Part shown: positions 1 to 37,556 of the stretch, piece by piece
Numbering within the stretch: position 1 is the first letter of the stretch
Layout: each line of letters begins with the position of its first letter
Assembly (NCBI GenBank): GCA_900320675.1
Contig: ONTD01000028.1
Span: 1 to 37,556 of the forward strand
DNA: 37,556 bases
From: an uncultured bacterium
GTDB taxonomy: Bacteria; Cyanobacteriota; Vampirovibrionia; Gastranaerophilales; Gastranaerophilaceae
Reading direction: 5' to 3'
The notes under the pieces: generated by a model
The model's database searches: none
Told to the model about the DNA's origin: nothing
The model's input: only the letters and a program-made list of their open reading frames with translations
Program-made: the position numbers and the translations under genes

Positions 1-21
1 CAAGACAATCCACCCCTGCAT

Positions 22-996
22 TTATTTTTGGAATTTTTTGAAAATTACAGGATAAATCAGAGTTACAAACAACCCCATAATGAACATTATAGAAATAGCT
101 ATTTTCATTGATAGTGTATTCATAATGATATATTCAAGTACAAATTTGAGAAGCAGAAGGAGTAAAATTGTTCCGATAATGCCTCTGATGATTTTGTTTT
201 TCAGCGTGCCATCTTTTGGGTTGAACGGGAAAAATCTTCTGCATAAAAAACATCCGTTAATCAGTCCAAGCGCATAGCCGTATACGACTGATGTTACGTA
301 GATTGATTTTTGCGGATTAACCAAAAGTTCTCCTGATACATAGTCAATTCTATAACTGTTAAAAAAGTCTACATATATCAGAGCTAATAGTGCCAGTATA
401 TCAACGATTCCTGTTAGATATAAGTATCTGTTTTTATTTTGTTCTGCCCAGTTAATTAAGGAATTTATCGCAAAAATAAGTATAAGACCTATTGAAAGTC
501 CGCAAATAACGTCTTGCGGGGTGTGGACTCCGAGCCATAGTCTTGAAAATCCGATAAGTAAAATTAGCCCGATAAGTGTTGCACAAAGCCACTTTTTGTT
601 TCTTACAAGATATGCAACTCCGCCGATAATCGAGGATGCCATTGCTGAGTGTCCGCTCGGAAAAGAATAACCTTTTGCAAAAGGTACGGCAAGTTCTGAT
701 GGGTGCAGGCTATTGTTTAATATCCAAGGACGATACACGCAAGCCAGCATTTTGAAAAAATGAGTTAATAAAATATTAGAACTCTCTAATGAAAATAAGT
801 AAATTCCCGATTTGAAATCTATACACCAATATGTAATTGCACAAATCAAGGTTGGCAGCCAAAACTCGCCAAAGATTGTAATTGAGAGAAAAAATTTATC
901 AAGTGCTTCTAAATGCCCTATCCTAAAATTTTGTAAAAACAATAAACAATCAATTTGCGGATTTATCCATGACGGATTAGATAAACACTCAATCAT
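22..996 (-). CDS. PAP2-family membrane phosphatase
   Basis: 324-aa polytopic membrane ORF with the three PAP2 blocks: KMLACVYRPW (KxxxxxxRP), SFPSGHS (PSGH) and SRLWLGVHTPQD (SRxxxxxHxxxD). Confidence 0.8.
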   Translation of the reverse strand: MIECLSNPSWINPQIDCLLFLQNFRIGHLEALDKFFLSITIFGEFWLPTLICAITYWCIDFKSGIYLFSLESSNILLTHFFKMLACVYRPWILNNSLHPSELAVPFAKGYSFPSGHSAMASSIIGGVAYLVRNKKWLCATLIGLILLIGFSRLWLGVHTPQDVICGLSIGLILIFAINSLINWAEQNKNRYLYLTGIVDILALLALIYVDFFNSYRIDYVSGELLVNPQKSIYVTSVVYGYALGLINGCFLCRRFFPFNPKDGTLKNKIIRGIIGTILLLLLLKFVLEYIIMNTLSMKIAISIMFIMGLFVTLIYPVIFKKFQK

Positions 997-1058
997 AATA
1001 CCCTCTCTAATGTTCAGCTTACCTGTATACCTAATAAAATTATAATATAAAAATGCGG

Positions 1059-1607
1059 CTAAGAGTTTTTAAATTTGTCCGAATCAAGGTAGCGGATAAC
1101 TCTTGCCGGATTTCCTACGACGACTGCATTATCGGGTACATCTTTAGTAACAACTGCACCGGCTCCTACAACCGCATTTTCGCCGATTGTTACTCCCGGT
1201 AGTATTGTAACATTTACGCCTATCCATACATTTCGTTTAATATGAACCGGTTTGCAGGTTATAACGTACCTGTCGTACATATCATGGTTATTAGTCGCAA
1301 TTGTACAATTAAGCGAAATCATAGTATTATCTTCGATTGTGAGACCGCCGGCAGACATACATTGAAAATTGTTTAGTATAGTAACATTTTTCCCAATCTT
1401 AACTTTGTCGGCAAGGATTGTGAAGATTGGCGGATTTATTACGGTATTTTCACCCAGCGTATTGTTAAATAATTCATCAATAAGCTTTTTACATTCTGGT
1501 GTTGTTGGGTTTGTGTGATTAATTCTGAAACACAAGTCGGAGCTTCTTAACGCTTCGGCACGTCTCTCCGGAGATTGGGTTCTTACGTCAATTCTAACTT
1601 CTTCCAT
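1059..1607 (-). CDS. Sugar O-acetyltransferase (Maa/LacA-like hexapeptide-repeat transferase)
   Basis: 182 aa. C-terminal hexapeptide repeats (NVWIGVNVTILPGVTIGENAVVGAGAVVTKDVPDNAVVVGNPARVIR). Length and N-terminal region are typical of maltose/galactoside acetyltransferases. Confidence 0.85.
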   Translation of the reverse strand: MEEVRIDVRTQSPERRAEALRSSDLCFRINHTNPTTPECKKLIDELFNNTLGENTVINPPIFTILADKVKIGKNVTILNNFQCMSAGGLTIEDNTMISLNCTIATNNHDMYDRYVITCKPVHIKRNVWIGVNVTILPGVTIGENAVVGAGAVVTKDVPDNAVVVGNPARVIRYLDSDKFKNS

Positions 1608-1629
1608 AAATATTTTACCTTACTATTAT

Positions 1630-2103
1630 CTATAGGCTTTCCAGCCACTCATCAATTTTTCTTTCGGTTTGGGCTTTGTCTTTTTGTGCAATATGCCCAT
1701 ATATTGCAAATCCTCCGTTCAGGCTTCCCGAACCTTCGTGGGTGCAAAAATGATGAACGGTTTTCCCGCTAAAGTCGTAACTTTCTAAAAAGCTATATAC
1801 CGGCATTGGCATATCACCCCACCAGTTTGGATAACCTAAAAAAACAGTATCGTAATCGTCAAAGTTTTCAATCTTTCCGATTAATGCAGGTCTGATTTTT
1901 AATTGTTTTTCTTCCTTTGCATATTGTATCAACGGCGAATATTTGTTAGGGTAATTGTCTTCCAAAACTTTTATCTCGAACAAATCACCGCCTGTTTTTT
2001 GAGCAATAATCTTTGCAACAATTTTTGTGTTGCCTTCTGATATTTCACCGACGCTGTATTGTTCACCTGCTCTTGAAAAATAAACAATTAAAGGCTTTTT
2101 CAT
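1630..2103 (-). CDS. Flavodoxin-like protein
   Basis: 157 aa. The N-terminal MKKPLIVYFSRAGEQY and the WWGDMP segment are typical of the short flavodoxin family. It lies 3 nt downstream of the flavoprotein gene. Confidence 0.7.
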   Translation of the reverse strand: MKKPLIVYFSRAGEQYSVGEISEGNTKIVAKIIAQKTGGDLFEIKVLEDNYPNKYSPLIQYAKEEKQLKIRPALIGKIENFDDYDTVFLGYPNWWGDMPMPVYSFLESYDFSGKTVHHFCTHEGSGSLNGGFAIYGHIAQKDKAQTERKIDEWLESL

Positions 2104-2106
2104 TTA

Positions 2107-2748
2107 TTACCCCCTTATAAAATTAGTGAATACTGTCTCTTCGTGCTTTGGCATTGGAATACCTGCATTTTTGCCGGCTTCCTGACATTTTAGATGCCAT
2201 GCCATGTTGCGGGCAAGAATACGCATGTTTTGCAGACCTTCCTTATCTTGCAATACTTCGTCCGCAGTTGCACCGTGAACCATATTCCAGTATCTTCCTG
2301 ATATCATAGGCATTTGGGTAATCGCAAAATATTTGTTTAATTGATCTAATGCGGCAGTAGTGCCTGAACGTCTGGCGCTTACTATTGCGGCTCCCGGTTT
2401 ATGAAGGAAGATATCCCCCCTGCCTGATTGAAACGCTGTAAAAAATGCCCTGTCTAGGAATGCGGTAATTCCGCCGCAGGCAGAACCGTAGTGTACCGGC
2501 GAACCAAATATAAATCCGTCAAAATCTTTTGCGTAGTCAATAAATTCGTTAACTTTGTCGTCGTTTATTACGCATTTACCAAGCTTTGAACATGCATAGC
2601 ATGCTCTGCAAGGAGTAATAGAACCCGTACCGATTTGGTATATTTCGGAATCAATTCCTTCTTCTTTCAAAGTCTTTGAAATTTCGCTTAATGCGGTATA
2701 TGTACATCCGTTTTTATGCGGTGAGCCGTTAAATAACAGTACTTTCAT
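2107..2748 (-). CDS. Iron-sulfur flavoprotein / NADPH-dependent FMN reductase family
   Basis: 213 aa. It has the NADPH-dependent FMN reductase fold signature (MKVLLFNGSPHKNG) plus a compact CX2CX2CX5C cluster (CRACYACSKLGKC). An AAGGAG RBS lies upstream. Confidence 0.75.
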   Translation of the reverse strand: MKVLLFNGSPHKNGCTYTALSEISKTLKEEGIDSEIYQIGTGSITPCRACYACSKLGKCVINDDKVNEFIDYAKDFDGFIFGSPVHYGSACGGITAFLDRAFFTAFQSGRGDIFLHKPGAAIVSARRSGTTAALDQLNKYFAITQMPMISGRYWNMVHGATADEVLQDKEGLQNMRILARNMAWHLKCQEAGKNAGIPMPKHEETVFTNFIRG

Positions 2749-2909
2749 TACCTTTTAGTTCTCCTTCTTAAATATTTTTTATTAAAACGCTCCTGTTTCC
2801 TGCAGATTCTATTGCTTAGTTTGCAGAATTCGTTAAAAGTTTTTTCTTTTAAAATGCAATAAAACCTTATAAGTCATTGTAGCACAAATATTTATTAGAT
2901 AAAAGACTT

Positions 2910-4139
2910 TTATTCGTAGCGAAGTGCATCAATCGGATTTAATAAAGATGCCTTATATGCAGGATAATATCCAAATAAGACTCCTATTGCTCCGGAAAAT
3001 CCAAGGGAAAGTGCAATAGAAAAACCTGAAATCAATATATTCATTGAGGAAAAAATGTGAATACATTCTGAGCATAGTACACCTATTATTACTCCTGCAA
3101 TTCCTCCAATTATAGATAACAAAAATGACTCGATTAAAAACTGTATGCGTATATCGCTTGCTTTTGCTCCGATTGCCATCCTTATACCAATTTCTTTTGT
3201 TCTTTCTGTTACTGACACAAGCATAATATTCATAATTCCGATACCGCCTACAAGAAGTGATACGGAAGCTATGGCGCCAAGAAGTATTGACATAGTTTTT
3301 GCGGACGACTTTATTGTTTCCTGCATTTCGGCAAGATTTCTTATCTCAAAATCGTTGTCTTGAGTTTTTCCTATGTGGTGTCGTTGTTTTAAAATATCTG
3401 TGATGTCGCTTTGGGTTGTATCAAGTATATCTGAATCGGTTGCCTTCACGTTTATCATACTTACTGTTCCCGGAAAAGCTGTTCCGAATACCTTTTTTTG
3501 TGCTGTGGTAATTGGAATAAATACCAAATCATCCTGATCCATTCCCATACCGCTTTGCCCTTTTGATTTCAAAAGTCCTATAATTTTAAACGGAACATTC
3601 CCGATACGCATAGTTTTATTAATCGGATCAACATCTCCGAATAATTCTGTTGCGACAGTGTTGCCTATTATTGCAACTTTAGAACTGTTTTGATTATCTT
3701 CCGGTACAAAATTTCTTCCGCTTGAAATTTCATAATTTCTGATAAACAGGTATGAACCAGTTGTTCCTCCGATGGTAGAGGACCAGTTTTGATTACCATA
3801 GGTGAGTTGTTTGCTCTCGGAAGAATATGGAGCTACTGCAAGTATCCCTCGAGCATTTTTTTCTATAGCTTCGGCATCTTTTAATGTAAGCGTAGGTTTT
3901 GTTCCGAATCCCATACGTACACCGCCGGAATTTGCTGAGGCTGAGCGTACCATAAGAAGATTTGAACCCATGGATTCCATATCTTTTGCAATTTTTTCTC
4001 TCGCTCCTGTGCCGACAGCGAGCATTATAATGACTGCACTTACACCTATAATAATACCTAAACTGGTAAGCATTGAGCGCATTTTATTTATTTTTAACGA
4101 AATTATCGCCATTTTGAATATCGATTTGAAATCAAGCAT
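2910..4139 (-). CDS. ABC transporter permease, MacB/FtsX-type (4 TM with large periplasmic domain)
   Basis: 409 aa. It has an N-terminal TM helix, a ~230-aa extracytoplasmic domain and a C-terminal FtsX-type 3-TM bundle ending in the typical PAYKASLLNPIDALRYE. An AAGGA RBS lies 7 nt before the ATG. Confidence 0.9.
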   Translation of the reverse strand: MLDFKSIFKMAIISLKINKMRSMLTSLGIIIGVSAVIIMLAVGTGAREKIAKDMESMGSNLLMVRSASANSGGVRMGFGTKPTLTLKDAEAIEKNARGILAVAPYSSESKQLTYGNQNWSSTIGGTTGSYLFIRNYEISSGRNFVPEDNQNSSKVAIIGNTVATELFGDVDPINKTMRIGNVPFKIIGLLKSKGQSGMGMDQDDLVFIPITTAQKKVFGTAFPGTVSMINVKATDSDILDTTQSDITDILKQRHHIGKTQDNDFEIRNLAEMQETIKSSAKTMSILLGAIASVSLLVGGIGIMNIMLVSVTERTKEIGIRMAIGAKASDIRIQFLIESFLLSIIGGIAGVIIGVLCSECIHIFSSMNILISGFSIALSLGFSGAIGVLFGYYPAYKASLLNPIDALRYE

Positions 4140-4186
4140 ATGTCAGTCCTTTTCTTTTAGTAAGTTGTGTTTAAGACGTTAAGTCG

Positions 4187-4207
4187 ATAAGACTATAAGA
4201 CTATAAG
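4187..4207. repeat. Tandem octamer ATAAGACT, 2.6 copies
   Basis: Read directly: ATAAGACT ATAAGACT ATAAG. It lies inside the 175-nt spacer between the ABC ATPase and permease genes. Confidence 0.8.
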
Positions 4208-4314
4208 TTCTTTACGTTAGTTAGTTTAGATTCAACCTCTTTGGGTGCTGAATTAACATGTAATCCGATAAGAACTTGACGCAATTAACAATTTGACGTC
4301 TTATCGCCTTTACA

Positions 4315-5031
4315 TCACGTCTCCCTTGTTCTGTGTTTTACCCACTCAGCTTTTGGCATATCAAGTACTATATTTCCGTCCTTAAACTTAACAACACGTT
4401 TTGTATATTCCGCTATGTCAGGTTCATGGGTTACCAGTACAATGGTTTTACCCATTTCTTCATTAAGTCTGACAAAGAATTCCATAACTTCAATACTTGT
4501 TTTAGTATCAAGGTTTCCTGTCGGCTCGTCCGCCAAAATAAGCGGTGCATCATTGACAATTGCTCTTGCGATTGCAACACGTTGCTGCTGCCCGCCGGAC
4601 ATTTGATTTGGCATGTGGTCTTCTCTGTTTTTCAGACCTACAATATTCAATGCCCATTTAGCACGTTCAATTCTTTCACTTTCAGAAATACCCTTGTATA
4701 TCATAGGAAGACATACGTTATCTAAAGCCGAAGTCCTTGATATAAGGTTAAATCCCTGAAATATAAAACCTATTTTTTCGCATCTCACCATAGCCAGACT
4801 GTTTGAGTCAAGATGAAGCATATCGCGTCCTTCCAGATAATATTCTCCGGATGTCGGTTTATCAAGTGTGCCGAGCATGTTCATAAAAGTGGATTTTCCG
4901 GAGCCGGAAGTACCCATGATTGCGACGAATTCTCCATTTTCCACGTTAAGGGAAACTCCGTTTAGTGCATTGAAGCTTTCTTCGCCGGTTTGGTATGTTT
5001 TTATTGCATTTCTTACTTCTATTAAACTCAT
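4315..5031 (-). CDS. ABC transporter ATP-binding protein (MacB/LolD/DevA-type)
   Basis: Walker A GTSGSGKST, signature MSGGQQQRVAIARA and Walker B ILADEPTGNLD are all present. Confidence 0.92.
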   Translation of the reverse strand: MSLIEVRNAIKTYQTGEESFNALNGVSLNVENGEFVAIMGTSGSGKSTFMNMLGTLDKPTSGEYYLEGRDMLHLDSNSLAMVRCEKIGFIFQGFNLISRTSALDNVCLPMIYKGISESERIERAKWALNIVGLKNREDHMPNQMSGGQQQRVAIARAIVNDAPLILADEPTGNLDTKTSIEVMEFFVRLNEEMGKTIVLVTHEPDIAEYTKRVVKFKDGNIVLDMPKAEWVKHRTRET

Positions 5032-5057
5032 AATTTACCATTAATCTTTTTGTATTT

Positions 5058-6224
5058 TTAGAACATTCCAGGCGGTTTACGGCGTTGGTTTTTGCCTTTT
5101 TCATGTTTAACAACGTTGGAAGATCCGACAATAACTTTATCCCCTTCTTTTATCTCTTTAGAAATTATTTCAAATTTGGAATCGTCGCTTGCTCCTGTTG
5201 TTATATCCACTCTGTTAGGTTTTTTGTCTTTCATAATCCATAACCCTTGAGATTTATATTTTTTGCCGTCGGTTTCAGGAGTGTATTTCAATGCAATAGT
5301 CGGCGCACAAAGTACATCCTCGCTCTTACTTGTGATAATTGAGACATTTGCAGTCATCCCGGGTTTGAGCATCAAATCAGGATTATCAACTTCAACTATT
5401 ACGGAGTACGTTACGACATTAGATACTGTTGTAGGCTCTAATCTCACTTGAGTAACTTTTCCGTCAAAAACACTGTCAGGATAGCCGTCTAATGTGTAGG
5501 TTACTTCCTGACCTTCTTTAACTTTTCCGATATCAGCTTCTGATACGTTTACTTCAATTTGCATTTTTGTTAAGTCTTGCGCTATCGTAAATAGTTCAGG
5601 TGCCTGAAAGCTTGCGGCAACCGGCTGCCCAAGGTCGATTTTTCTTGCGATTACCGTTCCGTCAACCGGAGCAATTATTTTAGTGTAGCCTAAATTTGTT
5701 AAGGCGGTTTGATATGAGGCTCTCGATTGTTGAATTTTTGCCCTTGCTGCCCCTACTTGTGCCAAGTTAGACAGGTAGTCGCTTTCAGCTTGATCTAATT
5801 CACTTTTTGCAATAAAGTTTTTGGCATAAAGATTTTTGTATCGGGTGTATGTCTTTCTGGACATTTCCGTAACGGCTTGAATTCTTGCCATATCTGATTC
5901 TGCGGAATTTATTTGGGCTAAATTTTGTTCAACGGTTGCCTGAAAGTTTGCAGGATCTATTTGCGCCAATAATTGTCCTTTTTTAACTTGCGAATTGTAG
6001 TCTACATATATCGCCTTAATCAATCCTGAAACGGTAGAACCGACACTTACTGTGTTTACCGGATTAATTGTTCCGGAAGCTTCTACTACCTGTGTTATTG
6101 TACACTTTTGTACCTTTTGTGTTTCGTAGTGAACCCTATGTTTTATAGCACTATGTACAAAACCGCAGCCTATAAGTGCTGCTATAGCTAAACCTGCAAT
6201 TATATATTTTTTCTTGTTTGCCAT
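5058..6224 (-). CDS. Periplasmic adaptor (membrane fusion protein, HlyD/MacA/DevB family)
   Basis: 388 aa with an N-terminal anchor, coiled-coil hairpin, lipoyl and beta-barrel segments typical of MFPs. It is positioned between the tolC-like and ABC genes. Confidence 0.9.
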   Translation of the reverse strand: MANKKKYIIAGLAIAALIGCGFVHSAIKHRVHYETQKVQKCTITQVVEASGTINPVNTVSVGSTVSGLIKAIYVDYNSQVKKGQLLAQIDPANFQATVEQNLAQINSAESDMARIQAVTEMSRKTYTRYKNLYAKNFIAKSELDQAESDYLSNLAQVGAARAKIQQSRASYQTALTNLGYTKIIAPVDGTVIARKIDLGQPVAASFQAPELFTIAQDLTKMQIEVNVSEADIGKVKEGQEVTYTLDGYPDSVFDGKVTQVRLEPTTVSNVVTYSVIVEVDNPDLMLKPGMTANVSIITSKSEDVLCAPTIALKYTPETDGKKYKSQGLWIMKDKKPNRVDITTGASDDSKFEIISKEIKEGDKVIVGSSNVVKHEKGKNQRRKPPGMF

Positions 6225-6227
6225 ATT

Positions 6228-7712
6228 TTAATCCTCTACCGTTATTGTTATTTCTTGCGGCAAGGCAATTAATCTTTCAAGATTCGCCCTGGCTACGCTG
6301 TAATTGTAAACTGTTTGAACGTACGTATTCTGAGCCGTATTGTAATTCTGTTTTGCATCCTGTAACTCTATGTAATCACCCAGACCTACTGCGTATCTTC
6401 CGTCAGCAAGCTCAAAGTTTTCTCTTGTCTGACGAACTTTTACTGCCATTAATGGAATTTGTTTTTCCAACTGTACCATATTTATGTAGGCATTTTGGAT
6501 GTCAAAGTATATGTTCTGCTTCAATAAATCAATATCGTTTTTCGCTAAATCAACCTGTAATTTGCCGTTATCAATTTTAAATTTTTCTTGTGCGATATTT
6601 ACAGAAGTTTGCATCCCGACACTTGCATTAAGAGAGTTTGTCCTTACATGATCTCTAAAACCGTAACCGATTGAACCTGTAATATCAGGAAGATATTCTC
6701 GCTTAATGTAATTTAGTGCCTGTTTCATTGCTTCTAATGTGGCTTCATACGCCTTTAAATCAGGACGATTTTTTAAAGCTAATTCCTCACATTCTTCAAA
6801 GGTATACTTAAACGGTGTAAATTTATAATTTTCAAGAATTGCAAGTTTTTCAACCCTTGTTGTAAGCACAGCGTCATTTACCCCTGACGGCGGTGTGCTT
6901 ATATCTTTTTTTTGTTCTGATAATTTATCAAGATTTACCGGAATTTCGTTTGTAGAATAGTTAAACATTTCCGTATTTGAAATTTCATAAGCCGGTGCGT
7001 GCGCCACAAACATAGAATTATTCAATAAAACCAATGCGTTTTGGTAATTCTTTGTAGATTGCACAAAATTGATTTTTGAATCACTAAGGTAAACTTCTGC
7101 GTTCACTAAATCAATTTTAGACCTTATTCCTTGTTCAAAAAAAGCTTTCGTTCTCTGATAATTTCTTTCATTTATATCAACATTTGCTTTGTTAATATCC
7201 ATTGTCGCTTTTGCGGCAAGTACCCCGTAATAATTGGTCTTTACGTTAAATATCGTATCAATTACCGTATTATCAAAGTTGTATAAAGCTGCGATTTTGT
7301 TAAATTTTTGCATTTTAATTTGTGAATTGGTTTTCCCGAAATTCCAAATAAGCTGGTTTAATCCGGCATTAGCACTATAATAATTGCTGTTAATATCTCT
7401 GCTTTTTGCATAGGTTCCGTTGTAGTAGTAGCCGGTTCCTACGCTTAATGTCGGAAAAAATGATGCTTTTGCTATACTGACATCATTTTTTGATATTTTG
7501 TAATTATATGCTGCTCGTTTTATATTTGGGCTATTATCCAGAGCTATTTGAATACAATCAGATAGTGTTAATTTTTCACCCGCTTTTATTAAAGCGGTCT
7601 TTGATTCAAACGCAAAGGAATAAGAAGTTGTTAAAAGAAAAAGTATTAGTGCAGCACATATTCTCAGCATGTCTTTATATTTCAAATTATTAATCCTCAA
7701 GTTCTCACACAT
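6228..7712 (-). CDS. tolC: TolC-family outer membrane efflux protein
   Basis: Two-repeat alpha/beta TolC architecture with a signal peptide (LRICAALILFLLTTSYSFA). The ORF-track TTG start at 7745 lies inside the gene's own promoter (-10 at 7728-7733), so the real start is the ATG at 7712 or 7670. Confidence 0.85.
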   Translation of the reverse strand: MCENLRINNLKYKDMLRICAALILFLLTTSYSFAFESKTALIKAGEKLTLSDCIQIALDNSPNIKRAAYNYKISKNDVSIAKASFFPTLSVGTGYYYNGTYAKSRDINSNYYSANAGLNQLIWNFGKTNSQIKMQKFNKIAALYNFDNTVIDTIFNVKTNYYGVLAAKATMDINKANVDINERNYQRTKAFFEQGIRSKIDLVNAEVYLSDSKINFVQSTKNYQNALVLLNNSMFVAHAPAYEISNTEMFNYSTNEIPVNLDKLSEQKKDISTPPSGVNDAVLTTRVEKLAILENYKFTPFKYTFEECEELALKNRPDLKAYEATLEAMKQALNYIKREYLPDITGSIGYGFRDHVRTNSLNASVGMQTSVNIAQEKFKIDNGKLQVDLAKNDIDLLKQNIYFDIQNAYINMVQLEKQIPLMAVKVRQTRENFELADGRYAVGLGDYIELQDAKQNYNTAQNTYVQTVYNYSVARANLERLIALPQEITITVED

Positions 7713-7727
7713 ATACCTAACGACATG

Positions 7728-7756
7728 ATTATATAATTTGTTCAAAATTATAGCAA
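7728..7756 (-). promoter_or_regulatory. Sigma70-type promoter of the tolC efflux operon (TTGCTA-17-TATAAT)
   Basis: Minus-strand hexamers at 7756-7751 and 7733-7728 with an exact 17-nt spacer. Confidence 0.55.
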
Positions 7757-7761
7757 ATTGT

Positions 7762-7792
7762 AAATAAAAAGCTCTGTTTTTACACAGAGCTT
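7762..7792 (-). terminator. Intrinsic terminator of the 172-aa gene transcript
   Basis: The minus strand reads AAGCTCTG-tgtaaaaa-CAGAGCTT followed by TTTTATTTA. On the plus strand no T-run follows, so it is unidirectional. Confidence 0.7.
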
Positions 7793-7796
7793 AACA

Positions 7797-7830
7797 TTAA
7801 GGATTTAAGGATTAAGGATTTTTTTAGGAT
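7797..7830. repeat. Tandem TTAAGGAT repeats (3 copies plus a partial AGGAT after a T-run)
   Basis: The plus strand reads TTAAGGAT TTAAGGAT TAAGGAT tttttt AGGAT. On the minus-strand RNA this is AUCCU..AUCCUUAAUCCUUAAAUCCUUAA, directly 5' of the terminator hairpin. Confidence 0.85.
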
Positions 7831-7868
7831 TACACTAATAGTTATTCATTGTATTTTAAATTTTTTAA

Positions 7869-8387
7869 TTACCCGTTACCGCCAAAGAGTCTTTGTTGAC
7901 CTTCTTTTGCACGTTGTTCGTAGTTTTGAATTTGTGTCTTACAAATATCAAGATCACCTGCAATCTGAGTTTTCTTTCTTTCTAATACTTTTTCTTTTTC
8001 GTGAATAAGTTTTGCTTCATACTTAGCAAACTGCTGCATAGATTGGTCGTAAAAACTCTTATACATAGCTTGCTGATAATACTGTTGGACTTGAGCGTCC
8101 TGTTTTGCCATCATCTGTTGATAATACGGAGTCTGCATTAATTGTTGCATTTGATTCATTGCGCTAATCTGACTGTACTGGGAAGATGCATTCATATATC
8201 CCATTTGTCTTCCGTACATTGAACCTGGTGTGCTGAGCATTTCGCCTATTGAAACTCCCGAATCTGCGATGTTCTCCGCATACGATTTTAAATCTTCTAT
8301 TTCTTGTGTAATTTGCGTCAATTGATACTCATAATCAGCCTTTTTGCTGATGAGATCATTGATTTTCCAATGAGCTACTAAAAACAT
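7869..8387 (-). CDS. Hypothetical Q/M/Y-rich coiled-coil protein, 172 aa
   Basis: Long ORF with a purine-rich RBS (AAGGTAGGGG) 5 nt upstream of the ATG, its own promoter-like box (S1) and its own terminator. I recognise no family. Confidence 0.6.
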   Translation of the reverse strand: MFLVAHWKINDLISKKADYEYQLTQITQEIEDLKSYAENIADSGVSIGEMLSTPGSMYGRQMGYMNASSQYSQISAMNQMQQLMQTPYYQQMMAKQDAQVQQYYQQAMYKSFYDQSMQQFAKYEAKLIHEKEKVLERKKTQIAGDLDICKTQIQNYEQRAKEGQQRLFGGNG

Positions 8388-8463
8388 AATCTTACCCCTA
8401 CCTTATCTTTTTTATAACCTTTTAACTAACCTTACATTTATATAAAAACTTTTGGGTTTTTAA

Positions 8464-8502
8464 AATTGCCATAAATATGAGCTTTGTTAACATTTCTTAA
8501 CA
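8464..8502 (-). promoter_or_regulatory. TGTTAA-box promoter-like element S1
   Basis: The minus strand reads TGTTAA-GAAA-TGTTAA-caaagctcatattta-TGGCAATT. It lies about 75 nt upstream of the 172-aa gene ATG. Confidence 0.6.
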
Positions 8503-8529
8503 AACGTGCGGCGTCAATTGTTTTTGAAA

Positions 8530-8558
8530 TTGAATTTTACTCAAATGTGGGTTATAAT
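8530..8558 (+). promoter_or_regulatory. Near-consensus sigma70 promoter (TTGAAT-17-TATAAT)
   Basis: Hexamers at 8530-8535 and 8553-8558. The next plus-strand start codon with an RBS is at 8762, which implies a ~195-nt leader. Confidence 0.55.
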
Positions 8559-8761
8559 TGATATATATGCTAGTGAGTTGATTTGTATCCTTATGTATTA
8601 TTAATTAAATAACAAAAATTAACTAATTAATTAGTGCTGCCAGGGTAATTTGTAAATACATGAAGTAATAGGCTCTATATAATTATATATTTGTCAATAC
8701 TGATATTGAATAAAAATAAAATTAGAAATTTTAAATTATCATTATATAAAAAGAGGTGCTT

Positions 8762-8998
8762 GTGAAGAACCCTATTATAAATGAAATTAAAAATTTAGTA
8801 GCAGATAGAGATATGACTCTTACGGAACTTGCAAAGAGAATGAGTGAGAGGCTTGAGAGAAACTATTCTTTGGCAAGTTTATCGCAGAAGTTGCGTAACG
8901 GTACAATACCTTACCGTGAGGTGTTATTAATTGCAGAAATTTTAAACTATAAAATTGCATACTACGATTTAGTAGAGAAAAAGTTAAAGATATCCTAA
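8762..8998 (+). CDS. Small XRE-like helix-turn-helix protein (about 78 aa)
   Basis: MTLTELAKRMS...SLSQKLRNGT...EVLLIAEILNYKI resembles an HTH_3/XRE fold. I prefer the GTG at 8762 over the ORF-track GTG at 8756, because the AAGAGG RBS (8751-8756) abuts 8756. Confidence 0.5.
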   Translation: MKNPIINEIKNLVADRDMTLTELAKRMSERLERNYSLASLSQKLRNGTIPYREVLLIAEILNYKIAYYDLVEKKLKIS

Positions 8999-9009
8999 AT
9001 ATAGGTCTT

Positions 9010-11379
9010 TTATTTTATATCAACTACGGAAACACCATCCCCGCCCTCGGAATCGTTGCCCGGGCGGAATTTTTCTACGTACGGAGATGTGGATAGGTAG
9101 TCTCTGACCGCTGATTTCATCGCACCTGTGCCATGACCGTGTATAATCGTAACCGGTGATAGATTAGCAAGGCTTGCTTTATCTAAGTATACGTCTAATT
9201 TGTCAAGTGCGTCCTCAACTCTTACCCCTCTTAAATCAAGGCGATTTGATATATTTATTTTTTGAAGATTGAAACTATTCATTTTAGGTGGTGTATATGC
9301 CGGGGTGTTTGATTCATAGCTTTTGTCATATGGGGCAAGTCGTTTGGTATTTAATTTTGCCTTCATATTTCCCATTTGAACAAGTACATCTCCTTTTTTG
9401 TCGGGTAGTTCAAGTATTGTTACAAGCTGGTGAATATCTTTTAGGAGCAATTTGTCATTAATTTTTACAAGATTCCAATTGATAGTGCCGTATTCTTCTT
9501 TATCTTCGTGTTTATTTACTTTTTGAAGGTATCCTTCTTCCAGTTTAGCGAGTCTTGAGTATGACCTTCTTGCAATTTTTTCGGATTTTTCTTTTCTCAA
9601 TTCATCAAGTATGGTTTTTATTTCTGCTTTAGCCTCAAGCATTTCGTAGTCAAATTTTCTTTTAATATCTTTTATAGCCTTTTTCTTGTCGTTTTTAACT
9701 TCGGATAGTTTTTTTTCGTATTCGGACTTAATATTTTGTACTTCATCTTTAAGTTTTTCTGTTTCTTCCAGTGTAGAATTTAGTTTTTGCTGTGTTTCTT
9801 GGAGCTTTTCAACAACAATTATAGAAGGATCTTTTTGAGAAATTAAAGTTTCTTTTGCATTATTAATAATACTTTCGTCAAGTCCGAGACTTGATGATAT
9901 GGATATAGCATTACTTAATCCCGGAATTCCTATAAGAAGTCTATATGTAGGTTTTAGTGTTTCCGTATTAAATTCAACTGATGCATTTTTGAAGTACGGA
10001 TTAGAATATTCAAGAGCTTTTAATTCACCGTAGTGTGTGGTCAAGGTGGAAAACACTCCTTTTTGGGCAAGTTTTTCAAGAATACATTTTGCAAGAATTG
10101 CTCCTTCCACCGGATCTGTTCCTGCGCAAATTTCGTCGAGAAGTACAAAGCTTTCATCATCACTCTGTTCAACAATAGCTATTATATTTTTCATGTGTGA
10201 AGAGAATGTTGACAGGCTTTGAAGTATACTTTGAGCGTCGCCAATGTCAGCAAAAACCTTTTTAAACGGATAAATTTGAGCCGATATACAAGGTAAAAAC
10301 ATGCCTGCTCTTGTCATTAGAATGTATAACCCTATGGTTTTCAGAGTAACGGTTTTCCCGCCGGTATTTGAACCGGTAACAATAATAGATTTATACTCTT
10401 TTCCTATTTCAAAGTCATTAGTTACTATATTTTCAACCGTGCCGATTAAAAGCGGATGTTTAATTTTTGTCAGGGATATTTCTTTTCTGTCTGTCAAAAT
10501 TTCCGGCTCAGTTGCTTGTATTTTTACCGCATACCTTGCTTTGGCAAAGTGAAAATCAATTTCAGCAAGAATTTGTTCACTTTTTTTCAAAGATGGCAGA
10601 TGAAATTTCACAAGCTGAGTGAGTTGGGCAAGTATTCTTACGCATTCTGCGTGAATTTGAGCTTGAGTTTCTCTAAGTTTATTGTTTAGCGGAACAAGTG
10701 ATTCCGGTTCAATGTAGAACGACTTATTTGTAGCTGATACATCGTGTACGATTCCGTGGACCTTTGTTTTGTCAGAGGCTTTAACCTGAAAAACAACTCT
10801 TTCATCACGGGTTGTGTATATTGCTTCTTGAAGGTGTTTTACAAAATCCGGTGAATTTAACAGTTCGCCAATCTTAGAACGTATAGATTTTTCGGTTTCT
10901 CTTAAGGATGAGTATAAGCCTTTTAATTCAGGAGTTGCATCTTTTTTTATTTCCAAATTATCGTCAAATGTTGAAAATATCTTTTCTTCAAGTTCTCTTT
11001 CAGATGTCAGGTTTCTTGCAAGCTTATTCAGGGGTGATGATAGTTCACTGTTTTCGTTCATAAAATTACGAACTAATCTTGATGTCCTAAAAGTTTTGGC
11101 TATATCGACCAGTTCTTCTTCTGTAAGATAGCTTATTAAAGATGATTCTTCCAATTGTTTTATGTCGGCAACATATTCTATCGGTATGTCGTTTGGCATA
11201 TCAAGAATTTTTTTTGCATCTCGGGTGTATTCTTGAGCTTCTATAACTTGTTCAATATTTTCGTGCGGCAAAAGAGAAAGACATATTGCTTTACTTTGTT
11301 CGCATTTAGCAAATGTTGCTAATATCTCTTTGATTTTATCAAATTCTAATGCTTTAAGACTGTCTGAAATTATGCTCAT
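9010..11379 (-). CDS. mutS2: Endonuclease MutS2 (MutS domain plus C-terminal Smr)
   Basis: 789 aa with Walker A GSNTGGKTV, long coiled-coil linker and a C-terminal Smr domain (LDLRGVRVEDAL...TIIHGHGTGAMKSAV). Confidence 0.95.
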   Translation of the reverse strand: MSIISDSLKALEFDKIKEILATFAKCEQSKAICLSLLPHENIEQVIEAQEYTRDAKKILDMPNDIPIEYVADIKQLEESSLISYLTEEELVDIAKTFRTSRLVRNFMNENSELSSPLNKLARNLTSERELEEKIFSTFDDNLEIKKDATPELKGLYSSLRETEKSIRSKIGELLNSPDFVKHLQEAIYTTRDERVVFQVKASDKTKVHGIVHDVSATNKSFYIEPESLVPLNNKLRETQAQIHAECVRILAQLTQLVKFHLPSLKKSEQILAEIDFHFAKARYAVKIQATEPEILTDRKEISLTKIKHPLLIGTVENIVTNDFEIGKEYKSIIVTGSNTGGKTVTLKTIGLYILMTRAGMFLPCISAQIYPFKKVFADIGDAQSILQSLSTFSSHMKNIIAIVEQSDDESFVLLDEICAGTDPVEGAILAKCILEKLAQKGVFSTLTTHYGELKALEYSNPYFKNASVEFNTETLKPTYRLLIGIPGLSNAISISSSLGLDESIINNAKETLISQKDPSIIVVEKLQETQQKLNSTLEETEKLKDEVQNIKSEYEKKLSEVKNDKKKAIKDIKRKFDYEMLEAKAEIKTILDELRKEKSEKIARRSYSRLAKLEEGYLQKVNKHEDKEEYGTINWNLVKINDKLLLKDIHQLVTILELPDKKGDVLVQMGNMKAKLNTKRLAPYDKSYESNTPAYTPPKMNSFNLQKINISNRLDLRGVRVEDALDKLDVYLDKASLANLSPVTIIHGHGTGAMKSAVRDYLSTSPYVEKFRPGNDSEGGDGVSVVDIK

Positions 11380-11386
11380 AGGAAAA

Positions 11387-12106
11387 TTATATCACGGAAA
11401 AAGTATTAAAAGGACTTTCTTCTTTAGCCGTTATATATTTTACATCTTCACCTATTATATTCCTAAATACCTCAAGTACCTGTATTTCGCTTTCAAAATG
11501 TCCGATATCAAAAACCATTATCGGGCTTTCCAGTGCGGTATGAAATTTTAAATCTCCGGTAACGTATGCGTCAGCTCCGGCTTCAAATGCCTGCTCTATA
11601 AATTCCGAACCGCTGCCTGCACAAAATGCTATTTTTGTAAGAGTTGATTTATAATTATTGGTTGTATATCTGAATGACGGTGATATTTTACTTAAAATAT
11701 TTTTGAAATCTTCTGTTTTTACATTTGTTTGTGCGTATCTTACAAATCCTTCGTCTTTAATATAATTTTTTATATCTAATCCAAGTAAGGATATCTTTTT
11801 TACCAAAGAATCCGTAGTTCCGCCGTCTGCAAGATCCATATTTGTATGAGCGCAATATATATCAATTCCTTTGTAGTCAATAGGGACTGAAAACAGAGGA
11901 TGATGTGATATTATCATATCGCAGTGGTTTTCTCTTGCTTGAGTAACAATGTCTTGTGTAACTGTTAGTGCAAGCATAATATTATTTATATCTTTTTTTG
12001 ATGTTTCAACCAGCCAGCCTGCACAGTCCCATTTCTCTGCGGTGTGCAGCGGTGCAAAGTTTTCAATTTTTCGGATAATGCTGTATTTATCCATAAATTT
12101 CCTCAA
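11387..12106 (-). CDS. Nif3-family dinuclear metal centre protein
   Basis: 239 aa with NIF3 hallmarks (AEKWDCAGW, IISHHPLF, CAHTNMDLA, DIGHFESE). An alternative start at 12094 is possible. Confidence 0.85.
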   Translation of the reverse strand: MRKFMDKYSIIRKIENFAPLHTAEKWDCAGWLVETSKKDINNIMLALTVTQDIVTQARENHCDMIISHHPLFSVPIDYKGIDIYCAHTNMDLADGGTTDSLVKKISLLGLDIKNYIKDEGFVRYAQTNVKTEDFKNILSKISPSFRYTTNNYKSTLTKIAFCAGSGSEFIEQAFEAGADAYVTGDLKFHTALESPIMVFDIGHFESEIQVLEVFRNIIGEDVKYITAKEESPFNTFSVI

Positions 12107-13304
12107 GTATGTTTTTTGCTATTGTATATTTATCGGCTCTTTCAAGATGTTTAACAGTGCCGTCATTTTTTAGGATTGATACTTCGTTAAAATCGCTTGA
12201 AAATCCGATATCTTTTCTTGAGATGTCATTTGCTACCAAATAATCACAACCTTTATTTTTAATTTTATTTTTAGCGTTCTCAATTAAGTTTTCACTCTCT
12301 GCACAAAAACCTATAATAAGCGGTGCTTTTTGGGAAGCACAAGAATTTGAGGGTACTAAAACTTTTGCTCTTTTTTCGCATAGGCATTTTAATATATCCG
12401 GATTTTTGATTAACGTAATTGAGATTTCGTCTTCGGAAGTTTTTTTCATTTTATGATTAAGTTGATCTTTTGCCTTGTAATCCGCAACTGCGGCTGCCAT
12501 GATTATACAATCTGTGTTATCAAATTCTTTTTCTATTGCGATTTTCATATCTTCAGCCGATTTAACGTTGATGACTCCGTACGGTTTTGAAGTGTTGACA
12601 GTTGTAATTAATAAAACATCAGCGCCCATTTCGTATGCACAATCTGCCAAGGCTATTCCCATTTTGCCGGATGAATAATTAGAAATATATCTGACAGTAT
12701 CAATAGCTTCTATTGTACCGCCTGCTGTTATTACAATTTTTTTACCGGCTAAATTTTTATTTTTTAATGTGAGCAAATTTTCTGTTTTCTGGTAGATTTT
12801 TTCTAATTCGCATAATCTGCCTTTCCCGTTGTACCCGCACGCTAAAAAGCCTTCTTCCGGCTCAATTATATTATATCCGGCATGTTTAAGTTTATTTATA
12901 TTTTCCTGAACAAAAACGTTATTCCACATTCCGCAATTCATGGCCGGACAAATAATAACAGGTTTTGTAAATGCACAGGTTATAGAGGTAAGTAAATTAT
13001 CGCAAATCCCATTTGCAATTTTACCTATTGTGTTTGCAGTTGCCGGAGCGATTACCATGATATCCGCTTCGTCTGCGTATGAAATGTGTTCAGGTTTGTA
13101 ATTTTCTGTAGTAAATTCCTCTATACCGACTTCATTTTGGCTGAGATTTTGTAAAGTTAGCTTAGTTACAAAATTCAAGGCATTAGGGGTGCATACGACG
13201 CGTACATTTGCACCGGAACGCTTATACATTCTTATTAATTCACAAATCTTGTATGCGGCAATTCCGCCTGTTATGCCTATTAAAATATTTTTCCCGTTTA
13301 ACAT
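12087..13304 (-). CDS. coaBC: Bifunctional phosphopantothenoylcysteine decarboxylase / phosphopantothenate-cysteine ligase
   Basis: 405 aa. The N-terminal flavoprotein domain has GITGGIAAYK and the C-terminal CoaB domain has NYSSGKMG. Confidence 0.95.
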   Translation of the reverse strand: MLNGKNILIGITGGIAAYKICELIRMYKRSGANVRVVCTPNALNFVTKLTLQNLSQNEVGIEEFTTENYKPEHISYADEADIMVIAPATANTIGKIANGICDNLLTSITCAFTKPVIICPAMNCGMWNNVFVQENINKLKHAGYNIIEPEEGFLACGYNGKGRLCELEKIYQKTENLLTLKNKNLAGKKIVITAGGTIEAIDTVRYISNYSSGKMGIALADCAYEMGADVLLITTVNTSKPYGVINVKSAEDMKIAIEKEFDNTDCIIMAAAVADYKAKDQLNHKMKKTSEDEISITLIKNPDILKCLCEKRAKVLVPSNSCASQKAPLIIGFCAESENLIENAKNKIKNKGCDYLVANDISRKDIGFSSDFNEVSILKNDGTVKHLERADKYTIAKNILEEIYG

Positions 13305-13873
13305 TTTTCTTGTTCTCCGGTTATGATTTTTTCCAATGCCGAAATAGCATTTTCCACTTTATCGTTTATTACGGTGTAATCATATTGTTTTGCACATTCT
13401 AATTCTTTTTTGACTTCATTAAGTCTTTTTTGGATGGTTTCTTCATCCTCTGTGTGTCGACCTCTAAGACGTTGTTCCAGTTCTTCCAATGACGGCGGAG
13501 CAATGAAAATCAGTATGGCTTCAGGCATTTTCTTTTTTACTTGCAGGGCGCCTTTAGTTTCTATTTCTAATATAACATTCATTCCGTTATTTAGGCATTG
13601 GCGTATATATTTTTCTTTTGTCCCGTAGCGATTGCCGGCAAACTCTGCCCATTCAAGAAATTTGTCGTTATCAATGCATTCCTGAAATTGTTCTTTTGTC
13701 AGGAAAAAGTAATTTATTCCGTCTATTTCTCCGACTCGGGGAGCTCTTGTTGTACATGAAACAGAAAGTGCAAAATCAGGGTGCTTTGCCATAAACCCTT
13801 TTAAAACTGTGCCTTTGCCGACACCTGATGAGCCTGAGATTACATATAATTTTTTATTTGAACTGTTTTCCAT
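13298..13873 (-). CDS. gmk: Guanylate kinase
   Basis: P-loop GSSGVGKGT and the TTRAPR motif are present. The start is set at the internal ATG 13873 (MENSSNKKLYV), because the upstream extension overlaps both divergent promoters. TGTATAAT lies 6 nt upstream of this ATG. Confidence 0.93.
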   Translation of the reverse strand: MENSSNKKLYVISGSSGVGKGTVLKGFMAKHPDFALSVSCTTRAPRVGEIDGINYFFLTKEQFQECIDNDKFLEWAEFAGNRYGTKEKYIRQCLNNGMNVILEIETKGALQVKKKMPEAILIFIAPPSLEELEQRLRGRHTEDEETIQKRLNEVKKELECAKQYDYTVINDKVENAISALEKIITGEQEKC

Positions 13874-13879
13874 AGATTG

Positions 13880-13887
13880 ATTATACA
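13880..13887 (-). promoter_or_regulatory. TGTATAAT -10 element placed 6 nt from the gmk ATG (leaderless candidate)
   Basis: The minus strand reads TGTATAAT-caatct-ATG. Confidence 0.45.
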
Positions 13888-13894
13888 ATAAAAA

Positions 13895-13923
13895 TTTACA
13901 ATGCAATAAAAAAGTGATACAAT
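13895..13923 (+). promoter_or_regulatory. Sigma70-type promoter of pepA (TTTACA-17-TACAAT)
   Basis: Hexamers at 13895-13900 and 13918-13923. The RBS AGAGGAGAG lies downstream. Confidence 0.55.
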
Positions 13924-13947
13924 GGGCTCAAGAGAGGAGAGATATAA

Positions 13948-15339
13948 ATGGATATTAAAATTTCACAGGATTGCGACAAAGAAGTTCTTGTAATTAATAA
14001 GTTTGAGAATGAATTGACTTCACAAGAACTGGCAAATCAGTATGCCGTTGAGAAAGACGGTTTTGAAGGTAAATTGGGTACTACATATTTACTTCATACT
14101 TATGGTAAGGAAAATTTTGCAAAAATTCTTGTTGTCGGTTTTGGTAAAAAAGAAGAATTTAATGAAACGAAAATGACCGAAGCCGTAGCAAAGGCGATGA
14201 AAAAACTTGCACAAATTAAAGCAAAATCTGCGTGTTTTGCGTTTGAAAATGTTGAAGAATACGGTAAGTATGCGGTAATAGGTGCATATATCGGAGATTA
14301 TGCTTTTGATAAATATAAATCTGAAAAAGCACATCACATTGATGAAGTTGTGTTTGCAAACTTCAAAGAATCCGATGTAAATGAAGGTATTATTTTCGGA
14401 GAGGCAATGAAGTATTCCAGAGATATAGCAAATGAGCCTGCCGAGTACGCAACCCCTACAAGATTAGCTGATATGGCATCGGGTTTATCAGGATTAGATA
14501 CCAGAATATATAATAAAGAAGAAGTTGAAAAAATGGGTATGGGTGCTTATCTTGCGGTTGCAAGAGGAAGTGCTGAGCCTCCTAAATTTATACATATGAA
14601 ATATTCAAACGGAAATCCTAAAAAACGTATTGCTATCATAGGTAAAGGGTTATGTTTTGATAGCGGCGGTATGGATTTGAAGCCGGCATCATCTATGCTT
14701 ACCATGAGGGATGATATGTCTGGAGCCGCTTGTGTTCTTGGTGTTATGAGAGCTCTTACTTCAATAAAACCTCAAGATATTGAAATCCACGGTATAATAG
14801 CAGCTTGTGAAAATATGCCGGGGCAGCACGCTTATAAACCGGGAGATATATTAACCGCTAAAAACGGAAAAACTATTGAGGTTGATAATACCGATGCGGA
14901 AGGCCGTTTGACCTTAGCGGATGCTCTGTGTTATGCGTCTGAACTCGGTGTTGATGAAGTTATTGATATTGCAACGTTAACTGGTGCATGTATGGTTGCT
15001 TTAGGCTCTATTGCATCGGGTGTAATGGGTAATGATGAGGAAATGATTAAAAAAATCATTGATACCGCAAAAATAAGCGGTGAAAAATATTGGGAATTAC
15101 CTATGTTTGATGAATATATGAATGGTTTGAAATCTGATATCGCGGATATGAAAAATACAGGTTCAAGGTATGGCGGCGCATCCGCGGCAGGTGTATTCCT
15201 GAAAGAATTTGTAAAAGACGTGAAATGGGTGCATATTGATATTGCAGGTACTGCGTTTTTAGAAAAACCTCAAGGTATATTTATATACGGTTCAACCGGT
15301 GCAGGTGTAAGAACTTTGTTAAATTACTTGACTAAGTAA
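13948..15339 (+). CDS. pepA: Leucyl aminopeptidase (M17 family)
   Basis: 463 aa with the M17 signatures GKGLCFDSGG and NTDAEGRL. Confidence 0.95.
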   Translation: MDIKISQDCDKEVLVINKFENELTSQELANQYAVEKDGFEGKLGTTYLLHTYGKENFAKILVVGFGKKEEFNETKMTEAVAKAMKKLAQIKAKSACFAFENVEEYGKYAVIGAYIGDYAFDKYKSEKAHHIDEVVFANFKESDVNEGIIFGEAMKYSRDIANEPAEYATPTRLADMASGLSGLDTRIYNKEEVEKMGMGAYLAVARGSAEPPKFIHMKYSNGNPKKRIAIIGKGLCFDSGGMDLKPASSMLTMRDDMSGAACVLGVMRALTSIKPQDIEIHGIIAACENMPGQHAYKPGDILTAKNGKTIEVDNTDAEGRLTLADALCYASELGVDEVIDIATLTGACMVALGSIASGVMGNDEEMIKKIIDTAKISGEKYWELPMFDEYMNGLKSDIADMKNTGSRYGGASAAGVFLKEFVKDVKWVHIDIAGTAFLEKPQGIFIYGSTGAGVRTLLNYLTK

Positions 15340-15355
15340 AAATAAATTATAAATA

Positions 15356-15387
15356 AACAAGACCGGCATATTAATGCCGGTCTTGTT
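15356..15387. terminator. Bidirectional intrinsic terminator between pepA and nnrD
   Basis: Perfect 14-bp stem AACAAGACCGGCAT / ATGCCGGTCTTGTT with a 4-nt loop, flanked by A/T runs on both sides. Confidence 0.8.
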
Positions 15388-15397
15388 ATTTGTATAT

Positions 15398-16207
15398 TTA
15401 TAATAAAGTTTTAATAGCTTTTGGTATATATTTTATAATGTCAGATGCAAGTAAACTGTATTCGGTCAGTTCTTTTTTTGCAATATCAGCACATAATCCG
15501 TGTAAATATACCCCTAATTTAGCAGCATAAAAAGGTTCGCATTTTTGTGCCAATAAACCTGCTATAATTCCGGCAAGGACATCTCCGCTGCCTGCTTTTG
15601 AAAGTGCAGAGTTTCCTGTGTCGTTTGTGTATATTTCCAAATCCTTAGAACATACAACGGTATTATGCGATTTTAAAACTGTAACGCACGAGTATTTCTT
15701 AGACAAAACTTTTGCATAAAATTCCATATCCGATAGAACTTCTTCTGTACTTACCCCCAGCAATCCGGCGGCTTCTTTGGGATGCGGGGTAAGGATTAAG
15801 TTTTTCGGTAATGTTTTGATATCTAATTTTGCAAGAAGGTTAAGTCCGTCTGCATCAATTACTGTCGGAATATTTATATTAGAGTTAAAAACTTTATTGA
15901 ACAGCACATTTGATGTCCCTTCTGTAGAAAGACCGCAGCCGAATAATAGGACGTTGGCTTTTTCCAGTTGATTGCAAACATCTGATAACGGAGAAAAAAC
16001 GATATCAGAGGACTTTGCGGCGACAGCTTTAATCACTCTCAGAGTGGAGCATAATACAACGTAGCCGCAACCTACGGTTAGGGCAGCAATAGAAGAAAGA
16101 TATGCCGCCCCTGACATATAATCAGAACCGGATACGTTTAAAATCCTTCCGTATGTTCCCTTGTGGGAATTTTCTATTCTTTTTGGCATCTTAAAATCAC
16201 AAACCAT
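15398..16207 (-). CDS. nnrD: ADP-dependent NAD(P)H-hydrate dehydratase (YjeF C-terminal domain only)
   Basis: 269 aa with HKGTYGR near the N-terminus and GSGDVLAGI near the C-terminus. There is no epimerase domain. Confidence 0.85.
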   Translation of the reverse strand: MVCDFKMPKRIENSHKGTYGRILNVSGSDYMSGAAYLSSIAALTVGCGYVVLCSTLRVIKAVAAKSSDIVFSPLSDVCNQLEKANVLLFGCGLSTEGTSNVLFNKVFNSNINIPTVIDADGLNLLAKLDIKTLPKNLILTPHPKEAAGLLGVSTEEVLSDMEFYAKVLSKKYSCVTVLKSHNTVVCSKDLEIYTNDTGNSALSKAGSGDVLAGIIAGLLAQKCEPFYAAKLGVYLHGLCADIAKKELTEYSLLASDIIKYIPKAIKTLL

Positions 16208-16646
16208 TTTGTCGGATTACCTCATAGGCTACAATTGCAACGGAATTAGAAAGATTTAAGCTTCTTTGCCCCTCTTTCATCGGAATGGTGAGTGCATTCT
16301 TATCTTTTACATATTTTTCCGGCAGCCCTCTGGTTTCCGGTCCGAATACAATAAAATCGCCATCTTGAAAAGTTACATCAGTATATTTTCGTTTTGTTTT
16401 AGTTGTTAGATAATAAAAATTTGATTGAGGAAATTGAGCATACAAATCTTCCATATTTTCAATTTTATGCAAATCTACGCTATCCCAATAATCAAGTCCT
16501 GCACGTTTTGTGTACTTGCTGGACAGAGAAAACCCTAACTTGCCGACCAGATACAAACTTGCGCCGGTACAAGCACATAACCTTGCAATATTTCCGGTAT
16601 TCTGAGGGATTTCCGGCTCATATAAAACTACATTTAACTTTGCCAT
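16197..16646 (-). CDS. trmL: tRNA (cytidine/uridine-2'-O)-methyltransferase, SpoU/TrmL family
   Basis: 149 aa with NTGNIARLCACTGASLYLV and a C-terminal SLNLSNSVAIVAYE knot motif. Confidence 0.85.
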   Translation of the reverse strand: MAKLNVVLYEPEIPQNTGNIARLCACTGASLYLVGKLGFSLSSKYTKRAGLDYWDSVDLHKIENMEDLYAQFPQSNFYYLTTKTKRKYTDVTFQDGDFIVFGPETRGLPEKYVKDKNALTIPMKEGQRSLNLSNSVAIVAYEVIRQNGL

Positions 16647-17245
16647 TACTCAAACAACTTTCCGCTTTCGGCGATGACCGGAATGCCTCTTACTATGCAA
16701 AATATTATTGCTATCCACGCAAGCACTACGGCTATTGTATTAATTAAATTCGCCGCATTCTCAGGCAGCCCCGGAATATACGCTATACTTATCAATATAA
16801 ATGCCGCAACTTTTGCTACCGCATAACTTATTTTCATAAATTTTGATGCGCAAATATATTTTCCCCACTCTGTTGACTGCATTCCAAATGGTGTCATACC
16901 TTTAGTTAAGGCTACACTTCTGATATTGTCTGTTACAAATGCTCTTGTTACACAAATTATCGGGAATATTACAGGCAGCCAGCCGAGAACCGCAAATACA
17001 ATCCAATATATTGCCTCAACTATTCTATCGCCCATAATGTCAAGTACCGCACCGAGTTGAGACGCCTGACCGTATTTTCTTGCCAAATATCCGTCAACTC
17101 CGTCCATTGAAAAGGCTATTGCGGTTAGAATTACGGAAATAATATATGAGGTTGTCGTGTGTCTGAAAAGTAACGCTATTGCAGCAAATGCCACAAATAT
17201 TCTGCTTATTGATACTATATTTGCCGAATTCTTTTTGATGTCCAT
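16646..17245 (-). CDS. CDP-alcohol phosphatidyltransferase family protein
   Basis: Membrane protein with the DG(x2)AR(x8)G(x3)D(x3)D motif (DGVDGYLARKYGQASQLGAVLDIMGDR). Confidence 0.85.
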   Translation of the reverse strand: MDIKKNSANIVSISRIFVAFAAIALLFRHTTTSYIISVILTAIAFSMDGVDGYLARKYGQASQLGAVLDIMGDRIVEAIYWIVFAVLGWLPVIFPIICVTRAFVTDNIRSVALTKGMTPFGMQSTEWGKYICASKFMKISYAVAKVAAFILISIAYIPGLPENAANLINTIAVVLAWIAIIFCIVRGIPVIAESGKLFE

Positions 17246-17265
17246 ATATTCCCTCTTATTTCTGC

Positions 17266-18264
17266 TTATTTTTTAGTTCTGGAAAGTGCAAAGTTTACTT
17301 CATCAAGTTTTTTCCTTCGCTCTCCCAGCATAACCTTTTCAGCTTGCTCTAATATAGTTGTTACCATAAATCCGTTATCGCCGTCCGAACGAGCTTTTTT
17401 GCCCGTCTCACAGCAATTGATGAAATGCTGGCATTCTAATTTTAGCGGCTCTATTTCGAGGTAATCAAGCTTAATGTTCTGGGTAATATCCTTATTGTAA
17501 TTATCAAACACAACTAACTTATTTTCCGGAACGGTGTCATCTAAGATTGCGGTAGCTTTGGTACCTCTGACAAGCAGCTGAACATGTTTTCTCGGCGTAA
17601 TCCAGCTATCTGAAATTTGACCTACCATTCCGCCTTCAAATTCAATAGTCAAATGCGTGATATCCATAATATCGTTTCTGTCGGAAGAGCATCCGACAGC
17701 AGAAATTACACGAACAGGATCTTTTCCGGTTACGTAACTCATCATTGATACGTCGTGCGGCGCCAAATCCCACATTACACTTCTGTCGTTTTTGAAGAAG
17801 TTAATGTTCAACCTGTCGCTTTGTGCGTATACTATATCTCCGAGTTCACCCTCTTCAATGAGCATTTTTAATCTGTTAACTGCGGGATGATAAAGTAATA
17901 AATGCCCTACCATTAATACTAATCCCTTAGAATTCGCTACTTCCGTTAAATCTTTTGCTTCTTGTGCTACTGTCGAAATAGGCTTTTCAACGTATACGTT
18001 TTTGCCGGCATCAAGCATTGCGTGTACCATTTTGTAGTGAGTGTGGCTTGGCGTAACAACTGCAACAGAAGTTATGTCAGGATTATTTATTATCTCATTG
18101 AAATCATCCGTAACTTTTACTCCCGGATATTGTTCAAGTACCTTCTTACGGTTTTCTTCATCAATATCACATACGGTATCTAAAACCCCTAAGTTGTAGA
18201 AGTTTCTGACAATGTTTCTGCCCCATACTCCGCAGCCTATTACAGCAATTCTCTGTTCTGTCAT
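17266..18264 (-). CDS. Gfo/Idh/MocA-family NAD(P)-dependent oxidoreductase
   Basis: N-terminal Rossmann motif IAVIGCGVWGRN and the EKP motif (YVEKPIS). Confidence 0.85.
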   Translation of the reverse strand: MTEQRIAVIGCGVWGRNIVRNFYNLGVLDTVCDIDEENRKKVLEQYPGVKVTDDFNEIINNPDITSVAVVTPSHTHYKMVHAMLDAGKNVYVEKPISTVAQEAKDLTEVANSKGLVLMVGHLLLYHPAVNRLKMLIEEGELGDIVYAQSDRLNINFFKNDRSVMWDLAPHDVSMMSYVTGKDPVRVISAVGCSSDRNDIMDITHLTIEFEGGMVGQISDSWITPRKHVQLLVRGTKATAILDDTVPENKLVVFDNYNKDITQNIKLDYLEIEPLKLECQHFINCCETGKKARSDGDNGFMVTTILEQAEKVMLGERRKKLDEVNFALSRTKK

Positions 18265-18385
18265 TTTACTTATCCCTTAATTAAAAATATCTGTCTAAAG
18301 CTTACTCGCTCCTAATACTATGATACTTTACAAAAATATTTTTGCAAGTCGTTAAATTTGTTTAACATTTATATTCATCTAATAA

Positions 18386-18424
18386 TGTTAAGTTATGTAA
18401 CAAGTTATGTAAATTGTGAAATTA
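18386..18424 (+). promoter_or_regulatory. TGTTAA-box promoter-like element S2
   Basis: TGTTAA-GTTA-TGTAAC-aagttatgtaaattg-TGAAATTA. It ends 57 nt upstream of the 645-aa gene ATG. Confidence 0.6.
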
Positions 18425-18481
18425 GGCTTTCTCAAATGTTTTTATTTAAGTAAGAGAGTATAAAAAGAAAGAGAGCATATT

Positions 18482-20419
18482 ATGGTTGACGGTGTTTCCT
18501 CAGGTATCAAATCCCTAAATCTACAGCAATTGCAGGCACTACAAAAAGCTAAAAGTGTTTCTAAAGGTGCTGAAAAAACCGGCTTTGATAAAGACGGTTC
18601 TATAATGCAGAAAAAAGAGGGTTTGTCTGCAAGTGAACTTTGGAGTGCACAATCAAATAAAAATGCAGGTAAAGCCGAAAATGCTTCCAATGCAGCTAAT
18701 GATGGGGCTAAACTTTACAGTGATCCAAGTAAATTGGAAACTCTTGCTGATATAGAAAAAGCAAGAGCCGAATTGAAGAAAGATTCAAAAGGTTTTGCTA
18801 TTGGCGATAAAAATTCCTTGAATGATGCCAAGACACGATTAAGTTTAATGCAACGCGAAAGTGAACTTAAGGGAATGTACAGGAGCAGTGATCCTAGCAA
18901 TTTATCCCAAGCTCAATTGCAAGAAGCTAAAGATTACAGATCTACAAAAGTCGGTTCGTTTGGTATATCTACATCAAATCAAAAATCATTTGATGCTATA
19001 TCAAACCTAATGGAAAAGAATTGGGCACTTGAAGCTCAACAAAATGGTACTTCCGCTAAAGCTGAAACAAAGCCGACAACAAATAATAATAAGGTAGAAA
19101 CAAATAATAACGCAACAAATGCGGAGAAATCCAATAGTGCAACATCAGCAGATAAAGCTAATAATGCCGAACAAACTGATAATAATGAAAATAACAACAA
19201 CGGTATAGACAGCAGTAAAAACCATGAGGCTGCATCAAAGTCAAATTCGGTTAATACCGGTGCTTGGTCAATAAGTATGTTCAAATCAAGCTATATGGAT
19301 GCGCATACAAAGGCAGCCGAATCCGGCGATCAAATGGATCTAGCGGATAATACTAATGCAAATTCCGCTGAACTTCAACAGGATATTCAAGCGACTAACA
19401 ATGAAATGAAAGCCGAAAATGCAAAGACAACGCAAGATGTAAAGAAAAATCAGCAGGCTATAAAGAAAGAGCAGAAAAATGTTGCCAAGAACGAAAAAGA
19501 AGTTCAAAAAGCGATGAAAGAAATGGAAGCTGCAACTTCCGGAATGGATAGAACCGGAAGTGGTGTAAACAGTGCTAATTCGCTAAAACTTGCTTCTGAC
19601 TTGCAGCCGCAGCCGGCACAACCGGCAGATAGAGCTGACGGGGCAAAAGGTGCTGATCCTGCCGCAGGCGGTGCCGCTCAACCGGCAGCAGCTGCTAATC
19701 AAACGGCTGAAACCGATGCGGCTCAACAAGCTGAACAAGGTCAAGCCCAAGATCAACAAATTAATCAGGCTCAGGCAAAGATGGACAAAGCTTCAAAAGC
19801 AGCTAAAAAATCTACAAAACAAATGACCAAATTGAATACCAAAAGCGGTAAACAAGTTACAAGAATGACGCAGCACGCAAAAGTCAAGACGGCTGAACTT
19901 AATCAGCAAAAGGCTCAGTTAAATACAAATGCTACAACTGCGCAACAAGTAAATACAGTAGGTCAAAGAACCGAAAGCTCAGGTAACTCCGCAGTTAAAA
20001 AAGGTGTAACTGAAGGCGTAATGGGCGGTGTTGAAATTGTTACAGGAAAAGCTATGCAGAACAATCCATATACATCTGCAATTGGTGTAGCATTGGAACA
20101 AAAAGGTAACATGGATGTTGTATCCGGTGCTACAGGTGCATTACAAGGTGCAATAACAGGTGATGCCGGTGCTACTACCCAAGCAAAAGCTACTGATGCA
20201 AATAAACAGACGGTTGTTTCTCTGTCCGATGCCGGAGTTGCAATTTCTACCGGCGGAAGCGTTATTAAAAACGGTGCGTCATTGCAAAAAACTGTAAAAA
20301 CTACCGGTACAACAATTAAAAAGACTCAAAAACAAGAAAAGACTATTGTAAAACAACAAACTCAAGCTAAACAAATGGCACAAGAAGCTGCCGCTAAAAA
20401 AGCTCAAAAATTAAAATAA
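18482..20419 (+). CDS. Hypothetical low-complexity N/Q/A/K/T-rich protein, 645 aa, no signal peptide
   Basis: It is the only long ORF in this interval and all overlapping ORFs look like shadows. It has its own TGTTAA-box promoter (S2) and its own terminator (20449-20481). Confidence 0.7.
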   Translation: MVDGVSSGIKSLNLQQLQALQKAKSVSKGAEKTGFDKDGSIMQKKEGLSASELWSAQSNKNAGKAENASNAANDGAKLYSDPSKLETLADIEKARAELKKDSKGFAIGDKNSLNDAKTRLSLMQRESELKGMYRSSDPSNLSQAQLQEAKDYRSTKVGSFGISTSNQKSFDAISNLMEKNWALEAQQNGTSAKAETKPTTNNNKVETNNNATNAEKSNSATSADKANNAEQTDNNENNNNGIDSSKNHEAASKSNSVNTGAWSISMFKSSYMDAHTKAAESGDQMDLADNTNANSAELQQDIQATNNEMKAENAKTTQDVKKNQQAIKKEQKNVAKNEKEVQKAMKEMEAATSGMDRTGSGVNSANSLKLASDLQPQPAQPADRADGAKGADPAAGGAAQPAAAANQTAETDAAQQAEQGQAQDQQINQAQAKMDKASKAAKKSTKQMTKLNTKSGKQVTRMTQHAKVKTAELNQQKAQLNTNATTAQQVNTVGQRTESSGNSAVKKGVTEGVMGGVEIVTGKAMQNNPYTSAIGVALEQKGNMDVVSGATGALQGAITGDAGATTQAKATDANKQTVVSLSDAGVAISTGGSVIKNGASLQKTVKTTGTTIKKTQKQEKTIVKQQTQAKQMAQEAAAKKAQKLK

Positions 20420-20448
20420 ATGTCATATAAATAATATCATCTGAATTT

Positions 20449-20481
20449 GCAAGGGAATGATACATATCGTTCCCTTGCTTT
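20449..20481 (+). terminator. Intrinsic terminator of the 645-aa gene
   Basis: 12-bp stem GCAAGGGAATGA / TCGTTCCCTTGC (one G-U pair) with a 6-nt loop, followed by TTTATAAATATT. Confidence 0.65.
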
Positions 20482-20499
20482 ATAAATATTAATATCTTG

Positions 20500-20528
20500 T
20501 TTACAACTATTTTTCTCTGTGGTAGCAT
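20500..20528 (+). promoter_or_regulatory. Candidate dedicated promoter of rplF (TTTACA-17-TAGCAT)
   Basis: The hexamers have an exact 17-nt spacer and lie between the upstream terminator and the rplF RBS. The hairpin AGCATA-gtt-TATGCT overlaps the -10. Confidence 0.45.
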
Positions 20529-20597
20529 AGTTTATGCTGGGCGTAATTGGTAGAAAGGTCCGGCGATGTGCACAATATACCATAAGGAGAAAACACT

Positions 20598-21137
20598 ATG
20601 TCACGTATAGGAAAGAAACCTATTGACATTCCGCAAGGAGTCGAAGTAAAAATAGACGGACAATTGGTTACCGCTAAGGGACCTATGGGCGAAGAATCTG
20701 TTAACGTTCGTCCTGAAATTTCCGTAAAAGTAGAAAACAATCAAGTAATTCTTACAAAAGAAGCAACTTCAAGAGAAGCTGATGCTTTGTACGGATTATC
20801 AAGAACTCTTGTAGCAAACGCAGTACACGGCGTAAAAGACGGCTTTGAGAAAAAACTTGAAATCCAAGGCGTAGGTTACCGTGCTAATATGGAAGGTAAA
20901 AACCTTAACCTTGCATTAGGATACTCTCATCCGGTTATTGTTGAACCGCCTGCAGGTATTACAATTACAGTAGAAGCAAATACTAAAATAACTGTAAAAG
21001 GTTCTAATAAACAAACCGTTGGTGATGTTGCAGCGTACATCAGAGCAAAACGTCCGCCTGAAGTATATAAAGGAAAAGGTATTAGATACGAAGGCGAATA
21101 CATTAGACGTAAAGCAGGAAAAGCCGGTAAGAAATAA
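20598..21137 (+). CDS. rplF: 50S ribosomal protein L6
   Basis: Canonical L6 sequence (MSRIGKKPI...GVGYRA...YKGKGIRY). An AAGGAG RBS sits at 20584-20589. Confidence 0.97.
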   Translation: MSRIGKKPIDIPQGVEVKIDGQLVTAKGPMGEESVNVRPEISVKVENNQVILTKEATSREADALYGLSRTLVANAVHGVKDGFEKKLEIQGVGYRANMEGKNLNLALGYSHPVIVEPPAGITITVEANTKITVKGSNKQTVGDVAAYIRAKRPPEVYKGKGIRYEGEYIRRKAGKAGKK

Positions 21138-21439
21138 TGCTTGACAGAGTTCAAAATATTGCATTTAAAGGTGTTTACGATTTGATTGTTCCGAGAGGAA
21201 CATCAAAAGATCGAATAAATTGCAAGGCTGCTGAAATAGAAAAGGTAGTAACAGAAAATGTTGGTGATGAATTGCAACTTATTAGAGTACATCCTTTTGA
21301 TGACAGAATAAGAATAATAAGTAAAATAGATAATCCGTATCTTATTTCAAACTTATTTAATGCTATTGGTGGTGAAGCTTTAGCATTGCAATATTTTAAA
21401 CGGAATGTGCAAGAATATAATTTAAATATACAAGCGTAA
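21137..21439 (+). CDS. Hypothetical 100-aa protein translationally coupled to rplF
   Basis: TAATG stop/start overlap with rplF. The amino-acid composition is balanced and globular-looking. The competing minus-strand ORF 21175-21546 is F/L-rich and looks spurious. I recognise no family. Confidence 0.55.
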   Translation: MLDRVQNIAFKGVYDLIVPRGTSKDRINCKAAEIEKVVTENVGDELQLIRVHPFDDRIRIISKIDNPYLISNLFNAIGGEALALQYFKRNVQEYNLNIQA

Positions 21440-21501
21440 AACAGCCCGCATAAACCCTTGAAGTAGGTTCTCAAGAAGGTTTGGGTAGAAAGGAAAAGAA
21501 A

Positions 21502-21870
21502 ATGATTAAACAAAAAATTAGAAAACCTCAAGTGCAAAAAAGACATCAGTCAATAAGGGTAAAAATTTCAGGAACTCCTGATTGTCCTAGATTGGCTGTT
21601 TATAGAAGTACTAAACATATTTACGCTCAAATTATTGATGACGTGAATAAAGTTACATTAGCTTCTGCTTCTTCTATTGATAAAGAGTTGAAAGAAAAAT
21701 TGGCTCATGGCGGTAATATTGATTCTGCCAAAGTTGTCGGTGAAGAAGTTGCTAAAAGAGCATTAAAAGCCGGTATTAAAGATGTTGTATTTGACAGAGG
21801 CGGTTTCTTGTATCACGGTCGTGTTGCAGCATTAGCTGACGCAGCTCGTGAAGCAGGATTAAACTTCTAA
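21502..21870 (+). CDS. rplR: 50S ribosomal protein L18
   Basis: Canonical L18 ([17 protein letters not shown]...FDRGG..YHGRV.ALA..ARE.GL.F). The start is set at ATG 21502, preceded by AAAGGAAAAG. Confidence 0.95.
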
Positions 21871-21890
21871 TTATAAATTTTACAATATAT

Positions 21891-21927
21891 AAAAATCCCC
21901 GATTAAATTTAATCGGGGATTTTTTTT
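21891..21927. terminator. Bidirectional intrinsic terminator between rplR and the acyl-CoA ligase gene
   Basis: Palindrome AAAAATCCCCGATTAAA / TTTAATCGGGGATTTTT with U-runs available on both strands. Confidence 0.85.
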
Positions 21928-21941
21928 GTTTAGTTTTTGTA

Positions 21942-23612
21942 TTAAACAGTAACAAGTTTTTTAACTTCTTTTCGTTTAACCTTATTTGTTGCTGTTCTCG
22001 GTAAAGCTTCCTTATGTACAATAACATTAACAGGACGTTTATAAGGTGTTAATTTCATTGCAAGCTGTTTTACCTCGCCTTTTACAAGTTTGTCGATTTC
22101 TTCATCATTGTATTGAGAAAGAATTTCTTCAGTTGGAACTACGACTGCGGTAACTTCTTCTGTACCGTCTTTACTACCGAAGGTTCTGACGTGCCCAAAT
22201 ACGCAAACTTCTTTGAAGTATGAGCTTTTCTCCAAAACGGCTTCAACTTCTTCAGGGAACACTTTTTTACCGCCTGAAAGAACAATCATATTTTTAATTC
22301 TGCCGGTAATATAAATATGTCCGCCTTTAATTTCGGCAATATCTCCGGTATGCAGCCAGCCATCTTTAGTAATTACCTCGGCTGTCAATTCCGGTTGATT
22401 ATGGTATCCCTTCATTACGGCAGGTCCTTTTACCATCAATTCTCCGGTCTCAGAATCAATTCTTGCGGATAAGCTTTTTAATGCTCTACCTACAGATGCT
22501 AAATCATGGCGTTTATCATAATTCATTGATACCACAGGACTGCATTCTGATAATCCATAACCTTGATATACTTTTATTCCAAGTCTGCTAAACCATTTTC
22601 CAACGTGTATATCTAGCGGAGCGCCACCGGATAAGCATGCTTTAAAGTGTCTGCCGAATTGTTTATGGATATCTCGGAACATCATCCTTCTTATGCGCAT
22701 AAACGGTACAAACTGTGCCAAATTATACTTTATATCAAATATAAATCTCTTAATTGCAGAATAATTTTTAAGTTCTGATTCTATTGATGTCTTTAACAAT
22801 TTCAAAAATGCAGGTACTACAATCATAAAATTAATTTGTTTTTCTCTCATTATTGCCAAAATATCTTTTGGTTTTAGGCTTAGAGCATAGTATACGGAAT
22901 ATCCTAAATTTAAAAATGTAGAGAATCCTACAGTTAATTCAAAAAGGTGGTTCATCGGTAAAATTGATAACATTCTGCAATGCTTTGACGGAATAATATG
23001 ATCCATAACGATCTTTAAATCTTCCAATTGTGAAAATATATTGCTATAGGTTATCTCAACGCCCTTTGGAGATCCTGTTGTTCCTGATGTGTAAATTATA
23101 AGTGCCGTAGACTTTGAACCCATTCTTCGCCATTTTGCATCCTTTGTGTATGGCAGTGCATGTATGCTTGTAAATTCTTGGTTGTATGAAGGTTCATCCA
23201 TTACCAGAATGTTTTTAATAGATGTTATATTTTTTTGAATTTCCTTTGCTGTGTCCAGATAGTGCTGAGAAACTAGCATTACAGTCGGTTCACAGTCAGA
23301 TAAAATTGATGTAAGCTCATATTTTGTTAGTTTAACATCCAACGGAACTACTGTCATGCCGGCTAAAGCTGCAGCAAATAAGCATGCTCCGTACTCCGGC
23401 TTTGATTCTGATAAGATGGTTAATCTATCACCTTTTTTTACTTCAAGGTTTTCTATAAGGTAGGTCCCGAGTTTTCTGGCAAGTACTCCGACTCCTTTGT
23501 ATGTAAACTCTTTCCACCCTAATGGGGTTTTTGTTCCTAATGCTACTCTATCGTTAAAATCTATTGTTTTATCATTAAGTAAAGAAAGTATATTTTTCTG
23601 TCTCAATCCCAT
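21942..23612 (-). CDS. AMP-dependent synthetase/ligase (long-chain acyl-CoA synthetase-like)
   Basis: 556 aa with the AMP-binding motif YTSGTTGSPKGV and the GWLHTGD and GRIKN motifs. Confidence 0.9.
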   Translation of the reverse strand: MGLRQKNILSLLNDKTIDFNDRVALGTKTPLGWKEFTYKGVGVLARKLGTYLIENLEVKKGDRLTILSESKPEYGACLFAAALAGMTVVPLDVKLTKYELTSILSDCEPTVMLVSQHYLDTAKEIQKNITSIKNILVMDEPSYNQEFTSIHALPYTKDAKWRRMGSKSTALIIYTSGTTGSPKGVEITYSNIFSQLEDLKIVMDHIIPSKHCRMLSILPMNHLFELTVGFSTFLNLGYSVYYALSLKPKDILAIMREKQINFMIVVPAFLKLLKTSIESELKNYSAIKRFIFDIKYNLAQFVPFMRIRRMMFRDIHKQFGRHFKACLSGGAPLDIHVGKWFSRLGIKVYQGYGLSECSPVVSMNYDKRHDLASVGRALKSLSARIDSETGELMVKGPAVMKGYHNQPELTAEVITKDGWLHTGDIAEIKGGHIYITGRIKNMIVLSGGKKVFPEEVEAVLEKSSYFKEVCVFGHVRTFGSKDGTEEVTAVVVPTEEILSQYNDEEIDKLVKGEVKQLAMKLTPYKRPVNVIVHKEALPRTATNKVKRKEVKKLVTV

Positions 23613-23649
23613 CTTCTTATCCCTTTAAAATTGTCTAATCTTCCTTACT

Positions 23650-23678
23650 ATAATACAGTTTACAGGGTTAAAAGTCAA
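23650..23678 (-). promoter_or_regulatory. Sigma70-type promoter of the acyl-CoA ligase gene (TTGACT-17-TATTAT)
   Basis: Minus-strand hexamers at 23678-23673 and 23655-23650. Confidence 0.5.
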
Positions 23679-23716
23679 ATAAATTTATTTAAGTTTTTAA
23701 TATTTGCTCGCGGCGT

Positions 23717-23745
23717 AAAAAAAGCGGGTGAATTTCTTCACCCGC
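23717..23745 (-). terminator. Intrinsic terminator of the SLH gene
   Basis: 9-bp stem GCGGGTGAA / TTCACCCGC followed on the minus strand by a 7-nt U-run. Confidence 0.8.
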
Positions 23746-23770
23746 ACACAGTCATAGCAATTAAAATCTA

Positions 23771-25048
23771 TTACTTAGCGATGCTTACATCGTTTAGCAT
23801 AATAACTTTAATTTCTTCACCAGCTTTTGCATGGTAGTTCAAACCTTTTGTGATCAAACCGGTTGCTAAACCAACTGCTGCACCAACAGGAGCACCAATT
23901 GCAATACCTGTACCGATTTTATCAGGGCTAGGAATGAATGCCAAACCAACACCAGCACCAGTACCAACAGCACCGCCGGTTACTGTGCATAATGCTAATT
24001 TACCAGCTGTCATCCAAGGACCTTCTTTTAATTCATAGTTTTTGTAGAACGGTTTAGCGTTCATAGAAACTACTTGGCCGCTAGGAAGAACTGCTTTTGT
24101 GATTTGAGCATAAACTCTAGCATTCTTGTTGAACCATTTTGGATCTGTAATGCTTATTACGTTACCGTAGAATTTAGTACCAGCTGGGAATAATGTAGTA
24201 CCTTCTTCAGTAGCGATATCTTCGTTAGCTACGAATGCAATGCTATCACCTTCGCTAGCTACTTCTGATTTGAATTTTTCATCGAATGCAACGTACATTG
24301 CGTTACCTTCTTTGATTACGTTTCTCTTGTTTGTAATAACAACTTCATCGCTTGGAGCTTTCTTAACAGCGTTCAAGTGTTCAGTTCCTAATACTTTTTC
24401 TAATTCAGAACCAACGTATTGAGATTTAATTAAACCTGCTTTTTGTCTTAATCTGTAAAGAATTACAGCAGCTTCAGCTCTTGATAATACATCGTTTGGT
24501 CTCAATTCTGATGGGTTTGGATAATTTACATAGATACCATAGTTCAATGTTTTAGCGTAAGCATTTTTAGCCCATGCCGGAACTTCTGAAGCATCAATGA
24601 AATTCTTCAATAATGAAGCATCAGCGTTCATATCTTTTGTAATATGGCTGATTACTGATTGTGTTTCAGCTCTTGACATCAATTTGCTTGGTTTGAATGT
24701 TCCATCCGGATATCCGTATACCAAACCTAATTGTTGAGATCTTAGTACATCTTTGTAATAAGAATCAGATGCGTTAACATCACTGAAGATGTTTGAAATT
24801 GTTACGTCAAGATTTTCATTTGTTAAAACTCTTAATAAAGCTTGTACAAATTCTACTCTTGATACTGTACCTTCCGGATTGAATTTTCCGCCGGTAAGGC
24901 TCATAACGTTGTTGTCTACAACGTTATTGATTTCTGTTGAAGCCCAATAATTTGTGCTTACGTCAGAAATTTTTGCAGCAAATGTCGGAACTGTAGTGCT
25001 CAAAGCAACTACGCCAGCTGCAAATAAACCAACTAAAAGTTTTCTCAT
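23771..25048 (-). CDS. Secreted SLH-domain protein with C-terminal glycine-zipper segment
   Basis: Signal peptide (MRKLLVGLFAAGVVALSTTVPTFA), three SLH repeats, a ~170-aa middle domain and a G/A-rich hydrophobic C-terminal region. It has a strong sigma70 promoter, an AAGAGG RBS and a strong terminator. Confidence 0.85.
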   Translation of the reverse strand: MRKLLVGLFAAGVVALSTTVPTFAAKISDVSTNYWASTEINNVVDNNVMSLTGGKFNPEGTVSRVEFVQALLRVLTNENLDVTISNIFSDVNASDSYYKDVLRSQQLGLVYGYPDGTFKPSKLMSRAETQSVISHITKDMNADASLLKNFIDASEVPAWAKNAYAKTLNYGIYVNYPNPSELRPNDVLSRAEAAVILYRLRQKAGLIKSQYVGSELEKVLGTEHLNAVKKAPSDEVVITNKRNVIKEGNAMYVAFDEKFKSEVASEGDSIAFVANEDIATEEGTTLFPAGTKFYGNVISITDPKWFNKNARVYAQITKAVLPSGQVVSMNAKPFYKNYELKEGPWMTAGKLALCTVTGGAVGTGAGVGLAFIPSPDKIGTGIAIGAPVGAAVGLATGLITKGLNYHAKAGEEIKVIMLNDVSIAK

Positions 25049-25095
25049 CTTTTACTACCTCTTTTTTTTACTAACTACTCTAGTAATAAACTTTT

Positions 25096-25124
25096 ATCTT
25101 CCTGTAGTATATATTAGAAAAAAT
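25096..25124 (-). promoter_or_regulatory. Sigma70-type promoter of the SLH gene (TTTACA-17-TATACT)
   Basis: Minus-strand hexamers at 25124-25119 and 25101-25096. Confidence 0.55.
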
Positions 25125-25165
25125 AATTTGTAAAGTCGTTTATTTTTTTTAATATAAATGTATGA

Positions 25166-25204
25166 TGTTAAATTTTGTAACAAAATCAATTATACATGAA
25201 ATTA
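25166..25204 (+). promoter_or_regulatory. TGTTAA-box promoter-like element S4 (no downstream ORF)
   Basis: TGTTAA-ATTT-TGTAAC-aaaatcaattataca-TGAAATTA. The second hexamer and the 8-mer are identical to S2, at identical spacing. Confidence 0.6.
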
Positions 25205-25252
25205 TACAAAAAATATATACTTATTATATATAAGAGAACATTAAATAAACAC

Positions 25253-25265
25253 GAGAGAGAGAGAG
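25253..25265. repeat. (GA)6 dinucleotide repeat, with a second (GA)4 at 25291-25298
   Basis: Read directly: GAGAGAGAGAGAG and GAGAGAGA. Confidence 0.85.
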
Positions 25266-25331
25266 TATTATTTAAATCCGTTTTAATTAAGAGAGAGAAA
25301 AATTCCTATTCCTACCTTCCTAAAAAAGATT

Positions 25332-25354
25332 AGCCCCAAAAGCGGGGCTTTTTT
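25332..25354 (+). terminator. Orphan intrinsic terminator upstream of ribF
   Basis: AGCCCC-aaaagc-GGGGCT followed by TTTTT. No plus-strand CDS precedes it. Confidence 0.7.
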
Positions 25355-25389
25355 CTTGTCTTTGTTGATAATATTCTTTCTTTGTTTAC

Positions 25390-25397
25390 TGTATAAT
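25390..25397 (+). promoter_or_regulatory. TGTATAAT -10 element placed 6 nt from the ribF ATG (leaderless candidate)
   Basis: TGTATAAT-atttgt-ATG, with no Shine-Dalgarno sequence. Confidence 0.45.
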
Positions 25398-25403
25398 ATT
25401 TGT

Positions 25404-26303
25404 ATGAAAATATTTTCAAAATTAACAGAGAACAGAGATTTAAGTCTTGCATTGGGATATTTTGACGGCGTTCATAAAGGGCATCAGTCAGTTATTAAAA
25501 GAGCTGTAGAATATGCAAAATTGAACTCAAAAAAATCTGCGGTTATAACCTTCAAAGACCATCCGTGTTGTTATTTTTGGGGCGTTTGTCCAAAATATAT
25601 TCTTTCAAGAGAAGAAAGGCGTGCCAAAATAGAAAATTTGGGAGTGGATTATCTTTACGAATTGGATTTTGCTGATGTTGCAGATATGAGTGCAAAAGAT
25701 TATTTAGAGCATGTTATAATAAAATATTTTAGACCTGCGGCGATAACTACCGGATTTAATCATAATTTTGGTTTAAATAAAAGCGGAGATACAAAATTTC
25801 TTTCAGATATGGCAGATACATACGGATACATGTACTTTGAAACTCCGGAACAAAAAGTAACGGGTGAAACTGTCAGCAGTACAAAGATAAGAGAACTTCT
25901 ATCCGGCGGTAAAATAGAATTGGCAAATGATATGCTTGGGTATAAATTCCCAATAGAAGGTGAAGTTGTTGAAGGACAGAAACTCGGCAGAAAAATAGGC
26001 TTTAGAACCGCAAATCTTGTTTACCCGGGGGAGCTTATTGACTTACCGTTTGGAGTTTATTCGGTTGACGTGAAATATGGCGGCAGGGTGTATCGCGGAA
26101 TTACTAATTTTGGGCTTCGCCCTACTGTTTCTGATGATAACAGATGTACTTTAGAAACCCATATTCTGGATTTTGATGAAGAAATTTACGGAAAATCTTT
26201 AAGGATTGAGTTTAACAAGATGATTCGTCCGGAAAAAAAATTTAACTCAATTGATGACTTACGTAATCAAATTAATAAAGATATTGCGATTGCCTATAGA
26301 TAA
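25404..26303 (+). CDS. ribF: Bifunctional riboflavin kinase / FMN adenylyltransferase
   Basis: GYFDGVHKGHQ motif and a C-terminal riboflavin kinase domain. The start is set at ATG 25404 (MKIFSKL). The ORF-track TTG extension from 25356 is hydrophobic junk that overlaps the terminator and promoter. Confidence 0.92.
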   Translation: MKIFSKLTENRDLSLALGYFDGVHKGHQSVIKRAVEYAKLNSKKSAVITFKDHPCCYFWGVCPKYILSREERRAKIENLGVDYLYELDFADVADMSAKDYLEHVIIKYFRPAAITTGFNHNFGLNKSGDTKFLSDMADTYGYMYFETPEQKVTGETVSSTKIRELLSGGKIELANDMLGYKFPIEGEVVEGQKLGRKIGFRTANLVYPGELIDLPFGVYSVDVKYGGRVYRGITNFGLRPTVSDDNRCTLETHILDFDEEIYGKSLRIEFNKMIRPEKKFNSIDDLRNQINKDIAIAYR

Positions 26304-26305
26304 AA

Positions 26306-26845
26306 TTATTTTATAAGAGCCTGAACTTCTTTAAATTTGGGGTGCTTTGCGCCTTTTAGCCATTCAAAAAGTATTATTTCCAAACAAGATATTTTTGCGC
26401 CGGAGTTTTTCATAGCTTCTATTCCTGCTTTAAATTCGTATTTATTTCGGCTTGCACATATATCTTTTGCAATTACAACTTCAAATCCGGCTTCAATAAG
26501 TTCAAGTGCAGTTTGATATACACAGATATGTGTTTCTATTCCGCAAATCACAATTTGCTTTTTGCCGTACGATTTTAATTTATCAAGGAACCCTTCTTCT
26601 CTTAAAAGCGAGAAACTTGTTTTTTCAATAAATTCCGTACTATTATCTAAATTTAATTTAATTGAATTTACGGTGTTTCCAAGTCCTTTAGGGTACTGTT
26701 CGCTAACTATTACGGGGATATTTAATATTTTTGCTGCAGCGACAAGTTTTGCAGCCTTTTCTGTAATAATATCTTTTTCAAGTGCTGATACAAGGCGTTC
26801 TTGTATATCAATTACAAGTACAAGAGAATTATTTTCATCTAACAT
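26306..26845 (-). CDS. Isochorismatase-family hydrolase
   Basis: 179 aa with the cysteine hydrolase fold pattern (LVLVIDIQE...VICGIETHICV). Confidence 0.85.
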   Translation of the reverse strand: MLDENNSLVLVIDIQERLVSALEKDIITEKAAKLVAAAKILNIPVIVSEQYPKGLGNTVNSIKLNLDNSTEFIEKTSFSLLREEGFLDKLKSYGKKQIVICGIETHICVYQTALELIEAGFEVVIAKDICASRNKYEFKAGIEAMKNSGAKISCLEIILFEWLKGAKHPKFKEVQALIK

Positions 26846-26858
26846 TTAAACGTTACTC

Positions 26859-28097
26859 CTAGTGGATATGTCTGTATATTCCGATAAATTCATTAACAAA
26901 GCCTTCTAATAGGTCGTTAATTCTATCTTGAGTTATGTCGGAAAGCGGAAGATTAAATTCACGATTTTCAGGTGAATCAAACCCTGAATGGGTGATATAT
27001 ACAATGACTTTAGAGTAAGCCGGATATATCATTGTAAAGCGGCTCTCATTTTTCCCGCATATTATTCTAAAGACACTCTGGCTTTCATCGGTAAATTGTG
27101 CTATTTTTGCTTCCCCTATTTTTTCTTCATAAGCTTTTTGTACTCTGTAGAATACCGGAGCAATAGTATTTTCTATTTTTTTAGTAAACGCTTTTTTCAA
27201 AAACTTAAAAGTTTTTTCTTCTTTTTCCGGAATTTCAAGCCAATCCTCAGAGTTCGTTTCTTCTGTTGAAAATACTATATAATCAGAATTGTTAAGCATT
27301 GCACTATTTAATGCACATATAGCTTTCTTCTTTATTTCTTTAAAATCTTTCCCGTCTATCATTGATATGCCGCATTTTATGGTGCATTTTTCCGGTAGTT
27401 CGGATTTGATTTTTTCTAATACCTTAATCGCTCCGTCTACACCTGTGTGTAGTAATAATGAATATTTTGAACCGGTTGAATTTGATACAATATCTCCGGT
27501 TCGAACTGATTTTTGAAGAGCGTATTCAAATTTTTCGCACGAGAATTCTTTTTTACCGTTTTCATCAGGAGATATCAGCATATATGTCCCGCCGATATAA
27601 TCCTCTCTGTGTATTTCCTTTTCAAGAACTTCATCTTCAAATTTAGGATTATAAAAACCGCTATCTTTATCCAATATCCCGTAATAAGACAAAGATGATG
27701 CATATCTTCTGATTTTTGAGTTAAGTTCGGATTTCCTAATACTGTTGATTACCCTGATTAAGATTTCAGAGGGTTCGGAATTGACTGTAATATAATCATC
27801 TATTCCTTGGTCATATGCATACAAGATAAATGCTCTGTCGTAGTTGTTCACAAGTAATATAATATTTGAATTTGAAAAAATTCTGCGTTCTTTTAGGTAT
27901 TTTATTAGCCCTGTTGTCTTTTCTCTGTTTTCATGTTCATGAAGAATAATGATATCAGGTCTTAAATCGTACAATACGTCAGGTGCGTTATCGTAATTTG
28001 CGGCAAGCAGCTTATCAGAGCTCCTTAATAAAACCAAATTTTCCTGAAGCTTTGTTTTTATTTCATCTTGATTTGTAATTAATATGATAGTATTCAT
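26859..28097 (-). CDS. Pseudo-receiver / degenerate GGDEF domain protein with unknown C-terminal domain
   Basis: The REC-like N-terminus lacks the phospho-Asp (PDIIILHEHE) and the conserved Lys (DDYITVNSEP). The GGDEF-like core has DKDSGFYNPKFEDEV and RTGDIVSNSTGSKYSLLL. The start is set at ATG 28097, 4 nt after the ftsX stop. Confidence 0.65.
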   Translation of the reverse strand: MNTIILITNQDEIKTKLQENLVLLRSSDKLLAANYDNAPDVLYDLRPDIIILHEHENREKTTGLIKYLKERRIFSNSNIILLVNNYDRAFILYAYDQGIDDYITVNSEPSEILIRVINSIRKSELNSKIRRYASSLSYYGILDKDSGFYNPKFEDEVLEKEIHREDYIGGTYMLISPDENGKKEFSCEKFEYALQKSVRTGDIVSNSTGSKYSLLLHTGVDGAIKVLEKIKSELPEKCTIKCGISMIDGKDFKEIKKKAICALNSAMLNNSDYIVFSTEETNSEDWLEIPEKEEKTFKFLKKAFTKKIENTIAPVFYRVQKAYEEKIGEAKIAQFTDESQSVFRIICGKNESRFTMIYPAYSKVIVYITHSGFDSPENREFNLPLSDITQDRINDLLEGFVNEFIGIYRHIH

Positions 28098-28101
28098 ATC
28101 C

Positions 28102-29004
28102 CTACACTTGCAAATGTTTCTTGATACACAGTAAACTTCCGCCGGCACCGAACAGTATTCCCATTGCAAACATTGTTAATGCAACGGTTGTTTGTGCAAA
28201 TTGAGGCGTCGGAACCATGAAGAACTGATGAGCATGCAGCAGCCAGTTTTCTACAAAATGTAACGGTATGAACGCTACTATGGAACCGACAAATCCGTAA
28301 AATGCCCCTTGCATAAGCAGCGGAAATCTTATATACCAGTTACTTACGCCCATTAATCTCATGATTTCTATCTCATCTTTTCTGGATTGTATAACCAATT
28401 GTATTGTATTGTTAATAATCGTAATGGTCAGTATCCCAAGAATTATTACAACAAGTATTGTTATGGTATTTACGACGTGATTAAGCATTTGTATTTTTTT
28501 TGCTAAAGCCTGAGCGTAACTCATGTCTTCAACAGACGAAAGTGTTTTAATTTTTGAAAATACTGTGTCAATGTTTTCAGGTTTGTCTACTTTTACGTGA
28601 AGCGTATCAGGAAGCGGGTTTTCAACATCAGGCAGTTTCATCTCTCTTTTTAAATCAGCCCATGATTGAGCTTTTGAGACAATCTTAACACTTTCGACAT
28701 GTTCAAATTCGCCTACTCTGTTTTTTGCAATGTTAGCATCAGCATCTGACTTTAAGTAAACAGATATTTCCAGCACGTTGCCGAGTTCGTGTGCAAATGA
28801 AGATATTGTCATTGCCGAACGGAAAAACGCTCCAAATATTGTAAGAATGGCTGCCATGGTTGTAATTATTACCAAATTTACGACACCTGTTCTTTTAATA
28901 TCGTTAAAGGTCTCCATTGTCAGTCTGTATAATATTCTCAACTCGCAGAGCCAGTCTTTCGGAATATGTTTTTTTACTTCTTTTTTTATAGTCTGTTTAC
29001 TCAT
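28102..29004 (-). CDS. ftsX: Cell division ABC transporter permease FtsX
   Basis: 300 aa with an N-terminal TM helix, a ~110-aa extracytoplasmic domain and a C-terminal 3-TM FtsX bundle. It overlaps ftsE by 8 nt. Confidence 0.9.
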   Translation of the reverse strand: MSKQTIKKEVKKHIPKDWLCELRILYRLTMETFNDIKRTGVVNLVIITTMAAILTIFGAFFRSAMTISSFAHELGNVLEISVYLKSDADANIAKNRVGEFEHVESVKIVSKAQSWADLKREMKLPDVENPLPDTLHVKVDKPENIDTVFSKIKTLSSVEDMSYAQALAKKIQMLNHVVNTITILVVIILGILTITIINNTIQLVIQSRKDEIEIMRLMGVSNWYIRFPLLMQGAFYGFVGSIVAFIPLHFVENWLLHAHQFFMVPTPQFAQTTVALTMFAMGILFGAGGSLLCIKKHLQV

Positions 29005-29674
29005 ATGTACCTGCTTGAATATCTCTTATAACTTCGCCCTTATCAAGGGTAATAACACGTTTTCTAAAGTAATCAACCATAGCGTTATCGTGAGTAGATA
29101 CAATAACAGTAATGCCGCGTTGATTAATTTGATCCAAAATTTGCATAATTTCCAGCGAGTTTTTCGGGTCTAAGTTACCTGTAGGTTCATCCGCTATCAA
29201 AAGCGGCGGACCGTTAACAATTGCCCTTGCTATACCGACTCTTTGTTGCTCGCCGCCGGACAATTCCGATGGGGTTGCGTGAATTTTATTTTCCAAACCG
29301 ACAATTTTTAATGCCCCCATTACTCTGGCGTTAATTTCTCTTGTACTCATGCCTAAAGTTCTGATTACATAAGCAACATTGTCATATATACTCATGTTTT
29401 GAAGAAGTTTATAATCCTGAAATACAATTCCCATACATCTTCTCAAACTAGGTATTTTATCGTTTGAAAGGTTTGCGATATTTATTCCGCCAATAGTAAC
29501 AGTACCGCTTGTCGGGCATTCTTCGTGGTATAAAAGTTTCATCAGGGTTGATTTCCCTGCACCGGAAGCTCCGACTACGAAAACGAACTCCCCTGCCATA
29601 ATGTCAAGATTTACGTTTTTTAATGCGTAGTTTCCGGTTTTATATTTTTTTGTTACCGATCTAAATTGAATCAT
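28997..29674 (-). CDS. ftsE: Cell division ATP-binding protein FtsE
   Basis: 225 aa with Walker A GASGAGKST, signature LSGGEQQRVGIARA and Walker B LLIADEPTGNLD. Confidence 0.92.
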   Translation of the reverse strand: MIQFRSVTKKYKTGNYALKNVNLDIMAGEFVFVVGASGAGKSTLMKLLYHEECPTSGTVTIGGINIANLSNDKIPSLRRCMGIVFQDYKLLQNMSIYDNVAYVIRTLGMSTREINARVMGALKIVGLENKIHATPSELSGGEQQRVGIARAIVNGPPLLIADEPTGNLDPKNSLEIMQILDQINQRGITVIVSTHDNAMVDYFRKRVITLDKGEVIRDIQAGTYE

Positions 29675-29695
29675 TCTTTATATTTTCCCTTACTT

Positions 29696-30661
29696 TTATT
29701 TTACCAATCTGAACCTGTCAATTTGTTTCTTGATTGTTTTAACTAATTTATTGGCATTTAATCCGTAGTAATCAAGCAATTCATCCCACTTGCCGCTCTG
29801 GCCGAAGGTATCATTTACTCCGAGTCTTATCACAGGCATAGGATAGTAATATGATAATAATTCACAAACAGAACTGCCGAGTCCGCCTATAATAGAGTGG
29901 TTTTCAACAGTTATAACAAATTTTGTCTGTTTTGCCTTTTCAATAATTGTAGAACTATCCAAAGGTTTTACTACAGGTACGTGTAATACTTGTACGGAGT
30001 ATCCTTCTTTTTCTAATTCTCTTGCTGCAAATATAACTTCAGCAAGAGTTTCTCCGTTTGTAATTACCGTAACATCAGTTCCTTCTTGTATAACGTTGGC
30101 TTTGCAAAAATCAAATTCGTAATCGTTGTCAAAAACGTCGTATACATTTGTCCTTGGAATTCTTATGTACATAGGTCCGTAATTCTCTGCGGCAAATTTT
30201 ATAACCTGTTCACATTCTCTGCAGTCAGCAGGCACAATAACTGACATATTTGGAATTCCTCGCATAAGAGAGATATCTTCTAATGCCTGATGACTTGCTC
30301 CGTCTTCTCCGACTGTTACTCCGCCGTGAGTACCAATAATCTTAACGTTGAATTCAGGATAACACACGGAATTCCTTATTTGATCATAAGGTCTTCCTGT
30401 CGCAAACATAGCAAAGGTAGCGACAAACGGAATTTTTCCAACAGATGCAAGTCCGGCTGCAGCTGCTATCATATCTTGTTCCGCAATTCCCATATCAAAA
30501 AATCTTTCGGGAAATTCTTTGCCGAACATTGCTGTTTGGGTTGAGCATGCTAAATCTGCATCCAATACGACGATATCTTTGTTTTTCTTGCCTTCCTCTA
30601 CCAGAGCCTTACCGAATGCATTCCTAATAGACTTTCTTTCGCTTATATTTGCTAAAACCAT
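29696..30661 (-). CDS. Transketolase, C-terminal (pyrimidine-binding plus C-terminal domain) subunit
   Basis: 321 aa with FFDMGIAEQDMIAAAAGLA and the typical split-transketolase B-subunit length. No N-terminal subunit gene is adjacent. Confidence 0.88.
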   Translation of the reverse strand: MVLANISERKSIRNAFGKALVEEGKKNKDIVVLDADLACSTQTAMFGKEFPERFFDMGIAEQDMIAAAAGLASVGKIPFVATFAMFATGRPYDQIRNSVCYPEFNVKIIGTHGGVTVGEDGASHQALEDISLMRGIPNMSVIVPADCRECEQVIKFAAENYGPMYIRIPRTNVYDVFDNDYEFDFCKANVIQEGTDVTVITNGETLAEVIFAARELEKEGYSVQVLHVPVVKPLDSSTIIEKAKQTKFVITVENHSIIGGLGSSVCELLSYYYPMPVIRLGVNDTFGQSGKWDELLDYYGLNANKLVKTIKKQIDRFRLVK

Positions 30662-30708
30662 ATTTCCTTATATACCCTTTTTAAAATGAAATATTATCTC
30701 TCCTCTTC

Positions 30709-30737
30709 AGTATAGCACAAAAATTTTTAAATCTCAA
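30709..30737 (-). promoter_or_regulatory. Sigma70-type promoter of the tkt-ftsEX operon (TTGAGA-17-TATACT with a TGn extension)
   Basis: Minus-strand hexamers at 30737-30732 and 30714-30709. TGC immediately precedes TATACT. Confidence 0.55.
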
Positions 30738-30783
30738 AAATATTGATTTTATTGAATTATATTAAATTTTATTTGCATTTACA

Positions 30784-30822
30784 TGTTAAGAATTGTTAAA
30801 ACATGTGCAAATTCTAGCAATA
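30784..30822 (+). promoter_or_regulatory. TGTTAA-box promoter-like element S3
   Basis: TGTTAA-GAAT-TGTTAA-aacatgtgcaaattc-TAGCAATA. It ends 71 nt upstream of ATG 30894. Confidence 0.6.
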
Positions 30823-30893
30823 AATTTTCTTGAGAGGTATTTAACAGGTAGAATAGGAATAGACAATATTATTTATTGAAAGGAAAAGATAAA

Positions 30894-32021
30894 ATGATGC
30901 AAATTCCAAATTTACCCAATTGCAAACCGGTAGCACAACAACAGCCGAGCTACAATGCAGTTAAAATTGACATCCACAATCCGATGGTGAATGTTCCGAC
31001 AGGTCAGATTCCTGCAGTTGAACCTCAGTATGAAAAAACAACGGCACCTATTTATGAGTATCCGAAAGCTGAAACTCAACCATATTACATGCCGCCGCAA
31101 ATTACAGCTCCGGAAGTATCTGCTCAATCGCAAACTCCCGTAGTCGTTCCTCCGGCAGTAAACCCTCAACCTGAACAAACTGTTGCCAGAGAAATCCCTC
31201 TTAATCCGGAAAAAATTCCGCCGGCACCGGTTGTAACAGAAGCTCCAAAGTCTGAAGAAAAGAAAAACGAACAGGTAAAAGATGAGGTCAGAGAAGAAGC
31301 TCCGGCTGCCGCAGAAAAACCTGTAGAAGTTGTAGAACCTGAAGAAATTAAACCTCAAGTTGATATAAATGAATTTATCGCAAAATTAACAAATCCTGAT
31401 TATGACGTTCAAGCTGCTGCTATGGAACAAATAGCGGATATGGTTGATAACGATAAAGAAAAAGCCTCAGATTTGTTAGATACAAAAGTAGTTGATGCTT
31501 TAAACGATATAATCAAAGCTGATACAACAGCTTTAGAAGGCCCTAGTGCTGAAGTTCAAGCTCAGAGAAAATCTATAAACGAATCTCAAATGGCAAAAGA
31601 AGAAAAAGCCGCTGCTCTTGAAGCAACCATAACTCCTAAAGAAAAAGCGGAAAGAAATAAAAGTTACGCAATCTTTACAGCAGCAATCTTACAAAAATTG
31701 TACGGTGATGAAGTAAAAAGATTGAAAAATATGACAGTTCCTCTAACTGAACTCCCTGGTGCAATTACTATGGTTGAACAGTTAAAAGGAAATCCGAACC
31801 CGACAGTCAGAGCGTCTGCTATCGAAGCTTTAAGCTACATCCAAGACCCAAGCTACAAAAAAGACTTGAAGACTGTGTTCGAAATAGCTCAAAATGATCA
31901 GGATGAAAATGTAAGAGCTGCAGCTACAGAAGCTTTAGATAAATTAAACAAAATAGCTGATGAAGTTGCCCTAAACCCTGAAAATAAAGAGCAAATTGAA
32001 AAAACAAAACAAGCTGCATAA
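30894..32021 (+). CDS. Pro/Glu/Val-rich N-terminal region plus C-terminal HEAT (PBS-lyase-like) repeats
   Basis: HEAT-like repeats are present (NPNPTVRASAIEALSYIQDP and DQDENVRAAATEALDKL). The start is set at ATG 30894, after the AAAGGAAAAG RBS. TGTTAA-box promoter S3 lies upstream and a terminator lies downstream. Confidence 0.7.
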   Translation: MMQIPNLPNCKPVAQQQPSYNAVKIDIHNPMVNVPTGQIPAVEPQYEKTTAPIYEYPKAETQPYYMPPQITAPEVSAQSQTPVVVPPAVNPQPEQTVAREIPLNPEKIPPAPVVTEAPKSEEKKNEQVKDEVREEAPAAAEKPVEVVEPEEIKPQVDINEFIAKLTNPDYDVQAAAMEQIADMVDNDKEKASDLLDTKVVDALNDIIKADTTALEGPSAEVQAQRKSINESQMAKEEKAAALEATITPKEKAERNKSYAIFTAAILQKLYGDEVKRLKNMTVPLTELPGAITMVEQLKGNPNPTVRASAIEALSYIQDPSYKKDLKTVFEIAQNDQDENVRAAATEALDKLNKIADEVALNPENKEQIEKTKQAA

Positions 32022-32060
32022 ATAATACTAAATTCCTTTCTTTAAATAAGACAGCGTAAA

Positions 32061-32087
32061 AGCTCCCGACAAAATCGGGAGCTTTTA
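32061..32087 (+). terminator. Intrinsic terminator of the HEAT-repeat gene
   Basis: 9-bp stem AGCTCCCGA / TCGGGAGCT with a 5-nt loop, followed by TTTTATTATT. Confidence 0.75.
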
Positions 32088-32189
32088 TTATTAAGTTTTT
32101 TTAACATAATCCGTTTAAAGTTAAAGTTTTTTTTATTTATGCCGTCTTACATAATAATGAAACCACAAAATTCTAAGGAGTATATATTT

Positions 32190-32420
32190 ATGAACAGAGA
32201 ATTTGACTTTATTGATCTTTACTACCTCAACGATGTCAGTGAACCTGCAATTATTCCCGAGGACTTCACAATTTTTGAAGATAATTTAAAATCTTCTTTG
32301 GCATCTGATGTTATAAAAATTACTGATGATAGTGAAGTATCTGATGACGTGGTATATACGTATGCAAAATTTATGGAAATTTTGGATACCCAAGGCCTTG
32401 AAGGTCTCGTTAATACATAG
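32190..32420 (+). CDS. Hypothetical small acidic protein (76 aa)
   Basis: The ATG at 32190 is preceded by an AAGGAG RBS at good spacing. The protein is D/E-rich and I recognise no family. Confidence 0.45.
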   Translation: MNREFDFIDLYYLNDVSEPAIIPEDFTIFEDNLKSSLASDVIKITDDSEVSDDVVYTYAKFMEILDTQGLEGLVNT

Positions 32421-32451
32421 TAATAAAATATAGATATTTATATAAGGTCTG

Positions 32452-32460
32452 TGCTAAAAT
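32452..32460 (+). promoter_or_regulatory. Extended -10 (TGCTAAAAT) placed 6 nt from the rsmH ATG (leaderless candidate)
   Basis: TGcTAAAAT-tttttt-ATG, with no Shine-Dalgarno sequence. Confidence 0.4.
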
Positions 32461-32466
32461 TTTTTT

Positions 32467-33399
32467 ATGGATGAATTTAAGCACTATACTGTAATGAAAA
32501 ACGAAGCCGTTGATGCTTTAAATTGCACCAACGGTCTTGTTTATGTTGATTGTACTTTAGGGGGCGGCGGACATAGTGAGCTGATATTGAACCGTATTCA
32601 GCCTGACGGCAGGCTCATAGCCTTTGATATTGATGAAGATGCAATAAGTGCATCAAAAGAAAGGCTAAAAGATTACAAAAACTTAACAATTGTAAAAGAT
32701 TCATACACAAATATTAAGAAAGTTTTACAAAATTTAGGGATAGAAAAAATTACGGGCGGCGTATTGTTTGATTTGGGTGCTTCGTATCATCAGTTAACAA
32801 AGGCAGAAAGAGGCTTTTCTTTTTCTAAAGAGGCACATTTGGATATGAGATTTGATAAAAGCAGTACTTTATCTGCCTATGATGTTGTAAATACCTATTC
32901 TGAAGCGGATTTGGTGCGAATTTTTTCTGAATATGGAGAGGAACATTTTTCAAAAAGAATTGCGAAAAAAATAATTGAAGTAAGAAAGGTTAAAAAGCTT
33001 GAAACAACTACGGAATTGGCAGATTTAATTGTGTCGGCGACACCTCGTGTAAAATCGAGTGTACACCCCGCTACAAGGGTTTTTCAGGCGATTAGAATAG
33101 AAGTTAATCAAGAGTTAACAAATGTAAAAAATACATTGAATGATGTGTTGGATTTGTTAGATGTTGGTGCTATAATAAGTGTAATAAGTTTTCACTCGTT
33201 AGAGGATAGGATAGTAAAACAGATATTCAAATACCACTCTCAGAGGTGTCATTGCGATAAAACTCAGATGATTTGCAAATGTCCCCCGCCGAGATTGGAA
33301 TTGATAAATAAGAAACCTATAACGGCGACAGAAGGGGAAATTAGGGAAAATCCGCCGTCAAGGAGTGCAAAACTTAGAATTGCAAGATGTATAAATTAA
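32467..33399 (+). CDS. rsmH: 16S rRNA (cytosine1402-N4)-methyltransferase
   Basis: 310 aa with the HYTVM..EAV N-terminus, the GGGGHS SAM motif and the FHSLEDRIVK motif. Confidence 0.95.
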   Translation: MDEFKHYTVMKNEAVDALNCTNGLVYVDCTLGGGGHSELILNRIQPDGRLIAFDIDEDAISASKERLKDYKNLTIVKDSYTNIKKVLQNLGIEKITGGVLFDLGASYHQLTKAERGFSFSKEAHLDMRFDKSSTLSAYDVVNTYSEADLVRIFSEYGEEHFSKRIAKKIIEVRKVKKLETTTELADLIVSATPRVKSSVHPATRVFQAIRIEVNQELTNVKNTLNDVLDLLDVGAIISVISFHSLEDRIVKQIFKYHSQRCHCDKTQMICKCPPPRLELINKKPITATEGEIRENPPSRSAKLRIARCIN

Positions 33400-33423
33400 A
33401 AGTTGGGTAAGTTGAGCAGATAA

Positions 33424-33888
33424 TTGGGGAAGTTAAAATTGAATAGTACTGCAAGAGTAAGAGAGTATCAATATGAGACACAGGGTTATGCGCAGAACCC
33501 TATAACAAAATCGCAAATTATAGAAGGCTATTTTTATAAAGAAAACTTGTTAAAAGAAATGGCCATCAGAAAGGTGAACATGACATTGTGTTCAATCTTG
33601 GGAGTTTGTGTCATTAGTGCTTTTATAAGTTACTATTTTTCAATGTCTAATGAGATAACTTTAAACACAATTTCAAGACAGGTTACTACCCTAAATGATG
33701 AAAATTCTGAATTGCAAAATCAATTAGACAGGCTAAAATCTTTTAACAATGTTGATTCAATGATGGCTCAACAAAATATTTTGCAAAAAGCTGCTAAAGT
33801 GATAGAGGTCCCTCAAATTGCAGCCGGTGTTGCGGCAAAAGAGAAGAAGGATTTAAAGTTAGCTATTGATTGGTCTGTCGGATATTAA
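33424..33888 (+). CDS. FtsL/DivIC-like bitopic coiled-coil protein
   Basis: It has a single TM helix (LCSILGVCVISAFISYYF) followed by a leucine-zipper-like coiled coil (NDENSELQNQLDRLKS). It sits directly after rsmH, as ftsL does in dcw clusters. The TTG start is uncertain. Confidence 0.55.
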   Translation: MGKLKLNSTARVREYQYETQGYAQNPITKSQIIEGYFYKENLLKEMAIRKVNMTLCSILGVCVISAFISYYFSMSNEITLNTISRQVTTLNDENSELQNQLDRLKSFNNVDSMMAQQNILQKAAKVIEVPQIAAGVAAKEKKDLKLAIDWSVGY

Positions 33889-33922
33889 TATTTGTTAATA
33901 TTTAAGTTGCAATGTAGCAAAA
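33883..33922 (+). promoter_or_regulatory. Degenerate TGTTAA-box variant S5
   Basis: TATTAA-TATT-TGTTAA-N16-TAGCAAAA. The first hexamer is degenerate and the spacer is 16 nt rather than 15. It overlaps the FtsL-like stop codon and lies upstream of the matrixin-like gene. Confidence 0.3.
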
Positions 33923-33949
33923 ATTTGTGTGTGGAGCTTTAAAATATAT

Positions 33950-34495
33950 ATGATAAAGAAAATTTTATTAACATTATTTTTATTGTTTTTTAGTGTTACA
34001 TCTGCGATGGCGTATAGTAATCCGAGATGGTTTAGCATGCCTGTTAGTGTGTATATCCCTAATGCTCCTCAGACGGCAACGGTTATGAAAGCTTTTCGTG
34101 AATGGCAAAAAGATTCAGGCGGTACTGTCAGATTTTTGTTCAGGAGGTCGCATAATACAGAGCGTTTGTCAAAAATTTCAGTGGTGTATGTAGATACACT
34201 CTCAAACGGTGAACCTTATGTTGTTGAACAAAAGTATACCAGTATCGGGAAAAGGCATATGGATACAAGCCGCGGATATTTTTATAAGCTGAGAATAATA
34301 ATTGCCAGACGTTCAGCTAAGGGTAAGTATTTTACTACTGCCCAGACTGAAGCTATTGCTCTGAGAGCAGTCGGTGAGGCTTTGGGAGTCCCTGCTGACG
34401 GTAGTAAAGGAGTTATGGCGGAAACATTCGATTTTTCTAACAGACATTTGCTTAAACAGGATATTGATGCTTTAAACAAAGTCTACAAGAAGTAG
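33950..34495 (+). CDS. Secreted matrixin (M10)-like protein lacking the zinc-binding HExxHxxGxxH motif
   Basis: Signal peptide MIKKILLTLFLLFFSVTSAMA. Matrixin-like blocks are present (RWFSMPVSVYI, AFREWQKDSGGTVRFLF, ISVVYVD, LLKQDIDALNKVY), but the active-site position reads LRAVGEALGVPAD. Confidence 0.55.
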   Translation: MIKKILLTLFLLFFSVTSAMAYSNPRWFSMPVSVYIPNAPQTATVMKAFREWQKDSGGTVRFLFRRSHNTERLSKISVVYVDTLSNGEPYVVEQKYTSIGKRHMDTSRGYFYKLRIIIARRSAKGKYFTTAQTEAIALRAVGEALGVPADGSKGVMAETFDFSNRHLLKQDIDALNKVYKK

Positions 34496-34605
34496 TCGGG
34501 TACTTTTTTTGATTGATTTTTTGTTTAATATATTCAAAAAATAATGCCTGTATAGTATAATGGTTGGGTATTAATGATTTTATAAGAAGTAAGAGGACAT
34601 AAACA

Positions 34606-35937
34606 ATGAAAGATTCAAAACTCCAGATGCAGATACTTATAGCATTAGGACTGGGTATTAAAAGAAACTGGCATATATTTTTCGGTATAATTGCCGGTGT
34701 AGTTGTCGGTATATTTTTACACTCACATGCATATCCGTTGGTATCGACTTTGTTGACATTTATAGGGCAGGTGTTTATAAGGCTGATTCAAATGGTCGTA
34801 ATCCCGCTTGTAATTTCGGCTATAATTATTGGTATTACAAGTATAGGGGACAATAAGCAGCTCGGTAAATTTGGTACAAAGATGATTTTATACTACGGTA
34901 TAATAACGACGGCAGCAGTATCAATCGGAACTGTTCTTGCTTTAATATTTAAACCCGGATTAGGTGCTGCACACTATATTGCGGCAAATAATGCAAGTGC
35001 TGTTCAGGCTTCGGTTGCAACTGCTATGAATCAGCAGCAGGGGCATTTGTTGAGTATGTTTTTGGATTTTATTCCGAGTAATCCTTTAGCGGCTCTTGCC
35101 AGCGGTAATATGGTTGCAATTATTGTGTTTGTCCTGATTTTTGCTATTGCTCTTGCTAAAGTCGGTGATGTGAGCAGACCAATTGTTTCATTTTTTGAAT
35201 CTGTATTCGCAGCAACTATGAAGATAACAGATTGGATTATGTTCTTAGCAGCTCCCGGTGTATTTGCATTAACGGCGTCTGCTGTATCGAGTTTTGGTAT
35301 GCATATATTCGCAAGTATCGGTAAATATTTGTTAGTTTTGGCTATAGGATTTTTCATTCAAATGTTTGTGGTTTATCCGATATTTTTAAGATGTTTTTCT
35401 AAAGTATCAATATGGATGTTGTATTCGGCTGTAGCGGAGGCTTTAATGGTAGCATTCGGAACCGCAAGTTCATCTGCAACTTTACCTTTAACTATTGCGT
35501 GTTGTGAAAAGAGAGGAATTTCTCACAAAATCTCAAGTTTTGTTCTTCCGCTTGGTGCAACATTGAATATGGACGGTACTGCGTTATTACAGGTTGTAGC
35601 GGTTATTTTCCTTGCTCAAGCATACGGAGTTCCTCTTTCTGCATTTTTACTTGTTCAGATTGCTTTGTTAGCAATTATTGCATCTAGTACAAGTGCCGGA
35701 ATTTCCGGAGCGGGACTTATTACTATTGCTTTAATCTTGAATGGAATGGGATTGAGCCCTGAGCAACTTGTTGCAGGATTTGCGTTCCTATTCACTATAG
35801 AAAGGGTAACCGATATGATGAGGACGTTGGTAAATGTCGCTTCTGATGCAGTTGTGGTTGCCGCTATTGCAGATAACGAAAACGAGATAAATTACGATTT
35901 ATTCAACAATCCGGAAGCTTATGAAGAAATTGCATAA
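34606..35937 (+). CDS. Dicarboxylate/amino acid:cation symporter (DAACS family)
   Basis: 443-aa polytopic protein with the family motifs GTASSSATLP and NMDGTAL. Confidence 0.9.
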   Translation: MKDSKLQMQILIALGLGIKRNWHIFFGIIAGVVVGIFLHSHAYPLVSTLLTFIGQVFIRLIQMVVIPLVISAIIIGITSIGDNKQLGKFGTKMILYYGIITTAAVSIGTVLALIFKPGLGAAHYIAANNASAVQASVATAMNQQQGHLLSMFLDFIPSNPLAALASGNMVAIIVFVLIFAIALAKVGDVSRPIVSFFESVFAATMKITDWIMFLAAPGVFALTASAVSSFGMHIFASIGKYLLVLAIGFFIQMFVVYPIFLRCFSKVSIWMLYSAVAEALMVAFGTASSSATLPLTIACCEKRGISHKISSFVLPLGATLNMDGTALLQVVAVIFLAQAYGVPLSAFLLVQIALLAIIASSTSAGISGAGLITIALILNGMGLSPEQLVAGFAFLFTIERVTDMMRTLVNVASDAVVVAAIADNENEINYDLFNNPEAYEEIA

Positions 35938-35959
35938 GTGAAAATAAGTTGACATAAAA

Positions 35960-35989
35960 AGCCCCGAACTTTATATTCGGGGCTTTTTT
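35960..35989 (+). terminator. Intrinsic terminator of the DAACS transporter gene
   Basis: Stem AGCCCCGAA / TTCGGGGCT with a 7-nt loop, followed by TTTTT. Confidence 0.8.
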
Positions 35990-35990
35990 A

Positions 35991-35999
35991 TGCTAGAAT
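35991..35999 (+). promoter_or_regulatory. Extended -10 (TGCTAGAAT) for queF-yraN
   Basis: It lies directly after the upstream terminator. The ~20-nt leader carries the RBS AGAGGGG. Confidence 0.4.
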
Positions 36000-36017
36000 T
36001 ATTTATAAAGAGGGGTA

Positions 36018-36920
36018 ATGATGACTGATAAAATAAATGAAATTGCGTCAAAATTTTTAGGTCAAAAGGTTGGAACTCAAGAGTCCTATGATTCAAATTT
36101 GATAGTTCCTATTCCGAGAGTTTTGAATAGAGAAAGATATGACATATCCGATAAGGATTTGCCGTTTTACGGATTTGATATCTGGCATGCTTATGAGTTT
36201 TCAGCCCTTACCAATAACGGAGTGCCTTTTACCCGTCTGTTAAAGATTAAAATTCCTTGTGAGAGTGAATATATGGTTGAATCAAAATCTTTAAAGTTAT
36301 ATTTGAATTCGTTTAATATGACAAAATTCAAAGATACTATTGATGATAGTCTGAAGACTTGTAAAGATTTGATAGTAAAGGATTTAGCTGAAAAACTGAA
36401 TACACGTATTGAAGCAAATTTTATTGATAATAATGCAAAATTATGCAAGATATTTGATAGATATGAAAATATGGCGGATTTCACAGATGAAAAAAATCTT
36501 GTAATAACTAATTTTAAAGAAGCTCCGGAACTTCTTGAGACTGTTTGCGGGGATATAGTAAAGGAGAATTTTCTGACTTTTGATTCTCTAAGATCAAATT
36601 GCAGGGTTACCCATCAACCCGATTTTGGAGATGTTTTTATTTATTATAAGTCAAAAAGGTGCATAACAAAAACCGGTTTAATCAAGTATCTTACCTCATT
36701 CAGAAACGAATATCATTTTCATGAGGAATGTTGTGAAATGATATTTAAACGTATATCAGATATCCTTGATAAGGATGATAACTTGTTTGTATGTGCTTTA
36801 TATACAAGGAGAGGCGGAATTGATATTTGTCCTGTAAGATGGTCAAAGAATTTTACCCCGCAGGAGCTGTCCAATCTTTTAGATACAACACAATATGCAA
36901 GATATGGGGTAAAACAGTAA
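36018..36920 (+). CDS. queF: NADPH-dependent 7-cyano-7-deazaguanine reductase (two-domain type)
   Basis: 300 aa with the QueF motif ESKSLKLYLNSF and a C-terminal tunnelling-fold half containing HEE. Confidence 0.88.
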   Translation: MMTDKINEIASKFLGQKVGTQESYDSNLIVPIPRVLNRERYDISDKDLPFYGFDIWHAYEFSALTNNGVPFTRLLKIKIPCESEYMVESKSLKLYLNSFNMTKFKDTIDDSLKTCKDLIVKDLAEKLNTRIEANFIDNNAKLCKIFDRYENMADFTDEKNLVITNFKEAPELLETVCGDIVKENFLTFDSLRSNCRVTHQPDFGDVFIYYKSKRCITKTGLIKYLTSFRNEYHFHEECCEMIFKRISDILDKDDNLFVCALYTRRGGIDICPVRWSKNFTPQELSNLLDTTQYARYGVKQ

Positions 36921-37270
36921 TGGATAACAAAAAGGTTGGTAATGCCGGAGAGGATTTGGCGTGCAGATATCTTATAAAGAACGGTTATAAAATTTTGGAC
37001 AGAAATGTTAGGTATTCAAGGTTTTGCGAGATTGATATTATTGCCGAAATTAAAAATACAACGGTTTTTGTGGAAGTGAAAACCAGAACAACAGATAAAT
37101 TCGGGGCTCCGGTTGAGGCAATTACAAAATCTAAATATGAAAATATCAAAAAGGGGATTTATTTTTATCTTGAAGAACACAAGGTTAAAAAATACAGGAT
37201 TGATGTTGTTGCGATAACTCTAAAACCTGAGATGAAAATAGAACACTTCAGAAATATCTCAATGCAGTGA
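36920..37270 (+). CDS. yraN: YraN-family (UPF0102) endonuclease-like protein
   Basis: GEDLACRYLIKNGYKILDRN...EIDIIA...VFVEVKTR pattern. The start is set at ATG 36920 (TAATG overlap with queF) instead of the ORF-track start at 36827. Confidence 0.85.
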   Translation: MDNKKVGNAGEDLACRYLIKNGYKILDRNVRYSRFCEIDIIAEIKNTTVFVEVKTRTTDKFGAPVEAITKSKYENIKKGIYFYLEEHKVKKYRIDVVAITLKPEMKIEHFRNISMQ

Positions 37271-37286
37271 TAGCGGCTAAAAAATA

Positions 37287-37556
37287 CTATACTTTATCTT
37301 GTGCTTGTTTAGATTTTTTGTACTCAAGATATTTTTCGCAAATCCAGTTTGTCGGTTTTACTACAACAAGCGGTACGAAAAATCTGTATACAAAACCAAA
37401 TACCAGAATTGATCTTAAAGCACCAAACCCTTTACTTCTGATTTTTAATTTTTCCAAATCATTAAATACGTGATTTTTACCGTACCTTTCAAGATACTGG
37501 TCTATATTTAATTTTGGTTCAATAAGTTTCCTTACGTAATTTTCAGTTTCTACTGC
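37287..37556 (-). CDS. C-terminal fragment of an unidentified protein (runs off the window)
   Basis: The minus-strand frame is open from the window edge to the TAG at 37287-37289. It translates to ...YVRKLIEPKLNIDQYLERYGKNHVFNDLEKLKIRSKGFGALRSILVFGFVYRFFVPLVVVKPTNWICEKYLEYKKSKQAQDKV, which is more protein-like than the plus-strand ORF 37267-37473. Confidence 0.5.
   Translation of the reverse strand, partial: AVETENYVRKLIEPKLNIDQYLERYGKNHVFNDLEKLKIRSKGFGALRSILVFGFVYRFFVPLVVVKPTNWICEKYLEYKKSKQAQDKV

Follow-up and report, generated by a model that had tools for sequence, protein, structure and literature searches.

A conserved three-block promoter class with tandem TGTTAA-type boxes in an uncultured gut and rumen bacterial lineage

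Sites and downstream units in the window

As listed in Table 1, the window, which is the whole stretch of 37,556 nucleotides that was analysed, contains five sites (S1 to S5) at which two TGTTAA-like boxes are followed by further blocks. The initial annotation had described S1-S4 as one fixed layout and S5, at 33883-33922, as a variant of it, and the direct read-out of the sequence returned the letters and coordinates of all five exactly as quoted there. S1-S4 are all intergenic and each is oriented in the sense direction toward a downstream unit, in agreement with the proposal that the sites are aimed at the units behind them. S1-S5 have only the blocks in common and not the spacers or flanks; the four-base spacer between the boxes is GAAA at S1.

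The element downstream of the boxes, which had been given as an 8-mer at exactly +15, exists and is conserved. However, over the sites and species compared it is best described as a hexamer G(C/A)AAT(T/A) located 16-18 nt past box 2. A third block, yTTTAT-(TA)n-GTAAG, begins 16 nt past the hexamer at S1-S4 and had been overlooked. The full layout is box 1 - N4 - box 2 - N16-18 - G(C/A)AAT(T/A) - N16 - yTTTAT(TA)nGTAAG. At S5, the third block is degenerate, lies 2 nt closer to the hexamer than the standard, and overlaps the start codon of the gene for a secreted protein. In the weight matrix built from the sites, S1-S5 score 27.6-38.4 against 16.5 for the runner-up position in the window, a gap by which the class is sharply bounded within the window; the score of the weak sixth site in Table 1 is 13.9.

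Table 1. Coordinates of the sites, their elements and the units behind them, in window numbering.
Feature	Span	Strand	Span first described	Elements
S1 module	8431..8502	minus	8502-8464	box 1 8502-8497 TGTTAA; box 2 8492-8487 TGTTAA; hexamer 8469-8464 GCAATT; third block 8447-8431 TTTTATATAAATGTAAG
S1 target, 172-aa helical Q/M/Y-rich protein	7869-8387 (7869..8430 with 5' leader)	minus		
S2 module	18386..18456	plus	18386-18424	box 1 18386-18391 TGTTAA; box 2 18396-18401 TGTAAC; hexamer 18418-18423 GAAATT; third block 18440-18456 TTTTATTTAAGTAAGAG, aligned form TTTTATTTAAGTAAG
S2 target, 645-aa low-complexity A/Q/N/K-rich protein	18482..20419	plus		
S4 module and ORF-less transcript unit	25166..25355	plus	25166-25204	boxes 25166-25181; hexamer 25198-25203 GAAATT; third block 25220-25236 CTTATTATATATAAGAG; CU-rich stretch 25298-25327; terminator hairpin 25332-25349, then T run
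S3 module	30784..30855	plus	30784-30822	box 1 30784-30789 TGTTAA; box 2 30794-30799 TGTTAA; hexamer 30817-30822 GCAATA; third block 30839-30855 ATTTAACAGGTAGAATA, aligned form ATTTAACAGGTAG
S3 target, 375-aa protein, Pro-rich N-terminus, C-terminal HEAT repeats	30894..32021	plus		
Weak sixth site	32089..32127	plus		TATTAA-GTTT-TTTTAA-N17-TAAAGT, 5' of 93-aa ORF at 32139
S5 module	33883..33955	plus		box 1 33883-33888 TATTAA; box 2 33893-33898 TGTTAA; hexamer 33917-33922 GCAAAA; degenerate third block CTTTAAAATATAT
181-aa secreted protein gene behind S5	33950-34495			

The 5' leader of the S1 target is conserved and holds AGGTTAG repeats and the ribosome-binding site AAGGTAGGGG. The S1 protein has only five homologue clusters, and its AlphaFold model is a long helical hairpin with a pLDDT of 70, for which Foldseek returned no match below E=0.1. 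The S3 target matches HEAT_2 at E=2.6e-11 and has 1056 homologues. The S1, S2 and S5 proteins have no Pfam or NCBIfam family, apart from sub-threshold matches. Other products encoded in the window are a TolC-type channel, an SLH-domain protein, FtsEX, MutS2 and ribosomal proteins. The lineage may belong to Vampirovibrionia/Melainabacteria, with which an outer membrane with TolC, an SLH anchor, HEAT-repeat proteins, a small genome and life in the gut would be compatible.

Frequency and conservation of the layout

The genome is AT-rich (64% A+T; G+C is 36% in the window) and single TGTWAM hexamers are common, with 148 in the window. The pair TGTWAM-N4-TGTWAM has four matches on both strands of the window, all of which are S1-S4. 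Dinucleotide-preserving shuffles of the window gave a mean of 0.22 matches and none of 100 shuffles reached four, which upholds the earlier claim that the layout goes beyond chance. When the spacer of the pair was set to 0-3 or 5-11 nt, 0-2 matches were obtained per spacing in the window, and none of these pairs matched S1-S4 in register. In 181 kb of DNA from the lineage, the composite pattern has 16 matches against 0.47 in second-order Markov simulations, a count that is partly circular because several of those sites had defined the pattern; 15 of the 16 are in the sense orientation upstream of a unit. The 10 kb to the left of the window contains no further site.

Unlike the lineage count, the comparison of orthologous loci is an independent test. 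As shown in alignment A2, the boxes and the hexamer of S1 are invariant or nearly so in six species. Orthologues of S1 in five further species, whose proteins are 49-66% identical, keep the boxes as T[GA]T[TA]AA, the intervening GAAA and GCAATT, while the DNA 5' of box 1 and the spacer of 17-18 nt from box 2 to GCAATT are unrelated across species. The representatives of the S1-orthologue species are three rumen genome bins, RUG12268, RUG10582 (a genome of about 1.96 Mb) and RGIG6833, and contigs with proteins identical to those of the window come from gut and rumen metagenomes. As shown in alignment A3, the boxes and the hexamer of S3 are likewise invariant or nearly so in four species; the site is kept in L020, L021 and L022, where the target proteins are 68, 60 and 53% identical, respectively. 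At this locus the DNA 5' of box 1 is unconserved and the spacer between the boxes and the hexamer diverges, while the stretch from the hexamer to the third block is conserved. In the orthologues, the G of either box can be A (TATTAA).

The counterpart of S5 in L020 reads TATTAA-TATT-TGTTAA-N18-GCAATA. A counterpart of S2 in L012 reads TGTAAA-CTTT-TGTAAC-N16-GAAATA, followed by CTTTATATATAT, and stands 5' of a similarly low-complexity gene, which, judged by composition only, is likely the orthologue of the S2 target. The presence of the boxes at orthologous loci in relatives, which the initial annotation had set as a check, was found for S1, S3 and S5 and is likely for S2. The weak sixth site also has a counterpart in L020, TGTTAC-ATTT-TGATAC-N16-TAAAGT, and relatives carry further sites with the hexamer TAAACT 5' of a 98-100-aa protein. 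The conserved sites with the hexamer TAAACT or TAAAGT have no third block.

A metagenome collection was scanned with the pattern TGTTAANNWWTGTWAMNAN{14,16}GMAATW, from which the third block was absent, and at least 121 matches at at least 120 loci were obtained. Among the matches listed, 42 of 121 carry [CT]TT[TA]AT 13-19 nt past the hexamer, and in 33 of these 42 the offset is exactly 16. The background at the same loci is 3.2% for 13-19 nt and 0.45% for offset 16, which gives binomial tails of about 1e-31 and 1e-48, respectively. About two thirds of the matches listed look like chance, which is unsurprising for a scan pattern of this length. Proteins encoded at the metagenome loci with the third block are 64-81% identical where these loci overlap known DNA of the lineage. 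Among the matches listed, the most frequent box 2 of the metagenome set is TGTAAC (21 of 42). A loose search of the lineage DNA for the third block alone returned only AT-rich noise.

In the logo of the 32 complete sites, where position 0 is the G of the hexamer, G0 M A A T T5 is followed by about 10 unconstrained positions and these by (T)A17 T A19 T A21 C22 T T T A26 T27 A T A30 t A32 T G34 t A A G38. Position 1 of the hexamer is an invariant G, and position 2 is C in 14 of the 32 sites (about 45%). The hexamer and the third block are rigidly spaced, whereas the distance of the hexamer from box 2 has a tolerance of +/-1. Downstream of the TTTAT core, conserved purines occur about 7 nt on, at logo positions 32 and 34 (30 of 32 sites).

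The signal does not arise at random, is constrained in position and conserved across species, and recurs at unrelated genes. That it has no regulatory function, and consists either of chance matches in AT-rich DNA or of a short repeated or mobile cassette copied between loci, is very improbable. The base composition, the frequency of single hexamers and the random appearance of most metagenome matches listed speak for chance. However, orthologous sites retain the blocks despite large divergence of the proteins, and the co-occurrence of the third block is far above its background. With regard to a cassette, the sites have the blocks in common but neither spacers nor flanks, which indicates that they are not copies of one cassette, and the orthologous loci, where the blocks are kept and the spacers drift, count against it as well. 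A genuine transcription-control signal is very probable.

The first ORFs past the 42 extra metagenome sites resemble the window targets in kind. They include coiled-coil proteins like that of S1 and families of 56-59, 65-74 and 89-91 residues; some are N/Q/Y-rich, some C/M/G/P-rich, some G-rich and some long and of low complexity. In a Pfam search of ten further targets, none scored above the curated cut-off except one ORF, which lies 200 nt away behind a small-RNA unit. No regulator gene was found in the window, in the flanking DNA examined or immediately behind any of the 42 extra sites, and autoregulation therefore gives no clue. The sole receiver-domain protein (26859-28169) has a degenerate GGDEF-like domain and no DNA-binding domain.

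The S4 unit and other small-RNA candidates

The initial annotation had treated the unit behind S4 as lacking an ORF and ending in a terminator, and both features hold. The unit is, however, no oddity; from its sequence, it is a candidate for a conserved small-RNA gene, with a homologue in L126. As shown in alignment A4, L126 keeps the promoter blocks, GAGAACATTAAATAA and the CU-rich AAATTCCTATTCCT..TTCCTAAAAA, and its terminator stem differs from that of S4. Rfam covariance models at the gathering threshold gave no match anywhere in the window, a tRNA scan of the window found none, and the predicted fold of S4 is no more stable than those of shuffles (z = -1.1). At least seven of the 42 metagenome units with a third block have no ORF and a terminator at the end. 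Other CU-rich runs occur in L046 and L111; a CA-rich family that includes CTAACCTT is made up of L042, L073 and L116.

Predicted duplexes of the 30-nt CU-rich stretch of S4 reach -19.2 kcal/mol with the invariant AGGUAGAAUAGGAAUA in the S3 leader and -17.8 kcal/mol with AAGGUAGG, the ribosome-binding site of S1; the seed is UUCCUAUUCCUACCUU and the complementary segment of the S3 leader is AGGUAGAAUAGGAA. Against 32 other translation-start regions of the window, the best value for the seed is -15.4 kcal/mol, and about 1% of all 90-nt windows reach -17 kcal/mol. These values were obtained with the seed only, as duplex prediction of the whole RNA against the targets gave a meaningless result. 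The AGGTTAG repeats occupying the conserved S1 leader are complementary to the CA-rich RNAs found in relatives. The pairing of the S4 RNA with leaders of other members of the regulon is suggestive only, and the main conclusion does not depend on it.

Relation to known promoter types and proposed regulation

The neighbouring genes use canonical promoters of the form TTGnnn-17-TATAnT, and the earlier view that the boxes form a class apart from them is confirmed, as no pair of blocks fits that form. Examples of housekeeping promoters are TTGAGA-17-TATACT 5' of the transketolase/ftsEX operon, which is kept as TTGAGA-17-TATAAT in L020, and TTGCAA-16-TAATAT 5' of a tRNA. When a canonical sigma-70 -35/-10 pair was placed on any two blocks, either the spacer was 12-14 or 19-21 bp or the A2/T6 signature was missing, and this assignment was rejected. 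The A2/T6 peaks in the third block are not at a canonical distance from a -35-like element, and the sites do not fit a primary sigma-70 promoter.

In PhoB and CpxR promoters, direct repeats in tandem take the place of the -35 element or lie next to it, and the activator contacts RNA polymerase at a poor -35. The Pho box of Proteobacteria consists of 7-bp repeats with an 11-bp period and a near-consensus -10, and the CpxR site of the same phylum is GTAAA-N5-GTAAA, which has the 10-bp period and the core of the boxes described here. Unlike in Pho box and CpxR promoters, the downstream elements here are non-canonical and are accompanied by an extra, rigidly spaced block.

Among alternative sigma factors, Bacillus sigma-X recognises TGTAAC-N17-CGAC and sigma-W TGAAAC-N16-CGTA. 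The upstream element of sigma-X is identical to a box found here, and the distance from AAC to the next element is 16-17 bp; however, a third of the sites lack AAC, the -10 here is not of the CGxC form, and a second upstream copy lies 10 bp 5'. The sites do not match an ECF sigma promoter: the spacing of 16-17 in 25 of 28 sites fits, but AAC occurs in only 67% of the sites and a -10 of the CGT/GTC type is absent. The sigma-28 (FliA) consensus TAAA-N15-GCCGATAA was also rejected, since no site has a CGA core in the hexamer; a domain search found no flagellar domains in the targets. The sigma-54, sigma-28, SigB/SigH and sporulation sigma consensus sequences, compared by eye, were rejected as well.

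Two response-regulator sites, HLR1 and the WalR site, are also close to the repeat. The HLR1 site of RpaB is (G/T)TTACA(T/A)(T/A)-N2-(G/T)TTACA(T/A)(T/A) and serves numerous unrelated promoters, among them that of the small RNA PsrR1 (PMC6525291). Its reverse complement, WW-TGTAA(A/C)-NN-WW-TGTAA(A/C), equals TGTAAM-N4-TGTAAM with A/T at the last two spacer positions, as here, and an A/T pair stands ahead of each hexamer box at most sites. The HLR1 of RpaB/Ycf27 in cyanobacteria and plastids and the boxes described here are both two imperfect direct repeats in a 10-bp phase. Boxes with TGTAAC or TGTAAA fit HLR1 exactly on the opposite strand, whereas TGTTAA and TATTAA, which make up half of the boxes here, have one or two mismatches. 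The sites here also differ in having one orientation relative to the gene and two extra blocks at set distances that HLR1 promoters lack, and their targets are proteins without known function in a non-photosynthetic gut/rumen organism instead of photosynthesis genes. The centre of HLR1 lies near -51 from the mapped start for activation or near -5 for repression (PMC6525291); the repeat here would be centred at about -38 with the hexamer as the -10, and at about -55 to -64 with the -10 in the third block. The WalR (YycF/VicR) site of Firmicutes is TGTWAH-N5-TGTWAH (PMC9210968). Its hexamer covers TGTTAA, TGTAAC and TGTAAA, the repeat is direct in both systems, and WalR is a member of the OmpR family. 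However, the spacer here is 4 nt with a period of 10 bp instead of 5 nt and 11 bp, and the targets are not cell-wall hydrolases; a WalR box was rejected, as its hexamers fit but the N5 spacing gives no match in the window.

The finding is a conserved three-block promoter class, and the known type of signal to which it corresponds is the response-regulator-type tandem repeat promoter. Most likely, as far as the sequences indicate, the sites constitute a lineage-specific class of regulated promoters that would define a regulon. As the likeliest mechanism, we tentatively propose that an OmpR/PhoB-type response regulator recruits RNA polymerase to a non-canonical core promoter at these sites. A dimer of such a winged-helix regulator would bind the two repeats head-to-tail, one helical turn apart, and would bring RNA polymerase to a core promoter without a usable canonical -35/-10 pair. 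All units would then be expressed according to the phosphorylation state of one regulator, and the output would comprise small or low-complexity proteins and several terminator-ended small RNAs, of which at least one (S4) may pair with the leaders of other members. Three points of this proposal are inferred: that a protein of this type reads the signal, that it activates instead of repressing, and where transcription starts.

The likeness to OmpR/PhoB sites noted in the initial annotation stands: the repeats are direct and, at every window site, begin at a distance of exactly 10 bp from each other, an arrangement kept in the orthologues. In the weight matrix, the information content of box 1 equals that of box 2. 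Direct repeats that are phased by 10 bp and equally informative fit a tandem winged-helix regulator better than a sigma factor that reads a single element. That no pair of blocks fits a housekeeping promoter is as expected of factor-dependent promoters.

The main alternative, possible though rather doubtful, is that a dedicated alternative sigma factor reads the signal in place of the activator; it could also act together with the regulator. Box 2 (TGTAAC/TGTTAAC) might serve as an ECF-like 'AAC' -35 with G(C/A)AAT as its -10. Among the matches listed, box 2 ends in AAC in 28 of the 42 genuine sites against 19 of the 79 chance matches, and the distance from the C of AAC to the hexamer is 16 in 17 sites, 17 in eight and 18 in three. 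The hexamer, with its invariant G and C/A at position 2, is unlike TATAAT. A G in position 1 and a frequent C in position 2 would not be tolerated by a primary-sigma -10; this speaks for a specialised sigma factor, either in place of an activator or in addition to it. In another version, the -35 would be G(C/A)AATT and the yTTTAT/TATA block, at a rigid spacing of 16 bp, would supply the -10, with the upstream repeats as an auxiliary site contacted by the alpha subunit or by an activator. The spacing of exactly 16 in 33 of 42 sites is typical of alternative sigma factors, and the conserved purines about 7 nt past the TTTAT core also count for a sigma factor. However, a sigma factor leaves the second, equally conserved box one helical turn upstream unexplained, and a third of the sites and several of the orthologues lack the C of AAC. 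There is no -10 of the CGT type, neither pairing matches a known sigma consensus, and the sites with TAAACT/TAAAGT hexamers, which are also conserved, lack the third block.

That the boxes are instead a repressor operator, at which a protein on the tandem boxes occludes the -35 region and the units stay silent until it leaves, is improbable. RpaB acts as a repressor at high-light-induced genes, and the boxes here would cover -45 to -30 if the hexamer is the -10. The same RpaB motif serves repression or activation depending on its position (PMC6525291). However, no independent -35 that polymerase could use once the repressor has gone lies under or beside box 2, and non-canonical core elements are the usual mark of activator-dependent promoters.

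For the proposed activator, the position of the start can be read in two ways. It is slightly more probable than not that the hexamer serves as the -10 and box 2 takes the place of the -35, as in the initial annotation, which expected starts about 7 nt past the 8-mer; the repeats would then lie at about -45 to -30, a class II position like that of PhoB. Transcripts would in this case be predicted to begin near 8457 (S1, minus strand), 18430 (S2), 25210 (S4), 30829 (S3) and 33929 (S5). The spacing from box 2 to the hexamer is then 16-18 bp, and the variants TAAACT/TAAAGT resemble ordinary -10 elements. In both orthologues of S5, a purine-rich element resembling a ribosome-binding site and a start codon follow close behind the hexamer, and the stretch from the hexamer to the third block is conserved at S3; both observations count for this reading. 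The other reading, in which the third block holds the -10 and the start, the repeats lie at about -70 to -50 and the hexamer is a special -35, has close to an even chance. It predicts starts near 8439-8435 (S1), 18448-18452 (S2), 25228-25232 (S4), 30847-30851 (S3) and 33947-33951 (S5), so that the S5 mRNA would have no leader. It is suggested by the rigid offset from the hexamer, by the third block being the most AT-rich part, and by the purines conserved about 7 nt on. The A2/T6 rule for a -10 peaks inside the third block, where it holds at two overlapping positions in 71% and 66% of the sites, and at the hexamer it holds in only 53%. A hexamer whose second position is C in about 45% of the sites is hard to square with a -10. 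The rigid spacing from the hexamer to the third block, compared with the variable spacing from box 2 to the hexamer, hints that the last two blocks may be the pair contacted by sigma, a point against the proposed mechanism.

A broader interpretation, which we regard as unlikely, is that the sites belong to a large programme for switching the state of the cell, developmental or stress-related, in a lineage that may be Melainabacteria. One dedicated regulator or a regulator-sigma pair would control about 100-200 units per 2-Mb genome, provided that the site density found here applies throughout. If so, dozens of intrinsically disordered or tiny proteins would be switched on together with several families of base-pairing small RNAs, whose CU- or CA-rich seeds would target the conserved leaders of fellow members, and the third block would represent a novel type of core-promoter or leader element.

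To our knowledge, nothing is known about transcription control in this uncultured gut/rumen lineage. The motif provides a sequence handle on gene regulation in a lineage represented by contigs from human-gut and rumen metagenomes. It places dozens of proteins without a recognisable domain, together with several small RNAs, in one putatively co-regulated set, the first functional statement available for them. With the 20-bp repeat, for which TGTTAAGAAATGTTAACAAA can serve as a probe, the regulator could be approached directly by DAP-seq or pull-down. If an RpaB-like protein reads the boxes, this would show the targets of an ancient regulator outside photosynthetic organisms.

Predicted pairing of the S4 RNA with two leaders

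As shown in the table, the ORF-less small-RNA candidate at site S4 contains a CU-rich stretch, UUCCUAUUCCUACCUUCCU, which is complementary to AGGUAGAAUAGGAAUA in the leader of the HEAT-repeat protein gene (S3) and to AAGGUAGG at the ribosome-binding site of the 172-aa protein gene (S1). The predicted pairing energies are −19.2 and −17.8 kcal/mol, respectively, and both pairings are stronger than those at any of the other 32 gene starts of the window, where the best value is −15.4.

The S1 leader (8395-8440, minus strand) is filled by two to three copies of AGGTTAGTTA with a period of 11-12 nt, and these repeats are kept in six species. In related loci (L042, L073 and L116), ORF-less units ending in a terminator carry CTAACCTT or AACCTAC motifs, which are complementary to the S1-leader repeats, and these units stand behind the same promoter class as S1.

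Coordinates of the features considered in this part
Feature	Position	Sequence or remark
CU-rich stretch of S4 RNA	25298-25327	UUCCUAUUCCUACCUUCCU
S3 leader segment complementary to it	30843-30859	AGGUAGAAUAGGAAUA, invariant
S1 ribosome-binding site complementary to it	8392-8405	AAGGUAGG
ORF between rplF and rplR	21137-21439	100 aa
Receiver-domain protein	window 26859-28169; L020 5961-7205; L021 5955-7178; L022 5957-7183	about 410-436 aa
Start-stop ending of third block	8437-8432	minus strand
L023 gene group	14025-17099	about 3-6 kb left of window start

Neighboring genes

The receiver-domain protein is conserved beside ftsEX in all four species, and consists of the receiver domain, a middle part that by eye looks like a degenerate GGDEF domain, and a further C-terminal part; a Pfam search with this protein gave no match. 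The small ORF between rplF and rplR shares one base with the rplF stop codon in an overlap, and its N-terminal sequence NIAFKGVY is similar to NPAFKGVY of a promoter-class target in L039. In the DNA left of the window (L023), two short ORFs of the tubulin/FtsZ family (229 and 211 aa) enclose an ORF of 163 aa and one for a WG-repeat beta-propeller protein, and this group adjoins tRNA genes and a DUF1643 gene.

Box-like matches at S2 and the third block

In the S2 intergenic region, TGTTAA-N16-GCAAAA (18342-18377, minus strand; score of 16.5) points in the opposite direction. This match lacks a proper box 1, and its GCAA is part of the canonical TTGCAA-16-TATCAT promoter of the oxidoreductase gene; therefore, it probably lies outside the promoter class. 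S2 itself (18386-18415) has a third TGTAAA 12 nt past box 2 (TGTTAA-GTTA-TGTAAC-AAGTTA-TGTAAA), which is probably not functional because the L012 equivalent lacks it.

A frequent ending of the third block is an ATG with TAA or TAG immediately after it (ATGTAAG, ATGTAGG), which makes a minimal start-stop "ORF". In the third-block logo, numbered from the G of the hexamer, G34 and T35 each occur in 18 of the 32 sites. Since TGTAAG is also similar to the box hexamer, this ending may be incidental.

In both species (window 33939-33955; L020 about 13135-13150), the start codon of the 181-aa secreted protein (S5) is located within the degenerate third block, 13 nt past the yTTTAA with which the block begins. 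If the third block holds the −10 element, the S5 mRNA would be leaderless.

Follow-up and report, generated by a model that had tools for sequence, protein, structure and literature searches.

In enterobacteria, the sigmaE-dependent RNAs MicA, RybB, and MicL are stress-regulon small RNAs (sRNAs) that act within or on their own regulon. Gram-positive bacteria possess C-rich or CU-rich sRNAs of the anti-Shine-Dalgarno type, exemplified by RsaE/RoxS and by the UCCC motifs of RNAIII from Staphylococcus aureus. Cyanobacteria possess Yfr1, in which a conserved unpaired CU-rich motif is found between hairpins and which is reported to target mRNAs for SLH-type porins in Prochlorococcus. Gastranaerophilales are common, uncultured inhabitants of human, rodent, and ruminant guts, and a search of Rfam 15 and the literature found no regulatory RNA described for them. 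Here we analyzed a 37,556-nt stretch of Gastranaerophilales DNA, referred to as the window, in which an orphan promoter-to-terminator unit located between an SLH porin-like gene and ribF had been predicted to encode an sRNA of ~145 nt. The interval from the TGTTAA box to the T-run of the terminator proved to be a conserved block, present in ~70 species. We assign a probability of roughly 0.6 to our main reading, in which positions 25166-25356 of the plus strand would be the gene for a trans-acting base-pairing sRNA of ~145 nt that belongs to a small regulon.

In blastn searches with the intergenic region, the conserved block corresponds to positions 25166-25357 of the window and is 69-82% identical in more than 50 genomes. 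Similarity ends at both ends of the unit, with the flanks of the block unalignable. Searches with nhmmer and a covariance model identified 70 non-redundant copies (E values of 1e-8 to 1e-22), and the unit occurs as a single copy per genome in ~70 species of gut and rumen Gastranaerophilales (Melainabacteria). In most of these genomes the unit is convergent with the gene for pyruvate kinase (pyk), one clade has it in inverted orientation behind the pyk terminator, and in the nearest relatives it adjoins miaB. These usual neighbors, pyk and miaB, are both absent from the window, and the unit stands beside ribF in this species only. Whatever genes flank it, the promoter, body, and terminator keep their order and spacing. 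Sequence comparison thus finds the free-standing unit with a promoter and a Rho-independent terminator that is the generic mark of a trans-encoded sRNA. The sRNA reading in the original prediction was strengthened by this independence from neighboring genes, by covariation in the terminator stem, and by the lack of a conserved open reading frame (ORF). A conserved non-coding transcription unit at 25166-25356 is, in our estimation, very probably real, and the comparison supports a free-standing RNA gene of ~145 nt with its own promoter and terminator, the transcription of which we infer.

The most conserved part of the unit is the CU-rich patch. Among 185,579 species genomes, 56 contain an exact 21-nt core from this region, each a single time. 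Most of the core-bearing genomes are labeled Gastranaerophilales or Melainabacteria and none is credibly assigned to another lineage, with the remainder being unclassified or, in our judgment, mislabeled. The 21-nt core also occurs on 20 metagenome contigs, which are ordinary DNA assemblies, and no transcript-like contigs carrying the core were found in the metagenome collections. Within the window there is no second match to the core, even with three mismatches allowed (0 expected). Variation among sister strains is confined to positions that also vary across the family, and affects 0 of 24 sites in the core and 0 of 31 in the terminator.

Exclusion of known RNA families by an Rfam search had been proposed as a check of the prediction. 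With the 4227 covariance models of Rfam 15, which include Yfr1, MicA, RybB, RsaE, 6S, FMN, and other riboswitches, the whole window gave 0 matches at gathering thresholds. With permissive filters, positions 25000-25500 gave 11 matches with E values of 0.96-9.7, all scoring 10-22 bits against thresholds of 41-95, and a known RNA family was therefore rejected on the basis of both searches. We also found no description of this RNA family in the literature. As judged from these comparisons, the unit is a previously undescribed family that extends across the order Gastranaerophilales of the non-photosynthetic Melainabacteria (Vampirovibrionia).

The elements of the unit are listed in Table 1. The TGTTAA box (25166-25171), the (GA)6G block, AAGAGAGAGAAAAA, the CU-rich patch (25302-25323), and the clean intrinsic terminator were all found at the coordinates originally assigned to them, and a consensus scan also detects the terminator hairpin and its T5 run. 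A sigma70-like promoter for the SLH gene was likewise found on the minus strand, but it consists of TTTACA-17-TATACT at 25134-25106 rather than being at 25124-25096 as predicted. The first GA-rich block shows a 2-nt length polymorphism in one sister strain (L083). The block at 25276-25286 shrinks to TTTAAAT in the more distant half of the family.

Table 1 Features of the putative sRNA unit and candidate target sites in the window.
Feature	Position	Strand	Description
Putative sRNA unit	25166-25356	+	Promoter module, 5' AU hairpin, two GA-rich blocks, CU-rich core, intrinsic terminator
Promoter box	25166-25181	+	TGTTAA-N4-TGTAAC; two direct repeats with 10-bp period; second repeat at the -35 position
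-10-like element	25197-25202	+	TGAAAT; 15 nt after TGTAAC; little or no variation across the 42 aligned species
5' AU hairpin or box	25213-25231	+	(A)UAUAUA-CUUAU-UAUAUA(U); family consensus TATATACTTTATATATA
First GA-rich block	25253-25265	+	(GA)6G, then UAU; GAGAGAGTA block in most family members, repeat number variable
Conserved block	25276-25286	+	ATCCGTTT(T)AA; kept in the closer half of the family
Second GA-rich block	25289-25302	+	AAGAGAGAGAAAAA; AAGAGAGAG at least 90% conserved (42-species alignment)
CU-rich core	25302-25325	+	ATTCCTATTCCTACCTTCCTAAAA; three UUCCUA units, anti-Shine-Dalgarno-like; proposed seed
Intrinsic terminator	25332-25354	+	Stem AGCCCC/GGGGCT, loop AAAAGC (hairpin 25332-25349), T5 25350-25354
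Candidate target site	30846-30862	+	AGGTAGAATAGGAATAG; 5'UTR of HEAT-repeat gene (ATG 30894), own box promoter 30784-30821
Candidate target site	8397-8404	-	AAGGTAGG; ribosome-binding site of 172-aa gene (ATG 8387), box promoter 8502-8465(-)

The terminator is the one structured part of the unit that shows covariation. A GC-rich hairpin followed by a T-run is found at this place in 69 of 70 family members, with the exception cut by the end of its contig. The terminators of these 70 members contain at least 20 different yet complementary inner-stem sequences, and RNAalifold detects compensatory CG-to-UA changes in the stem. Around the unit (24800-25700), the consensus scan finds three terminator-like sites where 0.4 are expected. 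Outside the terminator, no helix shows covariation in the RNAalifold analysis of the 42-species alignment. By this measure, covariation among homologous copies is confined to the terminator, and the case for selection at the RNA level rests on sequence conservation. The predicted fold of the copy in the window is no better than that of shuffled sequences (z = -1.09). Intramolecular pairing of GA-rich with CU-rich segments was considered and rejected, as RNAalifold predicts none and their registers do not match. The 5' AU hairpin is paired in 42 of 42 sequences and shows no covariation because its sequence is invariant. In some clades only, a small extra hairpin follows it.

The complete promoter module is TGTTAA-N4-TGTAAC-N15-TGAAAT. 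The box is conserved upstream of every aligned species copy, and the spacers on either side of TGAAAT vary in sequence but are fixed in length at 15 and 11 nt. In some genomes the box directly follows the T-run of the terminator of the upstream pyruvate-kinase gene, so that a further promoter could not fit between them. Transcription is inferred to begin at ~25208-25212. The motif TGTAAC-N15-TGAAAT has 106 matches in 1.68 Mb of sequence, of which ~100 precede this RNA (96 by a strict core test and 4 with variant cores, with overlapping loci counting some copies twice). Four of the six remaining matches are upstream of protein genes. In the window, the module is also found at 18386-18401, with variants at 30784-30799 and 8502-8486(-). 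The tandem TGT(T/A)A(A/C) repeats 10 bp apart, with G(A/C)AAT a further 16-17 nt on, suggest an alternative (ECF-like) sigma factor or a tandem-binding activator. The -35 element TGTAAC and the 15-16 nt spacer fit an ECF sigma factor, but the -10-like (T)GAAAT/GCAAT could not be assigned to a known ECF group, no gene for a matching sigma factor or regulator was identified, and the upstream direct repeat is equally consistent with a tandem-binding activator. The promoter elements matched none of the consensus sequences tested. A standard sigma70 pair was rejected because of its spacing: with a -35 of TGAAAT or TTGAAA and a -10 of TATACT or TATATA, the spacer is 13-14 or 22 nt long. An NtcA-type GTA-N8-TAC site was set aside because the match is partial and a conserved -10 is absent at the required distance. 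An 18-nt hit ~1.5 kb downstream of the SLH gene, considered as a second copy of the unit, is merely TTTTGTTACAAAA upstream of another gene and was detected because the box is nearly palindromic.

In the mechanism that we propose, an ECF-like sigma factor or tandem-binding activator would drive transcription from this unusual tandem-repeat promoter. The RNA would start at ~25210, extend through the short AU hairpin and then a GA-rich body with little structure, and end at the terminator. The seed would be the core AUUCCUAUUCCUACCUUCCUAAAA, which is near-invariant and single-stranded and directly precedes the terminator. It would pair with GGUAGG / AGGAAUAGG motifs, rich in purines, that a few mRNAs carry in their 5'UTRs and ribosome-binding sites, where it would most likely block access of the ribosome. 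The RNA would thereby probably silence or tune these few mRNAs. Action by base pairing through the CU core is somewhat favored in our assessment: the core is near-invariant, is mostly unpaired in predictions (mean predicted unpaired probability of 0.64), and has complementary motifs both in a conserved 5'UTR island and at the ribosome-binding sites of genes with box promoters.

Two of these complementary sites are within the window. Among all non-self sites on both strands, 30846-30862 is the best complement of the core, with a predicted energy of -19.2 kcal/mol (0.1 percentile -17.4) and a predicted pairing of 10 bp, a 1-nt bulge, and 5 bp. This site forms a conserved island in six genomes in which the HEAT-repeat proteins are 47-69% identical. 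In the three most distant orthologs the site reads GGTAGAATGGTAAT, a sequence whose pairing with the standard core would include one mismatch and one wobble. If the pairing is true, the core in the corresponding genomes (CAKUZW01, CAMEFF01, and CAVKDD01) is expected to have changed towards ATTACCATTC. The site at 8397-8404(-) complements CCUACCUU in the core perfectly over 8 nt and ranks first among the 36 translation-initiation regions of the window and fifth among all 30-nt windows. The top two of the 36 initiation regions belong to two of the three protein genes with box promoters, an outcome with a chance probability of ~0.005. Among 1533 initiation regions, the two best families, both of which have box promoters, show medians of -17.6 and -17.1, compared with a median of -8.9 for the background and -15.1 for its 5th percentile. 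Target scores are inflated generally, because any purine run that resembles a Shine-Dalgarno sequence will pair with a CU-rich sequence. The three best predicted target families, encoding the HEAT-repeat protein (30894), the 172-aa protein (8387(-)), and, in other genomes, a ~296-aa protein, carry the same unusual promoter type as the sRNA. Their assignment as specific targets is plausible but tentative, falling a little short of an even chance. Because the best predicted targets share its promoter type, the RNA would form a feed-forward or feedback arm in its own regulon. The SLH porin-like mRNA, considered as a target by analogy with Yfr1 and MicA, was rejected: its ribosome-binding site offers a 7-bp match that ranks eighth of 36 in the window, and the family median of -10.5 over 80 genomes is near background.

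A further link between the unit and the regulon comes from the 645-aa gene. A match at 13 of 14 positions between the unit and the leader of this gene had been predicted and does exist, but both copies were placed one base off, their actual positions being 25282-25295 and 18445-18458. This match had been attributed to a shared element or to leader mimicry. The attribution is partly right: the two loci have in common the whole promoter module together with a AAGAGAGTA-type motif, which points to co-regulation rather than mimicry.

The recurrence of GA-rich AAGAGAGTA motifs in mRNA leaders of the same regulon could also mean that they are shared protein sites. A real RNA might then act as a protein sponge or protein-bound RNA, with its three UUCCUA units and two GAGAGAG blocks titrating or recruiting an RNA-binding protein, as CsrB and RsmY titrate CsrA. 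Repeated short motifs in an unstructured RNA, with invariance that is strong in sequence rather than in structure, fit this explanation. However, no candidate protein was found, on the transcribed strand the motifs do not amount to CsrA sites of the GGA type, and the model has no need for the 15-bp complementarity to the 5'UTR island or for the perfect 8-nt matches at ribosome-binding sites of co-regulated genes. We therefore consider a protein-binding role unlikely, and favor the base-pairing sRNA.

Part of the conservation could also be at the DNA level. The AU box precedes a protein gene in another genome (L026), likewise 11 nt from TGAAAT, and may therefore be a DNA operator, although it may instead act as a 5' stabilizing hairpin. 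In its strongest form, this explanation holds that the block consists mainly of transcription-factor sites and a bidirectional insulating terminator, with any RNA being functionless. The box repeats and the invariant TATATACTTTATATATA palindrome do resemble protein-binding DNA and recur before protein genes, and the hairpin of the copy in this window resembles a terminator on the minus strand too. Across the family, however, the T-run is always present in the plus-strand orientation only, whereas the minus-strand terminator shape is not universal. An operator model also leaves unexplained the most conserved segment, the CU core, which lies 90-110 nt downstream of the promoter elements, and does not account for the fixed arrangement of promoter, body, and terminator next to different genes. 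A block with a mainly DNA-level function is thus improbable, and an RNA gene explains the conservation better.

The position of the unit in the window raises the possibility of a cis-acting ribF leader (an attenuator or riboswitch), or of a terminator that remained as a relic when a rearrangement brought ribF to this place. The terminator is 50 nt upstream of the ribF start codon, relatives often have a terminator 40-72 nt upstream of ribF, and one of them (L007) has an identical AGCCCC/GGGGCT stem at the same distance. However, those terminators belong to the co-directional gene that precedes ribF, such as an aspS-like gene in L007. The predicted -10 element of ribF, TGTATAAT, was recovered at 25390-25397, with the ATG at 25404, and of 40 relatives, 39 have a leaderless ribF that is preceded by a promoter of its own (TTTGnnATATAAT-N6-ATG). 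In these 40 relatives the unit is absent upstream of ribF and resembles no ribF upstream region; it travels with the SLH/pyk neighborhood instead. Neither the FMN riboswitch nor any other riboswitch matched in Rfam, and a relic would not be conserved in 70 species. A functional tie to ribF is thus unsupported, the adjacency being peculiar to this species, and both the leader and the relic are highly improbable. The seemingly orphan terminator is explained as the end of the sRNA gene, placed there by a lineage-specific rearrangement.

The original prediction held that the interval has no plausible start codon or ORF, which is incorrect, as a 45-codon ORF runs from an ATG at 25196 to a TAG at 25331-25333, exactly at the foot of the terminator. 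That this or another micro-ORF encodes a small protein can nevertheless be dismissed as next to impossible, because the 45-codon ORF lacks a Shine-Dalgarno sequence, its ATG is replaced by CTG in four of the seven contigs from sister strains, a 2-nt deletion shifts the frame in one strain, gene callers predict nothing in the unit, alignment indels are not multiples of three, and the 70 homologs, several without any ATG ORF, have longest ORFs that differ in strand, frame, and position. Judged by this pattern, the ORF at 25196-25333 is not a gene: a conserved small ORF, which had been named as grounds for abandoning the prediction, was sought in the 70 homologs and none is conserved, nor is there a conserved frame with a start codon and ribosome-binding site.

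The unit may represent the first regulatory RNA family of Melainabacteria, one that is nearly structure-free, has a 24-nt anti-Shine-Dalgarno-like core frozen across the order, and shares its promoter type with its own targets; this full combination is possible but in our view doubtful. Structure-based RNA discovery pipelines would miss such a family because it has almost no conserved secondary structure. For annotators, the analysis provides a covariance or sequence model for a once-per-genome gene, and the 21-nt core is usable as an order-specific marker sequence. The shared promoter motif and complementary 5'UTR sites define a concrete circuit that is testable without cultivation. If the proposal is true, the circuit would be a self-limiting regulon of lineage-specific low-complexity or coiled-coil proteins (the 645-aa, 172-aa, ~296-aa, and HEAT-repeat proteins) under the control of a sigma factor or activator, and promoter, sRNA, and target sites together would make up a complete testable regulatory circuit in an uncultured phylum.

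Comparison with known systems reveals partial likeness to each. Yfr1 comes from the same broad phylum and is also a short RNA in which an unpaired, pyrimidine-rich motif is ultra-conserved, and the unit is genomically associated with a gene for an SLH-domain outer-membrane protein. However, the unit is ~145 nt rather than ~60 nt, its motif and architecture differ, and it has no Rfam match to Yfr families even at E values up to 10. Its porin link is one of synteny only, with the SLH initiation regions of 80 genomes showing no enriched complementarity. What the unit has in common with RsaE/RoxS and RNAIII is a set of repeated single-stranded motifs, rich in pyrimidines and similar to the 16S rRNA 3' tail, which in the unit are predicted to pair with purine-rich ribosome-binding sites. 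In contrast to the unit, which is almost unstructured, those RNAs are well folded and present their C-rich motifs in hairpin loops. The motif itself is also different (UUCCUA/CCUACCUU versus CCCC/UCCC), there is no Rfam match, and the lineages are unrelated. The sigmaE-dependent sRNAs differ from the unit in several respects. It is unrelated to them in sequence and structure, the only MicA match in Rfam being noise (15.8 bits versus a gathering threshold of 41, E value 8.7), and its proposed seed is on the 3' side beside the terminator, whereas the RybB seed is at the 5' end. In addition, the neighboring SLH porin-like mRNA is not a favored predicted target, and no known ECF -10 corresponds to the -10-like G(A/C)AAT. 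Nevertheless, the unit resembles MicA, RybB, and MicL as a short RNA with an intrinsic terminator, a predicted dedicated non-housekeeping promoter, and a location near an outer-membrane protein gene. An AAC in the -35 element is typical of ECF sigma promoters, and the unit carries it in TGTAAC. As in the sigmaE-dependent sRNAs, the proposed single-stranded seed is the most conserved part of the unit, and its action is predicted to be at 5'UTRs and ribosome-binding sites.

The 355 bp spacer between the SLH-domain gene and ribF contains the candidate small RNA gene (the sRNA unit, 25166-25356, plus strand), and the promoter-to-terminator unit described there by the original prediction is real. 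The TGTTAA at 25166, the AGCCCC-aaaagc-GGGGCT hairpin followed by T5 (25332-25354), the ribF -10 element TGTATAAT (25390-25397), both purine blocks, and the CU-rich patch are all present in the sequence. An independent consensus scan also called the hairpin terminator-like, with 3 such sites in the 900 bp around the unit versus 0.4 expected. The interval had been said to lack a plausible start codon or open reading frame (ORF), which was wrong, as a 45-codon ORF runs from an ATG at 25196 to a stop at the foot of the terminator.

When the intergenic region was compared by blastn with 80 genomes that carry an SLH orthologue, a block matching 25166-25357, almost to the base the interval originally proposed, turned up in more than 50 genomes with identities of 69-82%, and its flanks could not be aligned on either side. 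Searches with a profile HMM and with a covariance model (R1) pick up the unit too (best E values 1e-47 and 1e-22, respectively), yielding 70 non-redundant copies in the sequence searched. The exact 21-nt core ATTCCTATTCCTACCTTCCTA, part of the near-invariant CU-rich segment directly 5' of the terminator (25302-25325), is present as a single copy in 56 of 185,579 species-representative genomes and also on 20 metagenome contigs; the window has no second copy of the core, even allowing three mismatches. Most of the 56 genomes are labeled Gastranaerophilales or Melainabacteria, and the rest are either unclassified 'uncultured bacterium' MAGs or carry the labels 'Clostridium sp. CAG:768/967' or 'Muribaculaceae', which we take to be wrong.

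The surroundings of the unit differ between genomes. In most, the pyruvate kinase gene (pyk) is convergent with it, and in one clade the unit is inverted and lies directly behind the pyk terminator, the T-run of which touches the first box repeat, so that no promoter could fit before it. The nearest relatives lack pyk here, and their unit is flanked by a convergent miaB and a divergent SLH gene. In the window species the unit is followed by ribF, and the window contains no pyk or miaB. Some genomes have the unit and the SLH gene on separate contigs. Because box, body, and terminator stay together while the neighbors change, these comparisons argue that the unit must carry its own promoter and terminator.

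The closest relatives of the window's ribF (57-67% identity) are from MAGs labeled Gastranaerophilales, Melainabacteria, or unclassified. The region downstream of ribF is syntenic between the window and 40 relatives' genomes, none of which has the SLH gene upstream of ribF. In 39 of 40 Gastranaerophilales relatives (L001-L040, near position 4001) an extended -10 element, TTTGnnATATAAT, lies exactly 6 nt before the ribF ATG; this N6 spacing recurs in the window (TATAAT-atttgt-ATG, 25385-25406), with no Shine-Dalgarno sequence at its ribF. The ribF mRNA therefore appears to be a conserved leaderless one. Many relatives have a terminator 40-72 nt before ribF that belongs to whichever co-directional gene precedes it, for example an aspS-like 592-aa gene at locus L007. 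With a leaderless mRNA, its own promoter, and neither SLH gene nor unit upstream in relatives, ribF neither needs nor uses the sRNA unit; the leaderless start, together with the lack of similarity between the intergenic region and the regions upstream of ribF in relatives, argues strongly against the unit as a ribF leader.

The order SLH gene, unit, ribF is found in all same-species contigs (at least 23 with an identical ribF protein and 24 with an identical SLH protein), and the junction is real but species-specific. The terminator of the sRNA and the promoter of ribF are separated by a lineage-specific rearrangement breakpoint (25356-25400); the nearest relatives have miaB after the unit and ribF on a separate contig. 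In one same-species contig (L084, 1-1209), the AMP-binding gene that lies downstream of the SLH gene is truncated (203 aa) and joined to a PUA/RNA-methyltransferase gene, a junction that reflects either a strain-level rearrangement or an assembly break.

The 45-codon ORF was rejected as a protein gene. Its start is CTG in place of ATG in 4 of 7 same-species contigs, its frame is shifted in one of the seven (L083) by a 2-nt deletion in the (GA) run, and no ORF is kept in the family. Gene callers placed no gene within the unit in same-species contigs, and a conserved small ORF, the counter-case raised with the original prediction, was sought in 70 homologues: none is shared, the longest ORF changes place, strand, and frame from copy to copy, and several copies contain none that starts with ATG. 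These comparisons indicate that the unit does not code for protein. Sister-strain variants fall only at positions also variable across the family, with variable sites at 0 of 24 positions in the core, 0 of 31 in the terminator, and 4 of 68 in the GA-rich middle.

Neighboring genes, box promoters, and family anatomy of the sRNA unit (from alignments A2, A3, and A5, in 5' to 3' order)
Feature	Position	Strand	Description
172-aa gene	8502-8385 (promoter to start codon)	-	box promoter TGTTAAgaaaTGTTAAC-N14-TGGCAAT
SLH-domain gene	23771-25048	-	left flank of spacer
ribF	ATG 25404-26303	+	Pfam FAD_syn + Flavokinase
HEAT-repeat gene, 375 aa	30784-30893 (promoter and 5'UTR)	+	box promoter TGTTAAgaatTGTTAA-N15-TAGCAAT
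1. Box repeats		+	T[GA]T[TA]AA-N4-TGTAAC
2. Variable spacer, 15 nt	after TGTAAC	+	
3. TGAAAT		+	
4. Variable spacer, 11 nt	after TGAAAT	+	
5. TATATAC-TTT-ATATATA		+	invariant, 6-7 bp AU hairpin
6. AACATTAAATAAACAC		+	most copies
7. (GA)n-GTA		+	
8. ATCCGTTTAA		+	closer half of family
9. AAGAGAGAG		+	then short variable spacer
10. ATTCCTATTCCTACCTTCCTAAAA		+	
11. A/T-rich stretch, ~8 nt		+	
12. GC-rich hairpin + T-run	3' end	+	

RNAalifold predicts only two terminal hairpins for the family, with the middle unstructured, and the single-sequence fold of the window copy is no better than those of shuffled sequences (z = -1.09). The terminator stem varies with compensation (GCCCC/GGGGC, ACCCC/GGGGT, CCTCC/GGAGG, CCTTC/GAAGG, and others). 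Hairpin and T-run are present in 69 of 70 copies, with at least 20 complementary inner-stem variants; the remaining copy is truncated at the end of its contig. Because the T-run invariably lies on the plus-strand side, the transcribed strand is fixed. If TGTAAC is taken as the -35 and (T)GAAAT as the -10 element, transcription would start at ~25208-25212 and give an RNA of ~145 nt, the length originally estimated. Comparative genomics supports the interpretation of 25166-25356 as an sRNA gene well. The (GA)n run in the body (25253-25265) is a length-variable microsatellite with 3 to 8 repeats among species. In some clades the 5' AU hairpin is followed by a further small hairpin (L121 1110-1130, L124, L143, and L134; A5 columns ~45-70), with arms that differ yet remain complementary (CGCAUU/AAUGCG, GAGC/GCUC, GCUC/GAGC, GGUU/AACC); it is absent from the window's clade.

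The promoter is shared with a few protein genes. TGTAAC-N15-TGAAAT has 106 matches in 1.68 Mb of searched sequence, ~100 of which precede the sRNA (96 passing a strict core test, 4 having variant cores), with some copies counted twice because loci overlap. The remaining six comprise two apparent chance matches and four upstream of protein genes, among them the window's 645-aa gene (ATG 18482; match 18386-18422, one mismatch). Its upstream region (18386-18481, plus strand) has the promoter module TGTTAAgttaTGTAAC-N15-TGAAAT as at the sRNA, and motifs AGAGAGCAT and AAGAGAGTA, the latter noted originally, occur in the gene's leader. The 13/14 match to this leader noted originally exists, with the coordinates of both copies off by one, and given the common promoter and AAGAGAGTA it is a piece of a larger common promoter-plus-leader architecture. 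The 645-aa protein is low-complexity and N/Q/K/A-rich, with no Pfam or NCBIfam match. The 172-aa gene at 8387 (minus strand) and the HEAT-repeat gene at 30894 have a sister version upstream, TGTTAA-N4-TGTTAA-N17-GCAAT; these are presumably the other 'TGTTAA boxes' of the original prediction. The 172-aa protein is Q-, M-, and Y-rich and coiled-coil-like by eye, and its gene is upstream of TolC-like (6228-7745), HlyD-like (5058-6224), and MacB-type ABC (4315-5031, 2910-4139) genes. The AAC-containing -35 of the sRNA promoter resembles that of ECF sigma promoters, and the tandem 10-bp-spaced repeats would fit a response-regulator-type activator equally well.

The core, the proposed seed, is pyrimidine-rich with three UUCCUA units, has a predicted mean unpaired probability of 0.64, and in ACCUUCCUA resembles the 16S rRNA 3' tail, ACCUCCUUA. 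Among 36 translation-initiation regions of the window, the top two predicted core duplexes are with the 172-aa and HEAT-repeat genes, which are two of the window's three box-promoter protein genes (chance ~0.005). At the ribosome-binding site of the 172-aa gene, AAGGUAGG perfectly complements CCUACCUU of the core, and AGGUAGAAUAGGAAUAG of the HEAT-repeat gene is predicted to pair through stretches of 10 and 5 bp with a bulge between them. A whole-window scan (12,510 windows on the two strands) ranks the HEAT-gene site first among non-self sites (-19.2 kcal/mol) and the 172-aa site fifth, scores to be read knowing that CU-rich RNAs pair generally with purine-rich ribosome-binding sites. The HEAT-gene site forms a conserved island, kept together with the box promoter in six genomes (L223-L227 1300-1500 and the window) with proteins only 47-69% identical; the island spans 25 nt of the 5'UTR, ATTTAAcaGGTAGAATAGGAATAGAC, and reads GGTAGAATGGTAAT in the three genomes furthest away. 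Among 1533 initiation regions of the compared loci (background median -8.9, 5th percentile -15.1), the best two families are a ~296-aa family (median -17.6) and the HEAT-repeat gene (median -17.1). The former (L231, L241, L207, L209, L219, L107), with N-termini such as MGIGSIA, has two AAGGUAGG motifs in its 5'UTRs and also box promoters. Some of these 5'UTRs start with AACTTTATATAAG, resembling the sRNA 5' box.

The simplest reading of these patterns is a base-pairing sRNA co-expressed with its targets: it would be switched on together with them, and its pairing would limit or time their translation, a plausible mechanism that seems specific enough for testing. Despite its proximity, the SLH porin-like gene is not enriched as a target (median -10.5 over 80 genomes). 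Its promoter was found by a scan at 25134-25106, away from the position first claimed; promoter and ~50-nt 5'UTR (25049-25134, minus strand) are 72-88% identical in nucleotide sequence across genomes in which the SLH proteins are 60-90% identical. This suggests that the gene may be regulated at its leader, unrelated to the sRNA core.

The Rfam search advised with the original prediction found no known family: Rfam 15 gave no match in the whole window at gathering thresholds, and only noise of at most 22 bits around the unit with permissive filters. Full-text literature searches turned up no relevant small or non-coding RNA from either Melainabacteria or Gastranaerophilales. In its proposed mode of working the unit resembles a classical trans-encoded sRNA, with the nearest analogies being the regulon-embedded stress sRNAs of sigmaE-MicA/RybB, the anti-Shine-Dalgarno-type sRNAs RsaE/RoxS, and cyanobacterial Yfr1. 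However, it differs from all of these in length, motif, and architecture. Therefore, the sRNA unit belongs to none of the compared families and probably represents a new family of an already known type, the trans-encoded sRNA.
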